A DNA stretch of 64,000 bases from Dehalococcoidia bacterium. GTDB lineage: Bacteria > Chloroflexota > Dehalococcoidia > Lucifugimonadales > UBA2985. The notes under the pieces are model-generated. The model did no database searches and was not told the origin of the DNA. It saw nothing but the letters and a program-made list of their open reading frames with translations. This document shows, one piece after another, positions 1 through 64,000 of this stretch. Made by a program: the position numbers and the translations under genes. The DNA is taken from positions 1,785,278-1,849,277 of the forward strand of contig OY821663.2 in the NCBI GenBank assembly GCA_963555975.3, given 5' to 3'. Positions within the stretch are counted from its first letter, which is position 1. Every line of letters starts with the position of its first letter.

Positions 1-1
1 T

Positions 2-415
2 GCCCTGTTCGACGCCATCCAGTCGGTGGACAGCGTTCGCCTGCTGTCTCGAATCGACGCCGCGGCCGGGGATGCGGGCCGCGTCATCGACGTCTACGTG
101 CAGGTGAACCTGGCGGGCGAGGCCGCCAAGGAGGGCGCAAGTCCCGACGATGCGAGGACGCTCGCGGCGCAGGCCGCCGCCTGCGAAAACGTGCGGCTGG
201 CAGGGCTGATGGCGGTGCCGCCGCACGCCGCGGAGCCTGAGGATGCGCGGCCGTACTTCAGGATGCTGCGTGAACTGCGGAACGAGGTGTGCCGGACGGT
301 GGACTGCGCGTCGCTTGGCCTTTCGATGGGCATGACTGCGGACTTCGAGGTTGCGGTGGAGGAGGGCGCGACGCTGGTGAGGGTTGGCTCCGCGATATGG
401 GGCGCGCGACCGTAG
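2..415 (+). CDS. yggS: YggS/PLPBP-family pyridoxal-phosphate-binding protein, 5' end outside the window
   Basis: The frame is open from the window edge. The C-terminal region (GLMAVPP...PYFRMLRELR...LSMGMTADFEVAVEEGATLVRVGSAIWG) matches my recollection of the alanine-racemase-fold YggS family. Confidence 0.8.
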   Translation, partial: ALFDAIQSVDSVRLLSRIDAAAGDAGRVIDVYVQVNLAGEAAKEGASPDDARTLAAQAAACENVRLAGLMAVPPHAAEPEDARPYFRMLRELRNEVCRTVDCASLGLSMGMTADFEVAVEEGATLVRVGSAIWGARP

Positions 416-422
416 GGCTGCT

Positions 423-1130
423 CTAGGCAGGCTCCGAAGGCGTCGAGGGCAGGTCGCGGTACAGATCCACCGCCTCCGCAAGTTCAGCAGCCCGCAGGCT
501 GGCCCAGTCGATGCCGTCCGCCGTCTGGCGCACCAGGCCAACCACCATCGCCGCCTGAAGCTGCGCCTGTCCGCCGTCCGCGCCGGCAGCCAGGTTGTAC
601 CAGAAGAGCGTCACGCTGTCGGCGCGCCCGTCGTCGAATATGCGGCCGAGGATGGCTATGCTGTAGCTCTGCATGGCGGACTTTGCGGAGCCGGTCGTTG
701 GGTCGAGTCCGTCCACGCGCACGCCGATGACCGGGTCAGTGGCTGAGATGTCGAACTGCGTGCCCAGGTATCGGGCCTGGCCCTGAGCGCCCCACTCCCT
801 GAGCGCCGCGCCGACGCTCTGCTCCAGCCAGGCGCTGTACTCCGCGGTCTCCTCGGTTGTGACGCGGCCGGGGCTGACCGGCGCAGGCTGCGAACCGCCG
901 CCGCCCGCCAAGAGCACCGGCAACGCAAGCGAGGCCACCAGCGAGACGGCAACGACTCCCACCACGACCATCTTGAGAGAGGCGAAACCCCTGCTCTCGG
1001 AGCGCGGCTCGTCCATGATAGGACGGTTGGCAAGCTCCTCCACGTCCCTGGGATCAGGGTACTCCCACTCCTCGTATTCGTCTCCGGGGCCGCGTGTGTG
1101 TGCTGGCATGGCAACGTGCTCCGCCGCCAC
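423..1130 (-). CDS. hypothetical single-pass membrane-anchored protein
   Basis: 235-aa ORF with an acidic N-terminus, one hydrophobic helix (MVVVGVVAVSLVASLALPVLLA) and an extracytoplasmic domain. It has high-GC coding-like composition and no recognisable family. Confidence 0.5.
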   Translation of the reverse strand: MAAEHVAMPAHTRGPGDEYEEWEYPDPRDVEELANRPIMDEPRSESRGFASLKMVVVGVVAVSLVASLALPVLLAGGGGSQPAPVSPGRVTTEETAEYSAWLEQSVGAALREWGAQGQARYLGTQFDISATDPVIGVRVDGLDPTTGSAKSAMQSYSIAILGRIFDDGRADSVTLFWYNLAAGADGGQAQLQAAMVVGLVRQTADGIDWASLRAAELAEAVDLYRDLPSTPSEPA

Positions 1131-1223
1131 ATTCTAGGGGAGAACGGGTGAAGGCGCAAATGGCCTAGCCGGGTGCTCGCCCCCTGCTTTCGCAGGGGAG
1201 ACGGCCGTTGTTTCACCCCGCCC

Positions 1224-1830
1224 ATGCTTCGACAGGCTCAGCACGAACGGTATCGGAGCCGCCCTCCACCACTGTCATTGCTATGAAAGTAGGCGTGCCG
1301 GGCGGCTTGCAGGATGAGGCTACCAGTCTCGCAGGCCAGCCACAATTGCGCAAGGTGTCGGCCGCCTACTTTCATCCCCTCACGTGACCTTGGCAAGGCC
1401 ATAGTGATTTCGAGCGGAGTCGAGAAACCTCGGGCAACCGCGTACCGCAACGCCCCGCCCACTGGATTGCGGCTTCCGCCGCAATGACGGTTGAGGGCGG
1501 CGCAGTCCCCCACTGTCATTGCTATGAAAGTAGGCGTGCCGGGCGGCTTGCAAGACCAGTTGACCAGTCTCGCAGGCCAGCCACAATCGCGCAAGGTGTC
1601 GGCCGCCTACTTTCATCCCCTCACGTGACCTTGGCAAGGCCATAGTGATTTCGAGCGGAGCGATAGCGGAGTCGAGAAGCCTCGGGCCGCCACTGGCCGC
1701 GCTCCGCCCCGCACCCCATACACGACTGCCCCTACCGGAGCGGGGCGCGTAGGATTACCGGACATCCTGGATTCTTCGACTCCGCTACGCTGCGCTCAGA
1801 ATGACAACGGCCGCCGCGCTTGCGATTCAC
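1224..1830. repeat. Cluster of intergenic hairpin repeats containing two copies of a ~170-nt unit (1269-1435 and 1510-1686, offset 241 nt)
   Basis: The two long copies are near-identical by eye. Each has an internal inverted repeat, ATGAAAGTAGGCG...CGCCTACTTTCAT. The cluster also holds TTCGACAGGCTCAGCACGAACGG (1227-1250), an ATTGCGGC-TTCC-GCCGCAAT hairpin (about 1466-1487) and CGCTACGCTGCGCTCAGAATGAC (about 1784-1806). Confidence 0.85.
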
Positions 1831-1914
1831 GCCGCCTGGATTGACAATAGGACACGGCTATCATTCGGCTGAGCGAGGCAGGCCGCGCAAGAGCCTCGCA
1901 GGGGGAGGAAACGC

Positions 1915-2211
1915 ATGACCACAAAGGCCAAGACATTCTCGTACCACTGGGGATCGGGCGTGGTTGCCGAGGAGGCTCAGGTGGAAGGCGAGCACCACCT
2001 GCCGACCCTCCAGCTGCTCAAGTACACGGATGGCGAGGCGGCCGGGCAGGTCGCCGTTCGGTTCTGCCACTACGGGCACAGTGGAGGCTTCAATCGCTCG
2101 CCGCTGCTCATGTCGCCGGACGAGATGTCGGACATGGGCAAGGCGCTACGGGAGACGCCGGAGCTGCTGGAGCTTCTCAGGCGCATGGTGGAAGCAGCGC
2201 CCTCCGGCTAG
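1915..2211 (+). CDS. hypothetical small protein (98 aa)
   Basis: ATG is preceded by GGGGGAGG with about 6-nt spacing. No family recognised. Confidence 0.45.
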   Translation: MTTKAKTFSYHWGSGVVAEEAQVEGEHHLPTLQLLKYTDGEAAGQVAVRFCHYGHSGGFNRSPLLMSPDEMSDMGKALRETPELLELLRRMVEAAPSG

Positions 2212-2900
2212 CCGCCGCCTGCCGAGTGGTGGCCTCCGCGCAGCCAGCGATACGTGAGCGCGCCCCCGGCCGCGCCCAGCATTGGCCCGGCCCAGTAGAC
2301 CCAGTGGCTCGACCACACCCAGCCGGCGAGCGCAGGCCCGAACGACCGCGCCGGGTTCATCGACGCTCCAGACACCGGCCCGGCGAACGTGGACTCCAGC
2401 GCAACCGTCATCCCGATTGCCAGCGCGGCCGCATGACCGACTGCCCGCACGTCCGTTGCCACCGCCATTATCACGAACATGAGGATGAATGTCAGCGCTG
2501 CCTCCATGCCCAGCGATTGCACGTCGCTGCCGGAGGGCAGCGTCGCGCCCATGTTGCCCACACGCCCGAACAGCAGCAGGTGTCCGCCTCCGGCCGCGGC
2601 GGCTCCCGCAAGCTGCGCGGCCCAGTACACCGGCGCCTCCCGCCAGGGGAAGTCGCGCGACAGGGCGAAGCCGAGCGTGACCGCGGGATTGATGTGCGCG
2701 CCGGAGACGTGGCCCGTAGAGTAGATCATCGCGGCCACCGCCATGCCTGCGGTGAGGGAGACCCCCAGGTGGCCTATGCCGCCGCCCGTCACGCCGTCGA
2801 CGATGACTGCGCCCGCGGCCGCAAACACCAGTCCCGCGGTTCCAAGCGCCTCGGCTACGGCTCGGCGCAACAGGTGGTCTCTACCGCCAGCGTCCGGCAA
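2208..2900 (-). CDS. MIP-family channel (aquaporin/aquaglyceroporin-like)
   Basis: Two NPA boxes (SGAHINPAVTLGF and GASMNPARSFGPAL) and six hydrophobic segments. The putative TTG start lies 3 nt after the phoU stop. Confidence 0.9.
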   Translation of the reverse strand: MPDAGGRDHLLRRAVAEALGTAGLVFAAAGAVIVDGVTGGGIGHLGVSLTAGMAVAAMIYSTGHVSGAHINPAVTLGFALSRDFPWREAPVYWAAQLAGAAAAGGGHLLLFGRVGNMGATLPSGSDVQSLGMEAALTFILMFVIMAVATDVRAVGHAAALAIGMTVALESTFAGPVSGASMNPARSFGPALAGWVWSSHWVYWAGPMLGAAGGALTYRWLRGGHHSAGGG

Positions 2901-2903
2901 GGG

Positions 2904-3569
2904 CTAGTACCTGGAGACGTTGATCTCGGTCATCTTGCCGGTGACCATGAATATGACGCGCTCCGCAATGTTGGTGGCGCGGTCGGCGATGCGCTCCAGG
3001 TCGTGGGCTACCCACAGCAGGTACGTTGCGCGCTGGATAGTGTTGGTGTCCCGCACCATGAAGAATATCAGTTCCCGGTACACCTGGTCGTAGAGCGCGT
3101 CCACGTCGTCGTCGTCCTTGCAGACGGCCAGGGCCGCCACGGTGTCCCTGTGAACCAGGGCGTCCAGGCTGCGCCGCAGCATGTCGGTTGCCATCTCCGA
3201 CATGCGAGGAAGGTCGATGAGCGGCTTCAGAGGCGGCTCGTCGTCCATCAGGAGGCAGATCTTGGCGATTCCCTCCGCGTAGTCGCCCATGCGCTCCAGC
3301 TCCACGGCAATGTGCAGCATGGTTATGATGCTGCGAAGGTCGCCCGCCATAGGCTGCTGCGTGGCTATCAGCTCGATGCACTGCTCCTCGAGCGTGTACC
3401 GCTTGCTGTCGATGTAGTCGTCCTCGCGGATGACCTGGCGCGCGGCCTCCGTGTCGCGGCGTTTGAGCGCGTCCAGCGACTTGGCGATGGCCTTCTCAAC
3501 CATGCTGCCCAGGATGAGCAGGTCGCTCTGGAGCATCCGTAGATGCCTGTCGAAATCCGCTCTGACCAT
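2904..3569 (-). CDS. phoU: phosphate signalling complex protein PhoU
   Basis: 221 aa from the ATG at 3569, with GGAGGGAGG upstream. It has a duplicated PhoU fold with the E/D-x-x-x-D-type motifs ELERMGDYAEG and DLERIADRATN. It is the last gene of the pst operon. Confidence 0.9.
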   Translation of the reverse strand: MVRADFDRHLRMLQSDLLILGSMVEKAIAKSLDALKRRDTEAARQVIREDDYIDSKRYTLEEQCIELIATQQPMAGDLRSIITMLHIAVELERMGDYAEGIAKICLLMDDEPPLKPLIDLPRMSEMATDMLRRSLDALVHRDTVAALAVCKDDDDVDALYDQVYRELIFFMVRDTNTIQRATYLLWVAHDLERIADRATNIAERVIFMVTGKMTEINVSRY

Positions 3570-3604
3570 GACTCCACCTCCCTCCGTGCGCGTGTACAAC
3601 CGCG

Positions 3605-4447
3605 TCAGCTGAAGCGGCCGGTGATGTAGGCCTCCGTGTGCTCGCTCCTCGGGTTGGTGAACACCTCGCTGGTTGGGCCGTACTCCACCAGGTAGCCGGC
3701 CCTGTCCTCGTCCATCATCAGGAAGGCCGTGTGGTGCGAAACGCGGGCCGCCTGCTGCATGTTGTGCGTCACGATGATGATGGTGACCTCCTGCGACAGC
3801 TCGCGGATCAGCTCCTCTATCGCCAGCGTGGCCATTGGATCCAGCGCCGAGCACGGCTCGTCCATGAGGATGACCTCCGGCTCCACGGCCAGCGCCCGCG
3901 CAATGCACAGCCGTTGCTGCTGGCCGCCGGAGAGCTGGAGGGCGCTGCGCTTCAGCCGGTCCTTCACCTCGTCCCAGAGGGCGGCGCGCCGGAGAGAACG
4001 CTCCACGCGCTCGCCGGTGTTGCCGCTGATGCCGTTCACCTTCAGCCCGAACGCCACGTTCTCGTAGATGGATTTGGGAAACGGGTTGGGCTTCTGAAAC
4101 ACCATGCCGATGCGGCTGCGAAGCTCCACGGGATCCACGCCCGCGCCGTAGATGTTCTCGCCCTGGTAGAGCACCTCGCCCGCAACGTTGCCGCCGGGCG
4201 TCATCTCGTGCATTCGGTTGAGGCAGCGCACCAGCGTGCTCTTGCCGCAGCCGGACGGCCCGATGATGGCGCTCACCCGCCGGGCGTAGAGCGACAGCGA
4301 GACGTCCTTGACGGCGCGGTGATCGCCGTAGTACGCCTGCAAATTGCGTATGTCTATGACCGACTCCGCCGCGGTGTCTCTGGCCGATTCCACCGTCTCC
4401 TCCGCCTGTTGAGTCTGGCGCATATTCAAGAATTTCTCCGTTACCAT
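3605..4447 (-). CDS. pstB: phosphate ABC transporter ATP-binding protein PstB
   Basis: Walker [10 protein letters not shown], signature LSGGQQQRL and Walker [12 protein letters not shown]. The start overlaps the pstA stop (ATGGTAA). Confidence 0.95.
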
Positions 4448-5337
4448 CTGCTTCTCCTAGAGTATACGTTGCGCACAATTATGGCAACCGCGTTCATCAT
4501 CATCAGCACCGTCAGAAGCAGCACAATGCCCGCCGCGGCGTTCTCCTGGAACGCCGGGAGCGGCCTGCCTATCCAGCTGTAGATCTGCACCGGCAGCACC
4601 GTGAACGAGTCGGTGGGCGACGTGGGCACGAACAGCACGGTCGTGAACGCACCGACCACTATCAGCGGCGCCGTCTCGCCTATGGCTCTTGCCAGCGCCA
4701 GAATGAAGCCGGTCAGTATGGTCGGCACGGCTGCCGGCAGCACCTGGTGCCAGACGGCCTGCCAGCGCGTGGCGCCCAGCGCCATCGCCGCCTCTCGCAT
4801 GGAGGGCGGCACAGACCGCAGCCCCTCTCGCGAGGCCACTATGATGATGGGCAGTATCAGCAGCGCAAGCGTGAGCGCCCCTGCCAGGATGCTGCGGCCC
4901 AGGCCCATCCCGTACACGAAGACCGCCAGCCCCAGCAGCCCGTACACCACCGAGGGCACGCCCGCAAGGTTGTTGATATTGATCTCGATTACGCGGGTTA
5001 TCCAGGAGCGCCGGGCGAACTCCTCCAGGTATATGGCAGCGCCCACGCCCGCGATGATGGCGAACAACGCCGTGAACGCCATGACCCACAGCGTGCCGGC
5101 CAGCGCGGACTTTGCGCCCGCCTCCTCCGGCTTGTAGGAGGGGTAGCTGTTGATGAAGTCCAGGCCAAGTACGCCGATGCCGTCCCGCGCTACGGTTATC
5201 AGCAGCACCGCAAGCACCACCACGCCCAGGAACGACGCCGTCATCGCCAGCGCCACGAACGCCGCGCCGCGGCCTCTGCGAAAGCCGTGGCCCCTGCGCG
5301 CCTTCCCGCCCCTGCTTATCGTGATGTTGCGTATCAC
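4441..5337 (-). CDS. pstA: phosphate ABC transporter permease PstA
   Basis: A GTG start overlaps the pstC stop (GTGA at 5337-5334). It is a multi-TM permease containing ...[13 protein letters not shown]... Confidence 0.88.
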
Positions 5338-6287
5338 TCGTATATCTCCCTGAACTTTGCCAGCACAAGCTGAGCCAGCAGGTTGAGCGACAGCGTGAAC
5401 AGGAACAGCATGAGGCCCACGGCGAAGATGCTCTCGTACTCCACGGTGCCGCGCGGCGTGTCTCCGGTGGCAACCTCCATGATGTACGCCGTCATGGTCT
5501 GCATGGCCTCCAGCGGGTTCCACGACAGGTTGGAGACGCCGCCCGCGGCGATGGTGACTATCATCGTCTCGCCGACGGCCCGCGCCAGCGCGAGCAGGGC
5601 CGCGGCAACGATGCCGGACAGCGCCGCCGGCACCACTACCTTCACCGACACCTGGAAGCGGTCCGACCCGACCGCGTACGCCCCCTCGCGCAGCGACGTG
5701 GGCACGGCGCGCATTGCGTCCTCGCTGAGCGACGCCACCATAGGTATCAGCATCACGCCCATCGCCATAGCCGCGCCCAGCGCGGTGAATATCGTGTCCG
5801 TGTTGAACAGCGGTTTGATTATGGACGGGTTGATGAAAGATATGGCGAAGAACCCGAACACCACGGTCGGGATGCCCGCCAGAACCTCCAGTACGGGCTT
5901 CACCGTGGAGCGTATGCCCTCGGGCGCGTACTCGCTCAGGTAGATTGCGGTAAGCAGGCCCACCGGAAACGCTATGCCCAGCGCCATGAATGAGATGAGC
6001 GCGGTTGCCGAGAGGAGGGGCAGCACGCCGAACTGCTTTATCGAGAAGAGCGGCGTCCACTCCGTGCCGGTCAGGAACTCGACCACCGACACCTCGCGGA
6101 AGAAGAGCAGCGCTTCCTCCAGCAGCACCAGCACTATGCCCACGGTCGTCACCACGGACACCAGCGCGCATGTGAACAGGAACGCGAGGATGGGCGCTTC
6201 CCGCAGCCTCTGCCGGAGGCGCCGCTTTCTCGCAGACTCGGCGATGGTGTTCGCCAACCTACTGCGTCCTCTCCAGGACATCGCCAA
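5334..6287 (-). CDS. pstC: phosphate ABC transporter permease PstC
   Basis: Multi-TM permease with LREGAYAVGSDRFQ in the EAA-loop region. It sits between pstS and pstA. The start is uncertain (6287 or 6281). Confidence 0.88.
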   Translation of the reverse strand: MAMSWRGRSRLANTIAESARKRRLRQRLREAPILAFLFTCALVSVVTTVGIVLVLLEEALLFFREVSVVEFLTGTEWTPLFSIKQFGVLPLLSATALISFMALGIAFPVGLLTAIYLSEYAPEGIRSTVKPVLEVLAGIPTVVFGFFAISFINPSIIKPLFNTDTIFTALGAAMAMGVMLIPMVASLSEDAMRAVPTSLREGAYAVGSDRFQVSVKVVVPAALSGIVAAALLALARAVGETMIVTIAAGGVSNLSWNPLEAMQTMTAYIMEVATGDTPRGTVEYESIFAVGLMLFLFTLSLNLLAQLVLAKFREIYE

Positions 6288-7347
6288 TGGGGGTGCCGGC
6301 CGGAACGTCCTTGAAGACGGAGCCGGTCGTTCTGCCCTCCAGCCTGTCGAGGGCCCAGGCGTATACGTCCGCAGGCAGCGGCACGTAGCCGACTGCGCTG
6401 ACCAAGCTGGGCGCTTCCTCGATATAGAACCGCACGAACGCCTCCAGTTCCGGCCTCTCGTCGATGTTGTCCGCTCTCACATAGATGAGGATGGGCCTTG
6501 CCAGCGGCAGGTAGTCGCCCGCCTCCACCGTCTCCGCGGAGGGTTCCACGCACTCGCCCGTGGCGGGGTTCACTATCTCCGCGCCCTTCACCAGCTCCTG
6601 GTACTGCGCGTAGTACGCCAGCCCAAAGTAGCCGACGCCGCCGCGAGAGCCGTTCACGCCCTGCGCTATAAGGGGGTCTTCCTCGGTTGCCAGGTTCATG
6701 TCGCCGCGGTGCGCGCCGCCCTCGTCCATGATGGCCTCGGTGAAGTAGTCGAACGTGCCCGATGCGGTGGTCGGCCCGTACAGGCTCAGGTTCACGTCCG
6801 GGAAGGACGAATCCACCTGGTTCCAGTTGGTGATGACTCCTTGCGCCTCCGGCCCGAATATGGTCGCAAGGTGCTCGACGGTCAGGCACCCGGCCCAGTC
6901 GTTCTCCGGGCTGACGACCACGGATAGGGCGTCGAACGCCACGGGTATCTCGATGACCTCGATGCCGTTCTCGGCGCAGGTGTCAAGCTCGGACTGCTTT
7001 GCCGGCCTGGATGCGTCCCACACGTCGATCTCGCCCGCGCACATGGCGCGGCCGCCCGCGCCCGTGCCGGTGGATCCCACGTTCACCCGCACGTCCGACT
7101 CCACGCCCTTGAACTCCACGGCCATTGCCTCACTTATGGGGAAAACCGTGCTGGAGCCTGCCACTGCCACCACGCCGCTCAGGCCGTTCGTCGATGGGTC
7201 GGTGGCGCCTGGCGCGGTGGTGGCCGCCGGCTCACCGCCGCACGCGGCCATGACTGCCGCCGCCAGCAGAGCCAACAAGAGGACTCCCGCTAGAGCGCGG
7301 AAGCCCGCCAGCCTGGTCTTGAGTGTCCCGATTGCCGGTCTCATCAT
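6259..7347 (-). CDS. pstS: phosphate-binding protein PstS (probable lipoprotein)
   Basis: Signal peptide ending AAVMAAC (lipobox-like) and a periplasmic-binding-protein body (GSSTVFPISEA...). It is the first gene of pstSCAB-phoU. Confidence 0.88.
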   Translation of the reverse strand: MMRPAIGTLKTRLAGFRALAGVLLLALLAAAVMAACGGEPAATTAPGATDPSTNGLSGVVAVAGSSTVFPISEAMAVEFKGVESDVRVNVGSTGTGAGGRAMCAGEIDVWDASRPAKQSELDTCAENGIEVIEIPVAFDALSVVVSPENDWAGCLTVEHLATIFGPEAQGVITNWNQVDSSFPDVNLSLYGPTTASGTFDYFTEAIMDEGGAHRGDMNLATEEDPLIAQGVNGSRGGVGYFGLAYYAQYQELVKGAEIVNPATGECVEPSAETVEAGDYLPLARPILIYVRADNIDERPELEAFVRFYIEEAPSLVSAVGYVPLPADVYAWALDRLEGRTTGSVFKDVPAGTPIGDVLERTQ

Positions 7348-7384
7348 TCGTTTCTTGAACCTCCGTGCAGTCTATTGACGCTCC

Positions 7385-7428
7385 GTTAACGGAGCATTAA
7401 CTCGCCGTTAAGCGACCGTTAAGTGATT
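7385..7428 (-). promoter_or_regulatory. Candidate Pho-box array I: four direct repeats at exact 11-bp phase upstream of pstS
   Basis: GTTAAC, ATTAAC, GTTAAG and GTTAAG begin at 7385, 7396, 7407 and 7418 (TTAAC-type units in the pstS sense). The nearest unit lies about 10 nt upstream of a TAGACT -10-like hexamer. Confidence 0.55.
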
Positions 7429-7513
7429 GCTGGAGCGGGTCGGGGTAGCAGCGCCACCCGCTCACACCGTCCCCTTACAGATTGAGTCATCGACTACAGG
7501 ATACACGGCGCAG

Positions 7514-7557
7514 GTTAACGGGCGGTTAGAGCGGCGTTAAGGCGCGGTTAGGAGTTG
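7514..7557 (-). promoter_or_regulatory. Candidate Pho-box array II: a second set of four 11-bp-phased repeats
   Basis: GTTAAC, GTTAGA, GTTAAG and GTTAGG begin at 7514, 7525, 7536 and 7547. Confidence 0.45.
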
Positions 7558-7559
7558 GT

Positions 7560-8115
7560 GAAGGTGTGGCTTGCGCCGCCGCAACCGTCATTGCGGCGAA
7601 AGCCGCAATCCAGTCCCCATACTGCCGCGCGCCGCCTCTCCCTATTCCCGCGCACGCGGGAATCCACCAAGCCGACCGTCGCCTTGGTACACGGTCAAGG
7701 CCGGCACCACCCTGCCCACTGATTGCGGCTGAACCTGCCCTGAGCGCAGCCGAATGGGCCGCAATGACGGTTGTGGGAGGCGGCCCCGTTCGTGCTGAGC
7801 CAGTGGAAGCATGGACAAGGAGACGCGCGCCCACGCCGCCTCCACTCTGGCCGTCATTGCGGCGGAAGCCGCAATCCAGAGGCATTTACGGTGTACCATT
7901 GCGGCAGCCGGCTGAGTGGATACCCGCCTGCGCGGGAAGAGGGGGATGACACGCGGCCGTGAGCAGCGCAGCCACGCCCCGCCGCACAACCGCGGCGCGA
8001 GTCGATTGTGGAGCGGCGCGTGGCACGCTGGCGGAAGCGGGCCTGGATTGCGGCTTCCGCCGCAATGACGGTTGCGGGAGGCGGCCCCGTTCGTGCTGAG
8101 CCGGTCGGAGCATGA
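7560..8115. repeat. REP-like hairpin repeat cluster
   Basis: Multiple ATTGCGGC-(GAAA/GGAA/TTCC)-GCCGCAAT hairpins (about 7586-7610, 7856-7880, 8047-8068). There are also CCCGC-N-GCGGG hairpins (about 7645-7665, 7921-7935) and CCGTTCGTGCTGAGCC units (7786-7814, 8086-8113). The overlapping ORFs are translation artefacts. Confidence 0.85.
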
Positions 8116-8132
8116 ACGGGGATACGCCCACC

Positions 8133-9896
8133 CTAACTCGCTCGCGGCAGCGTGAAGGTGAATGCGCTGCCCTCGCCCTCGCGGCTGTGCACTGTAATCT
8201 CGCTGCCGTGCGCCTGCACTATGTGCTTCACAATGGCAAGCCCCAAGCCGGTGCCTCCGCCCTGCCGCGAGCGGTCAACCTTGTAGAACCGCTCGAAGAT
8301 GTGGGGCAGGTGTCCCTCCGGTATGCCCACGCCGCTGTCTCTCACGCCTACCCGTATCATCTCCTCCTCCGGGTACGCGGACAGCGTCACCCAGCCGCTG
8401 CCGGGCGTAAACTTCAGCGCGTTATCCAGCAGGTTGGTCAGCACCTGCCGCAGCCGCTCCTCGTCACCCACCGCGCGGGGCAGCCGCTCCGGCGTGATCA
8501 CCTCGATTCGCACGTTCTTGTGGTCGGCGCGTTCCTGGAAGCTGCCCTTCACCTCGTCCATGAGCAGCCGCAGGTCGACGGTGTGCAGCGAAAGCAACCC
8601 CTGCCGGCTGTCCAGCCGCGCCAGGTCAAGCAGGTCTTCCACCATCCTGCTCATGCGGTCGACCTCCCCGTTGATGCGGCGCACGAAGTCCCTGGCAACC
8701 TCCGCGTCGTCGAGCGCGCCGTTGTCCAGCGTCTCCACAATGGCTTTCACGGAGGCCAGCGGGCTGCGCAGCTCGTGCGATACGTTGGTCACGAACTCCC
8801 TGCGCGTGGTCTCCACCTGGTGCATACGGGTGAGATCGTGGATGGTCAGCAGCACCCACGTGTCCGCGGCCTCGACGATGGGCGTGGCAATTGCACCGAG
8901 ATAGCGGGCGGGCTGGTAAAGCTCCACCTCGCCGTGCTGCTGCTGCCCCGTTTCGAGGCACGCGGTCACCAGGCGGTTCAGGTCGAAGTCCCGCACCACC
9001 TCAGGGAACCTCATGCCGATTGGCTCCGGCTCTCGCACGCCCAGCATCTCCAGGCCCGCGCTGTTCACCAGCTCCGTCCGCTCCTCCGGGCCGATGAGCG
9101 CAACGCCGTCCGCCATCGTCTCCAGCACCGCGGAGAGCTTGTCGCGCTCGCCCGACAGCTCCTGCACCATCTGCCTGAGAGACGAGGCCATGCTGTTGAA
9201 GGCGTCCGCGAGGTCTCGCGTCTCGTCCGAGGAGAGCGCCTCTACGCGGTGGTCAAGGTCGCCGAGCGCCACCTGGCGCGCCGCCTCGGTCACGCTGCGC
9301 ACGGAGCGCGACGTGCGCCGCGCCAGATAGTAGCCCAGCGCAAGCGAGAGCAAAGACACCACCACGGCGGAAATGAGGATGGTGGCGATTATGCGGTTGA
9401 CGTTTGAGCGGATGGCGGACGTGGGTATGGCAACCCTTGCCACGCCCACAAGCTCCCCCTCCGACGTGATTGGCGCGGCGGTGTACAGAAGCTCCTGCCC
9501 CAGAGTGGCGCTGACCCGCGTGCTCCAGCTTGTGCCGCCCAGCAGCGCGTCCCGCACCTCCGGGCGCTGCGACTGGTTCTGTAGCTGCTCCGGCGACTCC
9601 CACGTGTCCACGAGCACGTTGCCGTCAAGGTCGATGACCGTGACCCGCGCGTCGATGAGGCTGCCCACGCGCTCGCCCGTCTCGCGCAGGCCGTCCACCT
9701 GCGGCTCCCCATCAAAGAACGGCGCCAGGCTCTCCGCCGCCAGCACCGCCTCTCGCTCCAGCCGCTCCTCCAGCCCCGTCACGTACGTGCCGCGCACAAA
9801 GCTGACCAGATAGACGCTCACCGCGCCCATTGACACTATGATGAGTACGGTGTAGGAGAGTACGATGCGCCACTGGAGACTGTGCAGTAGGTTCAT
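8133..9896 (-). CDS. phoR: sensor histidine kinase, PhoR-like (TM-HAMP-PAS-HisKA-HATPase)
   Basis: H-box VSHELRSPLASV, N box LLDNALKFT and G boxes DSGVGIP and GGTGLGLAIV, with two N-terminal TM segments. There is an ATGA overlap with the upstream response regulator, and the gene sits next to the pst operon. Confidence 0.8.
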   Translation of the reverse strand: MNLLHSLQWRIVLSYTVLIIVSMGAVSVYLVSFVRGTYVTGLEERLEREAVLAAESLAPFFDGEPQVDGLRETGERVGSLIDARVTVIDLDGNVLVDTWESPEQLQNQSQRPEVRDALLGGTSWSTRVSATLGQELLYTAAPITSEGELVGVARVAIPTSAIRSNVNRIIATILISAVVVSLLSLALGYYLARRTSRSVRSVTEAARQVALGDLDHRVEALSSDETRDLADAFNSMASSLRQMVQELSGERDKLSAVLETMADGVALIGPEERTELVNSAGLEMLGVREPEPIGMRFPEVVRDFDLNRLVTACLETGQQQHGEVELYQPARYLGAIATPIVEAADTWVLLTIHDLTRMHQVETTRREFVTNVSHELRSPLASVKAIVETLDNGALDDAEVARDFVRRINGEVDRMSRMVEDLLDLARLDSRQGLLSLHTVDLRLLMDEVKGSFQERADHKNVRIEVITPERLPRAVGDEERLRQVLTNLLDNALKFTPGSGWVTLSAYPEEEMIRVGVRDSGVGIPEGHLPHIFERFYKVDRSRQGGGTGLGLAIVKHIVQAHGSEITVHSREGEGSAFTFTLPRAS

Positions 9897-10591
9897 GCCT
9901 CGAACCGGTAGCCGACGCCTCGGATGGTGATGATCTTCCGGGGACTCCCAGGCTCCGCCTCAATCTTCTCCCTCAGCCAGCGCACATGCACGTCCACCGT
10001 GCGGCTGTCTCCGATGTAGTCGTAGCCCCACAGCCGTTCGAGAATCTGGTCACGCGTGAAGGCGCGCCCCTTGTTGGACACGAGCAGCGCCAGCAGCTCG
10101 AACTCGCGCGGCTTGAGGTCGAGCGGATTGCCGGCCACCTTTGCCGTGTGACCCGTCAGGTCGATTTCGACGTCGCCCGCCCTGAGCACGGTGTTGCCCG
10201 CGGCTGCGGCGGCCTCCGCGCCCATGCCGGAGCGGCGCAGCATTGCGCGAACGCGCGCCAGCAGCTCCCTCATGCTGAAGGGCTTGGTCACGTAGTCGTC
10301 GGCGCCAAGCTCCAGGCCAACCACCCGGTCGATCTCCTCGCCCTTGGCCGTGAGCATGAGTATGGGCGTGGTGGCCTCGCGGCGCAGGATGCGGCAGACC
10401 TCCAGCCCGTCCAGACCGGGGAGCATGACGTCCAGCACTATGACATCCGGCGAGTCCTCTCTTGCAAGCCGCAGGCCGCCCTCGCCGTTCGTTGCGGTGA
10501 GCACGGAAAAGCCCTCGCGCTCCAGGCTGTACCGCAGGGCTTCGAGAAGGTTCTCCTCGTCCTCGATGACCAGCACCCTCTGCTCAGGCAA
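9893..10591 (-). CDS. phoP: OmpR/PhoB-family response regulator
   Basis: Receiver domain (VLVIEDE...VLDVMLPGLDG...LTAKG) plus a winged-helix output domain (LTGHTAKVAGNPLDLKPREFELL...RGVGYRF). Confidence 0.85.
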   Translation of the reverse strand: MPEQRVLVIEDEENLLEALRYSLEREGFSVLTATNGEGGLRLAREDSPDVIVLDVMLPGLDGLEVCRILRREATTPILMLTAKGEEIDRVVGLELGADDYVTKPFSMRELLARVRAMLRRSGMGAEAAAAAGNTVLRAGDVEIDLTGHTAKVAGNPLDLKPREFELLALLVSNKGRAFTRDQILERLWGYDYIGDSRTVDVHVRWLREKIEAEPGSPRKIITIRGVGYRFEA

Positions 10592-10612
10592 GGCGGCCTC
10601 CCCGCGTGGGGT

Positions 10613-10688
10613 TGGTCGGGGCGACTGGACTTGAACCAGCGACCTCCACGTCCCGAACGTGGCGCGCTTCCGACTGCGCTACGCCCCG
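10613..10688 (-). tRNA. tRNA-Pro (anticodon CGG), CCA encoded
   Basis: Hand-folded cloverleaf. Acceptor CGGGGCG/CGCCCCG, D stem GCGC/GCGC, anticodon stem CCACG/CGTGG with loop TTCGGGA, and T arm GCTGG-TTCAAGT-CCAGT. Confidence 0.9.
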
Positions 10689-10705
10689 ACGCCTCTATTA
10701 TACGC

Positions 10706-11671
10706 TTACTTTGCGGCGGATTCTACGCCCTCCGCTAAACTCCCCGGCCGCGCCGTGCCGCCGGACGGCTGCGGGAGCGGTATGTCGGCCCCGTACATGT
10801 CGTGCAGCACGTCCAGAAACGCCTGCACGCCCGCGCCGTAGTGCTGCGCGCGGCGCACCATGACGGCGGTGGGCAGCGATACGGAGTGGCCCTCCCGCAA
10901 GGGCACAACGCTAAGGCTGCCGCGCTCCAATTCGTGGTGGATGCTGCTGCGGGGCAGGAACGATATGCCGATTCCAAGTTCCACCATGTGCTTGGTGGCC
11001 TCTATGCTGTCCAGCGTCATCTCCACCCTGGGGGATATGCCCGCCTCCCGGCACACCTGCCCTATCAGCACGAAGTAGGTGGAGTCGCGGTCGTACAGGA
11101 TTAGCGGCTCGCGGGCCACGTCGTAGATGCTGGCCTCGCCGCTCACGGCGAAGGGATGGTCGGGCGCGGTCACCAGGCAGATGTCTTCGTCGTACAGGTG
11201 GATGGTAAGCACGTCCGGGTCGGTGAGAACGCGGCACAGCCCCACCTGCGCCTCCTCGTCCGCCACCATGCGCAGCACGTCGGACGACCGGCCGACGCTG
11301 ACGTGCACCTTGATTTCGGGGTACTTGCGCCGGAACCTGTCGAGTATGGTGGGCAGCGTGTAGGTGCCGATGGCCCGCGCAGTCGCTATCTGGAGCACGC
11401 CGCCGGACGCGCCGCGCGTGGTATCGACAACCTCGCGGCCCTGCCGCAGCGCCTCGATGGCGCGCTCCGTGTACGGGCGAAACGCCCTGCCCATCTCCGT
11501 AAGGCGCACGCCGCGCCCCATGCGATGGAACAGCGGCACGCCAAGCTCAACCTCCAGCGCGTGCACTCTCGCGCTCAGCGACGGCTGCGAGAGGTACAGC
11601 GCCTCCGCCGCCCGCCGAAAGCTGCCGCGCTCCGCAGCCGCCAGAAACGCCTCAAGCTGCGCCAACTCCAT
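10706..11671 (-). CDS. LysR-family transcriptional regulator
   Basis: Starts at the internal ATG (11671), giving [40 protein letters not shown] (LysR HTH) followed by a substrate-binding domain. It is divergent from aceA. Confidence 0.85.
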
Positions 11672-11738
11672 CTCGTCTACCTCCGGGGCCGACCGGCCCA
11701 AGCCTCTCGTTCGGTCTCGCCCACCTCGCGGCTCAGCG

Positions 11739-11804
11739 ATAGGCAACTTCTATCACCGCTATAGGAAAGGCTGCTCTTGTATTATATCTCATGGAGGCTA
11801 TACT
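11739..11804 (+). promoter_or_regulatory. Candidate LysR box (ATAG-N7-CTAT, T-N11-A type) and aceA promoter (TTGTAT-16-TATACT)
   Basis: ATAGGCAACTTCTAT lies at 11739-11753. TTGTAT is at 11777-11782 and TATACT at 11799-11804. These are sequence patterns only. Confidence 0.35.
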
Positions 11805-11873
11805 GGTACAGAGGCAGAGAACAGCCAATTGTTCAGCAATCACGGGAAAGCAACAGGGATAAGGAGGCAGGAC

Positions 11874-13166
<1,293 letters not shown>

Positions 13167-13200
13167 GCCCCGGCAGCCGCAACGACGGTTCGAATGAGTG

Positions 13201-13235
13201 GGCGCCGGCCGCAGTGCGGCCGGCGCCCCTTTTCG
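13201..13235 (+). terminator. Rho-independent terminator downstream of aceA
   Basis: GC-rich stem GGCGCCGGCCGC-AGT-GCGGCCGGCGCC followed by CCTTTTC. Confidence 0.7.
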
Positions 13236-13495
13236 CGCGGGTGGACAGGCTCTGCGCGAGCGTCAGCCGCAGGGGCGGTTCGTGAACCGCTCAGGGAGAG
13301 CGGATTGGGGCCGTTCATGCTGAGCGTGTCGAAGCATTCGAGCGGGCGATAGCGTGGGCCGAAGAGCGCCCTGCGGGGTATGGCGGCGTCACGGGCTTCT
13401 GCAATGGACGCTCTTCTACGAGAGACGCGGCTGCACTGCCCGCTTGCAATCCACGCAACGCTGCATTAGCATTCTAGCTAGGAGGACGAACCGCG

Positions 13496-13894
13496 ATGAA
13501 ATCAAGCGTAAGAGCCAGATACGCCAACGGCGTCCTGACGCCATTGGAGCCGCTGGGGTTGGAAGAGGGTGCTGAGGTGACGGTGTCGCTGCAGGACAGC
13601 ATTGGCGAGGCGTCTGCGCCCAATCAGGAATCGGCCTCCGCAACCAATGACGGTGACGTCGTCTCCCAAGGCAAGTCCATTTACGACCGGAAGATACGCC
13701 ACGACGTGGAGGAATCGAGCCGGGGTGAGTTCGCCGTAATCGACATCAACACCGAAGACTACGAAATCGATCCCAGCCATGCCATTGCTAGCCGCCGCTT
13801 GGCGGAGCGTCACCCCGACGCTATTACCTACACGGTCCGCATCGGCAGCCGCACGACTTACAGGGCGGGGCTCCGGACTTGGGGCCTCAGCTAG
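13496..13894 (+). CDS. DUF104-like (AF2212-type antitoxin-like) N-terminal domain fused to an unknown C-terminal domain
   Basis: AGGAGG RBS. The N-terminus ARYANGVLTPLEPLGLEEGAEVTV matches my recollection of the DUF104 signature (YENGVxKPLEPxxLxEG). The C-terminus (GEFAVIDINTEDYEIDP...ERHPDAITYTVRIG) resembles small partners found next to retropepsin-like genes. Confidence 0.55.
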   Translation: MKSSVRARYANGVLTPLEPLGLEEGAEVTVSLQDSIGEASAPNQESASATNDGDVVSQGKSIYDRKIRHDVEESSRGEFAVIDINTEDYEIDPSHAIASRRLAERHPDAITYTVRIGSRTTYRAGLRTWGLS

Positions 13895-14274
13895 TGATCA
13901 CGGGGACGGTCACCAAGGATCTGGACATACTGGTCACGCTTGAAGTTGCTGACGGCAACGGGGTGTTCGTGCCGCTGGAAATCGTGCTGGACACGGGCTT
14001 CAATGGCGACCTCTCACTGCCCGCGCAAGTTATTCGCAGCCTCGGCCTGACCTATCGGGGCCGGATAACCTGCACCTTGGCAACCGGCGAAGAGGCGGCC
14101 TTGTCCAACTACGACGGCGTGGCACTCTGGCACGGGCAACAGCGCGACGTTGCGGTCATTGAAACAGGCGGCGAGGCGCTGCTTGGCATGGCCTTGCTCA
14201 TGGGAAGCAGGATCACCATCGACGCAAGGATGGGCGGCGAAGCCCTGATTGAGGAGAACCCGCCGACGGGGTGA
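13879..14274 (+). CDS. retropepsin-like (clan AA) aspartic protease, AF_0612/TIGR03698-like
   Basis: Catalytic D-T-G motif in VLDTGFNGDLSLP, and about 125 aa in size. An alternative GTG start at 13894 overlaps the upstream stop (TAGTG). Confidence 0.65.
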   Translation: MGPQLVITGTVTKDLDILVTLEVADGNGVFVPLEIVLDTGFNGDLSLPAQVIRSLGLTYRGRITCTLATGEEAALSNYDGVALWHGQQRDVAVIETGGEALLGMALLMGSRITIDARMGGEALIEENPPTG

Positions 14275-14282
14275 GCGCGCGA

Positions 14283-15254
14283 TCATTGCTCACGGCTCAT
14301 CTCCAACGCCAAGTATCGCTCTTCAAAGCGCGAGATCCACTGTCCAGCTAGGGACTTCCAGGCCGATACCACTTTGGCCAAGTCGAAAGATGAGAACGTA
14401 GCCGCGTCGCGCAAGAGATTACGATACCCCGCTATCGCATCTCGACAGTAGCGATCCTCAGGGTGATACACAACCGTCAAGCTGCCTTCTGCGTACTTCG
14501 ATATGGGCTGTCGCAGCATTGACCATGCGAGCAGATGGTCGCGCCATAGTTGATTGTGCTTCCGTTTAGCGACTTCCTTGCCGGCATCGGGTTGCCAGGG
14601 ACTATCAGGCGTCATCCAACGCCGATACTCTTGCTTGTCATAGACTTTGTCAGAGAACGGCTCGCTCAACTTCGTTTCGATTCCGATGAATCCGGTCTGG
14701 TCATTTTGGGTTTCGTACTCGATGAACGCATCGAATGCCGTGAGATCGCGATCGCCCAAGTACTCGGCCGACGGTGTCGGCGCCCATTCGAAGTGTACGC
14801 CGGTCACACGCGCGATGTGCTTTCCCCATAGGGCACGCACTAGCGTCGTTGCAAGTTCGAGATCGCCGGCAAGCTCACCGAACAGATTGAAGCACATCGG
14901 TTGACTTGACAGCATGTTTCGCATCAGCCGAAAGGGCTCTACCACTCCCGTGCCTTCGGCGACCCGTTGCTTGACTTGGTCAAATATGCCTGGTGTCAGG
15001 AAGTTGAGTCCATCCGCCGCAGCATGCTCAGACAGCATGTTCCCGAAGTAGGTGTGAGAATGTCGGAAGGGCCCGGTACCGTACGGTACCATTAGCACAC
15101 GAGCCCTGTACCAACTCTGATGCCAACGCATCCGCCTCGCGAAATTTTTATCGCTCTTCGATTGGGGCCCAATGTCAAATCCTTCGCCTTGCGTTTCACT
15201 AGTCACAGCGCACCTTCTTGTAGCTACGAGAGTGTCATCTAGGATATCCGACAT
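14283..15254 (-). CDS. hypothetical protein with PD-(D/E)XK-like motif (putative orphan nuclease)
   Basis: 323-aa ORF that is visibly AT-richer than its surroundings. The pattern FDAFIEY...GFIGIETKLSE fits D...E-x-K of the restriction-endonuclease fold. There is no adjacent methyltransferase. Confidence 0.4.
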   Translation of the reverse strand: MSDILDDTLVATRRCAVTSETQGEGFDIGPQSKSDKNFARRMRWHQSWYRARVLMVPYGTGPFRHSHTYFGNMLSEHAAADGLNFLTPGIFDQVKQRVAEGTGVVEPFRLMRNMLSSQPMCFNLFGELAGDLELATTLVRALWGKHIARVTGVHFEWAPTPSAEYLGDRDLTAFDAFIEYETQNDQTGFIGIETKLSEPFSDKVYDKQEYRRWMTPDSPWQPDAGKEVAKRKHNQLWRDHLLAWSMLRQPISKYAEGSLTVVYHPEDRYCRDAIAGYRNLLRDAATFSSFDLAKVVSAWKSLAGQWISRFEERYLALEMSREQ

Positions 15255-15424
15255 TTGGAGAGCGGAGTGTTTCTAGGGCATCCCAATCGGGATAGTAGCA
15301 CAACACTCGCAACGTTCTCTTTGGTAAACCAGGCACGTTCCTTCATGCAGTGCGCTTCTAGGCGTCACACGACAATCCACCTTGCCTTGCCCGCGGTGAT
15401 GTTGCAGGCATATGCCTCCCCCCC

Positions 15425-17893
<2,469 letters not shown>

Positions 17894-18033
17894 TTTCGAT
17901 ACTCCGTAGAAGGCTTGCGCCATTATAGGGTTTCGACAGAAGCGCCGCAACGAGACGGCGCTGCTCCTCGCGGTTGACACGGCGCGCCCTGCAAGCTAGC
18001 CTATGGGCGTACACAAACGCCCGGAGGCGCCCC

Positions 18034-18453
18034 ATGATCATCGTGAAGAAACTGACCGCCCTGTATCTCATACTGCTTGGCCTTGTAGTGGGCGGCCACT
18101 TCATCGCCACGCAGCTATACGACCCCACGCTGGAAGGCACAGCGCTGGAAGTCTGGCGAATACTCGACCCGCTCATGATTGTGGGAGTGGCGATTGCGAT
18201 GCTGTCGGCGCTGTTCCGCAAGCTGGAGGACGGCGACGGCGCCTACACGATGGGCGTCAGCCGCGAGTACCTGGAGGCCAACTTTGCCTTCTACGCCTCC
18301 ACAGCGTTGCTGCTCCTGCTCACGTGGAACTGGCTGGGCTTCCAGTTCTCGGAGCCGCAGAATGACTTGCCGTGGCTCTGGCTCATCGTCGACGCAGTGG
18401 TGCCGCTGGTTGTGCTCTCTGCCGGCTTCCGCATGATGCGCGGCGAGGACTAG
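18034..18453 (+). CDS. hypothetical integral membrane protein (about 4 TM)
   Basis: ATG at 18034 is preceded by GGAGG. It has four hydrophobic segments. Confidence 0.5.
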   Translation: MIIVKKLTALYLILLGLVVGGHFIATQLYDPTLEGTALEVWRILDPLMIVGVAIAMLSALFRKLEDGDGAYTMGVSREYLEANFAFYASTALLLLLTWNWLGFQFSEPQNDLPWLWLIVDAVVPLVVLSAGFRMMRGED

Positions 18454-18467
18454 TCCGCGCAGCCGTC

Positions 18468-19307
18468 ATGTCCCTGATAATTCTGGAGGCCTTCGGTCAG
18501 CTCTCCAGAAGGAGGAGTCCGCTCAGCAGGCACTCAAATTCCGAGGAGGATCTCTACAGCGTCTTCCATGCGCGGGCAGAACTGATGGGTTGGTCCACCA
18601 GTTCCGCAGGCACTCCGCTATACTGGGGAATGAACGAAGCGGAGTTGACCGCCGGGACTGACGACCCCCGGATCGGATGGGTGCAGGTTGGGCCGGAGAC
18701 CTTTGAAGTGGATTCCCCCGGCGACTTCCAACCGGCCGAACCTCCGCGGGAGCCGTATGTCGGCGTTCGCTACGCAGACCGCGGTGGCCACTGGCGTGCC
18801 ATTGAGCCGGCGACGTTCCTACTGCCGTTGACCGAGTGCCTGGTCGATGCCCTGGGCCGCTTTGGGGATGTCTCGTTGACCGGGTTCCAGGTGATGGTAA
18901 ACTACATCTATCCGAGGGCGGCAGCAAGAGAAGTCACCCCTATGTCCGGGCTCAACTGGTTTAACGTCAGCCCGGAGCCCCCATCGCAGGCTCTCATCTC
19001 ATTCGACCAGGGCTTTCTCGGAGGGCAAAGCGAGGCCAGGTTGGAGCGAGTCCTAAGCAGCAAGAATTTCAGAGCGTTCAAGTTCGGACCGCTGCTGGCC
19101 GTGCCGGACGCCCTCGCGGTCAGGGCGCCAGCCGAGTATCCGATTAGCTCAGTCACACCGGCGCGTTCCGGCCTCGGCCTGTCGGTTACGCTGCCTGAGT
19201 GGACTGCGAGCGCCGCAGGGTGGGCGTTGGCAGAGGTCATCAACACGGCGCTCGGCATTGCCCCCGATGTCAGACACTTCACGCTTCGATTGTCGCGCGT
19301 GGACTGA
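18468..19307 (+). CDS. hypothetical protein (279 aa)
   Basis: Long ORF with slightly lower GC. No recognisable motifs. Confidence 0.4.
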   Translation: MSLIILEAFGQLSRRRSPLSRHSNSEEDLYSVFHARAELMGWSTSSAGTPLYWGMNEAELTAGTDDPRIGWVQVGPETFEVDSPGDFQPAEPPREPYVGVRYADRGGHWRAIEPATFLLPLTECLVDALGRFGDVSLTGFQVMVNYIYPRAAAREVTPMSGLNWFNVSPEPPSQALISFDQGFLGGQSEARLERVLSSKNFRAFKFGPLLAVPDALAVRAPAEYPISSVTPARSGLGLSVTLPEWTASAAGWALAEVINTALGIAPDVRHFTLRLSRVD

Positions 19308-19578
19308 CCTCAAGCCCGGTACTCGCAGGAATGCAGGCCCGCCAAGGCGGTTCCTCCGGCTCGCCACGAGCGGGGATGTCGGCCTCGACTGTGTAGCGGA
19401 CGAAGTGCGGCCGAGTAGATGCCCGCCTGCGCGGGCATGGGGTGTCCGCGGCTCCCCACTCTCGCCTCCGGCGGGAGTCCATCCCGCATACGCCCTGCTC
19501 AGGTATTGCGCAGCAATACCCCCGCAACTCCTTTACAAGGCAACCGGCTGAAAGTAGAATTGAACGCAGGGCGGAAGT

Positions 19579-19607
19579 TTGACACAAACTTCACAATCGC
19601 CTATAGT
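19579..19607 (+). promoter_or_regulatory. sigma70-type promoter for glnA (TTGACA-17-TATAGT)
   Basis: TTGACA at 19579-19584, a 17-nt spacer and TATAGT at 19602-19607, about 40 nt upstream of the glnA ATG. Confidence 0.6.
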
Positions 19608-19646
19608 CTACACTTTACCGAGACCCTTCGCGGGGGAAGCGCGCGC

Positions 19647-20984
19647 ATGACAGCAGAGAGGGAAGAGGCCCGGGAGTACGTCCTGGGCATGGTGCGCGAG
19701 CACGACGTCAAGTTCATTCGGCTCTGGTTCACCGACATCCTGGGCGCGCTAAAGGGGTTCGCCATCACCGCACAGGAGCTGCCGGAGGCGCTGGAGCGCG
19801 GGGTCGGCTTCGACGGGTCGTCAATCGAGGGGTTTGCACGCATAGACGAAAGCGACATGGTTGCCATGCCTGACCCGACCACGTTCCGGATCCTGCCCTG
19901 GCGCCCGCGCCAGAACGCCGTGGCGCGAATGTTCTGCGACATCCTCACGCCGCAGTGGCAGCCCTTTGAGGGTGACCCGCGCCACGTTCTCAAGCGCAAC
20001 CTGGAGCAAGCCTCCGCCCTTGGCTACACCTACTACGTGGGCCCGGAGCTGGAGTACTTCTACTTTCGCAGCTCGGAAGGCACGGACGTGCTCGACGAGG
20101 GCGGCTACTTCGACCAGACGCCGCTCGACCTCGCCACGGAGCTGCGCCGCGAGACGGTGCTCACGCTGGAGGAGATGGGCATTGCCGTGGAGTTCAGCCA
20201 CCACGAGGCCGCCACAAGCCAGCACGAAATCGACCTGCGCTACTCGGACGCCCTCACGATGGCCGACAACGTGATGACGCAGCGGCTCGTAATCAAAGAG
20301 GTCGCCATGCGAAACGGCCTCTACGCAACCTTCATGCCCAAGCCAATCGCCAACGTGAACGGCAGCGGGATGCACGTTAACCAGTCGCTCTTCAAGGGCG
20401 AGACCAACGCCTTCTACGACGCCGAAAGCGGCTCCCACCTCTCGCCGCTCGCGCTGTCGTTCGTGGCCGGGCTTATGCACCACGCGCCCGCGATAACGGC
20501 CGTCACCAACCAGTGGGTCAACTCCTACAAGCGGCTCATAGTCGGCTACGAGGCGCCGGTCTACATCTCCTGGGCCAGCGTGAACCGCTCAGACCTGATC
20601 CGCGTCCCCGCCTACAAGGAGGGCCGCGAGGACTCCGTGCGAATCGAGTACCGCGCGCCGGATCCCGCCTGCAACCCCTACCTCGCGTTCGCCGTCATGC
20701 TCGCCGCCGGCCTGGACGGCGCGGAGCGCGGACTGCCCGCGCCTGACCCCGTCGAGGAAAACGTCTTCGGCATGACGAACGAGGAGCGCCAGCGCAGGGG
20801 CATCGAAACGCTGCCCGGCAGCCTCCGCGAGGCCATCCTCCTCACGGAGAGCAGCGACCTGGTGCGCCGCACGCTGGGCGACCACGTGTTCAACAGCTTC
20901 ATACGCAACAAGAAGATCGAGTGGAGCCAGTACCAGGCGCAGGTGACCAACTACGAACTCAAGAGATACCTGCCGATTCTGTAG
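19647..20984 (+). CDS. glnA: glutamine synthetase, type I
   Basis: 445 aa. N-terminal beta-grasp ([22 protein letters not shown]), a catalytic domain (GSGMHVNQS) and an NRSDLIRVP region. Confidence 0.95.
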
Positions 20985-21000
20985 CCGAGGAGTCAGTCCG

Positions 21001-24000
21001 TTGCAGACCATCATGCCCCCACTGCCACAACGCGCCCAGGGCCTGTACGACCCCAGGTTTGAGCGCGACGCCTGCGGCGTTGGCCTCGTTGCCAACGTAA
21101 GCGGCCTCAAGTCCCATGACGTGCTGGAGAAGGGACTCGAGGTGCTGGAGAACCTGGCCCACCGCGGGGCCTGCGGCTGCGACCCGCTCACCGGAGACGG
21201 CGCGGGCGCGCTGATACAACTGCCGCACGACTTCTTCCGCGACAGGTGCGCGGAGCTGGGAATCGACCTGCCCGCGCCGGGCGAGTACGGCGTGGGCATG
21301 GTGTTCCTGCCGCCGGACGCCGAGCGCCGCCATGCCTGCGAACTGCTGGTGCAGCAGGCAATCGAGGCGGAGGGGCAGCGGCTCCTGGGCTGGCGGGACG
21401 TGCCCGTGGACGCATCCGCCATCGGCGAGATTGCGCGGGAGTCGCAGCCGTTCATCCGGCAGGTGTTCGTGGGCCGCGGCCCCGGCACGGCCGACGAGGC
21501 ACACTTTGAGCGCAAGCTGTACGTCATCCGCAAGGTGGTGGAGCGCGCGATAGAGGCCGCGGACGAGGAGTCCCGCCGCCACTTCTACGTGCCCAGCCTG
21601 TCCTGCAACCGCATCGTCTACAAGGGGCTGCTCATGGGCACGCAGTTGCGCGGCTTCTACCCCGACTTGGGTGACCCCGCCGTGGCGAGCGCGTTCGCAA
21701 TGGTTCACGCCCGCTTCAGCACCAACACCCTTGGCTCCTGGAGGCTGGCGCACCCGTACCGCCTCATCTGCCACAACGGCGAGATAAACACGCTCCGCGG
21801 CAACATCAACTGGATGACCGCGCGCCAAGCCATGTTCTCCTCGCCGCTGTTCGGCGACGATATGGAGAAGCTGTTTCCCGTCATCACGCCGAACGCCAGC
21901 GACACCGCCTGCTTCGACAACACGCTGGAGCTGCTGCTGGCAACGGGCCGCTCCCTGCCGCACGCGCTGATGATGATGATACCGGAGGCCACCGGCGAGC
22001 GCGTGGACATGTCGCAGGAGAAGCGCGACTTCTACGAGTACCACTCCTGCCTGATGGAGCCGTGGGACGGCCCCGCACTCATCGCCGCTACGGACGGCAA
22101 GAGCATAGGCATTGTGCTGGACCGCAACGGGCTGCGGCCGTTCCGCTACCTGGTCACCAAGTCGGACATGCTGGTGATGGCCTCAGAGGTGGGCGTGCTG
22201 GACGTGCCGCCGGAGGACGTCCGCTTCAAGGAGCGGATACACCCCGGCCGGATGTTCCTGCTGGACACGGAGGAGGCGCGCATCATCGGCGATGAGGAGC
22301 TTAAGGAGACGCTTTCGCAGCGCAAGCCCTACCACCAGTGGCTTGCCGACAACCGCGTAGAGCTGGACGCGCTGCCGGAAGCGCCCCCGCCTCCGCGCGT
22401 GGGCCTCGACTCGCTTGCCAGCCTCAAGCGCGCCTTCGGCTACACGCTGGAAGACCTGCAAATGCTCATGGAGCCGATGGCCGTGACCGGCGCTGAGCCG
22501 GTCGGCTCGATGGGCAACGACGCGCCGCTTGCCGTCCTCTCCGACAGGCCGCAGCTGCTGTTCAACTACTTCAAGCAGCTGTTCGCGCAGGTGTCCAACC
22601 CGCCGCTGGACGCGATACGCGAGGAGCTTGTGACCTCGCTGGAGGCGTTCATCGGCTCCGAGCAGAACCTGTTCGAGGAGACGCCGGAGCACTGCCACCA
22701 GTTGAAGCTCAGGGAGCCGATACTCACTGTCGCGGAGCTAGAGAAGCTGCGGAACGTGTCGGTTGGGCGGCTCCGCGCGACCACCTGCTCCATGCTGTTC
22801 GACACGGGCGAAGGCCCCGGCGCGCTGGAGCGCGCCGTCGAGCGGCTGTGCCGGGAGGCGCAGGCGGCCGTGGAGGCCGGCAGCTCAATCATCGTGCTGT
22901 CGGACCGGGGCGTGGACAGCCGCTACGCGCCCATTCCCAGCCTGCTCGCCACGGCAGCAGTACACCACCACCTGATACGCGAGGGCGTACGCACCAGGGT
23001 TGGCCTTGTGGTGGAGTCGGGCGAGCCGCGGGAGATCATGCACTTCTCGCTGCTCATCGGGTACGGCGCGGGCGCGGTATGCCCCTACCTGGCATACGAG
23101 ACCATCCACGAGATCGCAGAGCGGGAGGTGCCGCCGCTGCCCGTGGACGCCTACACCGCCGAAAAGAACTTCATCAAGGCGGTGAACAAGGGCGTGCTCA
23201 AGGTGATGTCCAAGATGGGCATTTCCACCGTGCAGAGCTACCGCGGCGCGCAGATATTCGAGGCCGTGGGCCTCAACGGCGACTTCATCGACCGCTACTT
23301 CACATGGACGGCCTCGCGCATCGGCGGGATAGGCGCGGACGCAATCGAGGAGGAGACACGCAGTCGCCACGCCTACGGCTACGCCGGCGGCCGCGTGGCG
23401 GGCGAGCCGGAGATAGACCCCGGCGGCGCCTACTACTGGCGGCGCGACGGCGAGTACCACATGTACAACCCGGAGACCATCTCGCTGTTGCAGCACGCCA
23501 CCGGCAGCAACGACTACGCAACCTACAAGCAGTTCGCAGCCCTGATAGACCAGCGGGAGCGGCAGCTGTCCACGCTGCGCGGCCTGCTGGACTTCAAGAC
23601 GCCGGAGCAGGCGATACCCATAGACGAGGTAGAACCGGCAATCGAGATCGTCAAGCGGTTTGCCACCGGCGCAATCTCGCTGGGCGCAATCAGCCGCGAG
23701 GCGCACGAGACGCTCGCCATCGCAACCAACCGCATCGGCGCAAAGAGCAACACCGGCGAGGGCGGCGAGGACTATCGTCGCTTCACGCCGGACGCCAACG
23801 GCGACTCCCGCGCCAGCGCGATCAAACAGGTGGCCTCCGGCCGCTTCGGCGTGACCACCAACTACCTGGTGAACGCAACAGACCTGCAAATCAAGATGGC
23901 GCAGGGTTCCAAGCCCGGCGAGGGCGGCCAGCTCCCCGGCCACAAGGTGGACGACTACATCGGCTGGATACGGCACACCACGCCCGGCGTGGAGCTGATC

Positions 24001-25557
24001 TCGCCGCCGCCTCACCACGACATCTACTCTATCGAGGATCTGGCGCAGCTCATCCACGACCTGAAGAACGTCAACCCGGAGGCCAGGGTTCACGTGAAGC
24101 TGGTGGCGGAGGTTGGCGTGGGCATCATCGCCGCGGGCGTGTCCAAGGGCCACGGCGACGTGGTGCTCATCAGCGGCGACAGCGGCGGCACCGGCGCATC
24201 GCCGGAGTCGTCAATCAAGCACGCGGGCCTGCCGTGGGAGCTTGGCCTTGCGGAGACGCACCAGGTGCTGCTGATGAACGACCTGCGCGGCCGCATCGTC
24301 GTGCAGTCGGACGGCCAGCTGAAGACGGGGCGGGACGTGGCTGTCGCCTGCCTGCTGGGCGCGGAGGAGTTCGGATTCGCCACTGCGCCGCTCATCACGC
24401 TGGGCTGCATCATGCTGCGCAAGTGCCACCTGAACACGTGCTCCGTGGGCATTGCCACGCAGAACCCGGAGCTTCGCAGGCGGTTCGCGGGCCAGCCGGA
24501 GGCGGTGATCAACTACTTCTTCTTCGTGGCGGAGCACCTGCGGGAGATCATGGCGCAGACGGGGTTCCGCACCGTGAACGAGATGGTGGGCCGCATGGAC
24601 AGGCTGGAGCCGGGCCGGGCCATCGAGCACTGGAAGGCGCGCGGCCTGGACATAACGCCCATGCTGCACCTGCCGGACGTGCCGGACAGCGTGGCAACCT
24701 ACTGCTGCCAGGCGCAGGATCACGGCCTAGAGCTCGCGCTCGACCACACGCTGATAGAGCTGGCGCGGCCCGCGCTGGAGAATGCGGAGCCTGTCGAGAT
24801 CCAGTTGCCCATCCGCAACTCCAACCGCGTTGTTGCTACAATGCTCAGCGGCGAGGTCGCCAAGCGGTACGGCGAGGACGGCCTGCCGGACGACACAATC
24901 CGCGTCGGCTTCAAGGGTTCCGCGGGGCAGAGCTTCGGCGCGTTCCAGGCAAGGGGAATCTCGCTCACGCTGGAGGGTGACGCCAACGACTACTTCTCCA
25001 AGGGCATCTCCGGCGGCCGCGTGGCCGTGTATCCCCCGGTGGCGTCAACCTTTGTGCCGGAGGAGAACATCATCGTGGGCAACGTGGCGTTGTACGGCGC
25101 AACGGGCGGCCGCGCCTTCATCCGCGGCATGGCGGGCGAGCGGTTCGCCGTGCGAAACAGCGGCGCGCAGGCGGTGGTGGAGGGCGTGGGCGACCACGGC
25201 TGCGAGTACATGACCGGCGGCCGCGTGGTGGTGCTTGGGCCTACGGGGCGCAACTTTGCCGCGGGCATGAGCGGCGGCATCGCCTATGTGCTGGACGAGG
25301 ACGGCGGCTTCCCGGCTCGCTGCAACCTGGACATGGTGGCGCTGGAGCCGGTGGTCGGCGAGGAGGACCGGTCGATACTGCGCGGCCTCATCGAGGAGCA
25401 CCTGGCGCTCACGGGCAGCGCCAACGCCCGCCGCGTGCTGGACGGCTGGGGTGAGATGGTGAATCGCTTCGTCAAGGTCTACCCGAACGACTTCAGGCGG
25501 GTTGTGGAGGAGCGCAGGGCGCTTGGCCTTCCCGCCGAAGGTGCGCCAGTTGGGTAA
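21001..25557 (+). CDS. gltB: glutamate synthase large subunit
   Basis: About 1515 aa. Ntn amidotransferase Cys in [11 protein letters not shown], an FMN/Fe-S central domain and a C-terminal GXGXG beta-helix. The start is either TTG 21001 or ATG 21013. Confidence 0.95.
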
Positions 25558-27001
25558 GCCGACCGGTTTCATCGAGTTTGCAAGACGGCCTCCCCCGCGC
25601 CGGGACGTGCGCGAGCGGCTGAAGGACTCCCGCGAGTTCTACCTGGACTGGTCGGAGCAGGAAGCCCGCGACCAGGGCGCGCGCTGCATGAACTGCGCCG
25701 TCCCCTTCTGCCACACCGGCTGCCCGCTTGGCAACCTGATACCGGAGTGGAACGACCTGGTCTACCGCGGCGACTGGCACGGCGCGCTCGCACGGCTGCA
25801 CACCACCAACAACTTCCCGGAGTTCACGGGGCGAATCTGCCCCGCGCCCTGCGAGCCGGCCTGCGTCCTCTCCATCAACGAGCATCCCGTCACCATCGAG
25901 TACATCGAGAAGGCGATTGCAGACCGCGGCTACCGTGAGGGCTGGATCAAGCCGGAGCCGCCCGCGCAACGCACGGGCAAGCGCGTTGCGGTAGTCGGCT
26001 CCGGGCCGGCGGGCATGGCCGCCGCGCAGCAGCTCAACCGCGCCGGCCACTTGGTGACGCTCTACGAGCGGGACGAGTCCATCGGCGGCCTGCTGCGCCT
26101 GGGCATCCCCGACTTCAAGCTGGAGAAGCAGGTGGTGCAGCGCCGCGTGGACATCATGGCCGCGGAGGGCGTCCGCTTCGAGACGGGCGTCAACGTTGGC
26201 TACGATCTTACGGCGGCCGACCTTCGCAGCGGCTTCGACGCCGTGTGCCTGACCATCGGCGCAGGCGCCGCCCGCGAGCTGCCCGTGCCGGGCCGCGACC
26301 TGGACGGCGTCCACCTGGCGATGGAGTACCTGACGCAGCAGAACCGGCGAATCGCCGGGCGCAGCTACAGCGAGCAGGACACCATCACGGCGGAGGGCAA
26401 GCGCGTCATCATCCTGGGCGGCGGCGACACGGGCGCGGACTGCCTGGGCACGGCGCATCGGCAGGGCGCGGAGGTGGTCTACCAGCTGGAGCTTCTGCCT
26501 CAGCCGCCGGAGCATCGCCGCTCGAGCAACCCGTGGCCGCAGTGGCCGCTGATTCTTCGCACGTCGGCCGCCCACGAGGAGGGCGGCATCCGCGATTACA
26601 ACGTGATGACCAAGAGTCTGAGCGGGCGCAACGGACGGCTGGAGGCGCTGAACGCGGTGCGCGTGGAGTGGGGGCCGCCGGACGAGACGGGCCGGCCCAC
26701 GATGCGCGAGGTGGAGGGCAGCGAGTTCTCGGTGGGCGTTGACCTGCTGCTGCTGGCGATGGGGTTCGTGAGCCCGGAGCGCCCGGGCATCGTGACCGAC
26801 TTGGGCGTGGAGCTTGACGGCCGCGGCAACATTGCGACGAACGCGGAGCGGATGTCGAGCGTGCCGGGCGTGTTCGCGGCTGGCGACAGCGTGCGAGGCG
26901 CGTCGCTGGTGGTGTGGGCGATAGCAGAGGGCCGCCAAGCCGCGCACGGCATAGACAAGTACCTCATGGGCCACAGCAGCCTGCCGAGCGTAAGAGTGTA
27001 G
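25550..27001 (+). CDS. gltD: glutamate synthase small subunit (NAD(P)H)
   Basis: A TTG start gives (M)GKPTGFIEF, the canonical GltD N-terminus, and overlaps the gltB stop. It has Fe-S cysteines ([14 protein letters not shown]) and two dinucleotide folds ([20 protein letters not shown]). Confidence 0.92.
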
Positions 27002-27009
27002 GGGGGGGC

Positions 27010-28797
27010 TTAGCCCCACTTGGGGGAGTCCGGCCCAGGCCAGTGCTCAGCTATCAGCTTAGCCATTTCCGCGCTCCGGGACGTGATTGATTCCTCGTCC
27101 CAAGCAGACTGATCCCTCAGTTCGCGGTTCATGTTCATCACGCTGTGGGTCAGAAGCGCGTCTCGCTTGTCTTTCCAAGCAGCGTTCGACAATGATGAGT
27201 TGAGCTTCCGCGTCACCAAGGTGAGATTCCCGATGGTGTGAATAATCTCATTCCGCTTTTGAGCGGCCAGTTCCCTTTCCGGCGCGTCTGCGATGGTCCA
27301 GTTCTGGCCCCAACTGACGGGCATCAGGTGCTCAATCGTTAGATTCTTTGGCACGTCCGGTTGCTCGGCCTTCTCCGAGCGCCTCTGGCTCTCTATCCCT
27401 TCAAGCACTATGCGCAACCTGCCCCGCGTAAGCAGCCTGTACAGGGGCAAAGTCATCAATGAGCTGGCAACCCCATCGTCAGATAGCCACACTCTGGAGT
27501 ACGCTGTCTGTTCCTTCAGGAAATCCCGCACAACTCTGTCAGCCTCGTCTAGACCACTGTTTAGCAACCTCGAAGCAAGTTCTATAGTCAGACGGTTGTA
27601 GTCCTTCGCAGTCTGTCGGCATACCATACGACGCACCAGATAGCTCTCTAATGCGCGGAAAGCGCCGATCCTCTTGTCGTGCTCAGCAGACAACAGAAGC
27701 AACAAGACAGGCGTGAAGACTCCCACTTGCATCACATCCATTCGGTAGTAGAACTGCTCTTCTTCGGGAGAGCGAAGCCCCATCTCGAAATTTTGGTAGT
27801 TGACCAAGTCTTTCCTGACATCTGACATCAGGGCATCAACGGGCACGACATCCGCACATCTGCGGAACACGTCGAACACTCTCGACGGCGGTACTTCCGG
27901 TGTAGGAATTTCTGAACTCGTGCGCATAATGAGCCAGTAATTCAAGAGCATATCCAGTCTTGGGCGGAATAACCGTCCCTGTCTGACTTCACGTCTCCAC
28001 CACGCGGTGTCCAGACCTTCCCACACGCCCAGCCCCTTCGGCGACTGAGCCAGAACGTAGTTCTTGATAAGGTCCGATTGCTCAAGCGGTGTTCCCCGAG
28101 CGTTCAAGGTCTCAAAGATTACGTTGGGTTCATCTCGAAAATCAAGGTCAATGACGACCATTTGGAGCAGAGTTGTTACAACAGTCTCCAGAGCGTCAAC
28201 TCTATCACCCACCGAGCCTGCGGTATCGTCAAGCCATTTGCTGACTTGTTGCTGAAAGAACTCGTGTGCCTGGACAATGAGAGATTCTTCGAAGTCGTTG
28301 ATTGCCAGGCCGTTGTCCATGGCGTGCCTGAACGCATCTCTATCGGTTCGGGTTGGCCATAGCTTAAAGACGTGGTGGCTTCCGTCCTCCACAAGATCCG
28401 GGTCATTTGTGACCAGCTTCGACAAACGCGTTGCGGGCGGCCTAAGGTGCCGCTCTTCGCAAATCACCTGAATCGCATCCAACAGGAGCTGGAGTGTGGT
28501 TACTCTCTGCTGCCCATCTATAACCTCTCGCTGCTCAATATACTTGGCTGGTGTGGGAACCTGTTGCAGAACAACCGCTCCGAGGAAGTGTGGCTTTGTT
28601 TGCTGCTGAGCCTTGACATCATCGTTGTCAAATCGCTCCAGTTGCTCCAAGTACTCCTCGGCCACATCACGCACATCGCTCCAGAGAGGCTCCCACTGGC
28701 GTTCATGAGTCCACACGTAAGGACGCTGAAACTCCGGTATGATGTACCGGATGTCCCTTTGGAATAAGGCCTTGGGAGTCAGAATGTTGGTATCCAT
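27010..28797 (-). CDS. GmrSD-like DUF262/DUF1524 protein (putative modification-dependent type IV restriction enzyme)
   Basis: N-terminal DUF262 signature RYIIPEFQRPYVW. C-terminal His-Me/DUF1524 signature IEHLMPVSW...IGNLTLVTRKLNSSLSN. It is an AT-richer gene. Confidence 0.8.
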   Translation of the reverse strand: MDTNILTPKALFQRDIRYIIPEFQRPYVWTHERQWEPLWSDVRDVAEEYLEQLERFDNDDVKAQQQTKPHFLGAVVLQQVPTPAKYIEQREVIDGQQRVTTLQLLLDAIQVICEERHLRPPATRLSKLVTNDPDLVEDGSHHVFKLWPTRTDRDAFRHAMDNGLAINDFEESLIVQAHEFFQQQVSKWLDDTAGSVGDRVDALETVVTTLLQMVVIDLDFRDEPNVIFETLNARGTPLEQSDLIKNYVLAQSPKGLGVWEGLDTAWWRREVRQGRLFRPRLDMLLNYWLIMRTSSEIPTPEVPPSRVFDVFRRCADVVPVDALMSDVRKDLVNYQNFEMGLRSPEEEQFYYRMDVMQVGVFTPVLLLLLSAEHDKRIGAFRALESYLVRRMVCRQTAKDYNRLTIELASRLLNSGLDEADRVVRDFLKEQTAYSRVWLSDDGVASSLMTLPLYRLLTRGRLRIVLEGIESQRRSEKAEQPDVPKNLTIEHLMPVSWGQNWTIADAPERELAAQKRNEIIHTIGNLTLVTRKLNSSLSNAAWKDKRDALLTHSVMNMNRELRDQSAWDEESITSRSAEMAKLIAEHWPGPDSPKWG

Positions 28798-28949
28798 ATT
28801 GGGCCTCTTTGCGTCCCTTAGTTTGCCGGACTAACGCAAGCTGAATTGTATCATTGAACCGAACGTATACCAAGAGGAATTGTTCCGAGGCTGCAGTCGA
28901 TTTTCCCTATTACCCACCCAAACCGGGCGATGTCGCACGCGCGTTTGCC

Positions 28950-28978
28950 TTGACATATTGTAACATTTGTGATATAAT
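28950..28978 (+). promoter_or_regulatory. consensus sigma70 promoter (TTGACA-17-TATAAT with extended -10 TG)
   Basis: TTGACA at 28950-28955 and TATAAT at 28973-28978, with TG at 28970-28971. It lies about 60 nt upstream of the ORF at 29038. Confidence 0.65.
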
Positions 28979-29037
28979 ATTAGTTTCCTCAGTGTTGGAA
29001 GCCGACAATACATCGAGACAGAAGGGAGTAGCGCATC

Positions 29038-29337
29038 TTGAGAGACCGACTGTTTGAAGAGTTTGACCTGACTAACCACGCGCAGTTGCGAAACCAACAA
29101 CGGGGCATCAGCCCCCTTGCGCTTTCCCTGGTCTTGCGTTTTGGTAAGCGTAAGCGGACTAGGGATGGGTTCAGCTACGCTATGGACCGCAAGGGTCGCC
29201 TCCGGGCCAAGGAAGCCCTGGGTACTGAGGCTGACATACAAGTTTTGGACAAGCTCGACTTCTATATTGTGGTGGCACGAGACGGCGAGTCCGTGATTAC
29301 GGCAGCCCCTAGGCTCAGGCGGCACAGGAACAACTAG
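29038..29337 (+). CDS. DUF4258-like small protein (possible toxin-type module)
   Basis: TTG start is preceded by GAAGGGAG. The pattern LTNHAQLRNQQRGISPLALSLVLRFG resembles the DUF4258 N-terminal signature (HAxxRMxxRGIS). This is recollection only. Confidence 0.4.
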   Translation: MRDRLFEEFDLTNHAQLRNQQRGISPLALSLVLRFGKRKRTRDGFSYAMDRKGRLRAKEALGTEADIQVLDKLDFYIVVARDGESVITAAPRLRRHRNN

Positions 29338-29354
29338 CGTCCGCCGCGCCCCCC

Positions 29355-29789
29355 CTACGAAGGCCGGAACACCGGCAGGCTAATCTCGTCCGTGCGGTCT
29401 TCCCACGCGAGTTCTACGGCCATGCCGATGCGGATCGTCTTCGCCGGGTTCGCGGGGTCGGCCTCCACGCCCACCAGGTTGGTGGGCATACGGCAGCCCT
29501 CCTCCAGGTCCACCATCGCCACCACGAACGGCACGTCCTCCGCCCAGCCGCGATGCGGCGGCCTCACCACGATGCCGAACGTGTGCAGCGTGCCCCGGCC
29601 TGAGCACTGAATCCACTCCGTGTTGCGAGAGAAGCAGTCCGGGCAGATGTCCCGCGGGTAGAAGTAGGTTACCGGGCAGTCGTTGCAGCGGCGCACCCAC
29701 AGCTCGTGCTGGTGGCACTTGTCCCAGTAGAACTGCGTCTCCGGCGTGGGCGCAGGGAGCGGCTTTGTCGCTGGGCGTTGCTGTGTCAT
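29355..29789 (-). CDS. Zn-ribbon/OB-fold protein (DUF35 family)
   Basis: C-x2-C...C-x2-C ribbon (CNDCPVTYFYPRDICPDC) followed by an OB-fold region. This is the typical partner of SCP-x-type thiolases. Confidence 0.8.
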   Translation of the reverse strand: MTQQRPATKPLPAPTPETQFYWDKCHQHELWVRRCNDCPVTYFYPRDICPDCFSRNTEWIQCSGRGTLHTFGIVVRPPHRGWAEDVPFVVAMVDLEEGCRMPTNLVGVEADPANPAKTIRIGMAVELAWEDRTDEISLPVFRPS

Positions 29790-29811
29790 GTCTCCTCCCG
29801 GTAGCGGTCAA

Positions 29812-30990
29812 TCAGTCCCGTGCGAGAATCACGGTGCCGCCCGACGAAAGCGAGCCGCCCGTCCCGTGGCACATGGCGATGCGGCAGTCCTGAACCTGTC
29901 GAGCGCTGGCCTCGCCCCATAGCTGCCGCGCCGCCTCGATGACCAGGAAAATGCCGTATGCGCCGGGGTGCGTGTACGAGAGGCCGCCGCCGGACGTGTT
30001 CATGGGGAAGTCGCCGCCGGGCGCGGCGCGCTGCCCGCGCAGGAAGTCGGCGGCCTCGCCGCGGCCGCAGAAGCCCAGGCTCTCCAGCGTCAGCATCACC
30101 GTGTACGTGAACGAGTCGTATATCATCGCCAGATCGAAGTCGTCGTGCGTGACGCCGGCCATCTTGAAGGCTGCCGGGCCGGTCTCCCGCGCTATGAGCG
30201 ACGTGAGGCTGGGCATCTGGCTGATCATGCCGTGGTCGTGGCCCTCGCCCGCGCCCAGGATCCAGAGTGGCGGCTTCTTCAGGTCGCGGGCGCGCTCCGG
30301 CGTGGTGACGATGTATGCGCCGCCGGCATCGGTGACCAGGCAGCAGTCGAGCAGGTGGAACGGCCAGCATATCCAGCGCGAGGCGTGGTAGTCGTCGAAC
30401 GACATGGTTAGCGGTATCTCCGCCTTGGGGTCGTGAATGAGCGCGCGGGGGTTGAGCGCGGCCCACTTGCGGGTCGCCACGGCCACCTCGGACATGGCCT
30501 CGCGGCACCGCTCCTCGCCGAACTCGTGCATGTAGCGGGCGCAGGCCATGGCGTAGTTGATGGGCGCGCCCATGAAGCCGTAGGGCGTCTCGAACTGGCC
30601 GCCGGGCGAGCTTGGCCCGCCGCCCTCGGCCGCGCCCCCGCCGAAGAAGCGGCGCGAGTGGCCCGCGTTGCCGTGAACGACCAGCGCGACCTCGCAGTAG
30701 CCCGCGGCGATGGCGGCCAGGGCGTGGCCTGCGTGAATCACGAACGAGGAGCCGCCGACCTGGGTGCTGTCGGTGAAGCGCGGGTGGATGCCCATGTGCT
30801 CCGCCAGGCCAAGCGTGTTGCCGCCGGCGAAGATGGCGTCAACGTCCGCCTTGCGGAGGCCGGCGTCCTCCAGGGCGTTCCAGGCGGCCTCTGTGGATAG
30901 CTGGAGGTCGGACTTGCGATTCTCCAGGTAGCCGAGCTCGTCCGACTCCGCCGCGCCCACGATGGCCGCCGCTCTGCTGATGCTCGCCAC
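29812..30990 (-). CDS. thiolase-like protein (SCP-x/nonspecific lipid-transfer type)
   Basis: 392 aa with thiolase-fold composition and C-terminal GGGLS and CHGTGG-type motifs. It is encoded immediately upstream of DUF35. Confidence 0.75.
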   Translation of the reverse strand: MASISRAAAIVGAAESDELGYLENRKSDLQLSTEAAWNALEDAGLRKADVDAIFAGGNTLGLAEHMGIHPRFTDSTQVGGSSFVIHAGHALAAIAAGYCEVALVVHGNAGHSRRFFGGGAAEGGGPSSPGGQFETPYGFMGAPINYAMACARYMHEFGEERCREAMSEVAVATRKWAALNPRALIHDPKAEIPLTMSFDDYHASRWICWPFHLLDCCLVTDAGGAYIVTTPERARDLKKPPLWILGAGEGHDHGMISQMPSLTSLIARETGPAAFKMAGVTHDDFDLAMIYDSFTYTVMLTLESLGFCGRGEAADFLRGQRAAPGGDFPMNTSGGGLSYTHPGAYGIFLVIEAARQLWGEASARQVQDCRIAMCHGTGGSLSSGGTVILARD

Positions 30991-31224
30991 GCCTGCACCT
31001 CCGGGAGATTCGAGTGGAGCGGGCCGCGCCCGGCAGGCGGCGCCTGCTGTCGTCCCTGAGACGATGATAGAGAGTCGGCGGCGGTTTGTCCAGCGCTGCG
31101 GGCATACTTCAGGGGCGCGGTGGGCGAGGCGGAGTCATTGCCGCCGCTCGCGCAGTCTATTGGGATGTGGTAAAGTGAGAGTCTAACCCGGCTCCGGGTT
31201 CGCATTGGTGGAGAGGGAAGCGGC

Positions 31225-32700
31225 TTGATGAATCAATTTGCGGCGCAGTTGCGGTTCTGCCCCTTGGCCACGCTTGCCTTCGCGGTTGGGCTTCTCATTG
31301 TGGGTACAGCCTGTGCCAGACCGGCAGACGTTGCGACTGTCCCCTCAACTGCGCCTACGATAATCCGCGAGCCTCCGCCGCCAACGTCTACCCCCGTGCC
31401 CACCCCCACTACAACGCCAACTCAAGCACTGTCCACGCCTGCCCCCACGACAATGTACGCTGCAGAACCGCCCAGGGCCGATGGCGCGGCCTCTCCACCT
31501 GTGGAAGCGCGCATCTATGATTCCGACGTGGTGGTCCGGGCAACCCTATTGCCGGGAGAAAGCTATCCGGTGCGCTTCAAGGTAATCGAGTATCTCAAGG
31601 GCACGGGGCCAGCGGAGATCACGGTGAACGCCCAGAGGTATGGCAAAGACGGCCACGAGGCGGCGCTCTTTCTGAGCCGGACAAGTCCAGGCGAGTCCGG
31701 AGCTTCTAGCAGTGAATTCGTCTTCACGGAAGCGCACTTTCGTAAGCCGGGCGGCCATACCGTAGACTCCTTGGATCCGGCATGGCTGCCTGCAACGACG
31801 CCTACCGGTGCTTCCGCCAACGCGAGCGACACTGTGTACATAACAGACTCAGGGGTTGCCACCGGCGGCTCCCAGGAGACCATCTCCCTTTCCGCCCTTA
31901 AGGCCAAGATTGCGTGGATAGAGGGGGGAGAGAACGTCGGAGGGTATGACGAATGCCTCAATCGCGCGATTGGCTATCTGGAGAACCTGCGGGACTACGA
32001 AGCCTATTACGGGCGATCGAGGCCAATTAATGAGACTACGGAGCCACTGAATTCAGGCGTGGGCGCGGGGAGAGTCTTGCACGAGTACGGCCCCTACCGT
32101 GAAGCTGGATACAGCCTCATCTGGCTTACTGGCCAGGATGCCGACCTCTTCACCGCGGAGATTGTCGACGACAACAAGAGCTCCACTGACGGATATAAGG
32201 AGCGCGTTGCAACCGTCCGTCCACTGCCCGCAGGGGTGTACAGGTTCAGGGATCATGGGATCCTGTACCACTACATACCGTGCGGCTTCAATCCCAAAGA
32301 GGGCACGGGCCAACTGGACTGGACGGTCACCGTCACCGCACCCGCCGGTACGCTGCACGAGCTGTTCTTCGACCCGGTGACGGTGGGTTCCGCCGTTGCC
32401 GCGGACGCCACCAACGGCACGCTGAAGCCAACTGCGTTCACGGGCGCGGGCGGCGCGTCGGCCGCTATCGGGCGGATAGCGTATGAGTCTGGTCAAGTGA
32501 AGATCAAGGTTACGCCGGTCACTGCGCTTGCGTCTCAGGTGTTGGAGGTGATAGAGCTGGACGGAACGGGGTCGCTGTCGTTGAGCGTCTCCGCCGCCAC
32601 GGTTGACGCCGCGAACAACACGCTTAGCTGGACGGTGTCGTCTGCGCCGTGGCACAACGGTGACAAGCTGATGGTGCGGATACGCAAGGCCGAGGAGTGA
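31225..32700 (+). CDS. secreted/lipoprotein-like protein of unknown function, paralogue A
   Basis: Signal-anchor ending VGTAC, then a Pro/Thr-rich linker. The C-terminal ~118 aa are nearly identical to those of the next gene. Confidence 0.7.
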   Translation: MMNQFAAQLRFCPLATLAFAVGLLIVGTACARPADVATVPSTAPTIIREPPPPTSTPVPTPTTTPTQALSTPAPTTMYAAEPPRADGAASPPVEARIYDSDVVVRATLLPGESYPVRFKVIEYLKGTGPAEITVNAQRYGKDGHEAALFLSRTSPGESGASSSEFVFTEAHFRKPGGHTVDSLDPAWLPATTPTGASANASDTVYITDSGVATGGSQETISLSALKAKIAWIEGGENVGGYDECLNRAIGYLENLRDYEAYYGRSRPINETTEPLNSGVGAGRVLHEYGPYREAGYSLIWLTGQDADLFTAEIVDDNKSSTDGYKERVATVRPLPAGVYRFRDHGILYHYIPCGFNPKEGTGQLDWTVTVTAPAGTLHELFFDPVTVGSAVAADATNGTLKPTAFTGAGGASAAIGRIAYESGQVKIKVTPVTALASQVLEVIELDGTGSLSLSVSAATVDAANNTLSWTVSSAPWHNGDKLMVRIRKAEE

Positions 32701-32707
32701 CACGGCT

Positions 32708-34261
32708 ATGGGCGTGCTCAGCGCTAAACATATCCATACGGCCCTTCTCACGCTGGGGCTTGTGGCGTTGCTGGCCGCCTTTGCCCTCTCTGCGGGCTGC
32801 ACTGCCGACGCTGAGCAGCCGCCGAGCGGCAGTCTTGGCAGCGGGCCTGACTATTATGGCCCGGCTACGCTTGAGGAGCGGATAGCCGGGGCAGACGCCA
32901 TAATCCGGGCTCGGTTGCTCTTGGTTACCGCGGTGTCGGAGCAGCTGGCAGGCCAGACAGGCTATTTCGCCGCCCTGGACTACAAGTTCCAAGTGGTGGA
33001 GTACTTGAGCGGGAGCGGCTCCGGCGAGCTTGTGGGAGTAGTCCATGACGCGTCAAGAAGTTATGGGACAGCGGCGGGCGCCATTGGGGCTGCCAAGACT
33101 CTCAAAGAAGGCCGAGACACGCAGTGGGATGACCGCGAGGCGATTGTGTTTCTCATCGACGAACATCCTGGATTGCCAAGCAGTTATCATGCGGATCGCT
33201 ACCGGTTGGGAAGCCACTATGCTGGCGAAGACTATTATACAATTGCCAGCCGAGATCATAAGCGGTGGCTACCGGCATCGGCCGGTGGCGCATCGGGTAC
33301 CGGTGGGGCATCAGGCAGCGGGGAGCAGAGCTTTTTGCTGGACAAGCCTCTGCCTGCTTCCGGCGGTGCCTCAGGAGAGTCGGGCCAGTCCGAGCCGGCT
33401 CCTACAATCACTCTGGCCGACATGAAGGCCAAGATTGCGGCGTTCAACCAAGAGGTTACAGCGGGCGGGGGCTCTGAGGCGTACAAGGATTGCCTCTACC
33501 TCAAGCTCAAGTGGGAGCGGGAAGTCCTGTATCGGAAAGAGAGACGCGGGGGCAACTATTTCCGCGTTCGCTACGATGAATCCATATCCTCTGGGATGGC
33601 TGCTGAGACCCTGGCCCACATATCAGTGGATGCGTCTTTCGCGCTTAGTGAGGAAGGGCCAACCGCCCCCACCGACGACTCCTGGGGAGAATACTGGGTC
33701 GTGGGCAGGGATGGGGGCCTGTTTCAAACCCGATGGCCAGGCGAGGCGGTAACGGCGCGCCCACTGCCCGCGGGAGTGTATCGGTTCTACTGGGTCTATC
33801 TGCCGCCTCAAGGTGTCATCTGCAACGCGATGCCTGAGGACGAGTTGAAGAGGCTTGAGGTGTTTGTCACCGTCACCGCGCCCACCGGCACACTGCACGA
33901 GCTGTTCTTCGACCCGGTGACGGTGGGCAACTCAGTCGCCGCGGACGCCACAAACGGCACACTCAAGCCAACCGCGTTCACGGGCGCGGGCGGCGCATCG
34001 GCTGCCATAGGCCGGATAGCGTATGAGTCCGGCCAGGTGAAGATCAAGGTCACGCCGGTCACTGCGCTGACGTCGCAGGTGGTGGAGGTGATAGAGCTGG
34101 ACGGCGCCGGGTCGCTGTCGTTGCGCGTAGCCAACGCCACGGTTGACACCGCTAACAACACGCTGAGCTGGTCGGTGTCTTCTCAGCCGTGGAACAACGG
34201 TGACAAGCTGATGGTGCGCATCCACGATGGCTCGGCGGCCGCGCCTGCGCCAGTGCATTAG
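32708..34261 (+). CDS. secreted/lipoprotein-like protein of unknown function, paralogue B
   Basis: Signal peptide ending ALSAGC (lipobox-like). It shares the RPLPAGVYRF motif and the C-terminal domain with paralogue A. Confidence 0.7.
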   Translation: MGVLSAKHIHTALLTLGLVALLAAFALSAGCTADAEQPPSGSLGSGPDYYGPATLEERIAGADAIIRARLLLVTAVSEQLAGQTGYFAALDYKFQVVEYLSGSGSGELVGVVHDASRSYGTAAGAIGAAKTLKEGRDTQWDDREAIVFLIDEHPGLPSSYHADRYRLGSHYAGEDYYTIASRDHKRWLPASAGGASGTGGASGSGEQSFLLDKPLPASGGASGESGQSEPAPTITLADMKAKIAAFNQEVTAGGGSEAYKDCLYLKLKWEREVLYRKERRGGNYFRVRYDESISSGMAAETLAHISVDASFALSEEGPTAPTDDSWGEYWVVGRDGGLFQTRWPGEAVTARPLPAGVYRFYWVYLPPQGVICNAMPEDELKRLEVFVTVTAPTGTLHELFFDPVTVGNSVAADATNGTLKPTAFTGAGGASAAIGRIAYESGQVKIKVTPVTALTSQVVEVIELDGAGSLSLRVANATVDTANNTLSWSVSSQPWNNGDKLMVRIHDGSAAAPAPVH

Positions 34262-34269
34262 CGCCCGCC

Positions 34270-34535
34270 CTTCGACAGGCTCAGGGTGAGCGGTTTACGA
34301 ACCGCCTCTACGGCGGAGATTCGCGCCGCCTACCCGGAGCGGCGCGTAGGGGCGTCCCTCGTGGGAGCCTTGGCTCGCGCCCGTTCGTGTGAGCTTGTCG
34401 AAGCATGGACGTGAGGAGACCGCGACTGCCTTCCATCCGCCTGCCCTTCAACAGGCTCAGGGCGAACGGGCTAAGGCGGCGGCTGGCATCTGCGGGCGGT
34501 TCACGAACCGCCCCTGCGGCCGGGATGCTCGCGCG
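34270..34535. repeat. REP-like hairpin repeats between convergent genes
   Basis: TTCGACAGGCTCAGGGTGAGCGG (about 34272) pairs with CCGTTCGTGTGAGCTTGTCGAAG (about 34381). A further copy is at about 34445. GCGGTT(T/C)ACGAACCGC palindromes lie at about 34293 and 34498. Confidence 0.8.
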
Positions 34536-34540
34536 CCTCC

Positions 34541-35641
34541 CTACACCTCTATCGCGTCCACTATGCGCTGGCCCATCTCGCTGGTGCTGAGCGCGCCGCC
34601 CGCGCCCTCCTCCGCAATGTCCTGCGTGCGGTATCCCTGTTGCAGCACTCGCTCCACCGCCTGCTCCACCGCGGCGCCCGCGGCGGACAAGCCCAGCGAG
34701 TAGCGGAGCATGAAAGCGACGCTCAGGATGGTGGCGATGGGGTTGGCCTTGCCCTGCCCGGCGATGTCCGGCGCGCTGCCGTGTATCGGCTCGTACAGGC
34801 CGAGCGCGGGGCGGCCCTCCTCTCGCGGGATTCCCGCGAGGCTGGCGGACGGCAGCATACCCAGCGAACCGGCCAGGATGGCCGCCTCGTCCGTGAGGAT
34901 GTCGCCGAACATGTTCTCCGCGACCAGCACGTCGAACCGCGCGGGCGTGCGTACCAGCGCCATCGCGCACGAGTCGACCAGCATGTGCTCCAGCTCCACG
35001 TCCGGGTACTCGCGGCCAAGCTCGATGGCGATCTCGCGCCACAGCCGCGAGCTCTCCAGCACGTTGGCCTTGTCCACGGACGTGAGCTTGCCGCGGCGGC
35101 GGCGCGCCGACTCGAAGCCCACGCGCAGCGCCCGCTCGATCTCGCCCTCGGTGTAGCGCAGCGTGTCTACGCCGCGGCGGCCGCGGGAGGTCTGCCACCG
35201 CTTCTTCGGCTTCGCAAAGTAGAGGCCGCCCGTCAGCTCTCGAATGACCAGGATGTCCACGCCCTCCAGGACGGACGGCTTGATGGAACTGGAGTTGATG
35301 AGCGCGGGGAACACCTTGACGGGCCGCAGGTTGGCGAACAGGCCGAGTTCCTTGCGCAGGCCCAGGATGGCGTCCTCCGGGCGATGCGGCGCAAGCGGAT
35401 TGTCCCACTTGGGGCCGCCGACCGCGCCGAAGAGCACGGCGTGGCTGCGGCGCGCCAGGTTGAGCGCGGCTGCGGGCAACGGAGCGCCAACCTCGTCTAT
35501 GGCGATTCCGCCGACAAGCTCGGTCTCCACGTTGAAGGTCGCATCCGTGAGCTGTTCCACGCGCCGGAGCACCTTCACGCCCTCCGCGATGGTCTCCGGC
35601 CCAACGCCGTCGCCCGGCAGCAGAGCAATGTTGAACTGCAT
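34541..35641 (-). CDS. leuB: 3-isopropylmalate dehydrogenase
   Basis: N-terminus [12 protein letters not shown] plus an NLFGDILSD-type motif ([13 protein letters not shown]). 366 aa. Confidence 0.93.
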
Positions 35642-35676
35642 GGCTGTCGTCCGCCTTTCTCTGTGTGTCGCGGGGC

Positions 35677-36459
35677 TTACCCCACGCTCCTCTTGGCCTC
35701 TTGCCAGAGGGACTCCTTCTCATCCATGCTCAGGTCGGCGAAGTCCACGCCGCGCTCCGAGCACAGCTTCTCCATGTGGACGAACCGCATCTTGAAGCGG
35801 CCGTTGGCGCCTCGAAGGGCGTCCTCCATGCGTATGCCGAGCCAACGGCCGGAGTTCACCAGCGAGAACAGCACGTCCCCCATCTCGGCCTCGCGCTCGG
35901 CGTCGCTTTCGGCTGCGTCCAGCTCTCGCACCTCCTCCTCAACCTTGGGGAGCACGTCGTCCGCGCGGTCCCAGTCGAACCCGGCCAGCGACGCTCGATC
36001 CTGGAGCAGTTGCGCCTGAGCCAGCGCGGGCAGGCTGGCCGGCGCCTCGCCCAGCCGCGACGCCGACTCGCCGCGCTCCCGCCGCTTGATTCGCTCCCAC
36101 TCAGCCTTCACCTGCTCCGGCGTTGCAGCCTCGCCCTCGCCGAACACGTGCGGGTGCCTGCGCTCCAGCTTGTCGGTGACGGCGGTGAACACGTCCTCCG
36201 CGGTGAACGCGCCGGCCTCCTGCGCAAGGCGGATGTGAAACGCCACCTGCGCCAGTATGTCGCCGAGCTCCTCCATCATGCCCTTGGAGTCGCCTGCGTC
36301 GATGGCCTCCATCAGCTCGTAGCACTCCTCCAGCAGGTAGCGTTTCAGCGTTTGGTGCGTCTGCTCCCTGTCCCAGGGGCAGCCGCCGGGGGCGAGCAGC
36401 CGCGCGACCACGCCGTCCAGCGACTGGTAGGTGCCGGTCTGTGCGCCTGTCTCGTTCAT
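35677..36459 (-). CDS. mazG: nucleoside triphosphate pyrophosphohydrolase MazG
   Basis: 260 aa from the ATG at 36459. Tandem MazG domains ([27 protein letters not shown] and a second EExxE repeat). Confidence 0.88.
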
Positions 36460-36581
36460 TCGTGTAAGCCTTTCAGAGGGCTGCGATTGCAATTCGAATG
36501 CAGGCCGATTCGCCGCCTGCCCTGGGTGGATTATAGGCAAGCCGCGCTTGCGGGGCAAGGGATGGCGAAATCGTTGGCGTG

Positions 36582-37870
36582 AGGTAGTGTCAAGTATTGT
36601 GTGTAGATTGAGAGAGGGGCTTCACCTTCCAGTTGGTGTTGAGATGGCTGATGACTCCGAAGATAATCCTTTCTACGCTGTCTGAGTTCTGGAAGCAACT
36701 CATGGGTCGCGTCCTCCGGCGCACTTCTCTGAAGGTCCTTTCGATGGCGTTGGTGGTGCGCACCTTCTTCCAGAGGGGTTGAGGGCATTCCAGGAAGGGC
36801 AGGAGTTCTTCCAGGTCATCCTCAATGCACCGGACAGCGTTGGGTGAGGCGCTCCGCCAGCGAGCAGCCCACTGGCGGAAGCGCAGAACGGCCTCGCGGC
36901 GAGTGTGGGCCTGGTAAATGGTCTTGGCCTGGGCCAAGCAGGCTTCTTGATGCCTGCGTGGCAGCTTGGCAGCCACGTTGCGCATCTTGTGGGCCCAGCA
37001 GCGCTGCCTGGGTACGAAGGGGTAGACCATGTCGAGGGCGCGGTGCAGACCGGCGCACCCGTCAGTGCTGACCATTTGGAGCCTGTCTCCCTTGAGTCCC
37101 CGTTGGTAGAGGCTGTCCAGGAAGGCAGTCCACATGGCCTCACTCTCCGATGAGGCCTGGCGGAAGTCGATGAGCTCACGGACGCCGCCGTGGGTGACGC
37201 CGTAGGCGCACAGAACCACCCGGCGCTTCAGTTCGACCGCGCCCTTGACCTTGAGCACGATCCCGTCCAGGAGCAGGTATCTGTATCGGTCGTCGAGCTG
37301 CCTGCTGTGGAAGCGCTGCACCTCTGCGTCCAGGCTACGGCATATGCGGGACACAGTCTGGGCGCTAACCCCCTCACCCAGCAATGGCTGGACTACCTCT
37401 CGCACTCTCCGGGCGCTCACCCCGGCCAAGAACATCTTGCGTACCATCTGATTGACCTGAGACTGCCGACGCTGGTATCTGGGCAGCACCCGCGGACGAT
37501 ACTGCCCGTCCCTATCTCGAGGGATCCGTATTCGCTCTATCGGGCCAAACTCGGTGAGCAGACCCCGGTACCGGTACCCGTTTCGGTAGCCCCGCCTGAC
37601 TTCCGTTCGCCGGTACTTGGCCGCGTGGAGTTGCTCTATCAACTCAGCTTCCATCGCTTCTTCCATTAGAGTCTTGACCACGGCTAACGTCCGAGGTTTG
37701 ATCTCGTCCCACCAATCCTCTTCTTCCTTGACTGCGGACCACCTATCCTCTATTGTCAGTTCTGTCAGGTCTTTGACCTGTGCCACGGGCGTGTCCTCCT
37801 CTCAGTGGGTTTGCTTCACCCAGAAGGATACGCCCTTTCTCCCTTTTACACACTCCACGTTACACTACCT
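36582..37870 (-). mobile_element. IS256-family insertion sequence (about 1.29 kb)
   Basis: Imperfect terminal inverted repeats AGGTAGTGT... at 36582 and, in reverse complement, at 37870 (19/26 matches by hand). A single transposase ORF fills the element. TTGGCG is present on both flanks (36574-36579 and 37870-37875), so the exact ends and target duplication are ambiguous. Confidence 0.8.
36590..37786 (-). CDS. IS256-family (Mutator-type) transposase
   Basis: 398 aa with family-typical blocks (RRGYRNGYRYRGLLTEFGPIERIRIPRDRDG, YLLLDGIVLKVK, WAHKMRNV). Confidence 0.9.
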   Translation of the reverse strand: MAQVKDLTELTIEDRWSAVKEEEDWWDEIKPRTLAVVKTLMEEAMEAELIEQLHAAKYRRTEVRRGYRNGYRYRGLLTEFGPIERIRIPRDRDGQYRPRVLPRYQRRQSQVNQMVRKMFLAGVSARRVREVVQPLLGEGVSAQTVSRICRSLDAEVQRFHSRQLDDRYRYLLLDGIVLKVKGAVELKRRVVLCAYGVTHGGVRELIDFRQASSESEAMWTAFLDSLYQRGLKGDRLQMVSTDGCAGLHRALDMVYPFVPRQRCWAHKMRNVAAKLPRRHQEACLAQAKTIYQAHTRREAVLRFRQWAARWRSASPNAVRCIEDDLEELLPFLECPQPLWKKVRTTNAIERTFREVRRRTRPMSCFQNSDSVERIIFGVISHLNTNWKVKPLSQSTHNT

Positions 37871-37885
37871 TGGCGCCATTGCCCA

Positions 37886-37933
37886 TTGACAGGCTGAATC
37901 ACCTGTGCTATGTTGCCCGCGCACATTCGTTCG
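37886..37933 (+). promoter_or_regulatory. lexA promoter (TTGACA-17-TATGTT) with candidate SOS (Cheo-type) box CGCACATTCGTTCG
   Basis: TTGACA at 37886-37891 and TATGTT at 37909-37914. The box at 37920-37933 differs at one position from CGAAC-N4-GTTCG. Confidence 0.5.
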
Positions 37934-37947
37934 CGGAGGGTTTACTC

Positions 37948-38589
37948 ATGGCAAAGAAGGGTCTCAGCAATCGGCAGCAGCGCATCCTGGAGTTCATCCG
38001 GGAGTTCGGCGAGGAGCGGAGCTATCCGCCAACGGTGCGTGACATTCAGCAGGCTTGCGAGGTAAGCTCCACCTCCGTGGTGGACTACAACCTGCGGATC
38101 CTGGAGCGGCTGGGCCTCATCCGCCGCGACCGCGAGGTGTCGCGCGGGATCGAGTTGCTGGTGGGCGGCCGGAGGCGCGGGCGCTTGCCCGTGCTCGGCT
38201 ACATCGCAGCCGGCGAGCCGTCGCCGGTGCCTACGCAGGAGTCGTGGGCCGACTTCGAGGCGATAGACGAGGTTGACGTGCCGCCGGGCATGGTGGGCGA
38301 GATGCCCGCGGACGCCTACGCGCTGCGCGTGAAGGGCACGTCCATGATCGACGCCCTGGTGGACGACGGCGACGTGGTCATCGTGCGGCCGGTGGACGCA
38401 GTGAAGAACGGCGACATGGTGGTGGCGTGGCTCCAGACGGAGAAGGAGGTCACGCTCAAGCGCTTCTACAACGAGGGCGAGCGCGTGCGGCTTCAGCCTG
38501 CCAACTCCACGATGGAGCCGATCTACGTGGACCCGGAGAACCTGGAGGTCCAGGGCAAGGTGGTGGCCGTCCTGCGCAGCACACTGTAG
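37948..38589 (+). CDS. lexA: LexA repressor
   Basis: 213 aa. N-terminal wHTH (LSNRQQRILEFI...PTVRDI), Ala-Gly cleavage site (YIAAGEP), catalytic Ser (VKGTSMIDA) and Lys (TLKRF). Confidence 0.93.
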   Translation: MAKKGLSNRQQRILEFIREFGEERSYPPTVRDIQQACEVSSTSVVDYNLRILERLGLIRRDREVSRGIELLVGGRRRGRLPVLGYIAAGEPSPVPTQESWADFEAIDEVDVPPGMVGEMPADAYALRVKGTSMIDALVDDGDVVIVRPVDAVKNGDMVVAWLQTEKEVTLKRFYNEGERVRLQPANSTMEPIYVDPENLEVQGKVVAVLRSTL

Positions 38590-38660
38590 TGGGGGAGTGG
38601 GGGGAGGCGCAGGTGCCCCGTTTGTGCTGAGCTTGTCAAAGCGCGGGCGGGGGCGCGATC

Positions 38661-39023
38661 TCAGTTCCCGCCGAGAAGCGACTCCGCTTCCTCCACAAAC
38701 TCCCGCACGCGGCCAAGGCTGAAGGCAACCCTGGCCGTATCCATCCAACCCTCATAAAAGTTGGAGTGCAGGGTGTTGGCCGCATGGAACCCGTATCGTA
38801 GTGTCCTGCTCTGAGTCTCGTCCTCCAGTCTGCCCATGATGGCAAAGAGGAGTCGATGGCTGCCGTGTGCCCAGCCACGTTGGGCTGCGACGGCCTTCAG
38901 GATTTGCGCGGCTGCCCCCCATCCCTTCTCAGCGGCCTGAAGCAGGTCTCCGGCGTCAAGTTCAGCGAAAGCTTGCTCCAGGAATATCCTGCTCCGCTCT
39001 CGGTATGTTTCGTAACCCTGCAA
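38661..39023 (-). CDS. PaREP1-like small helical protein, copy 1
   Basis: TTG start with GGAGAG upstream. It shares the motif GDLLQAAEKGWGAAAQILKAVAAQRGW with copies 2 and 3. The PaREP1 assignment is from memory of that family's LxQASEKxWGA signature. Confidence 0.6.
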   Translation of the reverse strand: MQGYETYRERSRIFLEQAFAELDAGDLLQAAEKGWGAAAQILKAVAAQRGWAHGSHRLLFAIMGRLEDETQSRTLRYGFHAANTLHSNFYEGWMDTARVAFSLGRVREFVEEAESLLGGN

Positions 39024-39226
39024 GGTTTACTCTCCAGCCAACAGTTGCCCGGCTCGCTCGGATTGTAGCGCTGCCCGGGGTAGCTTGTGAGTGACCGGTT
39101 TGCTCAGGCGAGAAGGTGGAGCGCGTCCAACTGCTGCGGGAGTCGAGATTGCTTGAAGGGACACGGCTGAACCCCGGCGCGTCGCCCTCGCCGACTCTGT
39201 GCTCATCCGACTGACCCTGCACCGGG

Positions 39227-39589
39227 TCAGCGTGTCTTGAGCAAGGACTCTGTGGAATCCACGAACTCTTGCACGTCGCCGAGGCTCCACTTTATCAAGG
39301 CTCTATCCAGCCAGCCCTCTGAGAATATGGTGAGCAGGAGGATGGCCGCGCCCAAGCCGTCCAGTAGTTCCTCGCGTTGTTCCTCGCTTGCCAGACTGCA
39401 CACAATGCCGAACAGTTGCTGTTGGCTGTCGTGCTCCCATCCGCGCTCCTCCGCGACGGCCCTCAGCATTTGCGCGGCCGCTGCCCATCCCTTCTCGGAC
39501 GCCTGGCTCAGGTCGCCCGCCTCAAACTCGACGAACGCCTGCTCCAGATAGGCCCTGCCTTGCTCCCGGTATGTTGCAGTGCTCTGCAC
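39227..39589 (-). CDS. PaREP1-like small helical protein, copy 2
   Basis: GTG start with GGGAG upstream. Roughly half of its residues are identical to copy 1 by eye (GDLSQASEKGWAAAAQMLRAVAEERGW). Confidence 0.6.
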   Translation of the reverse strand: MQSTATYREQGRAYLEQAFVEFEAGDLSQASEKGWAAAAQMLRAVAEERGWEHDSQQQLFGIVCSLASEEQREELLDGLGAAILLLTIFSEGWLDRALIKWSLGDVQEFVDSTESLLKTR

Positions 39590-39624
39590 GACTCACGCTC
39601 CCGTTGCGACTGTCTCTCCTGCTC

Positions 39625-39750
39625 GAATTCTAGCACAGTGACCGGCCGGGAGTCACCCGTCGACCAGCCCCCAACCCGCCGCTCCATTCGCTGAAGCCCC
39701 CCCACACCCCGCGTTTGCCCTGCCGCCCGCGCCGTGGTAGTATGGCGGCT
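39625..39750. repeat. ~120-bp duplicated intergenic segment, copy A, containing a promoter-like TTGCCC-17-TAGTAT (39715-39743, + strand)
   Basis: It aligns by eye with 40754-40871 (GAGTCACCCGT...CCCCAACCCGCCGCTC...TCGCTGAAGCCCC...CACCCCGCGTTTGCCCTGCCGCCCGCGCCGTGGTA(G/C)TATGGCGGC). Confidence 0.75.
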
Positions 39751-39780
39751 GTTTTCCATGCGGCAGCGCCGACGCGCTCG

Positions 39781-40155
39781 CTACGCATTCCCGCTAAGGG
39801 CTGCCAGGGCCTTGACCAGTTCCTTGGCGTCTTCTATGCCTTCTCGCACCGAGTCCTCATCAAGGACTGCCTGATAGAAGTTGGCGTGAAGGGCCTCAAC
39901 TGACCTCAGGAGCCTCCGATAGTAGGGCGCGTCTGTCGGATCCCAACTGAAGATTTCTCGGGCATTGTCAATCAGGTGGTTGTGTGAGCCTAGAGGCCAG
40001 CCTCGCTGGCGGGCTATGGCGTTCACGTAGTGAGAAACGGCGCCCCATGCCTTCTCGGATGCCTGGAGCAGTTCTCCCCTGCGAAATTCGTCGTCAGCGT
40101 GCTCCAGGAACTGATTGCTGATAGACAGGTGTTGTTCAGCCGTGGCCACTATCAT
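39781..40155 (-). CDS. PaREP1-like small helical protein, copy 3 (divergent)
   Basis: Motif GELLQASEKAWGAVSHYVNAIARQRGW. Its ATG overlaps the stop of the upstream gene (ATGA at 40155-40152). Confidence 0.6.
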   Translation of the reverse strand: MIVATAEQHLSISNQFLEHADDEFRRGELLQASEKAWGAVSHYVNAIARQRGWPLGSHNHLIDNAREIFSWDPTDAPYYRRLLRSVEALHANFYQAVLDEDSVREGIEDAKELVKALAALSGNA

Positions 40156-40673
40156 TCCCCTGCGTAAGCCTTGGGTTCCGTGTACTCGATGAGAGAGAAC
40201 TGCCCCTCAACGTCCACGAACCGTATCGTTGTCTCCACGCCGAACACGTCGATCAGGTGGAGCGGCTCCCCTATTGCAAATCGTACGGCAGGCGTTGCGA
40301 GCTGTCCGTTGATGGCGATGTTGTTGGCGTAGACATACCCGTCTTTGTGCGGACTCAGCCGTCCCTCTACCCCCGGGATGAATCCGGCGCTCTTGGTGAA
40401 GAGCAGGGCCCTTCTCTCGTCTTGGGACGGCTCCAACCTGAGTGGAACGAGCTCTTCAGGCGAAGGCTCGATAGTGTCCTTGAACGGCAGATGACCTGCC
40501 GCCGCTGCCAGAACCTTCACGGGCTGGTCCGTGCGATAGAGGCTGAACCGGCAATGCCCGTCTTGGCTGCTTATGCCGGTCAGGTATGTGCCGTTGGGAT
40601 AGGCTACCAGAACCACCGCCCCCTTTACGGGCGTACCTTCACCGGACGTAACCAGGAAATCCAAGTTGTTCAT
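40152..40673 (-). CDS. hypothetical two-domain beta-rich protein (N-terminal CarboxypepD_reg-like sandwich), translationally coupled to PaREP1-like copy 3
   Basis: ATG at 40673 is preceded by GGGAGAGG; the longer ORF to 40742 is less likely. The N-terminus VTSGEGTPVKGAVVLVAYPNGTYLTGISSQDGHCRFSL resembles carboxypeptidase-regulatory-like domains. Confidence 0.5.
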   Translation of the reverse strand: MNNLDFLVTSGEGTPVKGAVVLVAYPNGTYLTGISSQDGHCRFSLYRTDQPVKVLAAAAGHLPFKDTIEPSPEELVPLRLEPSQDERRALLFTKSAGFIPGVEGRLSPHKDGYVYANNIAINGQLATPAVRFAIGEPLHLIDVFGVETTIRFVDVEGQFSLIEYTEPKAYAGE

Positions 40674-40753
40674 GTCCTCTCCCGTACCTAAAGCCGGCCT
40701 GCGCTGCTCCTGAGCTTCATTATACAACATGCAACTGCTCATCCTGCCAGCAA

Positions 40754-40871
40754 GAATTGCACGGCTGGCGGCCGCGAGTCACCCGTGCTATCACCCCAAC
40801 CCGCCGCTCAACTCGCTGAAGCCCCGCACCCCGCGTTTGCCCTGCCGCCCGCGCCGTGGTACTATGGCGGC
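40754..40871. repeat. ~120-bp duplicated intergenic segment, copy B, containing a promoter-like TTGCCC-17-TACTAT (40837-40865, + strand)
   Basis: See copy A. Here the predicted promoter faces the EVE-domain gene. Confidence 0.75.
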
Positions 40872-40910
40872 GCGGCATTCAACCCGCAGTCGATACACCG
40901 GGAGAGAGCA

Positions 40911-41399
40911 GTGGCTAGAGGAAAGACCTACTGGATGGTGGCCAGCTCCCTCGAGAACTTTCACATCACCCGAGAACGAGATTTCACGCTCCAGGGCATG
41001 ATGTCCCGCCAGCGCCGCAAGGCCCAGCGCATGGAGCCGGGCGACAGGCTGGTCTTCTACATCACCGGCGTGCAGGTTTTCGGCGCAACGGCCACCATCA
41101 CCTCAAAGTGTTCGGAAGACCACGAGCCCATCTGGAAGAGCGACGGCAAGGCGGACGATTTCCCTTGGCGGGTCAACATTCGGGCCGAGTTCGCCCTTGA
41201 GGACGAGCAGTTCCTGGACGCACGGCAGATCGGCCCTCGCATGGAGTACGTGCGCCGGTGGCCGCCGGAGTTGTGGCCCCTGGCGTTCCAGGGCAACCTT
41301 CACATCCTGCCCAAGGCGGACTTCGAGATGCTGGAGCAGGAGATGCGGAAGGTGACCTCTCGCTGGGCGCAGCGGCGCGTGGCGCAGAACGGCTACTAG
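40911..41399 (+). CDS. EVE/PUA-like domain protein (UPF0310-like)
   Basis: GTG start after GGGAGAG. The pattern KTYWMVASSLENF...MEPGDRLVFYITGVQVFGATATITS...FPWRVNI matches my recollection of archaeal UPF0310 EVE proteins. Confidence 0.6.
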   Translation: MARGKTYWMVASSLENFHITRERDFTLQGMMSRQRRKAQRMEPGDRLVFYITGVQVFGATATITSKCSEDHEPIWKSDGKADDFPWRVNIRAEFALEDEQFLDARQIGPRMEYVRRWPPELWPLAFQGNLHILPKADFEMLEQEMRKVTSRWAQRRVAQNGY

Positions 41400-42370
41400 C
41401 CGCGATCAGGCTCGACGCCCTCCGGGTAGAAGTCGCTTGCGTATAGGGCCTCGAAGCGCGATAGCGTGTCCGCGTCCAGCGGCGGCAAGTCCCCCGCCGC
41501 GGCGAACTCGCGCAGCCGCTCCGCCGAGGTGACCGCCGGCAGCGCAGCCGCCACGCGCCCGTCCGCCAGCACGAATTGAAGCGCAACTTGCCCGATTGCA
41601 GCCTCCGTCTCGCGCGTCAGGAAGTCCAGAGTCCGCAGCTTGCGCAGGCCGTCCAGCAGTCGCTCATCCGCGCCGGGATATGCTGCTTGGGTGTCGTAAG
41701 CGCCGTCCAGCAGGCCGGAGGCGTGGGGTGCGCGGCACAGGAGCGCGGGCGCGTCCGGTTCGCCAGCGGTTGCGAACGCCCTCGCGTGCTCCTGCCACAG
41801 CACGTTGTGCGCCACCTGCAACGCGGCGATGCGCCGCTCCCGCACGGCCGCCGCGCCCTCGTCCAACCGCTCCGCGTCGGAGGCCACGGCCACGCCCCAG
41901 CAGCGCACCTTGCCCTCCCGCGCCAGCGCCTCCATCGTCTCAAGCATCTCGTCCGACTCCAGCGCGTCCCAGGGCGGGAAGTGGAGATGCAGCAGGTCGA
42001 TATGGTCGGACTTCAAGCGTCGCAGGCACTGCTCACAGGCGCGGCGCAGGTAGTCGGCGGAGAAGTTTTGACCTGGCGCGGCGTCCGGCTCCAAGGACGG
42101 GAGCGAGTAGAAGTCGAAGCCGACCTTGGTTGCGATGACGAAACGGCTGCGGCCCCTGCCGAGCGCGCGGGCGAGCAGCTCCTCGCCGTAGCCGCGGCCG
42201 TGGACATCCGCCGTGTCGAAGAGCGTGACGCCCAGGTCGATGGCCTCACTGAGCAGCGCCAGGCTCTCGCGCTCGTCGCGGCGGCCCGTCTCCGGCGCGC
42301 TGAGCGGCCACAGGTCGAGGCCGATGGCGGAGACCTCAATGCCGGTGTCTGCGATGGCGCGGTATTGCAT
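41396..42370 (-). CDS. aldo/keto reductase
   Basis: 324 aa from the ATG at 42370. N-terminus MQYRAIADTGIEVSAIGL, with FDTADVHGRGYGEELLA and VIATKVG blocks. Confidence 0.88.
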   Translation of the reverse strand: MQYRAIADTGIEVSAIGLDLWPLSAPETGRRDERESLALLSEAIDLGVTLFDTADVHGRGYGEELLARALGRGRSRFVIATKVGFDFYSLPSLEPDAAPGQNFSADYLRRACEQCLRRLKSDHIDLLHLHFPPWDALESDEMLETMEALAREGKVRCWGVAVASDAERLDEGAAAVRERRIAALQVAHNVLWQEHARAFATAGEPDAPALLCRAPHASGLLDGAYDTQAAYPGADERLLDGLRKLRTLDFLTRETEAAIGQVALQFVLADGRVAAALPAVTSAERLREFAAAGDLPPLDADTLSRFEALYASDFYPEGVEPDRG

Positions 42371-42580
42371 GGCGATTGGTCTGTGCGTCGCATTATAGCG
42401 GGACATGGGCGAGCGCGTTAGTCCGTTCGCATTGAGCGTGTAGAACGGCGAGGCCAACGGGCCCAAGTGTTCCGTTCCTGTTGAACAGTTCAACTCTTCT
42501 CGAGTGAGATTCAAGGCAAGTGCATGGGTGCGCGCGGCCCCTTGCACCTATGGCCCCCCTCATCCCCTTCGCCCTTCAAA

Positions 42581-44062
42581 CTACCAGACATTTTGCTTCG
42601 CCAAAAATGAGGCGTCTTCCCGGGCCGTCTCAGTCGAGAGCCAGTTTGCCCCGTCGGAAGTTAGCAGCACGGGAGCGATGCGCGCCAGCAGATCAGGGCT
42701 GTTCACATGCTGCCGCACGTTCGACTCTGGCATTAGGCCCAAGGTAGCTACCAGCCAGTCTGGGACTGGACTCTGAGTACCAGCCGCGGCGACAAGCATT
42801 TGCAGGGCCCTATCAGAGCCGATTGTGCGCATAGCCAATGAGGCAGCCGGGGCCCGGCGATGATCTCCAGAGACGAGAATGCCCACTAGGGCCTCCAAGA
42901 CATGGGTTGGAGCGTCGGCACCAAATGCACAAATCGCATGAATGGCAACACCTTCATCCACATCATCTATGAAGGGAAGGAGATCCTCGTAGGACGCAAG
43001 GCCAGCCTTGCCCAGTCCCCAAACTGCGGCTTGACGAATCTCATCTCCTCCAAAGCGCGGATCGCTAGCGACCCGCCTGAGTTGATCCCGGGCAAATCCG
43101 TTGCCGAGCTCTGTCAATATGAATACGGCTTCCATGCGCAACTCTGGAAGTCCTTCGTTGTTCCAAATGTAGCTGGACAATTTAGACTGGGCGTATTGCG
43201 AACCCAGTGCTGTGCCTGTACCAGCGGCTTCCAAGGCTACGCGCTGGTCCCCTTCCCGACGGATGAGGCTCTCTATGGCACTCACGGCTTCAACTCCGGC
43301 TACTTGTCGATATCGAAGGGCCTTGACCGCCGCATACCTATCGACGCCGCTTACTGCGGTCAGATCTTCCAACGGGTCATATTTGAGGGACGAATAGTTG
43401 GACAGATCAGCTAACGCTGGCGGAACTCCTGCCAAGATTGTGACTTTTGCATCGAATTCGTCGCCCGGGTGAAAATAGGCAGCCCTGCCGCGTAGCGTAT
43501 ACGTTTGTTTCCGTGCTGATTGTTCACTAGTGGCGTGCATTTGGACCACTAGTCGATTGGAGTCGACGCTCAACACAGTGCCGTCTCTCGTGGGTACTGT
43601 GGCAGGCCACGTTCGGTCCCGCTCTGCCCCTTCAGAAGAGGACTTGGGCGGGCCAAGTTGTGATTGATCGACCGAGTCGCGCAGCGAACCCACAGTAAAG
43701 TAGTTGGCAAAGTTGGCTGGTCGCAGCCCATCCTCTGACTGGGAGCAGAGAATTACCGCGACGATGTCTTTGTCTCGCAGGCCGGCATCCCACACCCGGT
43801 CCGGATTCGATGGCGTGTCACTCATGCGAATCTTCAGGTCAGTTTTCGCACGAGCTTCGACACGCATCCCGGTTTTTGCACATAGCAGGTCGGGGAGCCT
43901 AAGGCGTTTGACTTTCGTAGCCCAAATCTTGTTCGACGCGCAATAGCGCTCCAACTCAATTGGTTCAAAGCCCTTGTCGCGGAGGTCCTGGATGATGCGT
44001 TGTACGCCGACAGCACCAATGCTCAGGTACCGAAGAAAGCTCGCGTCAGCTTTGAAGGCCAT
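42581..44062 (-). CDS. PD-(D/E)XK-like N-terminal domain fused to C-terminal HEAT/PBS-lyase-like repeats (putative effector of an R-M-like cassette)
   Basis: 493 aa and AT-richer. It contains RLPDLLCAKTGMRVEARAK near the N-terminus and HEAT-like repeats in the C-terminal ~200 aa (EIRQAAVWGLGKAG, VAIHAICAFGADA). Its ATG shares a base with the stop of the upstream XRE gene. Confidence 0.45.
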   Translation of the reverse strand: MAFKADASFLRYLSIGAVGVQRIIQDLRDKGFEPIELERYCASNKIWATKVKRLRLPDLLCAKTGMRVEARAKTDLKIRMSDTPSNPDRVWDAGLRDKDIVAVILCSQSEDGLRPANFANYFTVGSLRDSVDQSQLGPPKSSSEGAERDRTWPATVPTRDGTVLSVDSNRLVVQMHATSEQSARKQTYTLRGRAAYFHPGDEFDAKVTILAGVPPALADLSNYSSLKYDPLEDLTAVSGVDRYAAVKALRYRQVAGVEAVSAIESLIRREGDQRVALEAAGTGTALGSQYAQSKLSSYIWNNEGLPELRMEAVFILTELGNGFARDQLRRVASDPRFGGDEIRQAAVWGLGKAGLASYEDLLPFIDDVDEGVAIHAICAFGADAPTHVLEALVGILVSGDHRRAPAASLAMRTIGSDRALQMLVAAAGTQSPVPDWLVATLGLMPESNVRQHVNSPDLLARIAPVLLTSDGANWLSTETAREDASFLAKQNVW

Positions 44063-44289
44063 TAGTCGGCTCCGTCAGGGACAGGGTTGAGAAGATCCTG
44101 GGCACTGACCTCAAGGCTCTGAGCAATCTTGAAGAGGTTCTCAAGGGAAACGTTACGCTGGCCTCGCTCCACTGAGCTTATGTAGGTTCGATGCAAGCCT
44201 GCCCGGTCCGCGAGTTCCTCTTGGGAAAGCCCAGCCGACAGTCGGTGATGCCTTAGATTGTGTGCCAAAATCTGCCTAGGCCCTAGCAT
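44062..44289 (-). CDS. XRE-family HTH protein (controller/C-protein-like)
   Basis: 75 aa. LSQEELADRAGLHRTYISSVERGQRNVSLENLFKIA is a canonical XRE HTH. It is the first gene of a two-gene operon divergent from a methyltransferase. Confidence 0.8.
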   Translation of the reverse strand: MLGPRQILAHNLRHHRLSAGLSQEELADRAGLHRTYISSVERGQRNVSLENLFKIAQSLEVSAQDLLNPVPDGAD

Positions 44290-44400
44290 TTCCTGCTCCG
44301 ATACCCCATTAGACTATTGCCTTGAGGTTAGAGCGGTGTTACACTTACGTCTACAGACTATACGTCACACATCTGGCATCGCCCTGAGGAAGTTACACCA

Positions 44401-46155
44401 ATGACCAGAACTGTCGAGAGTCTCCCCGATAGCATTGAAGTGGCGCGGAACGACCCACTCTACAACTGCCACAGCTATCTGACAAAGGTACCCATTGATG
44501 CTATTGTGCCGTTCATTGATGTCTTCACACAGCCTGGGGAAACCGTTGCCGACTTCTTTGCCGGGTCAGGTATGACGGGGCTTGCAGCGTTAACCTTGGG
44601 ACGGAATGCTAGGCTAAGTGACATTTCTGTGCTTGGCCAACACATTGCAGATGGCTACTTGGTAGAAGTCGACGACTCCGCATTCCGCCGCGTCGGAGGC
44701 GAGGTGGTCGAAGTAGCACGGCGCGCCGTAGATAATCTCTATCACACACTGCGGGCTTCAGATGGGTCAACTGTCGACTTTGTCCGAACCGTCTGGTCGT
44801 TCACATACATCTGCCCGTCATGTCAGAATAGGCTCATCTATTTCGAGCAGATGAACGAAACGAATAGGCCACCCTCTCATTGCCCAACCTGCGATAGGCC
44901 ATTCATTAGAAGGAATTGGCCGAGATCTAGCGATGAGCCAGTACAAGTTGTGGTGGTGGGCAACAACGGCAAGCAGGAATTTCAGGCCATCTCTGGATTT
45001 GATCTACAGCGGATTGCAGATGCCAAGAGAGACTCACGTCTCAAAGAAGTTCCTTCACAGACGATAGAGCCAGAGCGTGAGATGTACAGCCGGTCAGGAC
45101 TGGCAAAGTCCGGACTCACCGAGACCAAGAAGTTCTTCTCCCAACGCAACGCAATTGCACTACTGGAACTCTGGACTGCAATCAACCAAGTTGAAGACGC
45201 ATCTTCGAAGCAGAAGCTTCGATTCTGCTTTACGGCGATCCTGCCGCGCGCATCAATGCGATATCAGTGGGGTGCCAAACGGCCACTGAATTCTCAGAAT
45301 CAGACCTATTACATAGCACCCGTCTACTATGAGTGGAACGTGTTCGACCTATTCCGCCGGAAACTCGGTGCCGCAAGAAAAGCCGCCGCTTATCTGGCAG
45401 AACGGGTGAATGGGCTGACACCGGCTAGGAATGCCAAGGTGACATATGATATTGCCTCAGCCGACAGTCTGGCTCACTTGAAGAATGAGTCTATCGAATA
45501 CGTCTTTACCGACCCTCCATTTGGCAGCAACATCTTCTACAGTGACATGAACCTGTTCCAAGAGGCTTGGTTAGGTAAGGTAACAGACCAGTCCTCAGAG
45601 GCTGTCATACACACTACTGGCAAAAGGGTGGCCCATTCAGCACAAAGATACGAGGACATCCTTAGGGACGCATTTCGAGAAGGCTGGAGAGTCCTGAAGC
45701 CCGGCGGACACATGTCTGTGGTCTTCGGAAACAGCAAAGGTCGCGTTTGGGGCTCTGTTCAGCGGGCGTTACGGGAGATTGGCTTTGACCCCAGTCCGGT
45801 CCATGTAGCAATCCTCGACAAAGGCCAACGCTCGGTGAAGGGACTAAACTCTGGAACCGAGGGCGTAGTGACGGCTGACTTGATCCTAACTGTGCGCAAA
45901 CCACTCAGAGGTAGTCTTCTCAACCGACAGTACCATCTACCGTTAGACGGTACCAGAGACATTGTTGCCAGGATAGTCGACGAGATTAGCTTGGAGACCA
46001 CCCCGAACCCGAGCCATGTGTATGCGCGTGTCATCCGGGAAGCAATTCGCAATGGCATAGTCTTGGACAATCTACATTTCAGGGATGTCCTTCTCGCCCT
46101 GCGAAACAAAGGTTTCCGTGTAGATGGCAAGACTGGAATGCTCGTAAGGCTCTAG
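44401..46155 (+). CDS. DNA methyltransferase (N6-adenine or N4-cytosine) with an internal Zn-ribbon; motif I precedes motif IV
   Basis: Motif I DFFAGSGMTG (aa 51-60), ribbon CPSC...CPTC (aa 138-164) and motif IV TDPPFG (aa 370-375) followed by LKPGGHMSVVF. Confidence 0.8.
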   Translation: MTRTVESLPDSIEVARNDPLYNCHSYLTKVPIDAIVPFIDVFTQPGETVADFFAGSGMTGLAALTLGRNARLSDISVLGQHIADGYLVEVDDSAFRRVGGEVVEVARRAVDNLYHTLRASDGSTVDFVRTVWSFTYICPSCQNRLIYFEQMNETNRPPSHCPTCDRPFIRRNWPRSSDEPVQVVVVGNNGKQEFQAISGFDLQRIADAKRDSRLKEVPSQTIEPEREMYSRSGLAKSGLTETKKFFSQRNAIALLELWTAINQVEDASSKQKLRFCFTAILPRASMRYQWGAKRPLNSQNQTYYIAPVYYEWNVFDLFRRKLGAARKAAAYLAERVNGLTPARNAKVTYDIASADSLAHLKNESIEYVFTDPPFGSNIFYSDMNLFQEAWLGKVTDQSSEAVIHTTGKRVAHSAQRYEDILRDAFREGWRVLKPGGHMSVVFGNSKGRVWGSVQRALREIGFDPSPVHVAILDKGQRSVKGLNSGTEGVVTADLILTVRKPLRGSLLNRQYHLPLDGTRDIVARIVDEISLETTPNPSHVYARVIREAIRNGIVLDNLHFRDVLLALRNKGFRVDGKTGMLVRL

Positions 46156-46276
46156 GCTACTGGCTGACAACTGCCAGCGGACACGCTCATTCGCCCCTTC
46201 ATTGACAAGCGCGCCCGCGGGCGATAATCTGCCATGTATCGGACGCGGGGCTGCGCTCCGCACGCGGGAGGTCAAG

Positions 46277-46726
46277 ATGCCGATCAACAGCATGATATGC
46301 CCAAGGTGCCGCTCCACTCTCACCGTCGAGCGATTCAAGGGCATTGAGGTGGACCGCTGCTCCGCCTGCAAGGGCATGTGGCTGGAGTACGAGGAGTTGG
46401 ACCGGCTCGAAGACCGGGAACTGGACGACGACGAGCTGAAGGGTTCGATGATGTTTCGCTCATTCGTGGGGGAGCTACACTGCCCAACGTGCGACGGCGG
46501 GATGCAGATGTTCCACTACCGCGCCTTCAACCTGGAGCTGGACTTCTGCCCCAATGAGCACGGCTTCTGGCTGGACAGCGGCGAGGAGAAGCGCGTGCTG
46601 GACATTATGAAGCAGCGCGAGAAGGACATGAAGCGCGCCCAGGACGCGGAGGCGGAGTGGGCCGGGATGCTCCGGCGGTTCAAGTCCAAGTCGTTCGGCG
46701 ACCGCATGAAGGGCCTGTTCCGATAG
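46277..46726 (+). CDS. TFIIB-type zinc-ribbon protein (two zf modules)
   Basis: ATG at 46277 after GGGAGG. CPRC...CSAC and CPTC...CPNEHGFWLD patterns. Confidence 0.6.
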   Translation: MPINSMICPRCRSTLTVERFKGIEVDRCSACKGMWLEYEELDRLEDRELDDDELKGSMMFRSFVGELHCPTCDGGMQMFHYRAFNLELDFCPNEHGFWLDSGEEKRVLDIMKQREKDMKRAQDAEAEWAGMLRRFKSKSFGDRMKGLFR

Positions 46727-46736
46727 CGGCAAGCCC

Positions 46737-48437
46737 ATGCGAATGACCTCATTCTTCGGCAAGACGCTGCGGGAGGAGCCCGCAGAAGCCGAAACGCCCA
46801 GCCATCGCCTGCTGCTCAAGGCCGGCATGATCCGGCAGGTGGCGTCCGGCGTGTACACCTACATGCCGCTCGCGTGGCGCTCGCTTCGCAAGATCGAGGG
46901 CATCATCCGGCAGGAGATGGACGCCGCGGGCTGCCACGAGATTCGAATGCCCGCGCTCCACCCCCTCGAACTGTGGGAGTCCACGGGCCGCGCCGATACG
47001 ATGGGCCAGACGCTCTTTCGCCTGGGAGACCGCCGCGAACGCTCGCTGGTCATGGCCCCCACGCACGAGGAGGTGGTCACGCAGACGGTCAAGGCCAACG
47101 TCCACAGCTATCGCGACCTGCCTCAGATCCTCTACCAGATCCAGACCAAGTTCCGCGACGAGCCGCGCCCGCGCGGCGGCCTCATCCGCGTGCGCGAGTT
47201 CGACATGAAGGACGCCTACAGCTTCGACGCCGACGAGGCGGGGCTGGACCGCAGCTACGAGGCGATGGTGCAGGCCTACCGCAACATCTACCGCCGCTGC
47301 GGCCTGCCCGCAGTGATGGCCGAGGCTGACAGCGGCGCAATCGGCGGCAAGGACTCGCACGAGTTCCTGCTGCCCGCCGAGAGCGGAGAAGACCTGCTGA
47401 TCCACTGCTCCGCCTGTGACTACGCGGCCAACGCGGAGCGCGCCGAAAGCGTGAAGCCGCCGCTGGCCCCGGAGGAGCCGCTGCCGCTGGAGGAGATACA
47501 CACGCCCGGCATGAAGACCATCGACGACCTGGGCGTTCACCTGGGCATACCCGCGCCCAAGACGCTCAAGGCGGTGTTCTACGCCAGCGACGGCGAGGTG
47601 GTGTTCGTCACCATCCGCGGCGACCTGGAGGTGAACGAGATCAAGCTGACGCGCCTCCTCGGCTGCCGCGAGCTGCGCCTGGCCTCGCCGGAGGAGGTAG
47701 AGCGCGCGGGACTGGTGGCCGGCTCGGCGTCGTCCATTGGGCTGGAGGGCATACGCTCCATCGCAGACGACTCCATTCAGACCGGCGCCAACTTCGTGGT
47801 CGGCGCCAACCGGCCGGACTACCACCTGCGAAACGCCTGCTACCCGCGCGACTTCCGGCCGGACGTGATCGCGGACATCGCTATGGCGCAGGCCGGCCAC
47901 GGCTGCCGGCGGTGCGCCGCGCCGCTCCAGTCCGGCCGCGCCATCGAGGTGGGCCACGTGTTCAAGCTGGGCACCTTCTACAGCGAGTCGCTGGAGGCCA
48001 CCTACCTGGACAGGGACGGCGCGCAGAAGCCCATCATCATGGGGTGCTACGGCATAGGCGTGGGGAGGCTGCTGGCGGCGGCCATAGAGCAGAACAACGA
48101 CGAGCGGGGCATCGTGTTCCCGGCGTCGATTGCCCCTTACCAGGTGTACCTGGCGGCGCTCAACGTGGACGACCCGGAGGTAATGCAGGCAGCCGGCGAC
48201 CTGTATCGACAGCTATCGGAAGCGGGCTTCGAGACGCTGTACGACGACCGCGAGGAGTCGGCGGGCGTGAAGTTCAACGACGCCGACCTGCTGGGGCTGC
48301 CGGTGCGGGTGGTGGTCGGCCCCCGCGGGCTGCGCGAGGGCGCGGCGGAGGTGCGCCGCCGCGATGAGGCGCATGGCCGCGCCGTCACGCTGGACGGCGT
48401 AGCGGATGCCGTGCGGGAGGCGTTGTGGGGAAAGTAG
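46737..48437 (+). CDS. proS: proline--tRNA ligase (bacterial type)
   Basis: 566 aa. N-terminus LREEPAEAETPSHRLLLKAGMIRQVASGVYTYMP, class II motifs, an editing insertion and a C-terminal anticodon-binding domain. Confidence 0.95.
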   Translation: MRMTSFFGKTLREEPAEAETPSHRLLLKAGMIRQVASGVYTYMPLAWRSLRKIEGIIRQEMDAAGCHEIRMPALHPLELWESTGRADTMGQTLFRLGDRRERSLVMAPTHEEVVTQTVKANVHSYRDLPQILYQIQTKFRDEPRPRGGLIRVREFDMKDAYSFDADEAGLDRSYEAMVQAYRNIYRRCGLPAVMAEADSGAIGGKDSHEFLLPAESGEDLLIHCSACDYAANAERAESVKPPLAPEEPLPLEEIHTPGMKTIDDLGVHLGIPAPKTLKAVFYASDGEVVFVTIRGDLEVNEIKLTRLLGCRELRLASPEEVERAGLVAGSASSIGLEGIRSIADDSIQTGANFVVGANRPDYHLRNACYPRDFRPDVIADIAMAQAGHGCRRCAAPLQSGRAIEVGHVFKLGTFYSESLEATYLDRDGAQKPIIMGCYGIGVGRLLAAAIEQNNDERGIVFPASIAPYQVYLAALNVDDPEVMQAAGDLYRQLSEAGFETLYDDREESAGVKFNDADLLGLPVRVVVGPRGLREGAAEVRRRDEAHGRAVTLDGVADAVREALWGK

Positions 48438-48550
48438 CGGCCGCAGGGCGCCGCCGTTCGTACTTCGACAGGCTCAGCACGAACGGGAGGCAGTCCGCTC
48501 ACCCTTAGCTTGTCGAAGGGCTGGCGGATGATACCTTCGTCAAGCGCATC

Positions 48551-49306
48551 ATGGGTATCATTAGCGCGGCGCGTATACTCCCGCCACAGGAGGCGCAAGT
48601 CGTGACAACCCCGCTAGGCGAACGGCTGATGGACGTGTACCGGCATCTGCTGGCGCGCTACGGGCCGCAGGACTGGTGGCCAGGCGACTCCGCGTTCGAG
48701 GTCATCCTCGGCGCCATCCTCACGCAGTCCGCGGCGTGGACGGGCGTTGAACGCGCGCTCGCCAACCTCAAAGCCGCGGGCGTCTTCTCGCCCGCCGCGC
48801 TCCGTGCCGTCCCCATCGACGATCTGGCAACGCTCATCCGCCCCTCGGTCTACTTCAACGCCAAGGCGCGCAAGCTCAAGGCGTTCGTCGAGCACCTCGG
48901 CGAACGCTACGCCGACGACCTAGACGCGATGTTCGGGCAGGACGCGGAGACGCTGCGAGCGGAGCTGCTGTCCATCCACGGCATCGGCGAGGAGACGGCG
49001 GACGACATCATCCTGTACGCCGCAGGCAAGCCGGTGTTCGTCATGGACGCCTACACGCAGCGCATCATGGGCCGGATGGGGATCGCTCCGCCGGTGGAAC
49101 GATACGGGGCGTACCAGTCGATGTTCATGGACAACCTGCCGCGTGACGCGGGCCTGTTCAACGAGTACCACGCGCTGCTGGATCGGCACGGCGTCGAGGC
49201 GTGCCGCAAGCGATCGCCGCTGTGCGAGTCGTGCTGCCTGCTGGCGGTGTGCGCCACGGGCGCGGCGGCCACCGCATCCGTCATCCCCGCGAAAGCGGAG
49301 GTCTAG
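48551..49306 (+). CDS. endonuclease III-related HhH-GPD protein with a 4Fe-4S cluster loop
   Basis: HhH (LLSIHGIGEETAD) and cluster motif C-x6-C-x2-C-x5-C (CRKRSPLCESCCLLAVC). The start is uncertain (48551 or about 48629). Confidence 0.8.
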   Translation: MGIISAARILPPQEAQVVTTPLGERLMDVYRHLLARYGPQDWWPGDSAFEVILGAILTQSAAWTGVERALANLKAAGVFSPAALRAVPIDDLATLIRPSVYFNAKARKLKAFVEHLGERYADDLDAMFGQDAETLRAELLSIHGIGEETADDIILYAAGKPVFVMDAYTQRIMGRMGIAPPVERYGAYQSMFMDNLPRDAGLFNEYHALLDRHGVEACRKRSPLCESCCLLAVCATGAAATASVIPAKAEV

Positions 49307-49348
49307 GGCGTGTTCACACTACGGGATGGTTTGCGGCATGACGCGCGC

Positions 49349-49572
49349 ATGGAACTTGCAGAAGCGCAGCGCCTACGCATAGCCGTTCAACGCGGCAACG
49401 TGCGCATCTCGAATCGCCAGGTCCTCAACGCCATCTTGTACGTCGACGAGCGAGGCTTTCCCGGCGGCTGGAGAGACTCCGGCGCATCTTCTCTCGATTC
49501 GACAAGCTGGACGCCCTCTTCCCGGGGTTCATCCTCTCAGCGCTCATCTACCCTGCCTTGCAGGAAGTGTAA
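49349..49572 (+). pseudogene. relic of an IS5/IS4-superfamily (DUF4096-type) transposase gene
   Basis: An N-terminal signature (RISNRQVLNAILYV...GGWRD) is joined, with a frame change, to a transposase C-terminal signature (RRIFSRFDKLDALFPGFILSALI). Most of the gene is missing. Confidence 0.55.
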
Positions 49573-49643
49573 ACTCGTCCTGGCGCGCGAGCGGCGCGAT
49601 TGATAATCGATAGCGCATTGGGTAGAATCGGCTGAAAGGCGTA

Positions 49644-49720
49644 GGGCCGTTAGCTCAGTTGGTAAGAGCTCCGGACTTTTAATCCGGGAGTCCAGGGTTC
49701 GAATCCCTGACGGCCCACCA
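49644..49720 (+). tRNA. tRNA-Lys (anticodon TTT), CCA encoded
   Basis: Hand-folded. Acceptor GGGCCGT/ACGGCCC, anticodon stem CCGGA/TCCGG with loop CTTTTAA, and T arm CAGGG-TTCGAAT-CCCTG. Confidence 0.9.
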
Positions 49721-49823
49721 GACTTGATAAGATCAAGAACCTTCACGCTGGAGGTTCCAGAGAAGTCGTCATCTGTGCATGAGGTTGAAGGCCGCTGCCG
49801 CCATTGACCGCATCGCTGAAGGG

Positions 49824-50402
49824 TCACGCCTTGCTGAGCTTGATTGTTCCTACCTCTCCCCTTCCGCGCCCCGTGTAGTAGTCGCCCTCAAGCCCTGTGC
49901 CGGTGAGATATAGAGTTGCCGTACCACGGTGCATCTCCATTGTGCCTGGAGCATTCGACTTGGGCTCGTTCACGTACTGGTAGGACAGCTCGGGATTGGG
50001 AAGGTCAGAGGTCCTCAGGCTGGCCGCGATGCTCCGTGAGCGAGAATGTTCACTTTCCAGACTGACAATTATCTTTGACCATCGCTGCGAGATGACGACG
50101 GAAACCGAGTGGGCGCTGCCACCCTGGCCGTATGAGGATTTGACCTCACCGACCCACTTCCCGTTGAGATCGGGAAGTTGAACAAGGTTGAGCTTTCTGA
50201 ACAGACCGAGCTTCCACACGCAGCGGTCGAACAACCAGTACAGGCCTGAGTAAAGCCCCGCAAATGAGGGTACGCTCAACCACCACTGCGGGTCGAAGTC
50301 GATGACATCCAGCACGATGTGAAAGAGCCAAACCATCAGGATACTGGCGGCAGCGAGCGCTATCACCACTTTATCATGGCCCTCTACCTCGTAGGAGTGC
50401 AT
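49824..50402 (-). CDS. Cap15-like CBASS effector (two TM helices plus beta-strand-rich domain, S-2TMbeta type)
   Basis: Two N-terminal TM helices (VVIALAAASILMVWLFHIVL, LSVPSFAGLYSGLYWLF). These are followed by LNGKWVGEV...VVISQRWSKIIVSLESEHSRSRSIAASL...LSYQYVNEP...HRGTATLYL...LEGDYYTGRGRGEVGTIKL, which matches my recollection of the SMODS-associated 2TM-beta effector. It lies 9 nt downstream of an NTase remnant. Confidence 0.65.
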   Translation of the reverse strand: MHSYEVEGHDKVVIALAAASILMVWLFHIVLDVIDFDPQWWLSVPSFAGLYSGLYWLFDRCVWKLGLFRKLNLVQLPDLNGKWVGEVKSSYGQGGSAHSVSVVISQRWSKIIVSLESEHSRSRSIAASLRTSDLPNPELSYQYVNEPKSNAPGTMEMHRGTATLYLTGTGLEGDYYTGRGRGEVGTIKLSKA

Positions 50403-50411
50403 TCGAGGAGA

Positions 50412-50885
50412 CTACCTCCAGTTGTTCCACAGAGATGCCAGCCCATTCGCAAATGCCTTTGCGTCCTCCACTGACCACTGTTCAGACGATGGACCGGACA
50501 GCCACTGCTGACCATTCTGGCAGATGAGCCAATCGAGGTCGTTCTGAACCACCCAGTTGACGATTGAGCGGTAGGTTTCCCGGAAGCTGTACTGAAACGC
50601 TGAGTCTGGCGCATTGTAGACGAGGCACTCGACAAAGTAGGACGGAGCAAGGTCAGGGCTGATCCTGCCAGTGGACACCAAGCGATTCCGGGCATTCTTG
50701 AACATCCTCACAGTTCGTTTGTACCGGTCCCAGGTGCGTGCGCTCTTGACGGCGCCGTTCTTGTAGTGCTCTTTGGGGTAGTTGACGATCCAGCGCTTGT
50801 CACGCAGAGCCAAAAAGGTGACGCCTTCCACGTACGATGAGTAGCTGGTGTACCTCCGATGCTGCTTGCAGACTAGGCAGTCCAT
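50412..50885 (-). pseudogene. 5'-truncated CD-NTase/SMODS-type nucleotidyltransferase (C-terminal half only)
   Basis: 157 aa with NYPKEH...YKRTVRMFKNARN...APSYFVECLVYNAP (post-catalytic helical half). There is no GS...DxD core and an in-frame TGA five codons upstream of the first ATG. The ORF collides with the hsdM 5' end. Confidence 0.6.
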
Positions 50886-52695
50886 CAGTCCAACCCTTCA
50901 AGCCATCCGTGCCAGGCTGGATCTGACGCAGGAGCAGCTCGCCGAGAGGCTCGGCGTGTCGTTTGCCACCGTGAACCGGTGGGAGGGCGGCGTGACCATG
51001 CCGCAAAAGGCGGCCCAGACAGCCATCGCCGCGCTTGCTGTCGAGGCGGGCATCGACGCCGCTGAGCCAGCCGTTGATGAGGCAGAGTCCGCTGCCCGCG
51101 TGACCCGTCGGCGCTCCCGCCGGCAGGCCGTCGTTCCCACCACCAAGGACATGGAGCAGATGCTGTGGGGCGCCGCCTGCTCAATCAGAGGCGAAAAGGA
51201 CGCGTCCAAGTTCAAGGACTACCTGCTGCCGCTCCTTTTCCTCAAGCGCCTCTCCGACGTGTTCGACGACGAGATCGAGCGGCTGGCACAGGAGTTTGGG
51301 GACCGGGCAATCGCGCAGGAGATCGCGGAGAGTGACCACGACCTGCTGCGCTTCTACCTGCCGCCGGAGGCCCGCTGGGGCGTGGTCAACGGCCGGGAGC
51401 CGCACGACTGGCCCCTCGACGCGCAGGGCCGCAGCGCCCGCCCCCGCGACGTCGGCGAGCGCCTGACCCTGGCCGTGCGCGCCGTCGTGCGTTACAATCC
51501 CACGCTCTCCGGCGTCATCGACCTGGTGGACTTCGCATCGGAGCGCAACGGCGAGCGCGACCTCAACCCGGCCCGGCTCGCCTCCGTCGTCGAGACCTTC
51601 TCCGACCCCCGCTATCGCCTGGGGCTGGCCGACGTTCAGCCCGACTTCCTGGGCCGCGCCTACGAGTACCTGCTCCGAAAGTTCGCCGAGGGCTCCGGCC
51701 AGAGCGCGGGCGAGTTCTTCACCCCCACCGAGGTCGGCTTCCTCATGGCTCACATCATGCGCCCCCGGCCCGGCGAGACGTGCCACGACTACGCCTGCGG
51801 CTCGGCGGGACTGCTCATCAAGCTCCAGCTAGTGGCTCGCGAGACTGACCCCACCAGCCGCGTCCCTCTCAGGCTCTACGGGCAGGAGCTGCAGGCCGAC
51901 AGCTACGCCGTCGCCCACATGAACGCCATCATCCACGACATGGAGGTCCGGATAGAGCGCGGCGACACCATGATCAACCCCAAGTTCAAGGACGCCGCAG
52001 GCCGCATCACGGGCCACGACGTCGTGGTCGCCAATCCCATGTGGAACCAGGACTTCAACCAGGGCGTTTTCGAAAACGACCCGTTCGACCGCTTCCGCAC
52101 CGCCGGGGGCGTCACCACCGGCAAGGGCGATTGGGCCTGGCTCCAGCACACCCTGTCCTGCCTGAACGACCGAGGGCGGGCTGCCGTGGTGCTGGACACC
52201 GGCGCGGTGACTCGCGGCTCCGGCAGCAAGAACGAGGACAGGGAGCGCAACATCCGAAGGTGGTTTGTGGAGCGTGACCTGGTGGATGGCGTGATCCTTC
52301 TGCCGGACAACCTCTTCTACAACACCAGCGCCGCCGGCGTCATCGTCGTGCTGTCCCGGCGCAAGCCGGAGGCGCGCAGGGGCAGGATTGTGCTCGTCAA
52401 CGCCAGCCGTCGCGTGCGCAAAGGCCGCCCCAAGAACTATATTCCTGAGGAGCACGTCCGCCCGATAGCGGCGATGTTCCTGAATGGCGAGCCGGTGGAG
52501 GGCGAAGTGGCCGTCATCACGCGGGAGCAGGCAGCGGAAGCCGACTACAACCTCAGCCCGAGTCGATGGGTGGGGCAGGCGGCGAGCGTTGATGGGGCTT
52601 CCATGTCCGACCTGGTTGCCGAACTCCATAGACTTTCTGCCGAGATACAAGCATCAGATAAACAGCTCTTCTCGGCGCTGGAGCTGCTCCGTTGA
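50848..52695 (+). CDS. hsdM: type I restriction-modification methyltransferase subunit HsdM with an N-terminal XRE-type HTH extension
   Basis: [32 protein letters not shown], then HsdM_N ([34 protein letters not shown]). Motif I is [10 protein letters not shown] and motif IV is the variant ANPMWNQ. The start codon is uncertain (GTG 50848 or TTG 50866). Confidence 0.88.
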
Positions 52696-53945
52696 AGCTA
52701 TCCGTTGTATCAGCGAAACTCGGCGATCCGAGCGTGGCCTCCGTGATTCTTGGACAGTCGCCCCCCTCGTCAGCCTATAATGAGAATGGAGAGGGACTGC
52801 CGTTCTTTCAGGGCAGGGCGGATTTCCAGCGACTCCATCCAATCCCACGTGTCTGGTGCACGGAAAGTCAGAAGTTTGCGGAGCCAGGAGACATATTGGT
52901 TTCTGTCCGAGCTCCGGATGGTGATGTCAATGTTGCATCGGAGCGTTGCGGAATAGCAAGGGGACTGGCCGCTGTTCGCCCAGGACCGGATGGCGACCCG
53001 TGGTTCCTGTACTTTGCTATGCTCTACTCCAAGCCTACACTGGAAGCTAGAGCCACAGGCTCCACATTTGACAGTGTCAACAGGAACACGCTGAACGACC
53101 TGGATATACCGTTCTTCGACATGGTGACCCAGACGGCAATTGGAGGGTTTCTGCGCTCACTAGTCTATCGGATTGAACAAGAGGATGAGGCTGTTCGGGC
53201 GGCCCAAACCCTCAAGCGCGCCGCCATGCGCACGCTGTTCACCCGCGGGCTGCGCGGCGAGGCGCAGAAGGAAACGGAGATTGGGCCGGTGCCGGAGAGT
53301 TGGGAGTTGAAGGCTATATGCGACCTGTTTGAGATTGGACAGGGGTTGTCTTTGAAAGGCAATCTGGCGACCGACGGTCAGGGAATGCCCTTTCTCCGAA
53401 CGTCGAATGTATATTGGGGTGAAATGGATTTAGGAACAGTCAGCCGAATGCGGCTAGTAGGCGATGCGCCACCCGAAAAGCTCCTCCGCAAAGGTGATTT
53501 GCTTGTATGTGAAGGGGGTGAAATCGGTCGTGCTGCTGTATGGGATGGCGAGATTGAGGGATGTCTATACCAGAACCATTTGCACCGTCTCCGCCCAATG
53601 GAATCTACCCAAACGAACCCTCTATTCGCTATGGCGTGGCTGGAAGAAGGGTTCAAGTACCGCAATGCCTACGAGGGCGCAGGAAACCGCACGACGATTC
53701 CCAATCTTTCACGCTCCCGGCTAGCAGGGCTTTCTGTTCCCCATCCAACTGTAGATGAACAGCGCGAGATAGTTGCCATTCTTGGTGCAATAGACGGCAA
53801 GATAGACCTACACCGCCGCAAGCGCGCCGTGCTGGAGGAGCTGTTCAAGGCGCTGCTGCATAAGCTGATGACGGGGGAGGTGCGCGTGGGGGAGTTGGAT
53901 GTCTCCAAGTTATTCAGCGTTCGAAAGAGGTGGAGCTATGGCTAG
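52692..53945 (+). CDS. hsdS: type I restriction-modification specificity subunit HsdS
   Basis: TTG start overlaps the hsdM stop (TTGA). It has two target-recognition domains separated by conserved helices ([11 protein letters not shown] and [16 protein letters not shown]). Confidence 0.88.
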
Positions 53946-54399
53946 CAGGAGGCCTTTGTCGAAGTTTCAGTGGCGGGATAAACTTGGCGAGATGTGGACT
54001 GTGCAGTTCACTAGGAGCCCGATAGGTTTTTCCGCCGAAGAAACCTGCGGAACAAGGCTTCGTGCGGGCGTAATGCAAGTGCAGGCTCTCAGTACTGAGA
54101 ACGCCAAACTACCCATTGTTCGCCTGAACGATATACAGGTCGACACCCAGTTTGAGAACCGCGGCATGGGTTCGATGTTGGTGAGGGAAGCCCTCGAAAT
54201 ATGCAAGCGGCTGGGCCATGTGGGCATGTATGGAACTCTCAGCATTGTAGACAGCGACCACTTTGACAAGCTCAAGCACTTCTATGAACAGCTGGGGTTC
54301 TCTGTCGTCTTCTATAAGCCTGGAGACCCTAACTATAGACATTCTAGCGTTGGCAAGATTGAGATAATGTTCGACAATGTCGAGGAAAGTCGCAGATGA
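53938..54399 (+). CDS. GNAT-family acetyltransferase-like protein
   Basis: ATG overlaps the hsdS stop by 8 nt (ATGGCTAG). It has a motif A-like region, VDTQFENRGMGSMLVREALEICKRLGH. Confidence 0.55.
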   Translation: MASRRPLSKFQWRDKLGEMWTVQFTRSPIGFSAEETCGTRLRAGVMQVQALSTENAKLPIVRLNDIQVDTQFENRGMGSMLVREALEICKRLGHVGMYGTLSIVDSDHFDKLKHFYEQLGFSVVFYKPGDPNYRHSSVGKIEIMFDNVEESRR

Positions 54400-54471
54400 G
54401 TTTTGGGAGTGTACTGACGCTGACGTTAGGCCTCCCGCGCTAGTCGGAAACGGGACAGGAGGTAACTCAGC

Positions 54472-54672
54472 ATGGCAACGCCAAGCGGATCTGTTTGCGA
54501 GCCTTGCACCGAGGCGGTCATAGAGGCCGCCATGATGGTGGGCGAGGACTACCATGACGAGGAACGCGTGGCTATACTGGCTCGCACCAGTGGCGGAGAC
54601 ATCTTCCCCCACGAGTGCGATGCGGAGGATGATGAGGACGTGGAATGTCATTGCGGTTGCCAGCGCAACTAG
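54472..54672 (+). CDS. small, very acidic Cys-rich protein (66 aa)
   Basis: Strong RBS (GGAGG, 9 nt before the ATG). It has 17 Asp/Glu versus 3 Arg by hand count, and cysteines arranged CxxC...C...CxCxC. Confidence 0.45.
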   Translation: MATPSGSVCEPCTEAVIEAAMMVGEDYHDEERVAILARTSGGDIFPHECDAEDDEDVECHCGCQRN

Positions 54673-54685
54673 GCAAGAGTGAGAT

Positions 54686-54802
54686 ATGCGTACAGCGCCT
54701 GACCACATCACAACCTTGGCCTCCGGCGGCGAGACTGAGACGCTGGAGTTCAAGGAGACAACCGGGACGCGGGATGCGCGGGCAGGGCGCCGTTGGCTGT
54801 GA
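54686..54802 (+). pseudogene. fragment of an AlbA_2/Schlafen-type (divergent AAA-4) DNA-binding protein gene
   Basis: The 38-codon ORF begins ...GGETETLEFKETTGTR, the typical N-terminal ExxxLEFK signature, and then terminates. Confidence 0.45.
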
Positions 54803-54812
54803 CTAAGCTCAC

Positions 54813-55136
54813 GTGGAGGAGGAAATGAACTCAGAAGTATCCGTACCCAAGGACGCCCTCGCCGCATTCTGCAGGGAGCGCGGCGTCAAGCGGTTGTCTG
54901 TGTTCGGCTCGGCACTGCGGGAGGACTTTGGGCCCGATAGCGACGTGGACGTGCTGGTGGAGTTCGAGGAAGGCCGGACGCCGGGACTGTTCGGCTTTTC
55001 CGCCATGGAGTCGGAACTGTCCGCGATGTTTGGCAGGTACGTTGACCTGGTGACTCGCGCAGAATTGGAAGACAGCCGGAACTACATCCGCCGCAAGGCT
55101 ATCCTTGCATCAACCGAGGTGATCTATGAAGCGTGA
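54813..55136 (+). CDS. MNT-type nucleotidyltransferase (antitoxin of HEPN-MNT modules)
   Basis: GS-x10-DxD motif: FGSALREDFGPDSDVDVLVEF. Confidence 0.85.
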   Translation: MEEEMNSEVSVPKDALAAFCRERGVKRLSVFGSALREDFGPDSDVDVLVEFEEGRTPGLFGFSAMESELSAMFGRYVDLVTRAELEDSRNYIRRKAILASTEVIYEA

Positions 55137-55488
55137 CGACGCCTATTTGCTTGATATGCTGCTGGCGTCGCGGGACGCGGTAGAGTTTCGCGGGCCGGAT
55201 CACCTATTCGCAGTTCGAGAATAGTCGTCTGCATCAGAACGCTATCCTGAAGGCAGTGGAGATTGCTGGAGAAGATGCGTCCCGCGTGAGTTCCGGCACG
55301 AGAGAAAGCCAGACAGACATTCCATGGGGGCAGATAGTCGGTATGCGCAATCGCTTGGTTCATGCCTATTTCGACGTTGACATAGGTCTGGTCTGGCGGA
55401 CTGTTCAAGAAGACCTGCCGGCCCTGATATCACAACTCGAACGCATAGTGCCACCGGATTCCACATCCCATAGCGCCGAACACCAGCC

Positions 55489-55492
<4 letters not shown>
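55126..55492 (+). pseudogene. HEPN/DUF86 toxin gene carrying a frameshift
   Basis: The N-terminus MKRDDAYLLDMLLASRDAVEF is in one frame (stop at 55222). The rest (ITYSQFENSRLHQNAILKAVEIAGE...GMRNRLVHAYFDVD, with R-x4-H) is in the next frame, open from about 55184. The stop overlaps the hsdR ATG (ATGA). Confidence 0.7.
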
Positions 55493-57589
<2,097 letters not shown>

Positions 57590-57618
<29 letters not shown>

Positions 57619-58763
57619 TCCGAACGCGTCGGCTAGAGAGCTGGGGTTCCAGGCGTTCTCCCTGAAGGCGCGGGCTATGTTTTCAGCGCCCAACAGCCTG
57701 AGGATGTTGATGGCAGCGTTCCTTACAGTCGCCATTGCCTGTGGCGCTGCTCCGGTCCGTACCCGGCATCCATCCTCTCCCATACTCACGCCCCTCACGT
57801 AGTGGACGCGGTTCTCTATGCCCCAGTGTCCGCGTATGAGGCTGAGGAGCTTGTCGGCGGAGGTGTCAGGCCCCAGGCTGGTGATAGCGTACCGCACCTG
57901 CCTGGCCTCCCTGCCTCTGAGCCATCGGCGACTCTCCAACTTGATGACCTGCCTGTGCCCCGGCCAGTCCAGGTAACCTGCAAGAGCACAGGTGGCCCAT
58001 AGTCTGCGCACCTCCCACCGGTCTCCATGCCTGTCCTCAGTCTCCGTATACGCATATGGCTCTCCCGACACCGGCCGACTGAAGCACAACTCTATGTCCT
58101 CGTACAGGCTCTTCTGATTGCTCTTGACTATCACCACGTAATCCCCTCCATCCTCCACCACTCGCCGGCACAGATGCCGCTGGCAGTACAGGGCGTCTCC
58201 GGTCAACACCCTGCCTCTCATGCTCACCATGTCCAGCAGGGCGTTCGCCATGCTCAACTCCGACTCCTGCTTCTCTCCTATGACCCCCCTTTTTGTCCCA
58301 CCACCAGCGATAGCCGGTGGCTGTATAGCGATACCAGTCTGACTCCAGGAACCTCATCCCCTTGTATCCCTCTCAGCGCCTTGCCATCTATCGCTATTGC
58401 CTCCTGTTCCTCTCCCAACATGGACACGAAACACTCGCCAAGCGCACGCTCAAACTCATCCACGTCCAGCCTCTTGAACACCTTGTGCAACGTGGATACA
58501 GACGGCGTCTTCTCTCGCGTGAAGCCCAACGCCTTGAGCATCGCCGAGTCCTGCGTCCGGCCCCATTGGGCGATGGCATACAGACTACGGGCGCCACAGG
58601 CCATCGCCAATACCGACAGCGCCAATATCGCGCCCAACCGATGACGACGACCATGTCTGGACCGGGGATCAGGCACCTGCTCCAGCGCTTCCAGTAGGCC
58701 TGCGCCTAATCCTTCTGCCATAATGCCTTACTCTAATACCTCACCACAATAATGAAAAGACCC
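57590..58763 (-). mobile_element. ISAs1-family insertion sequence (1174 bp) with a split transposase
   Basis: Perfect 22-bp terminal inverted repeats GGGTCTTTTCATTATTGTGGTG (57590-57611; reverse complement at 58742-58763). The transposase is in two frames. 58278-58721 holds the N-terminal H-repeat/DDE_Tnp_1-associated part, LEALEQVPDPRSRHGRRH. 57601-58257 holds the DDE part, GHWGIENRVHYVRGVSMGED. Confidence 0.85.
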
Positions 58764-58852
58764 TAGGGGATTGACCGAAACCTTTGTGCACGCGGCATGG
58801 TTAGGGTATAATGCCAGGACTCCATCGGCGCGGCAAAAGGAGCACGATAGCC

Positions 58853-59206
58853 GTGGGCACGTTTGTAGCAAGAGTTCAGGTCAGCAGAGGCAAGAACAGC
58901 CCGTTTGAGGCAGTCGATGCGCTGGTGGATACCGGCGCAACCTACTCGATGTTTCCCGCCCAACTCTTGCGAAGCTTGGGAGTGGAACCTCTCGAAGAGA
59001 CGGAATTCACCCTGGCGGACGGAACCAGAAAGCCCTTCCAGTTGGGAGAGGTGCGGTTGCGTATCGGGTCTGCCGAGCGCCCCAGCATCGCAATCTTCGG
59101 GCCGGAGGGCCGCTCAATCCTGGGCGCCGTTTCCTTGCAGGAGTTCGGGTTGATTGCCGATACGACGCATCATCGCTTAGCTCCTGCCCCTGAGTTGACT
59201 CTCTAA
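58853..59206 (+). CDS. retropepsin-like (clan AA) aspartic protease, second copy
   Basis: GTG start after AAGGAG. The ATG at 58811 sits inside a TATAAT (58807-58812) and is unlikely to be used. D-T-G motif ALVDTGATYSMFP. Confidence 0.6.
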   Translation: MGTFVARVQVSRGKNSPFEAVDALVDTGATYSMFPAQLLRSLGVEPLEETEFTLADGTRKPFQLGEVRLRIGSAERPSIAIFGPEGRSILGAVSLQEFGLIADTTHHRLAPAPELTL

Positions 59207-59402
59207 CGGGTAACCGCCATGAGCAGTCCGTTGCCCCTGCTGCGGCTCCGCAATGTCGCTCTGCAACCGCCCGCGCGGGGATTGACCCGCCCCCGCCATT
59301 GATACTACAATCCATTCGCGCAACCTACGTTGCCCCATTGGAAGGGAGAGCTTGAGCAAGGTGACCTTTCCGCCAGGGGTGGAGGCGGCCGGAGACTGGG
59401 AC

Positions 59403-60800
59403 ATGCCGCAGGAAAGTTGCGGCGTGGTCGGCGTATACGCACCCGGCGAGGACGTGGGGCGCATCGCCTTCTTTGGCCTGTTCGCCCTCCAGCACCGCGG
59501 GCAGGAGAGCGCCGGCATCGCCGTAAGCAACGGCGAGTCCATCCGCAACAGCACGGCAATGGGCCTGGTGGCGCAGGCCTTCCGCGAGGAAGACCTCCAG
59601 CGACTCACAGGCCACATCGCCATAGGCCACACCCGATACTCCACCGCAGGCTCCAGCATCCTCTGCAACGCGCAGCCCATACTCGCCAGCGGCCCCTACG
59701 GCGAGATGGCTCTGGGCCACAACGGAAACGTGGTAAACGCCCTGCCGCTGCGCAAGGAGCTAGAGGAGTGGGGCTGCCGCTTCACCTCCACGTCCGACTC
59801 CGAGATCGTGGCGCAGTTGCTCGCCAACGCGCCCGGCCGAGACTGGTCGGAGCGCGTGCAGTACCTCATGCGCCGCGTGCAGGGCGCGTACTCCCTGGTT
59901 GTCCTGACAAAGGAGTCGCTCATAGCCATTCGAGACCCCCTCGGCGTGCGCCCCCTGTGCGTGGGCAAGATGAACGGCGGCTGGATAGTGGCCTCCGAAA
60001 GCTGCGCCCTCGACCACCTGGGCGCGACGCTGGTCCGAGAGGTCGATCCCGGCGAGGCCATCATCGTCGACGACCGGGGCATGAGGACGCTCTACCGCGG
60101 CGGCGAGCGGCGCCGCGCCTTCTGCGTATTTGAGTACATCTACTTCGCCCGGCCCGACAGCGTCCTTAGCGGCCGCCTCACCTACTCGCTGCGGCAGGAG
60201 ATGGGGTCGCAGCTTGCTCGGGAGCATCCCGTGGACGCCGACGTGGTCATCGGCGTGCCCGACTCCGCAACCGCGGCCGCCGTGGGCTACGCGCGAGAGG
60301 CAGGCATCCCGTACAACGAGGGTCTGCTCAAGAACCGCTACGTTGGGCGCACCTTCATCGAGCCCGACCAGCGCGTCCGCGACCTGGGCGTGCAGCTCAA
60401 GTTCAACACCCTGCCGGAGGTTCTGAGCGGCAGGCGCGTTGTGGTGGTGGACGACAGCATCGTGCGGGGCACCACTACGCCCCACGTGGTGCGCCTGGTG
60501 CGGCGGGCAGGCGCAACCGAGGTGCATCTGCGCGTCTGCGCTCCGCCCATTCGTCACCCCTGCCAGCTTGGCGTGGACATGGCCTCCTACCGCGAGCTGA
60601 TAGCCGCCAACAAGAGCGTGGAGGAGATCCGGCAGTTCGTGGGAGCGGACTCGCTCGGCTACCTGAGCGTGGACGGGCTGCTCGACACAGTGGGCGGCGA
60701 CTCCGATTCGCACTGCGCGGGCTGCTTCACCGGCAACCACCCCATACCCGTCCAGCTGGAGATGGGCAAGCTGTCGCTCGAAGTCCCGGCCCTGCGGTGA
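59403..60800 (+). CDS. purF: amidophosphoribosyltransferase
   Basis: Ntn Cys in MPQESCGVVGVY, a PRPP loop (VVVVDDSIVRGTT) and Fe-S cysteines at the C-terminus. The longer TTG-initiated ORF from 59352 is possible. Confidence 0.93.
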   Translation: MPQESCGVVGVYAPGEDVGRIAFFGLFALQHRGQESAGIAVSNGESIRNSTAMGLVAQAFREEDLQRLTGHIAIGHTRYSTAGSSILCNAQPILASGPYGEMALGHNGNVVNALPLRKELEEWGCRFTSTSDSEIVAQLLANAPGRDWSERVQYLMRRVQGAYSLVVLTKESLIAIRDPLGVRPLCVGKMNGGWIVASESCALDHLGATLVREVDPGEAIIVDDRGMRTLYRGGERRRAFCVFEYIYFARPDSVLSGRLTYSLRQEMGSQLAREHPVDADVVIGVPDSATAAAVGYAREAGIPYNEGLLKNRYVGRTFIEPDQRVRDLGVQLKFNTLPEVLSGRRVVVVDDSIVRGTTTPHVVRLVRRAGATEVHLRVCAPPIRHPCQLGVDMASYRELIAANKSVEEIRQFVGADSLGYLSVDGLLDTVGGDSDSHCAGCFTGNHPIPVQLEMGKLSLEVPALR

Positions 60801-60806
60801 GGCGCA

Positions 60807-61814
60807 ATGGCGGGTGAGACCTACCTGGCCGCCGGGGTCAACCAGGCAGCCGCCCGCAGCGCAAAGCAGGCCATAGCTGCGCTGGCGCGCAACACGCACG
60901 ACCACAACGTCATCGGCGGCGTGGGCTTCTTTGGCGGCCTGTACCGGCTCCAGGGCTATCAACGGCCCGTCCTCGTATCCAGCACCGACTCGCCCGGCAC
61001 CAAGCTCAGGCTGGCAACCCTCACCGGCCGCTTCGAGAGCGTGGGCATCGACGTGGTGAACCACTGCGTAAACGACGTGTTCACGTCCGGCGCAAGGCCG
61101 CTCTTCTTCCTGGACTACCTTGGCGTGGGTCGGCTTCACGCGGAGCGGGCCGAGGCGCTGGTGCGCGGCGTAGCGGAGGCGTGCCGCGCGGTGGGCTGCG
61201 CCCTGATTGGCGGCGAGACCGCGGAGCTGCCCGGCATATACCCGGAGGACGGCTTCGACCTCGCGGGTTTCGCGGTGGGCGTGGTAGAGGAGGACGAGAT
61301 TCTGGACGGCTCTTCAATCGCCGCGGGCGACCTGCTGCTGGTCGTGCCCTCCAACGGCCTGCACACCAACGGCTACTCACTGGCGCGCAGGGTGTTCGGC
61401 GTGGACGACAACCCCGCCGTGCTGGAGCGCGAATCGCCTGAGCTTGGCGTCACCCTGGGAGAGGCGCTGATGGAGCCGCATCGCTGCTACTATCCGCTGC
61501 TGGAGCCTGTCCTGCCGCTCATAAAGGGCATGGCGCACATAACGGGCGGCGGCCTGCCGGAGAACGTGCCCCGCATACTGCCGGCCGGCCTCGGCGCGCG
61601 CTTCGACACGTCCGCGTGGCAAGTCCCGCCAATCTTCTCGCTCATCCGCGAGGCGGGCAACGTTGACAACGACGAAATGTTCCGCGTGTTCAACATGGGC
61701 GTGGGCATGGTTCTGGCCTGCTCGCCGGAGCGCGTGGACGAGGTTCGCCGCCTGGCGCCGGAGGCCGTCGTGGCCGGCGAGGTTACGGCGGGCGAGGGCG
61801 TAACCCTGGACTGA
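60807..61814 (+). CDS. purM: phosphoribosylformylglycinamidine cyclo-ligase (AIR synthetase)
   Basis: 335 aa with blocks VSSTDSPGTKL, DYLGVG and GGETAELPG. Confidence 0.93.
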   Translation: MAGETYLAAGVNQAAARSAKQAIAALARNTHDHNVIGGVGFFGGLYRLQGYQRPVLVSSTDSPGTKLRLATLTGRFESVGIDVVNHCVNDVFTSGARPLFFLDYLGVGRLHAERAEALVRGVAEACRAVGCALIGGETAELPGIYPEDGFDLAGFAVGVVEEDEILDGSSIAAGDLLLVVPSNGLHTNGYSLARRVFGVDDNPAVLERESPELGVTLGEALMEPHRCYYPLLEPVLPLIKGMAHITGGGLPENVPRILPAGLGARFDTSAWQVPPIFSLIREAGNVDNDEMFRVFNMGVGMVLACSPERVDEVRRLAPEAVVAGEVTAGEGVTLD

Positions 61815-61842
61815 CTACACTGCGACACAAGGGAGGTGGCCC

Positions 61843-63405
61843 ATGAAGGCCCTGCTCAGCGTATTCGACAAGCTCGGTGTTGTGAAATTTGCGCGAGACC
61901 TGCACAAGGCAGGCGCTGAACTCATCAGCACGGGCGGCACCCATCAGACGCTCGCGGACGCAGGCTTGCCCGTCCAGCAGGTCTCCGAATTCACCGGCTC
62001 GCCGGAGATCCTGGGAGGCCGCGTCAAGACGCTCCATCCCGCCATCCACGGCGGCATCCTGGCCCGGCGCGACAACCCCGGCCACGTTTCGGAGCTGGCC
62101 GACCTCAGCATGGAGACCATAGACGTGGTGGCCGTCAACCTGTACCCGTTCGCCGCCACCATCAAACGGCCCGGCGTCACGCTGGACGATGCGCTCGAGA
62201 ACATCGACATCGGCGGCCCCACGATGATACGGGCGGCGGCCAAGAACTTCCCGTTCGTGGCCGTGGTGGTCGATCCCTTCGACTACACTTGGGTCGCGGA
62301 GAAGCTGGCCGGCGACGGCCTGACGACCGAGGAGCGGCTGCGACTCGCGCACAAGGCGTTCCAGCACGTCGCCTACTACGACACGCTCATATCGTCGTAC
62401 CTGCGCAGCGAGGATCCGAATGGCGCGTTCCCGCAGGAGCTCACGCTGGCATACCGCAAGGTGCAGCCGCTGCGCTACGGCGAGAACCCCCACCAGCGGG
62501 GCGCGCTCTACAAGGAGCCGATTGTGAGCATCGCCAGCCTGGCCACAGGCGCGCAGGCGTTGGGCCAGGAGCCTTCGCTGTGCAACGTGTACGACATGTC
62601 GGCGGCGCTGGAGAGCGTGCGCGACTTCCAAGACAGGCCCGCGGCGGTGGTCATAAAGCACGCCACGCCCAGCGGCTTCGCGTTCGGCGCAACGACGGCC
62701 GAGGCGCTGGAGAAGGCCATCCACGCGGACGCAACCTCGGCGTTCGGCGGCATCATCGGCCTGAACCGGCCCGTGGACGTGGAGACGGCGCAGGTGGTGG
62801 CGCGCTTCCGCGAGCTTGAGTCGTCCAACATAGACGCCATCGTCGCTCCCGGCGCGGAGGAGGAGGCCGTAGCCATCCTGCGCAGGACTCGCAGGCGCAT
62901 GGTGCTCTACACGGTGGACGCGCTGGGGCCTCTGCCGGCAGGCAGCGTGAACGTGAAGCAGGTGCCGGGCGGGCTGCTGTACCAGCAGGCCAACACCGCG
63001 CCCATAGACCGGGAGGCGTGGCGAACGGTCACGCGCGTCCAGCCCACGCCGGAGCAGCTGCGCGGCATGGAGGACGCCTGGCTGCTGATGCGGCACATAC
63101 GCTCCAACACCATCATGGTCTGGGACGAGACCGCGGGGGTGACGCTGGGCATAGGGAGCGGCCAGGTGAGCCGCGTCGGGTCGGCGCGCCTGGCGCTGGA
63201 GCAGGCGGGCGAGCGCGCACGCGGCGCGATACTGGCGTCTGATTCGTTCTTCCCGTTCCAGGACTGCGTGGAGCTGGCCGCGAACTGCGGCATAGCGGCT
63301 ATAGTGCAGCAGGGCGGCTCGATAAACGATCAGGCGTCGATAGACGCCGCGGACGCGGCGGGCCTGGCGATGGTTCTCACCGGAGAGCGCGCCTTCTGGC
63401 ACTAG
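61843..63405 (+). CDS. purH: bifunctional AICAR transformylase/IMP cyclohydrolase
   Basis: 520 aa. N-terminal MGS-like domain (ALLSVFDKLGVVKFA, GGRVKTLHPAIHGGIL) and a C-terminal AICARFT domain. Confidence 0.95.
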   Translation: MKALLSVFDKLGVVKFARDLHKAGAELISTGGTHQTLADAGLPVQQVSEFTGSPEILGGRVKTLHPAIHGGILARRDNPGHVSELADLSMETIDVVAVNLYPFAATIKRPGVTLDDALENIDIGGPTMIRAAAKNFPFVAVVVDPFDYTWVAEKLAGDGLTTEERLRLAHKAFQHVAYYDTLISSYLRSEDPNGAFPQELTLAYRKVQPLRYGENPHQRGALYKEPIVSIASLATGAQALGQEPSLCNVYDMSAALESVRDFQDRPAAVVIKHATPSGFAFGATTAEALEKAIHADATSAFGGIIGLNRPVDVETAQVVARFRELESSNIDAIVAPGAEEEAVAILRRTRRRMVLYTVDALGPLPAGSVNVKQVPGGLLYQQANTAPIDREAWRTVTRVQPTPEQLRGMEDAWLLMRHIRSNTIMVWDETAGVTLGIGSGQVSRVGSARLALEQAGERARGAILASDSFFPFQDCVELAANCGIAAIVQQGGSINDQASIDAADAAGLAMVLTGERAFWH

Positions 63406-63417
63406 GGCGTGTTCACA

Positions 63418-64000
63418 CAGTCCGTTCAGCACGAACGGAGCGAATGGCGCGCCACCGTCTTTCCTGCGAAAGCAGACCTTTGCGCAACTCGCCTGGCGGC
63501 CACCAAAACCTCTTCCCCCTTGAGGGGGAAGATTGAGATGGGGGTGAACCGTGCGTAGGCGGTCGGCCCGAACGCCCCCATCCTAACCTTCCCCCGCAGA
63601 CGGGGGAAGGGACATGTGGTTACGCAAAGGTCTCCGAAAGCAGGAATCCAGCGCCCTGAGGGGCGTGGTGGGCCGTTGCCTTGCACCCCCTTTGACAAGC
63701 TCTGGGTGAACGGCCAGTGCGTTTCCCAGGCAATCAATCGCTCCACCACACATAGACAGAGACCGCCTCGGAGGACGGTCTCGACCCCACCGGCGAAGCG
63801 ATAGGGGTGATGCAAGCAAAGCGCCACGAAGCGGCTGCGGGTATCAACTGCCCGTGGCTGCTGCCCAGGGCCTTTCGATTATCTGTCTAAGCTGGCAAGA
63901 CCGTCATGCCGGCGAAGGCCAGAGTCCAGAAGATGCTGGCGTTAAGGAACGCTGGCGGCAACAAGACGTTCCTGGATTCCAGATCACACTCGGTATGACG
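63418..64000. repeat. REP-like hairpin repeat cluster downstream of purH
   Basis: CCGTTCAGCACGAACGG (about 63422), CTGCGAAAGCAG (about 63466), TTCCCCCTTGAGGGGGAA (about 63513), CCCCCGCAGACGGGGG (about 63589), GAAAGCAGGAATCCAG (about 63636), and GTCATGCCGGCGAAGGCCAGAGTCCAG and CCTGGATTCCAG near the end. Confidence 0.75.

Follow-up and report, generated by a model that had tools for sequence, protein, structure and literature searches.

Two candidate PaREP1 two-gene cassettes, one with an all-beta partner protein, stacked next to an EVE gene in a Dehalococcoidia genome

The window analyzed here is a stretch of 64,000 nt from a Dehalococcoidia bacterium (assembly GCA_963555975.3, contig OY821663.2, positions 1,785,278-1,849,277 of the forward strand; GTDB lineage Bacteria; Chloroflexota; Dehalococcoidia; Lucifugimonadales; UBA2985). 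We focused on the block at 38661-41399, which according to the Pfam domain scan is flanked by lexA and an aldo/keto reductase gene. This agrees with an earlier note on the same DNA, whose view of the block as non-metabolic is upheld and whose coordinates and features for it all hold. The features are as follows (window positions; for genes, the kinds of evidence are given in brackets):

38661-39023, minus strand: copy 1, a 120-aa 'i-type' PaREP1 protein (PF05942, tree, recurrent order)
39062-39091, minus strand (39091-39062): promoter-like site of copy 1
39227-39589, minus strand: copy 2, a 120-aa 'd-type' PaREP1 protein (PF05942, clade, dN/dS)
39627-39656, minus strand (39656-39627): promoter-like site of copy 2
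39643-39749, no strand: direct repeat copy A, ~105 nt, between copy 3 and copy 2
39781-40155, minus strand: copy 3, a 124-aa PaREP1-type, putative HEPN protein (PF05942, synteny, co-occurrence)
40152-40673, minus strand: the beta module, a 173-aa all-beta protein with the ribosome-binding site GGGAGAGG (ORF, homologs, AF2 model, dN/dS)
40769-40871, no strand: direct repeat copy B, ~105 nt, between the divergently oriented beta-module and EVE genes
40911-41399, plus strand: EVE/PUA-like gene, 162 aa from GTG (PF01878)

All three small proteins score above the cut-off of the PaREP1 family PF05942 (24.4 bits; a 115-position model) over most of the model: copy 1 with 63.8 bits (model positions 2-114), copy 2 with 42.7 bits (2-106) and copy 3 with 47.6 bits (2-115). 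Their earlier assignment to PaREP1, for which an HMM check had been asked, is thus borne out. The common motif proposed for these same-strand ~120-aa proteins, GDL(L/S)QA(A/S)EK(G/A)W(G/A)A...A(V/I)A..RGW, was likewise found in all three; copies 1 and 2 are 53% identical in sequence, copies 1 and 3 35%. A profile built from the three copies together with orthologs matches the PaREP1 structure 2jpu/2q00 (E 1.1e-6, residues 12-112) with the histidine aligned, and copy 3 shows a weak match to Pfam HEPN (E 4.8e-4). The small proteins also display the pattern typical of the family, a conserved HEPN-motif histidine, a variable canonical arginine and other conserved basic residues, with copy 2 as the one that has lost the histidine. 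According to published analyses, PaREP1/8 proteins are without the canonical arginine, keep the histidine and form tandem arrays (PMC3710099), and PaREP1 has no MNT partner, its antitoxin being called 'still unidentified' (PMC3632139). A search of the PaREP1 literature after 2014 turned up nothing relevant.

The amplification of PaREP1-like genes, pointed out previously for the three copies, is present, but its extent had been underestimated: the genome (2.37 Mb) contains 39 PaREP1 matches in 19 loci, 35 of them over the cut-off. Across all four cassette genes (beta module and copies 1-3), dN/dS values versus orthologs range from 0.08 to 0.26, so these are not chance ORFs. When EVE, the beta module and copies 1-3 were run against PADLOC, there were zero matches; NCBIfam likewise had none for the four cassette proteins.

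The gene for copy 3 is closely tied to that of the beta module. The stop of the latter overlaps the start of the former as ATGA, an overlap that is real in the sequence, as had been described. In 53 of 54 Dehalococcoidia (GTDB) loci, the beta-module gene is directly followed by a copy-3-type gene; it is intact in 50 loci, broken in 3 and missing in 1, and most of the intact genes begin either 4 nt ahead of the beta-module stop or 2 nt past it. The pair is also seen at a more distant stand-alone homolog of the beta module. Pairwise identities of the beta-module and copy-3 proteins correlate (r = 0.80). In a sample of 301 genomes of the class, the stand-alone beta module and copy-3-type orthologs occur in exactly the same 4 genomes, where they are adjacent (orthologs were defined by E <= 1e-50, and the PaREP1 score falls from 170 to 108 bits at the next-best match). 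The suggestion that copy 3 and the 173-aa protein make up a two-component module was correct, and this module is strictly conserved. At the same time, the 54 loci represent 29 flanking contexts, 8 loci sharing one of them. Within the genus, the pair is found in five of nine genomes: at the EVE-lexA site in three (the own genome and two with 84-87% identity to it) and elsewhere in two (65% identity). Since the two genes co-occur both ways, in many contexts and patchily even inside the genus, the pair, referred to below as cassette 1 (40673-39781; both genes under purifying selection, dN/dS 0.08-0.19), is inherited as a unit. It has the generic layout of type II-like toxin-antitoxin or abortive-infection systems, being small, co-directional, overlapping, co-inherited and patchy in variable contexts. 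However, the beta module is present in one copy per genome and its synteny is kept within lineages; together with the high conservation, this is less like fast-evolving defense genes, and a cellular role would fit.

Copy 3 retains the histidine of the family and the arginines flanking it; it carries R80, R84 and H90 (RSVEALH, with Rx5H spacing), plus H58. Of 50 copy-3 orthologs, all have the histidine, 48 have R(-9) and R(-10), and 40 have R(-6). The canonical Rx5H was consequently dropped as the defining trait of copy 3 in view of the nearly invariant R(-9) and R(-10), and, as R(-6) is found only in those 40 partners, RNase activity itself has to be treated as putative.

The start of the beta module is fixed by at least 190 clusters of homologs (58-87% identity), nearly all of which are listed with a length of ~173 aa. 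A lack of homologs or of a coding signal in this ORF had been named beforehand as one way in which the proposal would be refuted; both are present, dN/dS versus orthologs being 0.11-0.19. In the AF2 model (pLDDT 92.6, pTM 0.88), the N-terminal domain (approximately residues 1-82) is a seven-stranded transthyretin/CarboxypepD_reg-like beta sandwich. In Foldseek comparisons, the model superposes on 5aq0, 3e8v and 9hfj over ~83 residues with an rmsd of ~3 Å and target TM-scores of 0.68-0.76, and these matches to transthyretin-like and carboxypeptidase-regulatory domains support the N-terminal sandwich that had been read from the sequence. In Pfam, the N-terminal half matches CarboxypepD_reg and Big_1 weakly, under the cut-off (18-19 bits; for CarboxypepD_reg, PF13620, 18.1 bits against 32.3). 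PF13620 is matched at E <= 0.001 by 39 of 114 fused relatives (best 1.8e-14). Foldseek with the whole beta module returned matches to the N-terminal sandwich alone. For the C-terminal beta domain (approximately residues 85-170), modeled separately at pLDDT 92.6, nothing significant was found in the PDB (best E 0.14, TM <= 0.35) and no match in BFVD (best E 0.028). As this half has no Pfam model either, it was rightly called unassigned. To call the partner protein simply novel is incomplete: it represents the stand-alone version of a module that, in other bacteria, is joined to a variety of domains of immune-effector type.

These fusions emerged from a profile search with the beta module, which yielded 512 matches, 273 of them below 1e-10 with both domains covered. 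In most of the fusions, the two-domain module (~160 aa) stands at the C-terminus, joined to domains characteristic of defense proteins: 95 proteins with the module are extended by at least 60 aa at the N-terminus, 13 at the C-terminus. Among 114 multidomain matches, the fused domains include TIR_2 (17), HATPase_c_4 (16), SLFN_AlbA_2 (8), TIR (6), DUF4143 (5), Pkinase (3), SEFIR, caspase and Trypsin_2 (2 each) and PIN_8 (1), with architectures such as Schlafen/AlbA_2-HATPase_c_4 and AAA_14-DUF4143. The N-terminal parts of the fused proteins match the PADLOC models ThsB, SpbK, PDC-S01, PD-T4-6 and caspase; no PADLOC model matched the beta module itself in these proteins. Fusions of the module to PaREP1 were absent from the best 150 profile matches. 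In the papers on conflict systems that were searched, no module of the transthyretin or carboxypeptidase type is mentioned together with these effectors. Judging from the association with effector domains, the module might serve equally in sensing, inhibition, oligomerization or targeting; we infer that in cassette 1 it is a sensor or regulator of a HEPN effector.

Some of the fusion partners are of envelope type (Flg_new, LGFP); transthyretin-like and Big_1-like sandwiches are frequent in secreted proteins. The contigs carrying TIR-module and caspase-module proteins are only 2-4 kb long.

Copies 2 and 1 make up cassette 2 (39589-38661). Copy 2 is devoid of both family histidines (GSH is replaced by DSQ, and LHxNFYE by LLTIFSE); copy 1 retains GSHR and LHSNFYEGW, with an arginine at -10. 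The six d-type copies in this genome, in which the same two histidine positions are lost jointly, form one clade (support 85/89) apart from the i-type, which suggests duplication of the two genes together. The d-then-i order occurs at five loci of the genome (this one and those at 57k, 461k, 872k and 1506k) and also in another organism, L083. Thus, copies 1 and 2 are not the solo duplicates for which they had been taken, but a recurrent unit with a His-less paralog upstream of an intact one. Copy 2 is not a pseudogene, as its dN/dS is 0.22 versus the ortholog in L082 (0.22-0.26 for cassette 2). In L082, the dead-then-live pair directly adjoins EVE. Two congeners lack it at this site, and some congeners have the opposite, i-then-d, order.

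In other arrays of the genome (179k, 438k and 2060k), degenerate copies cluster with their neighbors, which points to independent local decay.

The EVE gene is real, as stated earlier: it matches PF01878 with 29.1 bits (cut-off 23) and stays far under the cut-off of NCBIfam PRK00809. Across lineages it is not conserved with the beta module; only two of the 54 loci have EVE within 3 kb, both in the same genus. EVE was accordingly ruled out as a module component, and its proposed functional link to the module finds no comparative support. Judging by these neighborhoods, EVE is a genus-level, core-genome neighbor of the cassette slot rather than a conserved part of either cassette.

The two copies of the direct repeat are 88% identical, and copy A contains the -35 element of the promoter-like site of copy 2. 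In L082, the same segment adjoins EVE but precedes a copy-2-like gene. We considered a dispersed MITE/REP element and ruled it out, since the genome has just the two local full copies and a 49-nt partial match. Because the ~105-nt segment precedes both cassettes and relatives have just one of the two here, their stacking most likely arose by recombination at this segment.

Taken together, these data lead us to a reading that we hold with intermediate confidence. The block would consist of two distinct two-gene cassettes of PaREP1 proteins (HEPN-T clade), stacked in one variable slot with core genes, EVE and lexA, on either side; cassette 1 would combine a HEPN RNase effector with a beta sensor/regulator, and cassette 2 a dead paralog that tunes a live one. 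Cassette 1 would be a translationally coupled operon whose HEPN protein acts as the RNA-cutting effector. The beta module, as the sensor or regulatory subunit, would bind the HEPN dimer and keep it inactive until a trigger, such as a phage component or a ligand, is bound and the dimer is released or activated. This would amount to a split 'effector plus sensor' system of the abortive-infection or toxin-antitoxin-like kind. HEPN active sites are composite across the dimer, and for this reason the dead copy 2 could silence or tune the live copy 1 by heterodimerization, acting as a pseudo-enzyme antitoxin. A broader generalization is possible, though we put it forward only tentatively: the beta module may represent a new sensor/regulatory domain pair of many immune effectors (TIR, SEFIR, caspase, trypsin, PIN, Schlafen, kinase), with a new fold in its C-terminal half and a free-standing form that serves a PaREP1 HEPN RNase as partner or antitoxin, and His-less paralogs may be pseudo-enzyme antitoxins that poison the composite active site through heterodimers.

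It might be argued that PaREP1 proteins are not nucleases at all, but small helical adaptors or nucleotide- or RNA-binders, and that cassette 1 encodes a stable heterocomplex with a cellular role in RNA metabolism or the stress response. We consider this rather unlikely. It would accommodate the canonical arginine of Rx4-6H missing in the family (PMC3710099) and incomplete among the copy-3 partners, the strong purifying selection on a conserved single-copy module, the synteny within lineages (the 8 loci in one context, for example) and the zero PADLOC matches. It is harder to reconcile with the pair being in just 4 of 301 class genomes and 5 of 9 genus genomes, in 29 contexts and, at 65% identity, at different loci within one genus. 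The almost invariant histidine and two arginines also argue against it, as do the fusion partners of the module, overwhelmingly immune- or death-type effector domains. For cassette 2, the competing explanation is that copies 1 and 2, like most of the 39 PaREP1 genes, merely reflect unequal crossing-over that duplicates genes in tandem and lets them decay, the family being selfish or neutral, so that dead copies have no partner role. Tandem PaREP arrays are indeed a known habit of the family (PMC3710099), and both the local decay in the three other arrays and the i-then-d order in some congeners are in line with this explanation. Nevertheless, we regard it as unlikely in view of the single d-type clade duplicated as a unit, the d-then-i order recurring at five loci and in another organism, the selection on copy 2 and the joint loss of the same two histidines.

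One could also assume, following the wider reading of the earlier note, that the PaREP1 genes and the beta module belong with EVE to a single modification-sensing defense locus in which EVE reads modified bases. EVE is divergently adjacent and has its intergenic region in common with the cassette, and it adjoins a PaREP1 cassette of either type here, in two congeners and in L082. Yet beyond the two congeneric loci EVE is missing from the module neighborhoods examined, and in relatives it belongs to the conserved backbone, next to the aldo/keto reductase gene, so a fixed insertion slot explains the adjacency. A joint locus is thus highly improbable, and two cassettes in a variable slot remain our preferred reading.

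PaREP1 has been a large branch of the HEPN superfamily without an assigned function or partner since 2002-2013. The locus provides two cheaply testable partner hypotheses, a non-HEPN beta module and a catalytically dead paralog, which, if true, would explain both the PaREP1 arrays and the constant absence of MNT. It also connects dozens of proteins of the TIR, caspase, PIN and Schlafen types through the beta module; knowing what the module binds could therefore explain how many single-protein immune systems are triggered. The C-terminal domain, having neither a Pfam model nor a structural relative, is a target for structural work. Finally, since the family has expanded to 39 copies in a bacterium with a genome of 2.4 Mb, its 'archaeal, thermophile' label is too narrow.

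Among known systems, the closest relatives of the small proteins are PaREP1/PaREP8 (PF05942; the 'HEPN-T (Parep1/8)' clade of Anantharaman et al. 2013, PMC3710099). As in that clade, the histidine is conserved and the arginine variable, MNT is absent, and paralogs form tandem arrays with a lineage-specific expansion (39 matches here); the solved member matched by our profile, 2q00/2jpu, is from Sulfolobus solfataricus. In contrast to the description of the family as archaeal, nearly exclusive to thermophiles and expanded in Crenarchaeota, the expansion seen here is in a bacterium of the Dehalococcoidia (Chloroflexota). Moreover, for one subfamily here the beta module is an obligate partner outside the HEPN family, without a counterpart in the papers, Pfam and PADLOC searched, and another occurs as dead-then-live pairs. 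HEPN-MNT (HepT-MntA) resembles cassette 1 as a small two-gene operon in which a partner is tightly coupled to a HEPN-type protein (a probable one in the case of copy 3); both are autonomous and patchy in variable contexts, and PaREP1 belongs to the same HEPN-T clade. The partner here, however, is an all-beta two-domain protein encoded upstream. Pfam detected no nucleotidyltransferase domain in any ORF at 36.5-44 kb, nor is there one beside the module in the neighborhoods examined, so control cannot be AMPylation by MNT. Compared with 'effector + C-terminal sensor' proteins (TIR-SAVED, TIR-STING, ThsB-like TIR proteins, caspase/PIN fusions; Kaur et al. 2020, PMC7159879), the cassette differs in that no signal-producing enzyme is encoded near it and in that the C-terminal domain of the module is without Pfam, PDB or BFVD matches. 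In the fused proteins, the beta module holds the C-terminal position of the sensor, whereas in the window the putative HEPN effector and the module are separate polypeptides.

The block lies between lexA and an aldo/keto reductase gene (AKR), flanks that the earlier note had named and that the Pfam scan returned. Its minus strand (38661-40673) carries four genes:

38661-39023, minus strand, PaREP1-type gene (copy 1)
39227-39589, minus strand, PaREP1-type gene (copy 2)
39781-40155, minus strand, PaREP1-type gene (copy 3)
40152-40673, minus strand, 173-aa ORF (beta module)

The three small proteins had been proposed to belong to the PaREP1 family, and this membership is solid: copies 1, 2 and 3 score 63.8, 42.7 and 47.6 bits, respectively, against the Pfam cut-off of 24.4 bits. 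They also give weak secondary Pfam matches to HEPN, and a profile of the three copies and their relatives matches a solved PaREP1 member (2jpu/2q00) with an E-value of 1.1e-6. The reported overlap (ATGA) between the stop of the 173-aa ORF and the start of copy 3 is present. The ORF itself starts at an ATG preceded by GGGAGAGG; a longer, 196-aa reading was rejected because nearly all homologues are listed with about 173 aa and the same start Met. The adjacent EVE-domain gene is likewise real (PF01878, 29.1 bits) and most likely starts at GTG 40911. Between mazG and lexA there is an IS256/Mutator-family transposase (36590-37786, minus strand; PF00872, E-value 8.7e-95); in a genome of the same genus (locus L016) lexA adjoins mazG directly, without this transposase.

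The 173-aa protein, put forward earlier as one half of a two-component module, has homologues in at least 190 clusters (58-87% identity), none of which carries a name. Its pairing with PaREP1 is obligate, and we consider this solid. An intact copy-3-type gene lies directly downstream of the beta module in 50 of 54 species-level genomes, in most cases starting either 4 nt before the module stop (ATGA, GTGA, TTGA) or 2 nt after it; at three loci the copy-3-type gene contains a frameshift or a stop, and at one it is absent. A more distant stand-alone homologue of the module is also paired with PaREP1. In a sample of 301 genomes of the class, the stand-alone module is present in four, and copy-3-type orthologues (E-value ≤1e-50) are found in those four and no others, always adjacent to it; the score falls from 170 to 108 bits between these orthologues and ordinary PaREP1 paralogues. 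Pairwise identities of the two proteins are correlated across loci (r = 0.80). The pair recurs in unrelated neighbourhoods (29 flanking contexts for the 54 loci). Within the genus it is found in five of nine genomes, three of which (the own genome and two others, 84-87% identical to it) carry it at the EVE-lexA site and two elsewhere (65% identity). Both genes have low dN/dS values, 0.11-0.19 for the beta module and 0.08-0.15 for copy 3. The pairing, the varied contexts and the dN/dS values together make the beta module and copy 3 (cassette 1) a conserved, autonomous accessory two-gene unit.

At the three loci with a broken copy-3-type gene (L020, L035 and L039, at about 3500-3900) the beta-module gene is intact. 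The breaks could represent either true decay of a putative toxin or long-read assembly errors. The L020/L062 genome has a second, intact pair besides its broken locus. At L077-L079 (JGI 3300022658) a distant stand-alone module of 175 aa is followed by no PaREP1 gene; upstream of it lie a DUF6932 gene and a gene for a small protein with a faint HTH match, so free-standing modules may have other partners.

PaREP1/8 proteins have been described as a clade of HEPN-T which 'lacks R but H is conserved' (PMC3710099, PMC2701414, PMC3632139). The HEPN-position His of copy 3 is retained in 50 of 50 orthologues, R(-9) and R(-10) in 48 of 50, and R(-6), the residue behind the canonical Rx5H spacing, in 40 of 50. 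H9, H42 and H58 are invariant in an alignment of copy 3 with 16 orthologues (17 sequences). This pattern agrees with the published family description, a fit rather than proof of catalysis; copy 3 is a putative RNase.

An AlphaFold2 model of the 173-aa protein (pLDDT 92.6, pTM 0.88) is all-beta and has two domains. The N-terminal one superposes on transthyretin-like/carboxypeptidase-regulatory domains (5aq0, 3e8v, 9hfj), in line with the sandwich suggested earlier. The C-terminal half, described earlier as beta-rich and unassigned, was modelled alone with equal confidence (pLDDT 92.6); it has no Pfam match and no significant structural match in PDB or BFVD. It holds the strongest conservation of the superfamily (motif TGxIPGLxGRLNPIxD...YLYADNIAINGG).

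When 1.84 billion representative proteins were searched with a profile, 512 relatives of the beta module emerged (273 below 1e-10), with matches usually spanning both domains (positions ~5-165). In the majority the module forms the C-terminal end of a multidomain protein: N-terminal extensions of at least 60 aa are present in 95 module proteins and C-terminal ones in 13. The repertoire of fused domains is solid. Among the 114 relatives covered by the Pfam table, it includes TIR_2 (17), HATPase_c_4 (16), SLFN_AlbA_2 (8), TIR (6), DUF4143 (5, three of them also with AAA_14), Pkinase and Fic-like_C (3 each), SEFIR, Peptidase_C14 (caspase) and Trypsin_2 (2 each), and PIN_8, pYEATS and N6_Mtase (1 each). 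Single architectures were confirmed in further scans, and separately a Pycsar-type TIR (CAP12-PCTIR_TIR) was seen in one scanned protein. PADLOC models for ThsB, SpbK, PDC-S01, PD-T4-6 and caspase match the N-terminal parts of module proteins, and the matched stretches end before the module; no PADLOC model is matched by the free-standing module itself. Eight of 301 Dehalococcoidia genomes encode proteins of about 580 aa in which SLFN_AlbA_2 and HATPase_c_4 are combined with a C-terminal beta module (for example L070, 3651-5405, minus strand; L073, 3591-5333, minus strand; L071; L072), and at L070 and L071 the gene is flanked by the same two genes. Among fused effectors of these kinds, the beta module may act as sensor or regulatory domains do, the effector in the window being a separately encoded, putative HEPN RNase under its control.

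Copies 2 and 1 (cassette 2) had been regarded as solo duplicates, a view that the genome-wide comparison does not bear out. Both family histidines have been replaced in copy 2 (GSH to DSQ; LHxNFYE to LLTIFSE), and copy 1 retains both. The same order, a His-less ('dead') copy upstream of a His-keeping ('live') one, recurs at five loci of the own genome (57k, 461k, 872k, 1506k and 1824k) and in a scaffold of another organism (L083). A maximum-likelihood tree places the six dead copies in a single clade (support 85/89) apart from the live copies; judging by this tree, therefore, the unit of duplication is the pair and not the single gene. The dead-then-live unit is solid; in arrays 179k, 438k and 2060k, by contrast, copies have decayed locally and independently. 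A dN/dS of 0.22, measured against an orthologue of 75% identity, shows purifying selection on copy 2, and a promoter-like site was found upstream of each of copies 2 and 1 (two sites versus 0.4 expected). Since HEPN active sites are built across a dimer, the dead paralogue could be a silencing or tuning subunit, that is, a putative pseudo-enzyme partner.

PaREP1 matches number 39 in the own 2.37-Mb assembly (35 above the cut-off), spread over 19 loci that are mostly arrays of 2-4. Other genomes of the genus have 1-9 copies each and some others of the order 12-24; the family is absent from more than half of 40 relatives sampled. At least three subfamilies are present in the own genome. One has the canonical Rx4H (nine matches of ~127-149 aa, pattern MTTVEANAARIF...AEKAWCAT...RQxxLHGECFYH; for example, in C1 of the own genome, 2280865-2282042, 931975-932794, 282135-282575 and 1017630-1018067) and is arranged partly as overlapping triplets; one of its copies (C1:1326585-1326836) contains an in-frame TAG.

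Three arrangements were observed beside the EVE gene:

Loci L016 and L017 (same genus): AKR, EVE, divergent module, copy 3, lexA, mazG; copies 2 and 1 absent
Related scaffold L082: EVE, divergent copy-2-like and copy-1-like genes; module and copy 3 absent
The window: both cassettes

These arrangements identify the site as a variable slot for PaREP1 cassettes; this slot structure is solid. At L082 (1039-2197) an EVE region 86% identical at the nucleotide level directly adjoins the copy-2-like/copy-1-like pair without the module operon, so the two cassettes are alternative occupants of one slot. In the window, a direct repeat of ~105 nt (39643-39749 and 40769-40871; 88% identical, no other full copies in the genome) lies ahead of each cassette and brackets the beta-module/copy-3 operon. 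The cassettes were probably stacked by recombination at this shared segment. The first repeat copy also contains a plus-strand TAGTAT -10-like box, from which transcription would run antisense into copy 3, as well as a terminator-like hairpin (39730-39747, plus strand). The suggested link of EVE to the block did not hold: the beta module has EVE beside it at only 2 of 54 loci, which makes EVE part of the neighbouring backbone rather than a cassette component.

In published accounts, PaREP1/8 genes lie in tandem arrays, are archaeal and found almost exclusively in thermophiles, never pair with MNT and have a 'still unidentified antitoxin' (PMC3710099, PMC2701414, PMC3632139); a search of later PaREP1 literature returned nothing relevant, and the conflict-system literature of one group that we searched contains no description of a module like the one here. 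Cassette 1 is a two-gene module of conflict type, built on HEPN, whose partner domain is absent from the literature, Pfam and PADLOC models searched. The PaREP1 family to which its HEPN protein belongs has so far been treated as archaeal; the genome here is from Dehalococcoidia (Chloroflexota).

Follow-up and report, generated by a model that had tools for sequence, protein, structure and literature searches.

The window analysed here, a stretch of 64,000 nucleotides from a Dehalococcoidia bacterium, contains at 42.5-46.2 kb a block that we consider quite likely to be an orthodox type II restriction-modification (R-M) system, complete in itself, gained by horizontal transfer and of the PvuII regulatory design, with CAGCTG as the most likely target and the 493-aa protein R493 as the endonuclease. 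The C protein matches, the C-box and the linkage of the genes substantiate the original prediction of a regulated R-M module, in which a controller is coupled to the effector and divergent from the methyltransferase. The further suggestion of a new kind of defence module does not hold: the most fitting reading of the cassette is an orthodox type II system, isospecific with PvuII and with non-orthologous proteins, R493 and here also M584, substituted for the endonuclease and the methyltransferase. The features of the block are listed in Table 1.

Table 1. Genes, protein domains and regulatory elements of the R-M block (coordinates in the window)
Feature	Coordinates (nt)	Strand	Basis or remark
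R493, 493-aa predicted restriction endonuclease	42581..44062	-	ORF
R493 N-terminal domain, aa 1-135, basic, candidate PD-(D/E)XK core	43658..44062	-	predicted strands, conservation
R493 PD...ExRxK stretch	43844-43894	-	candidate active-site residues
R493 beta-rich middle domain, aa 136-235	43358..43657	-	AF2 strands, Foldseek, conservation
Near-invariant loop GPPKSxSEGAERDRTW, aa 137-152	43607-43654	-	in R493 middle domain
R493 C-terminal HEAT/alpha-solenoid domain, aa 236-493	42584..43357	-	Pfam, PDB, Foldseek matches
75-aa controller (C) protein	44062..44289	-	ORF; PADLOC, Pfam, PDB matches
Candidate -10 hexamer TAACCT, C-R operon	44325..44330	-	conserved position in related loci
C-box operator, 26 nt, GACG-TAT-AGTC-TGTA-GACG-TAA-GTGT	44341..44366	-	sequence, conservation, published consensus
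-35-like TAGACG, overlapping half-box 2A	44348-44353	-	candidate, pairs with the candidate -10 TAACCT
M584, 584-aa DNA methyltransferase	44401..46155	+	ORF; PADLOC, Pfam matches
M584 motif I DFFAGSGMTG, aa 51-60	44551-44580	+	sequence
M584 zinc ribbon CxxC...CxxC, aa 138-164 (CPSC 138-141, CPTC 161-164)	44812-44892	+	sequence
M584 motif IV TDPPFG, aa 370-375	45508-45525	+	sequence

The block is a 3.7-kb low-GC island of three intact genes in the list of ORFs, with a GC content of 0.51-0.56 against 0.65-0.72 in both flanks; the three reading frames and the compositional contrast are as originally described. The M584 gene is divergent from the C gene, which in turn overlaps the R493 gene. The predicted one-base overlap can be read directly: the TAA stop of the C gene (44064-44062) and the ATG of R493 (44062-44060) have a single base in common, within CATTA on the plus strand at 44060-44064. 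The region between the M584 and C genes spans 111 bp rather than the 112 bp first given.

The 75-aa protein is, by its sequence matches, a true C protein (PADLOC Control_protein, 1.3e-23; Pfam HTH_3, 1.1e-17), and its best counterparts in the PDB are C.BclI (1.5e-15), C.AhdI (9e-13) and C.Esp1396I (1.2e-8). The operator upstream of its gene fits the published PvuII-type consensus GACT-N3-AGTC-N4-GACT-N3-AGTC, TGTA spacer included (PMC2175313), and is a canonical PvuII-type C-box. The left operator is intact and the right half-box 2B is degenerate, with GTGT in place of AGTC, a variant that recurs in several other loci with intact genes; in PvuII, a degenerate outer right half-box entails weaker autorepression (PMC2175313). 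The C-box is kept in 14 genome loci and in the loci with M.PvuII-type methyltransferases described below, occurs twice in L080, and is present in all loci compared. The earlier proposal of operator sites was right in part. The GTCT-AC-AGAC inverted repeat forms the centre of the C-box, and two AGACTAT copies do exist, at 44311-44317 and 44355-44361 rather than at about 44309 and 44364. They do not constitute a new operator pair: the only copy within the conserved operator is the one at 44355, and the copy at 44311, which is not conserved in related loci, is probably there by chance. A simple sigma-70 scan for the C-R promoter found no consensus promoter; at the position of the candidate -10 hexamer, related loci have TAACCT, TAGCCT or TAGTCT, and the overlap of the putative -35 with half-box 2A would be as in PvuII (PMC2175313).

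The trio of M, C and R493 is co-conserved across genomes, as had been anticipated: it is found in 14 of 16 genome loci, from Alpha-, Gamma- and Deltaproteobacteria, Myxococcota, Dormibacterota, Acidobacteriota and Desulfobacteraceae, and in all 75 metagenomic loci with enough upstream sequence the C gene immediately precedes that of R493. No gene other than these three is common to the loci, and more than 90 loci have only M, C and R493. A DNA methyltransferase accompanies C and R493 in every case, but the family to which it belongs is interchangeable, so that the unusual M584, originally taken to be integral to the module, is not. The M584 type is present in 56 of 72 loci and absent from 16, and each of the 10 loci without it that were examined encodes instead a 330-420-aa N6_N4 methyltransferase with an SPPF motif, here called an M.PvuII orthologue. 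Two of these enzymes, compared with solved structures, match M.PvuII at E = 8e-153 and 8.5e-144, and the one in L062 shares 68% identity with M.PvuII across 316 aa. In a neighbor-joining tree of R493, computed without support values, the proteins whose partners are of the M.PvuII type fall into one deep clade and two groups that nest among the M584-type loci. L080 has one M584-type methyltransferase and two C-boxes, one followed by an endonuclease of the PvuII family (Pfam Endonuc-PvuII, 1.1e-27), whose D/E/K motif aligns, and the other by C plus R493. L014 has a frameshifted R gene and L015 a truncated one, each beside an intact methyltransferase; this pattern of decay is typical of restriction systems.

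The specificity of the system is suggested by site avoidance. Among all 4096 hexamers, CAGCTG is the most depleted in the host flanks of M584-type loci (351 kb from different hosts; 29 observed, about 110 expected, z = -7.7), followed by a hexamer with z of -4.8; it falls below expectation in 45 of 49 loci, and 33 loci have no site at all. Within the cassettes, where counts are not independent because the carrier loci are related, CAGCTG ranks second in depletion among the 64 palindromes in the M584 type and first in the M.PvuII type (0 observed, 16 expected). In three non-carrier loci, CAGCTG occurs at expectation. Such avoidance has been reported solely where an orthodox type II system has an independent endonuclease (PMC4687349), and the R493 system is probably specific for CAGCTG and thus isospecific with PvuII; the inference is indirect, given that the methyltransferase swaps and L080 demonstrate compatibility of the sites, not their identity.

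The host DNA of the window itself has 14 CAGCTG sites where 28 are expected, which puts CAGCTG 31st among the 64 palindromes. This is no avoidance specific to the site, and it fits a recent acquisition; restriction activity in this genome is for that reason not demonstrated. The window's copy might then be an inactive or recently arrived remnant of a real R-M family that does not restrict here, for example, owing to the degenerate right operator or to lack of expression. The sharp compositional boundary, the missing avoidance, the degenerate 2B half-box and the outcome of the promoter scan are all compatible with such a remnant. We nevertheless regard it as unlikely: the three ORFs are intact, full length, and retain every family-invariant residue, the same 2B variant accompanies intact genes elsewhere, and avoidance is expected to be weak soon after acquisition (PMC4687349).

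R493 has more than 1000 homologues, nearly all of 490-495 aa (339 clusters at 50% identity, in which every full-length member has 485-510 aa), and no family name in Pfam (for the N-terminal part), NCBIfam, PADLOC or PHROGs. The evidence supports the predicted fusion of a nuclease-like head with a HEAT solenoid, conserved throughout the family, and R493 most likely represents an undescribed endonuclease family with a HEAT-repeat tail, not related to the classical PvuII enzymes. The C-terminal domain matches HEAT_2 in Pfam (4.3e-11) and alphaRep/HEAT proteins in the PDB (3e-9), and in the AF2 model (pLDDT 78.7, pTM 0.76) the expected alpha-solenoid is recovered by Foldseek (alphaRep/armadillo, 1.8e-5). 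This domain is consistently acidic: of 26 divergent members, 24 have a pI under 6.3, typically 4.5-5.5, and the net charge goes down to -24. The middle domain, with modelled strands at 135-189 (pLDDT 84-94) and invariant K140, E147 and W152, resembles the small beta-barrel modules of RNA polymerase beta/beta' in Foldseek (64-80 columns, probability 0.95-0.99, E 0.03 or worse).

The N-terminal domain (pI ~9-10) is modelled with only moderate confidence (pLDDT 75, poor loops at 40-55 and 86-94), in the predicted order alpha(7-29), beta(34-36), beta(58-61), beta(66-73), beta(100-109). The stretch RLPDLLCAKTGMRVEARAK is present in R493, as are the HEAT strings and the M584 motifs that were originally quoted. 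The candidate active-site residues are E36/E38, P57-D58, E69, R71 and K73: D58, E69 and K73 are invariant in the family, position 71 is occupied by R or K throughout, and conservation of E36/E38 is 90% or higher among members down to 28% identity. This E...PD...ExK-like pattern coincides with those predicted strands that would carry the site in a PD-(D/E)XK core, in keeping with the original prediction. The domain has no significant sequence, profile or structure match to any known nuclease. The best compact Foldseek matches are the resolvase Hjc (1gef, E 0.078, TM 0.40; 2eo0, TM 0.42) and R.SwaI, none of them significant, and hhalign, at a probability of ~1%, aligns the PD motifs of R493 and Hjc with each other and K73 with the catalytic K57 of Hjc. 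A PD-(D/E)XK fold of the head is plausible, although the model does no more than suggest it.

Given that no part of the protein has a significant nuclease match, R493 could alternatively be a methylation-sensitive, sequence-specific DNA-binding or adaptor protein, whose HEAT solenoid recruits or regulates a host nuclease, the replisome or the transcription machinery, and which is toxic on unmethylated DNA and therefore kept under C and M. HEAT repeats are classical scaffolds of protein-protein interaction (PMC4046053), and the PvuII-family endonuclease besides R493 in L080 leaves room for an accessory, non-catalytic role. We nonetheless find such an adaptor distinctly improbable. With only M, C and R493 in more than 90 loci and no conserved fourth gene, any partner would need to be a host protein found universally across at least 6 phyla; CAGCTG avoidance is as strong as that reported for orthodox type II systems whose endonuclease is active (PMC4687349); an E...PD...ExK site on predicted strands fits the acidic and basic residues that are invariant; and R decays where M persists.

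M584 matches the PADLOC profiles MTase_II PDLC03312 (1.9e-97) and PglXI (2.2e-81), gives a split match to N6_N4_Mtase in Pfam, with motif I N-terminal, and finds M.RsrI as its best PDB match, in permuted order. NCBIfam DUF1156_antiphage is matched in the core only (7.7e-6), Pfam yields no DUF1156 match at E<=1, and the methyltransferase of an annotated BREX-3 locus is ~29% identical. These comparisons support M584 as a short member of the DUF1156/PglXI-type clade with a zinc ribbon and without the DUF1156 head, as first proposed. This PglXI/DrmMI affinity, the BREX-3 relative and the weak antiphage match might hint at a BREX- or DISARM-like, methylation-based defence in which R493 blocks phage replication without cleavage, a very remote prospect since PglZ, BrxC, the helicase and DrmA/B are absent from every locus, an M.PvuII orthologue freely replaces M584, and the effector is under a classical C protein and C-box.

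For the R-M system, by analogy with PvuII, M584 would be expressed first and methylate the host sites, perhaps at the adenine of CAGCTG, as the DPPF motif suggests. The C protein would build up slowly from a weak promoter, bind the left half of the C-box and switch on the bicistronic C-R operon, so that protection of the host DNA is in place before any endonuclease is made. At high concentration, C would occupy the right operator and repress the operon; because the outer right half-box is degenerate in the window's copy, this repression may be weak. As the endonuclease, R493 would bind and cut unmethylated sites through its beta-barrel middle domain together with the basic N-terminal domain, the latter probably with a PD-(D/E)XK-type active site. 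For the acidic HEAT solenoid, DNA binding is unlikely; dimerisation, other protein contacts or autoinhibition would be more probable roles.

Among known proteins, the archaeal Holliday-junction resolvase Hjc, one of the minimal PD-(D/E)XK nucleases, has the same predicted strand order as the R493 head, without statistically significant matches, and a similar basic loop ahead of PD (TKVKRLRLPD in R493, SGSKRKDPIPD in Hjc). The first acidic residue of Hjc, E12 in helix 1, has no counterpart in R493, the motif is E-x-R/K-x-K in R493 but E-x-K in Hjc, and Hjc lacks the beta-barrel and HEAT domains. M584 matches positions 189-626 of the 919-position profile of PglXI (BREX type 3) and has the order motif I, zinc ribbon, motif IV in common with PglXI and DrmMI (DISARM); it is, however, ~340 aa shorter, without the DUF1156 head (no Pfam match) or the C-terminal extension, and instead of the BREX and DISARM partners has a C protein and a stand-alone endonuclease as its companions. 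The C protein is of the same size and HTH_3 fold family as the solved C.BclI, C.AhdI and C.Esp1396I, and its recognition-helix region GLHRTYISSVERGQRNVSL is nearly identical in C.BclI.

The closest known system is PvuII of Proteus vulgaris (M.PvuII, C.PvuII, R.PvuII). R.PvuII, of 157 aa, differs from the 493-aa R493 with its beta-barrel and HEAT solenoid and has no detectable similarity to it (hhalign probability 0.14%), and M.PvuII is a 336-aa beta-class SPPF N4-cytosine enzyme, whereas M584 is of the PglXI type, with motif I, zinc ribbon and motif IV DPPF in that order. In both systems, M is divergent from C and C overlaps R, and the PvuII C-box GACT-N3-AGTC-TGTA-GACT-N3-AGTC is of the same type as that in the window, with the -35, a candidate one in the window, over half-box 2A in each. 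Sister loci carry an M.PvuII orthologue (as in L062), one locus keeps a PvuII-family endonuclease, and the hosts avoid CAGCTG, which is the site of PvuII itself and, by inference, that of the R493 system.

The cassettes of the family studied here combine a C protein, a canonical C-box, obligate coupling of the C and R genes, an obligatory, interchangeable methyltransferase and avoidance of CAGCTG in the host DNA. In the window, the three open reading frames (ORFs), encoding the methyltransferase M584, the controller protein C and the predicted restriction endonuclease R493, lie exactly where the original prediction placed them, and all the peptide motifs quoted there were recovered. The C stop codon and the R493 start codon have one base in common (TAATG, minus strand), so that C overlaps the endonuclease gene, and the methyltransferase is encoded by a separate gene. 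The GC content is 0.51-0.56 over 42.5-46.2 kb vs 0.65-0.72 on either side, and the cassette is flanked by an aldo/keto reductase gene on one side and by a zinc-ribbon gene followed by proS on the other. The island borders contain no tRNA, and a search of these borders for insertion scars, a target-site duplication or a direct repeat found none, the longest common word being 8 nt.

Coordinates of the cassette, of the parts of R493 and of neighbouring features in the window
Feature	Position	Strand	Basis
R493 ORF, 493 aa	42581-44062	-	ORF call
C ORF, 75 aa	44062-44289	-	ORF call
C-box GACG-TAT-AGTC-TGTA-GACG-TAA-GTGT	44341-44366	reads in C-gene direction	sequence and conservation
M584 ORF, 584 aa	44401-46155	+	ORF call
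R493 head	alpha(7-29), beta(34-36), beta(58-61), beta(66-73), beta(100-109)		AlphaFold2
R493 beta-rich middle	aa 135-190		AlphaFold2
R493 solenoid, ~15 helices	aa 239-489		AlphaFold2
PaREP1/HEPN-like ORF, ~120 aa	38661-39023	-	
PaREP1/HEPN-like ORF, ~120 aa	39227-39589	-	
PaREP1/HEPN-like ORF, ~120 aa	39781-40155	-	
50-nt direct repeat, first copy	39700-39749		
50-nt direct repeat, second copy	40822-40871		
Ig-like ORF, 196 aa	40152-40742		
EVE (PUA-like) domain ORF	40785-41399		
tRNA-Lys(ttt) and CBASS remnant, in a second low-GC patch	49644-50885		
tRNA-Lys(ttt)	49644-49720	+	
Cap15 two-TM effector	49824-50402	-	
ORF with cyclase match, 157 aa	50412-50885	-	

The 75-aa protein is a small helix-turn-helix (HTH) controller of the C family, with a PADLOC Control_protein match at 1.3e-23 and with C.BclI (1.5e-15), C.AhdI (9e-13) and C.Esp1396I (1.2e-8) as its best solved relatives. 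A C-box with two inverted-repeat pairs and a TGTA spacer lies 5' of its gene; the PvuII-type consensus is GACT-N3-AGTC-N4-GACT-N3-AGTC, and the PvuII spacer is likewise TGTA (PMC2175313). This element is kept 5' of C in 14 genome loci and in loci with the other methyltransferase, and occurs twice in the metagenome locus L080. The operator sites originally proposed for the intergenic region are accounted for in part: the GTCT-AC-AGAC inverted repeat and one AGACTAT copy are parts of the C-box, whereas the AGACTAT at 44311 is ruled out as an operator because it is not conserved in related loci. The outer right half-box (2B) is degenerate in the window and in several other loci; in PvuII, this half-box is required for autorepression and dispensable for activation (PMC2175313). 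A conserved hexamer, TAACCT/TAGCCT, located 10 nt downstream of the C-box, is plausibly the -10 element of the C-R operon, and TAGACG, which overlaps half-box 2A as in PvuII, would be the matching -35-like element. Both assignments stay tentative because a simple consensus promoter and terminator scan of the M584-C intergenic region found nothing.

The trio is co-conserved: the same layout is found in 14 of 16 genome loci, from at least 6 phyla. A fourth conserved gene is ruled out, the other common clusters in these 16 loci being shadow ORFs inside M or R. In two loci, the R gene is frameshifted (L014) or truncated (L015), with M intact beside it. Among 80 metagenome loci, found by an alignment-based search, C directly precedes R493 in all 75 with enough upstream sequence. 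Of 72 loci, 56 carry the M584-type methyltransferase; where it is missing, the same position is occupied, in all 10 loci examined, by a non-permuted N6_N4 methyltransferase of 330-420 aa with an SPPF motif. A DNA methyltransferase is accordingly found in 66/66 loci with identity checked, 56 of the M584 type and 10 of the M.PvuII type. Compared with solved structures, two of these 10 match M.PvuII with E = 8e-153 and 8.5e-144, and the methyltransferase of L062 shares 68% identity with M.PvuII across 316 aa. In a neighbour-joining tree of the R493 proteins, those with M.PvuII-type partners fall into a single deep clade plus two groups that lie nested within M584-type loci; given this scatter, the methyltransferase has been exchanged several times, with C and R493 kept.

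The deep M.PvuII-type clade (L084, L087-L089 and L098) encodes C proteins only 43-50% identical to that of the window. Its members have a short intergenic region 5' of C in which the standard C-box is absent and a conserved CAAT(A/C)GTCTAG, followed by a TGTCGCGTG / TGCACGTGCA-like element, is found instead, possibly a variant operator.

M.PvuII methylates CAGCTG (PMC2997769). Because an orthologue of this enzyme partners R493, R493 is predicted to recognise CAGCTG and M584 to protect it, and two independent checks agree with this prediction. In L080 (3100-5510 of the metagenome contig Ga0209012_1000497), the order is M584-type methyltransferase, C-box, PvuII-family endonuclease ORF, second C-box, C and R493, such that the C-box and promoter region are duplicated. 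The PvuII-family ORF matches Pfam Endonuc-PvuII at 1.1e-27 and is 34% identical to R.PvuII, with D58/E68/K70 aligned. L080 has a single M584-type enzyme, which therefore must protect the host from the PvuII-family enzyme too. The locus resembles an intermediate stage at which one endonuclease is being displaced by another, and the R493 family would then be an unrelated endonuclease displacing R.PvuII in the same M/C framework; it is common for unrelated endonucleases to have the same specificity. One controller/operator framework thus occurs in three forms, namely, an M.PvuII-type methyltransferase with R493, an M584-type enzyme with R493, and an M584-type enzyme with both a PvuII-family endonuclease and R493. 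These forms are clear evidence that both the endonuclease and the methyltransferase of a given specificity can be exchanged on a retained regulatory chassis, which is a new element of this system.

The host flanks of 63 M584-type cassettes (351 kb) were compared with a maximal-order Markov expectation. Of all 4096 hexamers, CAGCTG is depleted most strongly (29 observed vs ~110 expected, z = -7.7; the next hexamer has -4.8). The site is below expectation in 45 of 49 loci, and 33 loci lack it altogether. Among the 64 palindromes, CAGCTG ranks second in depletion for M584-type cassettes (22 observed vs 58.6 expected) and first for M.PvuII-type cassettes (0 vs 16.2), and it occurs at expectation in three non-carrier loci. 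Avoidance of this kind results from orthodox type II systems in which the endonuclease is independent, and it increases with the time of residence (PMC4687349). The signal is seen only when about 80 loci are pooled, and the window alone is uninformative, showing a mild, unspecific depletion (14 observed vs 28 expected, rank 31 of 64); the cassette in the window contains no CAGCTG site. The compositional contrast of the island and the weak CAGCTG depletion fit a recent arrival of the cassette in this genome.

The window holds several further features. The EVE-domain ORF (Pfam EVE 1.2e-6), for which the called 204-aa form probably starts too early, is located 1.2 kb from the cassette; EVE-family domains are frequently associated with the recognition of modified bases. 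Three tandem paralogues match Pfam PaREP1, a family named from archaea (1.7e-17, 5.9e-11 and 1.8e-12), and are followed by the Ig-like ORF; PADLOC has no match for any of these four ORFs (38661-40742). The two copies of the 50-nt direct repeat, CCCC(A/G)CACCCCGCGTTTGCCCTGCCGCCCGCGCCGTGGTA(G/C)TATGGCGGC, are 96% identical, the first located 5' of a PaREP1-like gene and the second separating the Ig-like from the EVE-domain ORF, and may represent a common promoter or a small mobile repeat. The second low-GC patch holds a CBASS remnant directly after the tRNA-Lys gene. It comprises a Cap15 effector (Pfam Cap15_CD_rec 1.5e-31 together with Cap15_TM; PADLOC 2TM effector 4e-60) and an adjoining ORF that matches an oligonucleotide-cyclase profile at 1.2e-53. 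The cyclase looks truncated or frameshifted because only the C-terminal half of the profile (138-297 of 297) is matched.

M584 matches PADLOC MTase_II PDLC03312 (1.9e-97) and PglXI (2.2e-81), the profile being matched from about position 180-189 on. The lack of the N-terminal profile part in the PglXI match supports the proposal that M584 is a DUF1156-type enzyme without its head, and Pfam finds no DUF1156 domain in it at E <= 1. Pfam N6_N4_Mtase matches in two pieces, motif I first; in the catalytic core, motif I is followed by the zinc ribbon and then by motif IV. M584 shows about 29% identity to the methyltransferase of a BREX-3 locus annotated on a Roseicitreum plasmid and about 36% to methyltransferases on Arthrobacter-group plasmids. 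PglXI and DrmMI possess the DUF1156 head and are accompanied by BREX or DISARM genes, whereas M584, with a homologous core, has neither: in the 16 genome loci, only M, C and R are conserved, and the BREX/DISARM gene set (PglZ, BrxC, helicase etc.) is absent. M584 is a short PglXI-type methyltransferase that acts as a stand-alone type II enzyme, another new element. Being a PglXI/DrmMI core outside BREX and DISARM, it may help to define what the DUF1156 head contributes.

The closest annotated relatives of M584 (~36%) occur as two tandem methyltransferase genes in a locus of the Pseudarthrobacter plasmid pASPHE301 (L017, NC_015146.1, 4367-8114). A small HTH gene lies upstream, genes for a hypothetical protein and an AAA ATPase follow, and no R493 homologue is present; the locus may represent another, uncharacterised system that uses an M584-type methyltransferase.

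The R493 family includes more than 1000 homologues, almost all of 490-495 aa, which at most carry the names 'hypothetical protein' or 'HEAT repeat protein' in their sources. An exhaustive search with aa 1-235 yielded 339 clusters at 50% identity, in which all full-length members have 485-510 aa; the R493 head is therefore never joined to a different tail. Metagenomes from soil, peat and sediment contain the family in abundance, whereas collections of cultured plasmids and phages lack it (tblastn found no match to R493 among 72,556 plasmids and 50,697 phage records); a look-up of the exact R493 protein among contigs found nothing on record. A Dehalococcoidia metagenome-assembled genome (L012, CBDCTY010000002.1, 6001-6684) contains an isolated fragment corresponding to aa 10-237, 77% identical to R493 of the window. 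Neither C nor M is encoded in its vicinity, and the fragment has the appearance of a decayed remnant of this system in a related lineage.

HEAT_2 (aa 360-430, 4.3e-11, above the gathering score) is the only Pfam match of R493, and NCBIfam, PADLOC and PHROGs give none. The AlphaFold2 model (pLDDT 78.7, pTM 0.76) has three parts, a head, a beta-rich middle and a solenoid. By Foldseek, the middle resembles small beta-barrel modules of RNA polymerase. The C-terminal domain consists of tandem helix-turn-helix repeats of the HEAT kind; the alpha-solenoid anticipated in the original prediction is borne out by Pfam HEAT_2, by alphaRep matches in the PDB (3e-9) and by Foldseek matches to alphaRep and armadillo designs (1.8e-5).

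The possibility that R493 is a diverged R.PvuII is ruled out by an hhalign probability of 0.14% and by the lack of a Pfam match to Endonuc-PvuII (PF09225), for which the L080 ORF (1.1e-27) provides the positive control. For the R493 head, a PD-(D/E)XK nuclease fold is probable but unproven. Across members down to 28% identity, D58, C61, G65, R67, E69, K73, S81, R89, W91, D99, K140, E147 and W152 are invariant, position 71 is occupied by R or K throughout, and conservation of E36/E38 is at least 90%. P57-D58 opens strand 2 and E69-x-R/K71-x-K73 lies on strand 3, giving an (E)...(P)D...(D/E)-x-K motif, a pattern that by itself is no proof of function; the strand order in the predicted structure is compatible with the PD-(D/E)XK core (alpha-beta-beta-beta-alpha-beta). 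The originally proposed nuclease fold thus agrees with motif and strand order but does not reach significance in structure or profile comparisons. Foldseek with the aa 1-235 model found nothing at E <= 1e-3 in either the PDB or BFVD; Hjc resolvases (E 0.078-0.14, TM 0.40-0.42) and R.SwaI (E 0.14) are the best compact hits of the head. In the full-length search, HEAT/armadillo designs dominate, with nothing for the head. Pfam, NCBIfam, PADLOC and PHROGs give no significant match of the head to a PD-(D/E)XK family, and PDB profile searches with two R493 alignments returned spurious matches only (agglutinin, lactotransferrin, GLD-1). When 26 divergent heads were compared with Pfam at E <= 10, a single one gave a weak match to Hjc (1/26, E 0.035). 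In hhalign, the head aligns with the Hjc family profile, PD on PD and K73 on the catalytic K57, at a probability of 1%, the profile being shallow because the homologue search returned mainly Sulfolobales sequences; against SsoHjc alone, the register is as expected, at a probability of <=1%.

The head is basic (pI about 9-10), and 24 of 26 divergent members have an acidic HEAT part (pI typically 4.5-5.5, net charge down to -24), which argues against the solenoid as a DNA-binding surface. Speculatively, the acidic solenoid could serve dimerisation, autoinhibition or other protein contacts. A regulatory or sensor role seems rather unlikely; the solenoid would then be a DNA-mimic autoinhibitor, for instance one that holds the nuclease off until unmethylated target DNA is met, or a surface for sensing or withstanding anti-restriction proteins of phages, and R493 would be a restriction endonuclease that carries its own protein-interaction switch. 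A search of open-access papers found no description of a restriction enzyme with a HEAT solenoid. On sequence and model, R493 represents a predicted endonuclease family of head, barrel and HEAT solenoid that has no detectable relatives, itself a new element and likely a new endonuclease fold family.

CAGCTG avoidance, methyltransferase swapping and decay of R beside an intact M lend indirect support to a sequence-specific endonuclease activity that would be blocked by cognate methylation. By analogy with PvuII, the methyltransferase would be expressed first; C would build up, bind the left operator and turn on the C-R operon, delaying the endonuclease; and R493 would cut unmethylated CAGCTG with the conserved acidic/basic cluster of its head, probably as a dimer. 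M584 might methylate the adenine of CAGCTG, a speculative assignment suggested by its DPPF motif.

Overall, the system belongs to a known kind, the type II R-M systems of PvuII design that are regulated by a C protein. If CAGCTG cleavage is confirmed, R493 would be a PvuII isoschizomer of wholly different, much larger architecture, and its family is a candidate source of a new commercial or mechanistic enzyme. The C-box, the C-R coupling and, in sister loci, an orthologue of M.PvuII are common to this system and PvuII, whereas R493 is unlike R.PvuII.

Follow-up and report, generated by a model that had tools for sequence, protein, structure and literature searches.

What becomes of a CBASS effector when the gene for the enzyme that makes its signal is broken? 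This question is raised by a locus at the left edge of a defence island in a Dehalococcoidia MAG (an uncultured-type assembly of 2.37 Mb in 3 contigs, 94.9% complete), where a full-length Cap15 gene lies behind a cyclase open reading frame (ORF) of about half the family's length, which itself seems to overlap a type I restriction-modification (R-M) gene. Having compared a 64,000-nucleotide stretch of this genome (hereafter, the window) with related loci, we consider it very probable that one 515-bp deletion disabled the CBASS(Cap15) system beside the R-M genes and left Cap15 as an intact but inert passenger. The original prediction, made from the sequence alone, was supported in that the locus is a CBASS remnant whose cyclase lacks its 5' part and is catalytically dead and whose Cap15 effector appears intact, while the account it gave of how the truncation arose had to be revised.

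A cyclase remnant followed by a full-length Cap15

The 157-aa ORF (50412-50885, minus strand) corresponds to the C-terminal 53% of a ~292-aa CdnE-like CD-NTase, as had been proposed. It matched the PADLOC profile PDLC00788 (E 1.2e-53; ORF residues 2-156 on profile positions 138-297 of 297) and NCBIfam NF053871 (positions 137-294 of 294), whereas a Pfam-A search with the same ORF gave no match. Searching 1.84 billion representatives with phmmer returned 1277 homologues at E <= 0.001; the best 150 of these had a median length of 294 aa, with query residue 2 typically falling on target position 135-140, and family members most often measure 290-305 aa. A full-length relative (L018, 292 aa) matched PDB 6E0K over residues 1-291 (E 2.9e-87), and we take 6E0K/6E0L to be the Rhodothermus marinus CdnE, the maker of cyclic UMP-AMP. 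The window retains the C-terminal helical half that is homologous to these CdnE-clade enzymes, with 78% amino acid identity to L018 residues 137-292, but it lacks residues 1-139, and with them the catalytic core (GS, [D/E]x[D/E]...D), which in L018 comprises G48 and S49 and the three aspartates D61, D63 and D137; it is a remnant and not a member enzyme. A tblastn search of the whole 2.37-Mb assembly with the full-length relative found residues 137-292 alone, and hence the GS...DxD half, already noted as missing upstream of the ORF, is absent from the genome. The in-frame TGA described upstream of the ORF (50898-50900) is likewise present. Literature searches yielded no mention of "DS-2", as NCBIfam calls this cyclase family, and no work of relevance to CBASS pseudogenes.

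Could the 157-aa product nevertheless work by itself as a C-terminal-domain protein, perhaps as a regulator or a dominant-negative partner? Its frame is open, without stops or frameshifts over the 153 cyclase-derived codons, and short homologues do occur in databases. The protein, however, forms a singleton cluster among about 15 billion proteins, in a family whose members typically have nearly twice its length, and its start codon, derived from the antisense strand of hsdM, has neither a ribosome-binding site nor a promoter. The short homologues have heterogeneous, mutually inconsistent boundaries, with some ends unrelated or frameshifted, and they look like fragments or pseudogenes instead of a stand-alone family. 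No widespread set of stand-alone 157-aa homologues, which would have spoken against a remnant, emerged, and we give the idea of a functional short protein almost no credence.

Nine nucleotides past the stop codon of the remnant begins cap15, its ATG lying 12 nt after a GGAGG ribosome-binding site. As anticipated, its 192-aa product is a full-length Cap15/S-2TMbeta protein, with Pfam matches to Cap15_TM (residues 11-64) and Cap15_CD_rec (residues 75-191, E 1.5e-31) and further matches to the PADLOC 2TM effector (PDLC00703, E 4e-60) and the Cap15 structure 7N34 (E 2.9e-9). Hydropathy peaks at residues 12-34, with a second, aromatic-rich segment at 40-63; one transmembrane (TM) segment is clear by this measure, and both fall inside the Cap15_TM match. 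There are homologues of the same 192-aa length that are 86-90% identical, and the window protein retains 45 of 45 columns that are at least 98% conserved, while carrying one unique change, E165Y, at a 91%-conserved column. In all seven class-survey loci with a full-length cyclase of at least 60% identity, cap15 lies downstream of the intact cyclase.

This is the two-gene layout of type I CBASS with Cap15, known from Escherichia albertii and Yersinia aleksiciae (PDB 7N34/7N35; the E. albertii DancE-Cap15 operon), in which a CD-NTase is followed by a ~190-aa protein with two TM helices and a beta-barrel receptor; the receptor domain of the window Cap15 aligns to 7N34. The locus differs from those systems in its host, a Dehalococcoidia MAG and not a proteobacterium, and in that only a catalytically dead 3' fragment of its cyclase gene is left and its operon promoter is deleted, so that signalling would be impossible. 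A functional type I CBASS operon needs an active cyclase that shares a promoter with the effector, whereas the deletion here took the active site of the cyclase along with its ribosome-binding site and start codon, and the promoter-like sites of the spacer too.

The deletion and the probable ancestral cassette

DNA homology to intact loci extends on both sides of a simple gap (81-88% identity, with breaks at 50873 and at 50869-50878), and the extent of the remnant was set by alignments to L018, L019, L023, L025 and L028 (Table 1). Relative to L018, 515 bp are missing (its positions 5015-5529). On the hsdM side the loss amounts to 17 nt and takes in the ATG, on the cyclase side it amounts to 417 nt (codons 1-139 with the start codon), and between them the entire 81-nt spacer is gone; the cyclase ribosome-binding site also lay inside the lost segment. 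As the closest relatives share ~86-87% DNA identity and the parental sequence is not among them, the breakpoint has an uncertainty of a few nucleotides. A junction at about 50886-50900, as originally placed, was not borne out: positions 50874-50885 are the antisense of hsdM codons 6-10 and hold no cyclase sequence. We therefore read the 157-aa ORF as a chimera that owes its ATG and first four codons to a chance match of reading frames, and the "head-on overlap" with hsdM as an artefact of ORF calling.

Table 1. Features of the defence island, in window coordinates
Feature	Position	Strand	Evidence
tRNA-Lys(UUU)	49644..49720	+	ARAGORN
cap15, 192-aa S-2TMbeta effector	49824..50402	-	PF23471, PF18153, PDLC00703 over full length
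CD-NTase (CdnE-like) remnant, ancestral codons 140-292 + stop	50412..50873	-	profiles, DNA alignments
Deletion junction	50873..50874	.	alignment against relatives
Putative chance ATG + codons 1-4 (MDCL) of the 157-aa ORF	50874..50885	-	aligned with the hsdM 5' ends of seven relatives
Decapitated HTH-hsdM	50874..52695	+	Pfam HTH_3, HsdM_N, N6_Mtase
hsdS specificity subunit	52692..53945	+	Pfam Methylase_S, two stretches
SLFN/AlbA_2-HATPase gene relic, 73 nt	54699..54771	.	blastn to AlbA_2 genes of L019 and L024, 76-78% identity
MNT-HepT toxin-antitoxin pair	54813..55492	+	Pfam NTP_transf_2, HepT-like
hsdR, 3'-truncated	55489..57618	+	Pfam, TIGR00348
ISAs1-family insertion sequence, 1176 bp, 26-nt inverted repeats	57589..58764	-	repeats + transposase profile

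The same deletion took the start of hsdM. The window HsdM, which has HsdM_N and N6_Mtase domains and an N-terminal XRE-type HTH domain, aligned by tblastn to residues 4-614 of the L018 protein in one segment at 84% identity; native codon 7 onward is kept, whereas the native ATG and the promoter are gone. Upstream, its open frame runs into cyclase-derived DNA, where TTG 50866 and GTG 50848 are the sole remaining starts, both without a clear ribosome-binding site.

Five Dehalococcoidia relatives (L018/L022, L019, L021, L024 and L029) carry HTH-hsdM divergent from an intact 292-aa cyclase and Cap15, with a conserved 81-nt spacer in between and HTH-HsdM proteins 82-100% identical to that of L018. 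From this arrangement we infer that HTH-hsdM and cdn-cap15 were ancestral divergent neighbours. The original prediction had the cyclase lose its 5' half to the R-M locus, as if an incoming type I R-M locus had recombined into the CBASS operon and replaced that half, and the jump in GC content near the junction, from ~56% in the CBASS genes to ~69% in hsdM, would fit such an event. The relatives nevertheless have the same hsdM beside an intact cyclase, the window is colinear with them on both sides of the gap, and the start of hsdM was lost as well, all of which make an R-M insertion highly improbable.

We also weighed whether the organism in fact has an intact operon, with the gap introduced during assembly or carried by a minority of the sampled population. 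The assembly is of the uncultured type, in three contigs and incomplete, and scans of other metagenome contigs for the exact junction 30-mer and 20-mer gave no match. Against this, the breakpoints lie outside repeats with at most 0-2 nt of microhomology, which makes a repeat-collapse misassembly unlikely, the junction sits on a 2.34 Mb contig, other assemblies show comparable independent deletions (L031, L032 and L033), and neighbouring island genes bear lesions of their own. Hence, we regard an artefact or minority allele as very unlikely and retain a genuine deletion as the preferred reading.

In the relatives, the hsdM strand of the spacer bears TTGACC-18-TATAAT (11 of 12 matches), ending 7 nt before the ATG, and the cyclase strand bears a TGn-extended -10 site; seven loci conserve the hexamers of the former strand and the -10 sequence of the latter. 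Both promoter-like sites are destroyed in the window, and a sigma-70 consensus scan of the minus strand of 49600-51300 found no promoter-like site, on a consensus that may not describe Dehalococcoidia promoters. Both cap15 and hsdM thus appear to be without a recognisable promoter, and read-through from a predicted tRNA-Lys promoter (plus strand, 49600-49628) could transcribe hsdM.

The deletion is probably recent, because the remnant is free of stops and frameshifts and its private substitutions, 19 nonsynonymous and 16 synonymous, keep the balance of the intact controls (31 and 23). The relatives L028, L031, L032, L033 and L050 carry independent cyclase lesions, from which it follows that the cassette is often inactivated.

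Possible signals for the orphaned effector

Cap15 proteins elsewhere have an established mechanism of nucleotide binding, oligomerisation and membrane disruption, which we extend to this locus from its sequence. We suggest that the ancestor possessed a two-system cassette, a type I CBASS operon divergent from an HTH-hsdM/hsdS operon, in which a 292-aa CdnE-like CD-NTase gene would have been followed after 9 nt by that of the 192-aa Cap15, with back-to-back promoter-like sites in the 81-nt spacer. In the intact system, infection would lead the cyclase to make a cyclic dinucleotide, which would bind the Cap15 beta-barrel and cause Cap15 to oligomerise and the inner membrane to be disrupted. The single 515-bp deletion then cut the 5' ends of the cyclase gene and hsdM and removed the whole spacer, so that the cognate signal would no longer be made and both cap15 and hsdM would be left without a recognisable promoter.

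Inner membrane disruption by Cap15 upon cyclic-dinucleotide binding has been reported (PMC12657218; bioRxiv 10.64898/2026.10.06.757031), and it depends on the signalling mode whether an S-2TMbeta protein does harm when its nucleotide is absent (PMC12657218). In Panoptes, which pairs the mCpol OptS with the S-2TMbeta effector OptE, a Cap15 homologue, signalling is inverse. Here, in contrast, the partner in the window and in all relatives is a CD-NTase and not an mCpol, and a search for mCpol (PF18182) across the genome gave no match; we therefore rejected an identity with Panoptes. The ligand-free Cap15 of this cassette is probably harmless, in the classical CBASS mode and opposite to OptE, because Cap15 has been retained after repeated cyclase loss in several lineages.

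Of the two fates originally envisaged for Cap15, inert and awaiting decay or activated in trans by another signal source, the first is preferred, while the second found no support. For Cap15 still to work, its nucleotide would have to come from another source, such as a second CD-NTase or a phage-borne cyclase, and the suggested search of the genome for other CD-NTases did uncover one, a CdnD-like enzyme next to BREX (G000:C1:119131-119967) that is full-length (PDLC00790, E 5.5e-96) and carries a GGS...DVD motif. Yet this enzyme belongs to another clade and nothing ties it to Cap15: it matches 9NTN (CdnD), whereas the relative of the first cyclase matches 6E0K, and the two cyclases share 31% identity over 49 aa only. 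In eight genomes of the class and three further loci, the second cyclase has an SLOG/DprA-like protein or other genes downstream of it and never Cap15, and in this genome its usual SLOG-type partner is present 8.8 kb away. The conservation of Cap15 cuts both ways, as all highly conserved residues are retained while E165Y is unique to the window, and the lost promoter and the decay of the remaining island speak further against activation in trans, which we judge improbable.

The window, L028, L031 and L032, four lineages whose cyclases were inactivated independently, all keep full-length Cap15. Together they gave no sign of an excess of nonsynonymous change in it, with 48 nonsynonymous and 68 synonymous substitutions, versus 239/236 in intact lineages (p = 0.10). 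Branch-specific counts, which have low power, detected no loosening of constraint for the remnant or for Cap15, a result that for Cap15 fits a recent deletion and fits continued selection as well. There is a slim chance that Cap15 stays under purifying selection after cyclase loss, and that the orphan could be a stand-alone sensor-killer for the cyclic nucleotides of others; if true, it would answer nucleotides from another cellular system or an invading element. We maintain instead that Cap15 appears to be an intact but inert passenger, with its signal source and promoter gone.

Decay of the island and its meaning

The deletion is one of several lesions in a wholly decaying island. The 3' end of the tRNA-Lys gene at its left edge faces that of cap15, and a search of the island for att-type direct repeats of the tRNA 3' end gave no match. 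In the relatives, an SLFN/AlbA_2-HATPase gene comes after hsdS, and of this the window keeps a relic. MNT is intact, and the HepT ORF covers profile positions 36-120 of 120 only. The final codons of hsdR enter the inverted repeat of the insertion sequence, beyond which its C-terminus was sought and not found, the ORFs there being unrelated to hsdR, and the 218-aa ORF of the ISAs1 element itself covers only positions 126-314 of 314 of the transposase profile. We read the ISAs1-cut hsdR, partial HepT, AlbA_2 relic and decapitated hsdM as decay of the island as a whole. Among 60 relatives of the same genus, family or order, none had Cap15 (0 of 60) or, with it, an intact operon at tRNA-Lys; same-genus genomes share the tRNA region without the flanks.

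Such independent lesions in several neighbouring defence genes resemble the known decay of defence islands and pseudogenisation of abortive-infection systems, and we regard the locus as ordinary defence-island decay that involves no new mechanism. Less commonly for such decay, one deletion took a shared divergent promoter region together with the 5' ends of two systems.

The locus serves chiefly as a case study in annotation and evolution. It illustrates that a plausible 157-aa gene can be the frame of a chimeric pseudogene and an apparent gene overlap a deletion junction, and that comparison with relatives can rebuild the deletion event to within a few nucleotides. Overall, a CBASS(Cap15)-type I R-M cassette with divergent promoter-like sites recurs in Dehalococcoidia MAGs and has been inactivated repeatedly and independently, an observation relevant to what abortive-infection systems cost and how they turn over.

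Cyclase remnant and effector

Profile searches of the two open reading frames, both present where the original prediction had located them, bore out its reading of a CBASS remnant in which a truncated cyclase gene precedes an intact Cap15 gene. Judged by its sequence, the 157-aa ORF, which had no match in Pfam-A, corresponds to CD-NTase profiles solely across their C-terminal half: residues 2-156 fell on positions 138-297 of 297 of the PADLOC cyclase PDLC00788 (E 1.2e-53), and NCBIfam NF053871 ("anti-phage nucleotidyltransferase") was covered from position 137 to 294 of 294 at 152.8 bits, under its full-length cut-off of 350 bits. A phmmer search run exhaustively against 1.84 billion representative proteins returned 1277 matches at E <= 0.001, and the best 150 of these had a median length of 294 aa, with query residue 2 typically at target residue 135-140. 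The shorter matches had inconsistent boundaries, several with unrelated or frameshifted ends, and so do not represent the widespread family of free-standing 157-aa proteins that would have refuted the prediction. In a set of about 15 billion sequences, the 157-aa protein was a singleton.

Only codons 5-157 of the ORF derive from the cyclase (V140-R292), and these 153 codons contain no stop or frameshift. Its first four codons, ATG included (MDCL, 50885-50874), are antisense of hsdM codons 6-10, so their D lines up with the third catalytic Asp by chance. In L018, the locus of a relative that served as reference, the catalytic residues (G48 S49, D61, D63 and D137) all lie within the deleted codons 1-139, and tblastn of a full-length cyclase against the whole assembly recovered residues 137-292 only, with no N-terminal half. 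Since the test for a CD-NTase catalytic core was negative, the window cyclase counts as a remnant, not as a member enzyme. A full-length relative of it matched PDB 6E0K over residues 1-291 (E 2.9e-87), which we take to be CdnE of Rhodothermus marinus, an enzyme that makes cyclic UMP-AMP; the ancestral module is a CdnE-like/Cap15 CBASS of type I.

The 192-aa gene, which begins 9 nt downstream and retains a GGAGG ribosome-binding site, encodes a full-length Cap15, with Pfam Cap15_TM at residues 11-64, Cap15_CD_rec at residues 75-191 (E 1.5e-31), a full-length match to the PADLOC 2TM effector profile (E 4e-60) and a match to PDB 7N34 (Cap15; E 2.9e-9). All sequence-level membership tests were positive, and the protein retains 45/45 columns that are at least 98% conserved among 101 full-length homologues. 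One receptor-domain substitution, E165Y, is unique, at a 91% conserved column where 91% of 100 homologues have Glu and not one has Tyr. We located the contigs of close homologues, which are 86-90% identical and uniformly 192 aa long. Directly 3' of cap15, several relatives carry a conserved 246-248-aa ORF without a Pfam or NCBIfam match, which is missing from the window, where homology stops 29-46 nt past the cap15 stop and tRNA-Lys follows. Between tRNA-Lys and an HhH-GPD glycosylase gene, which do not adjoin in same-genus genomes, lies a REP-like short sequence with 15 or more further genome copies at 82-89% identity.

An internal deletion in a CBASS/type I R-M cassette

The comparison with related genomes uncovered the intact operon in L018, L019, L021, L024 and L029. 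In L018, on a 2.37-Mb Dehalococcoidia chromosome, and in L019, hsdS and HTH-hsdM are separated by an 81-nt spacer from divergently oriented genes for the CD-NTase (292 aa) and then Cap15 (192 aa), and HTH-hsdM also adjoins an intact cyclase in the other three. At the close loci, HsdM has an N-terminal XRE-type HTH, its gene looks leaderless, and the 81-nt spacer is conserved, with promoter-like sites placed back to back; overall, about two thirds of loci show hsdM adjacency (11/17 and 7/10). As the same HTH-hsdM lies beside an intact cyclase in relatives, the R-M locus has flanked the CBASS operon divergently since the ancestral state, and is not, as had been proposed, an intruder that took the 5' half of the cyclase gene. 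The HTH of HsdM might co-regulate both systems. Because Cap15 was absent from all genus-to-order relatives (0/60) and the cassette occupies differing sites in other genomes, once beside tRNA-Met and convergent as with tRNA-Lys here, the cassette looks horizontally acquired.

Relative to the intact loci, the window is 86-87% identical and colinear on either side of one simple gap: window 52580-50869 aligns with L018 3302-5018 (hsdM), and window 50850-49795 with L018 5556-6608 (3' part of the cyclase plus cap15). The predicted junction exists, and fine alignment of the remnant to full-length homologues moved it from 50886-50900 to between 50873, the last cyclase-derived base, and 50874, the first hsdM-derived one; the alignments of three further loci (L023, L025, L028) likewise stop at 50873. 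Compared with L018, 515 bp are gone (positions 5015-5529): the first 17 nt of the hsdM reading frame (ATG included; MTNITD), the entire 81-nt spacer and codons 1-139 of the cyclase (417 nt). Without its native start, the hsdM frame stays open into cyclase-derived DNA up to TTG 50866 and GTG 50848, hence the apparent head-on overlap of the two ORFs, earlier read as one with the start of hsdM. Junction microhomology amounts to 0-2 nt, with the parental sequence known only via relatives 86-87% identical. The locus is thus a dead CBASS with an intact orphaned effector, as predicted, which arose when a conserved CBASS/R-M cassette lost an internal segment, in place of R-M intrusion, and in which hsdM was decapitated too.

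The window forms the sister lineage of the L018/L021/L019/L024 group. Private substitutions numbered 19 nonsynonymous to 16 synonymous in the remnant, compared to 31 to 23 pooled in the four intact relatives (not significant), and 8 to 8 in Cap15, compared to 33 to 33. As unchanged ratios imply that most of the terminal branch was under constraint, these counts point to a recent deletion.

Consensus matching, on which all promoter calls here are based, found TTGACC-18-TATAAT (11/12 matches) on the hsdM strand of the L018 spacer; as its -10 hexamer ends 7 nt ahead of the ATG, a leaderless hsdM mRNA is suggested in L018. On the cyclase strand, a TGn-extended -10 promoter-like site lies within the first hsdM codons. 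Seven loci conserve the hexamers of the hsdM strand, the -10 sequence of the cyclase strand and the Shine-Dalgarno sequence of the cyclase. The deletion takes the hsdM site completely and, of the cyclase site, the -10 element; the scan of window 49600-51300 found no promoter-like site on the minus strand, its sole site being the plus-strand promoter of tRNA-Lys. The deletion would leave cap15 without a signal source and without its operon promoter.

Features of the window, its genome and related loci
Feature	Location	Strand	Remark
157-aa ORF	window 50412-50885	minus	
Cap15 residue 165	codon at about window 49908-49910	minus	E165Y substitution
tRNA-Lys(UUU)	window 49644-49720		
REP-like sequence	window about 49260-49310		
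AlbA_2-HATPase relic	window 54699-54771		73 nt
HepT ORF	window 55256-55492		
hsdR	window 55489-57618		
ISAs1-family element	window 57589-58764		1176 bp; 26-nt inverted repeats at 57589-57614 and 58739-58764
ORF with DTGA motif	window 58805-59206	plus	
Second CD-NTase	G000:C1:119131-119967 (L003 7129-7968, minus)		
SLOG/DprA-like partner	G000:C1:109803-110336 (L081 4765-5436, minus)		
Conserved cassette	L018 3187-6579		same layout in L019, L021, L024, L029
More distant hsdM / cdn-cap15 cassette loci	L044, L046-L048, L050		
246-248-aa ORF	L018 6654-7394, L019 6649-7395, L033 6539-7273		
Cyclase lesion	L028		frameshift near codons 180-192
Cyclase lesion	L031		reduced to codons 229-292 (5' 228 codons lost)
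Cyclase lesion	L032 (= G441, one locus)		in-frame internal loss of codons 125-200
Cyclase and cap15 lesion	L033		whole cyclase and cap15 codons 1-30 gone; hsdM start and promoter retained
Cyclase lesion	L050 (G214)		residues 1-187 only (3' end lost); no Cap15

Possible signal sources for the orphaned Cap15

The search for other CD-NTases in the genome, one of which could activate Cap15 in trans, did yield one (279-307 aa depending on start codon), directly after a BREX brxL/pglZ/pglX cluster. This CdnD-like protein matched PADLOC PDLC00790 (E 5.5e-96), Pfam SMODS above cut-off and PDB 9NTN (CdnD; E 2.9e-56), but it shares only 31% identity over 49 residues with the CBASS cyclase family. The gene that comes after its homologues, found in 8/401 class genomes, encodes a conserved SLOG/DprA-like protein of ~205 aa, a Cap17-like_N protein or another protein, and never Cap15. 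This genome has an intact SLOG homologue, 79% identical, 8.8 kb downstream, beyond a block of tRNA-Val, a 1150-aa PD-(D/E)XK/RNase_H_2/SF1 helicase-nuclease, a 918-aa methyltransferase and a 377-aa ORF. Next in that region, judged by sequence, come a Cas3-like helicase and a Cse1-like gene.

Cap15 is described as a membrane-disrupting effector switched on by cyclic-dinucleotide binding, whereas its homologue OptE of Panoptes works the other way round, being toxic when no ligand is bound (PMC12657218); Escherichia albertii Cap15 binds c-di-AMP (bioRxiv 10.64898/2026.10.06.757031). A Panoptes-type partner was excluded, as the genome has no mCpol gene. As loss of the cyclase is tolerated in several lineages that keep Cap15 intact, we infer that the Cap15 of this window works in the classical mode, activated by its ligand, the reverse of OptE. 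Activation of Cap15 in trans is unsupported, the sole hint of retention being that private-change counts revealed no detectable relaxation of constraint on Cap15 in four cyclase-dead lineages (48 nonsynonymous to 68 synonymous, compared to 239 to 236 in intact ones; p = 0.10), which is also compatible with recent events.

Lesions in the island and in relatives

Around the cassette, hsdR extends into the left-hand inverted repeat of an ISAs1-family element, and its C-terminus was not found after the IS, whose 218-aa ORF itself spans only positions 126-314 of a 314-position transposase profile. The HepT ORF, adjoining an intact MNT gene, covers profile positions 36-120 only (the C-terminal two thirds), and an AlbA_2-HATPase gene that is intact 3' of hsdS in relatives is reduced to a relic. 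In the interval from the IS to purF lies a small ORF that bears a DTGA motif and resembles a retropepsin-like aspartic protease.

Among the relatives found through Cap15, the cyclase was independently damaged in four loci (L028, L031, L032, L033). Upon surveying from the cyclase side, we found a homologue in 26/401 class genomes, and Cap15 followed all full-length cyclases at >=60% identity (7/7). As L050 combines a damaged cyclase with no Cap15, lesions strike both genes, and the apparent excess of loci with a dead cyclase and intact Cap15 is partly ascertainment, the first survey having searched with Cap15. Overall, this is ordinary pseudogenisation within a decaying defence island; less ordinary are two by-products, the occurrence in Dehalococcoidia of a conserved cassette that pairs CBASS divergently with type I R-M, and the repeated inactivation of that cassette.
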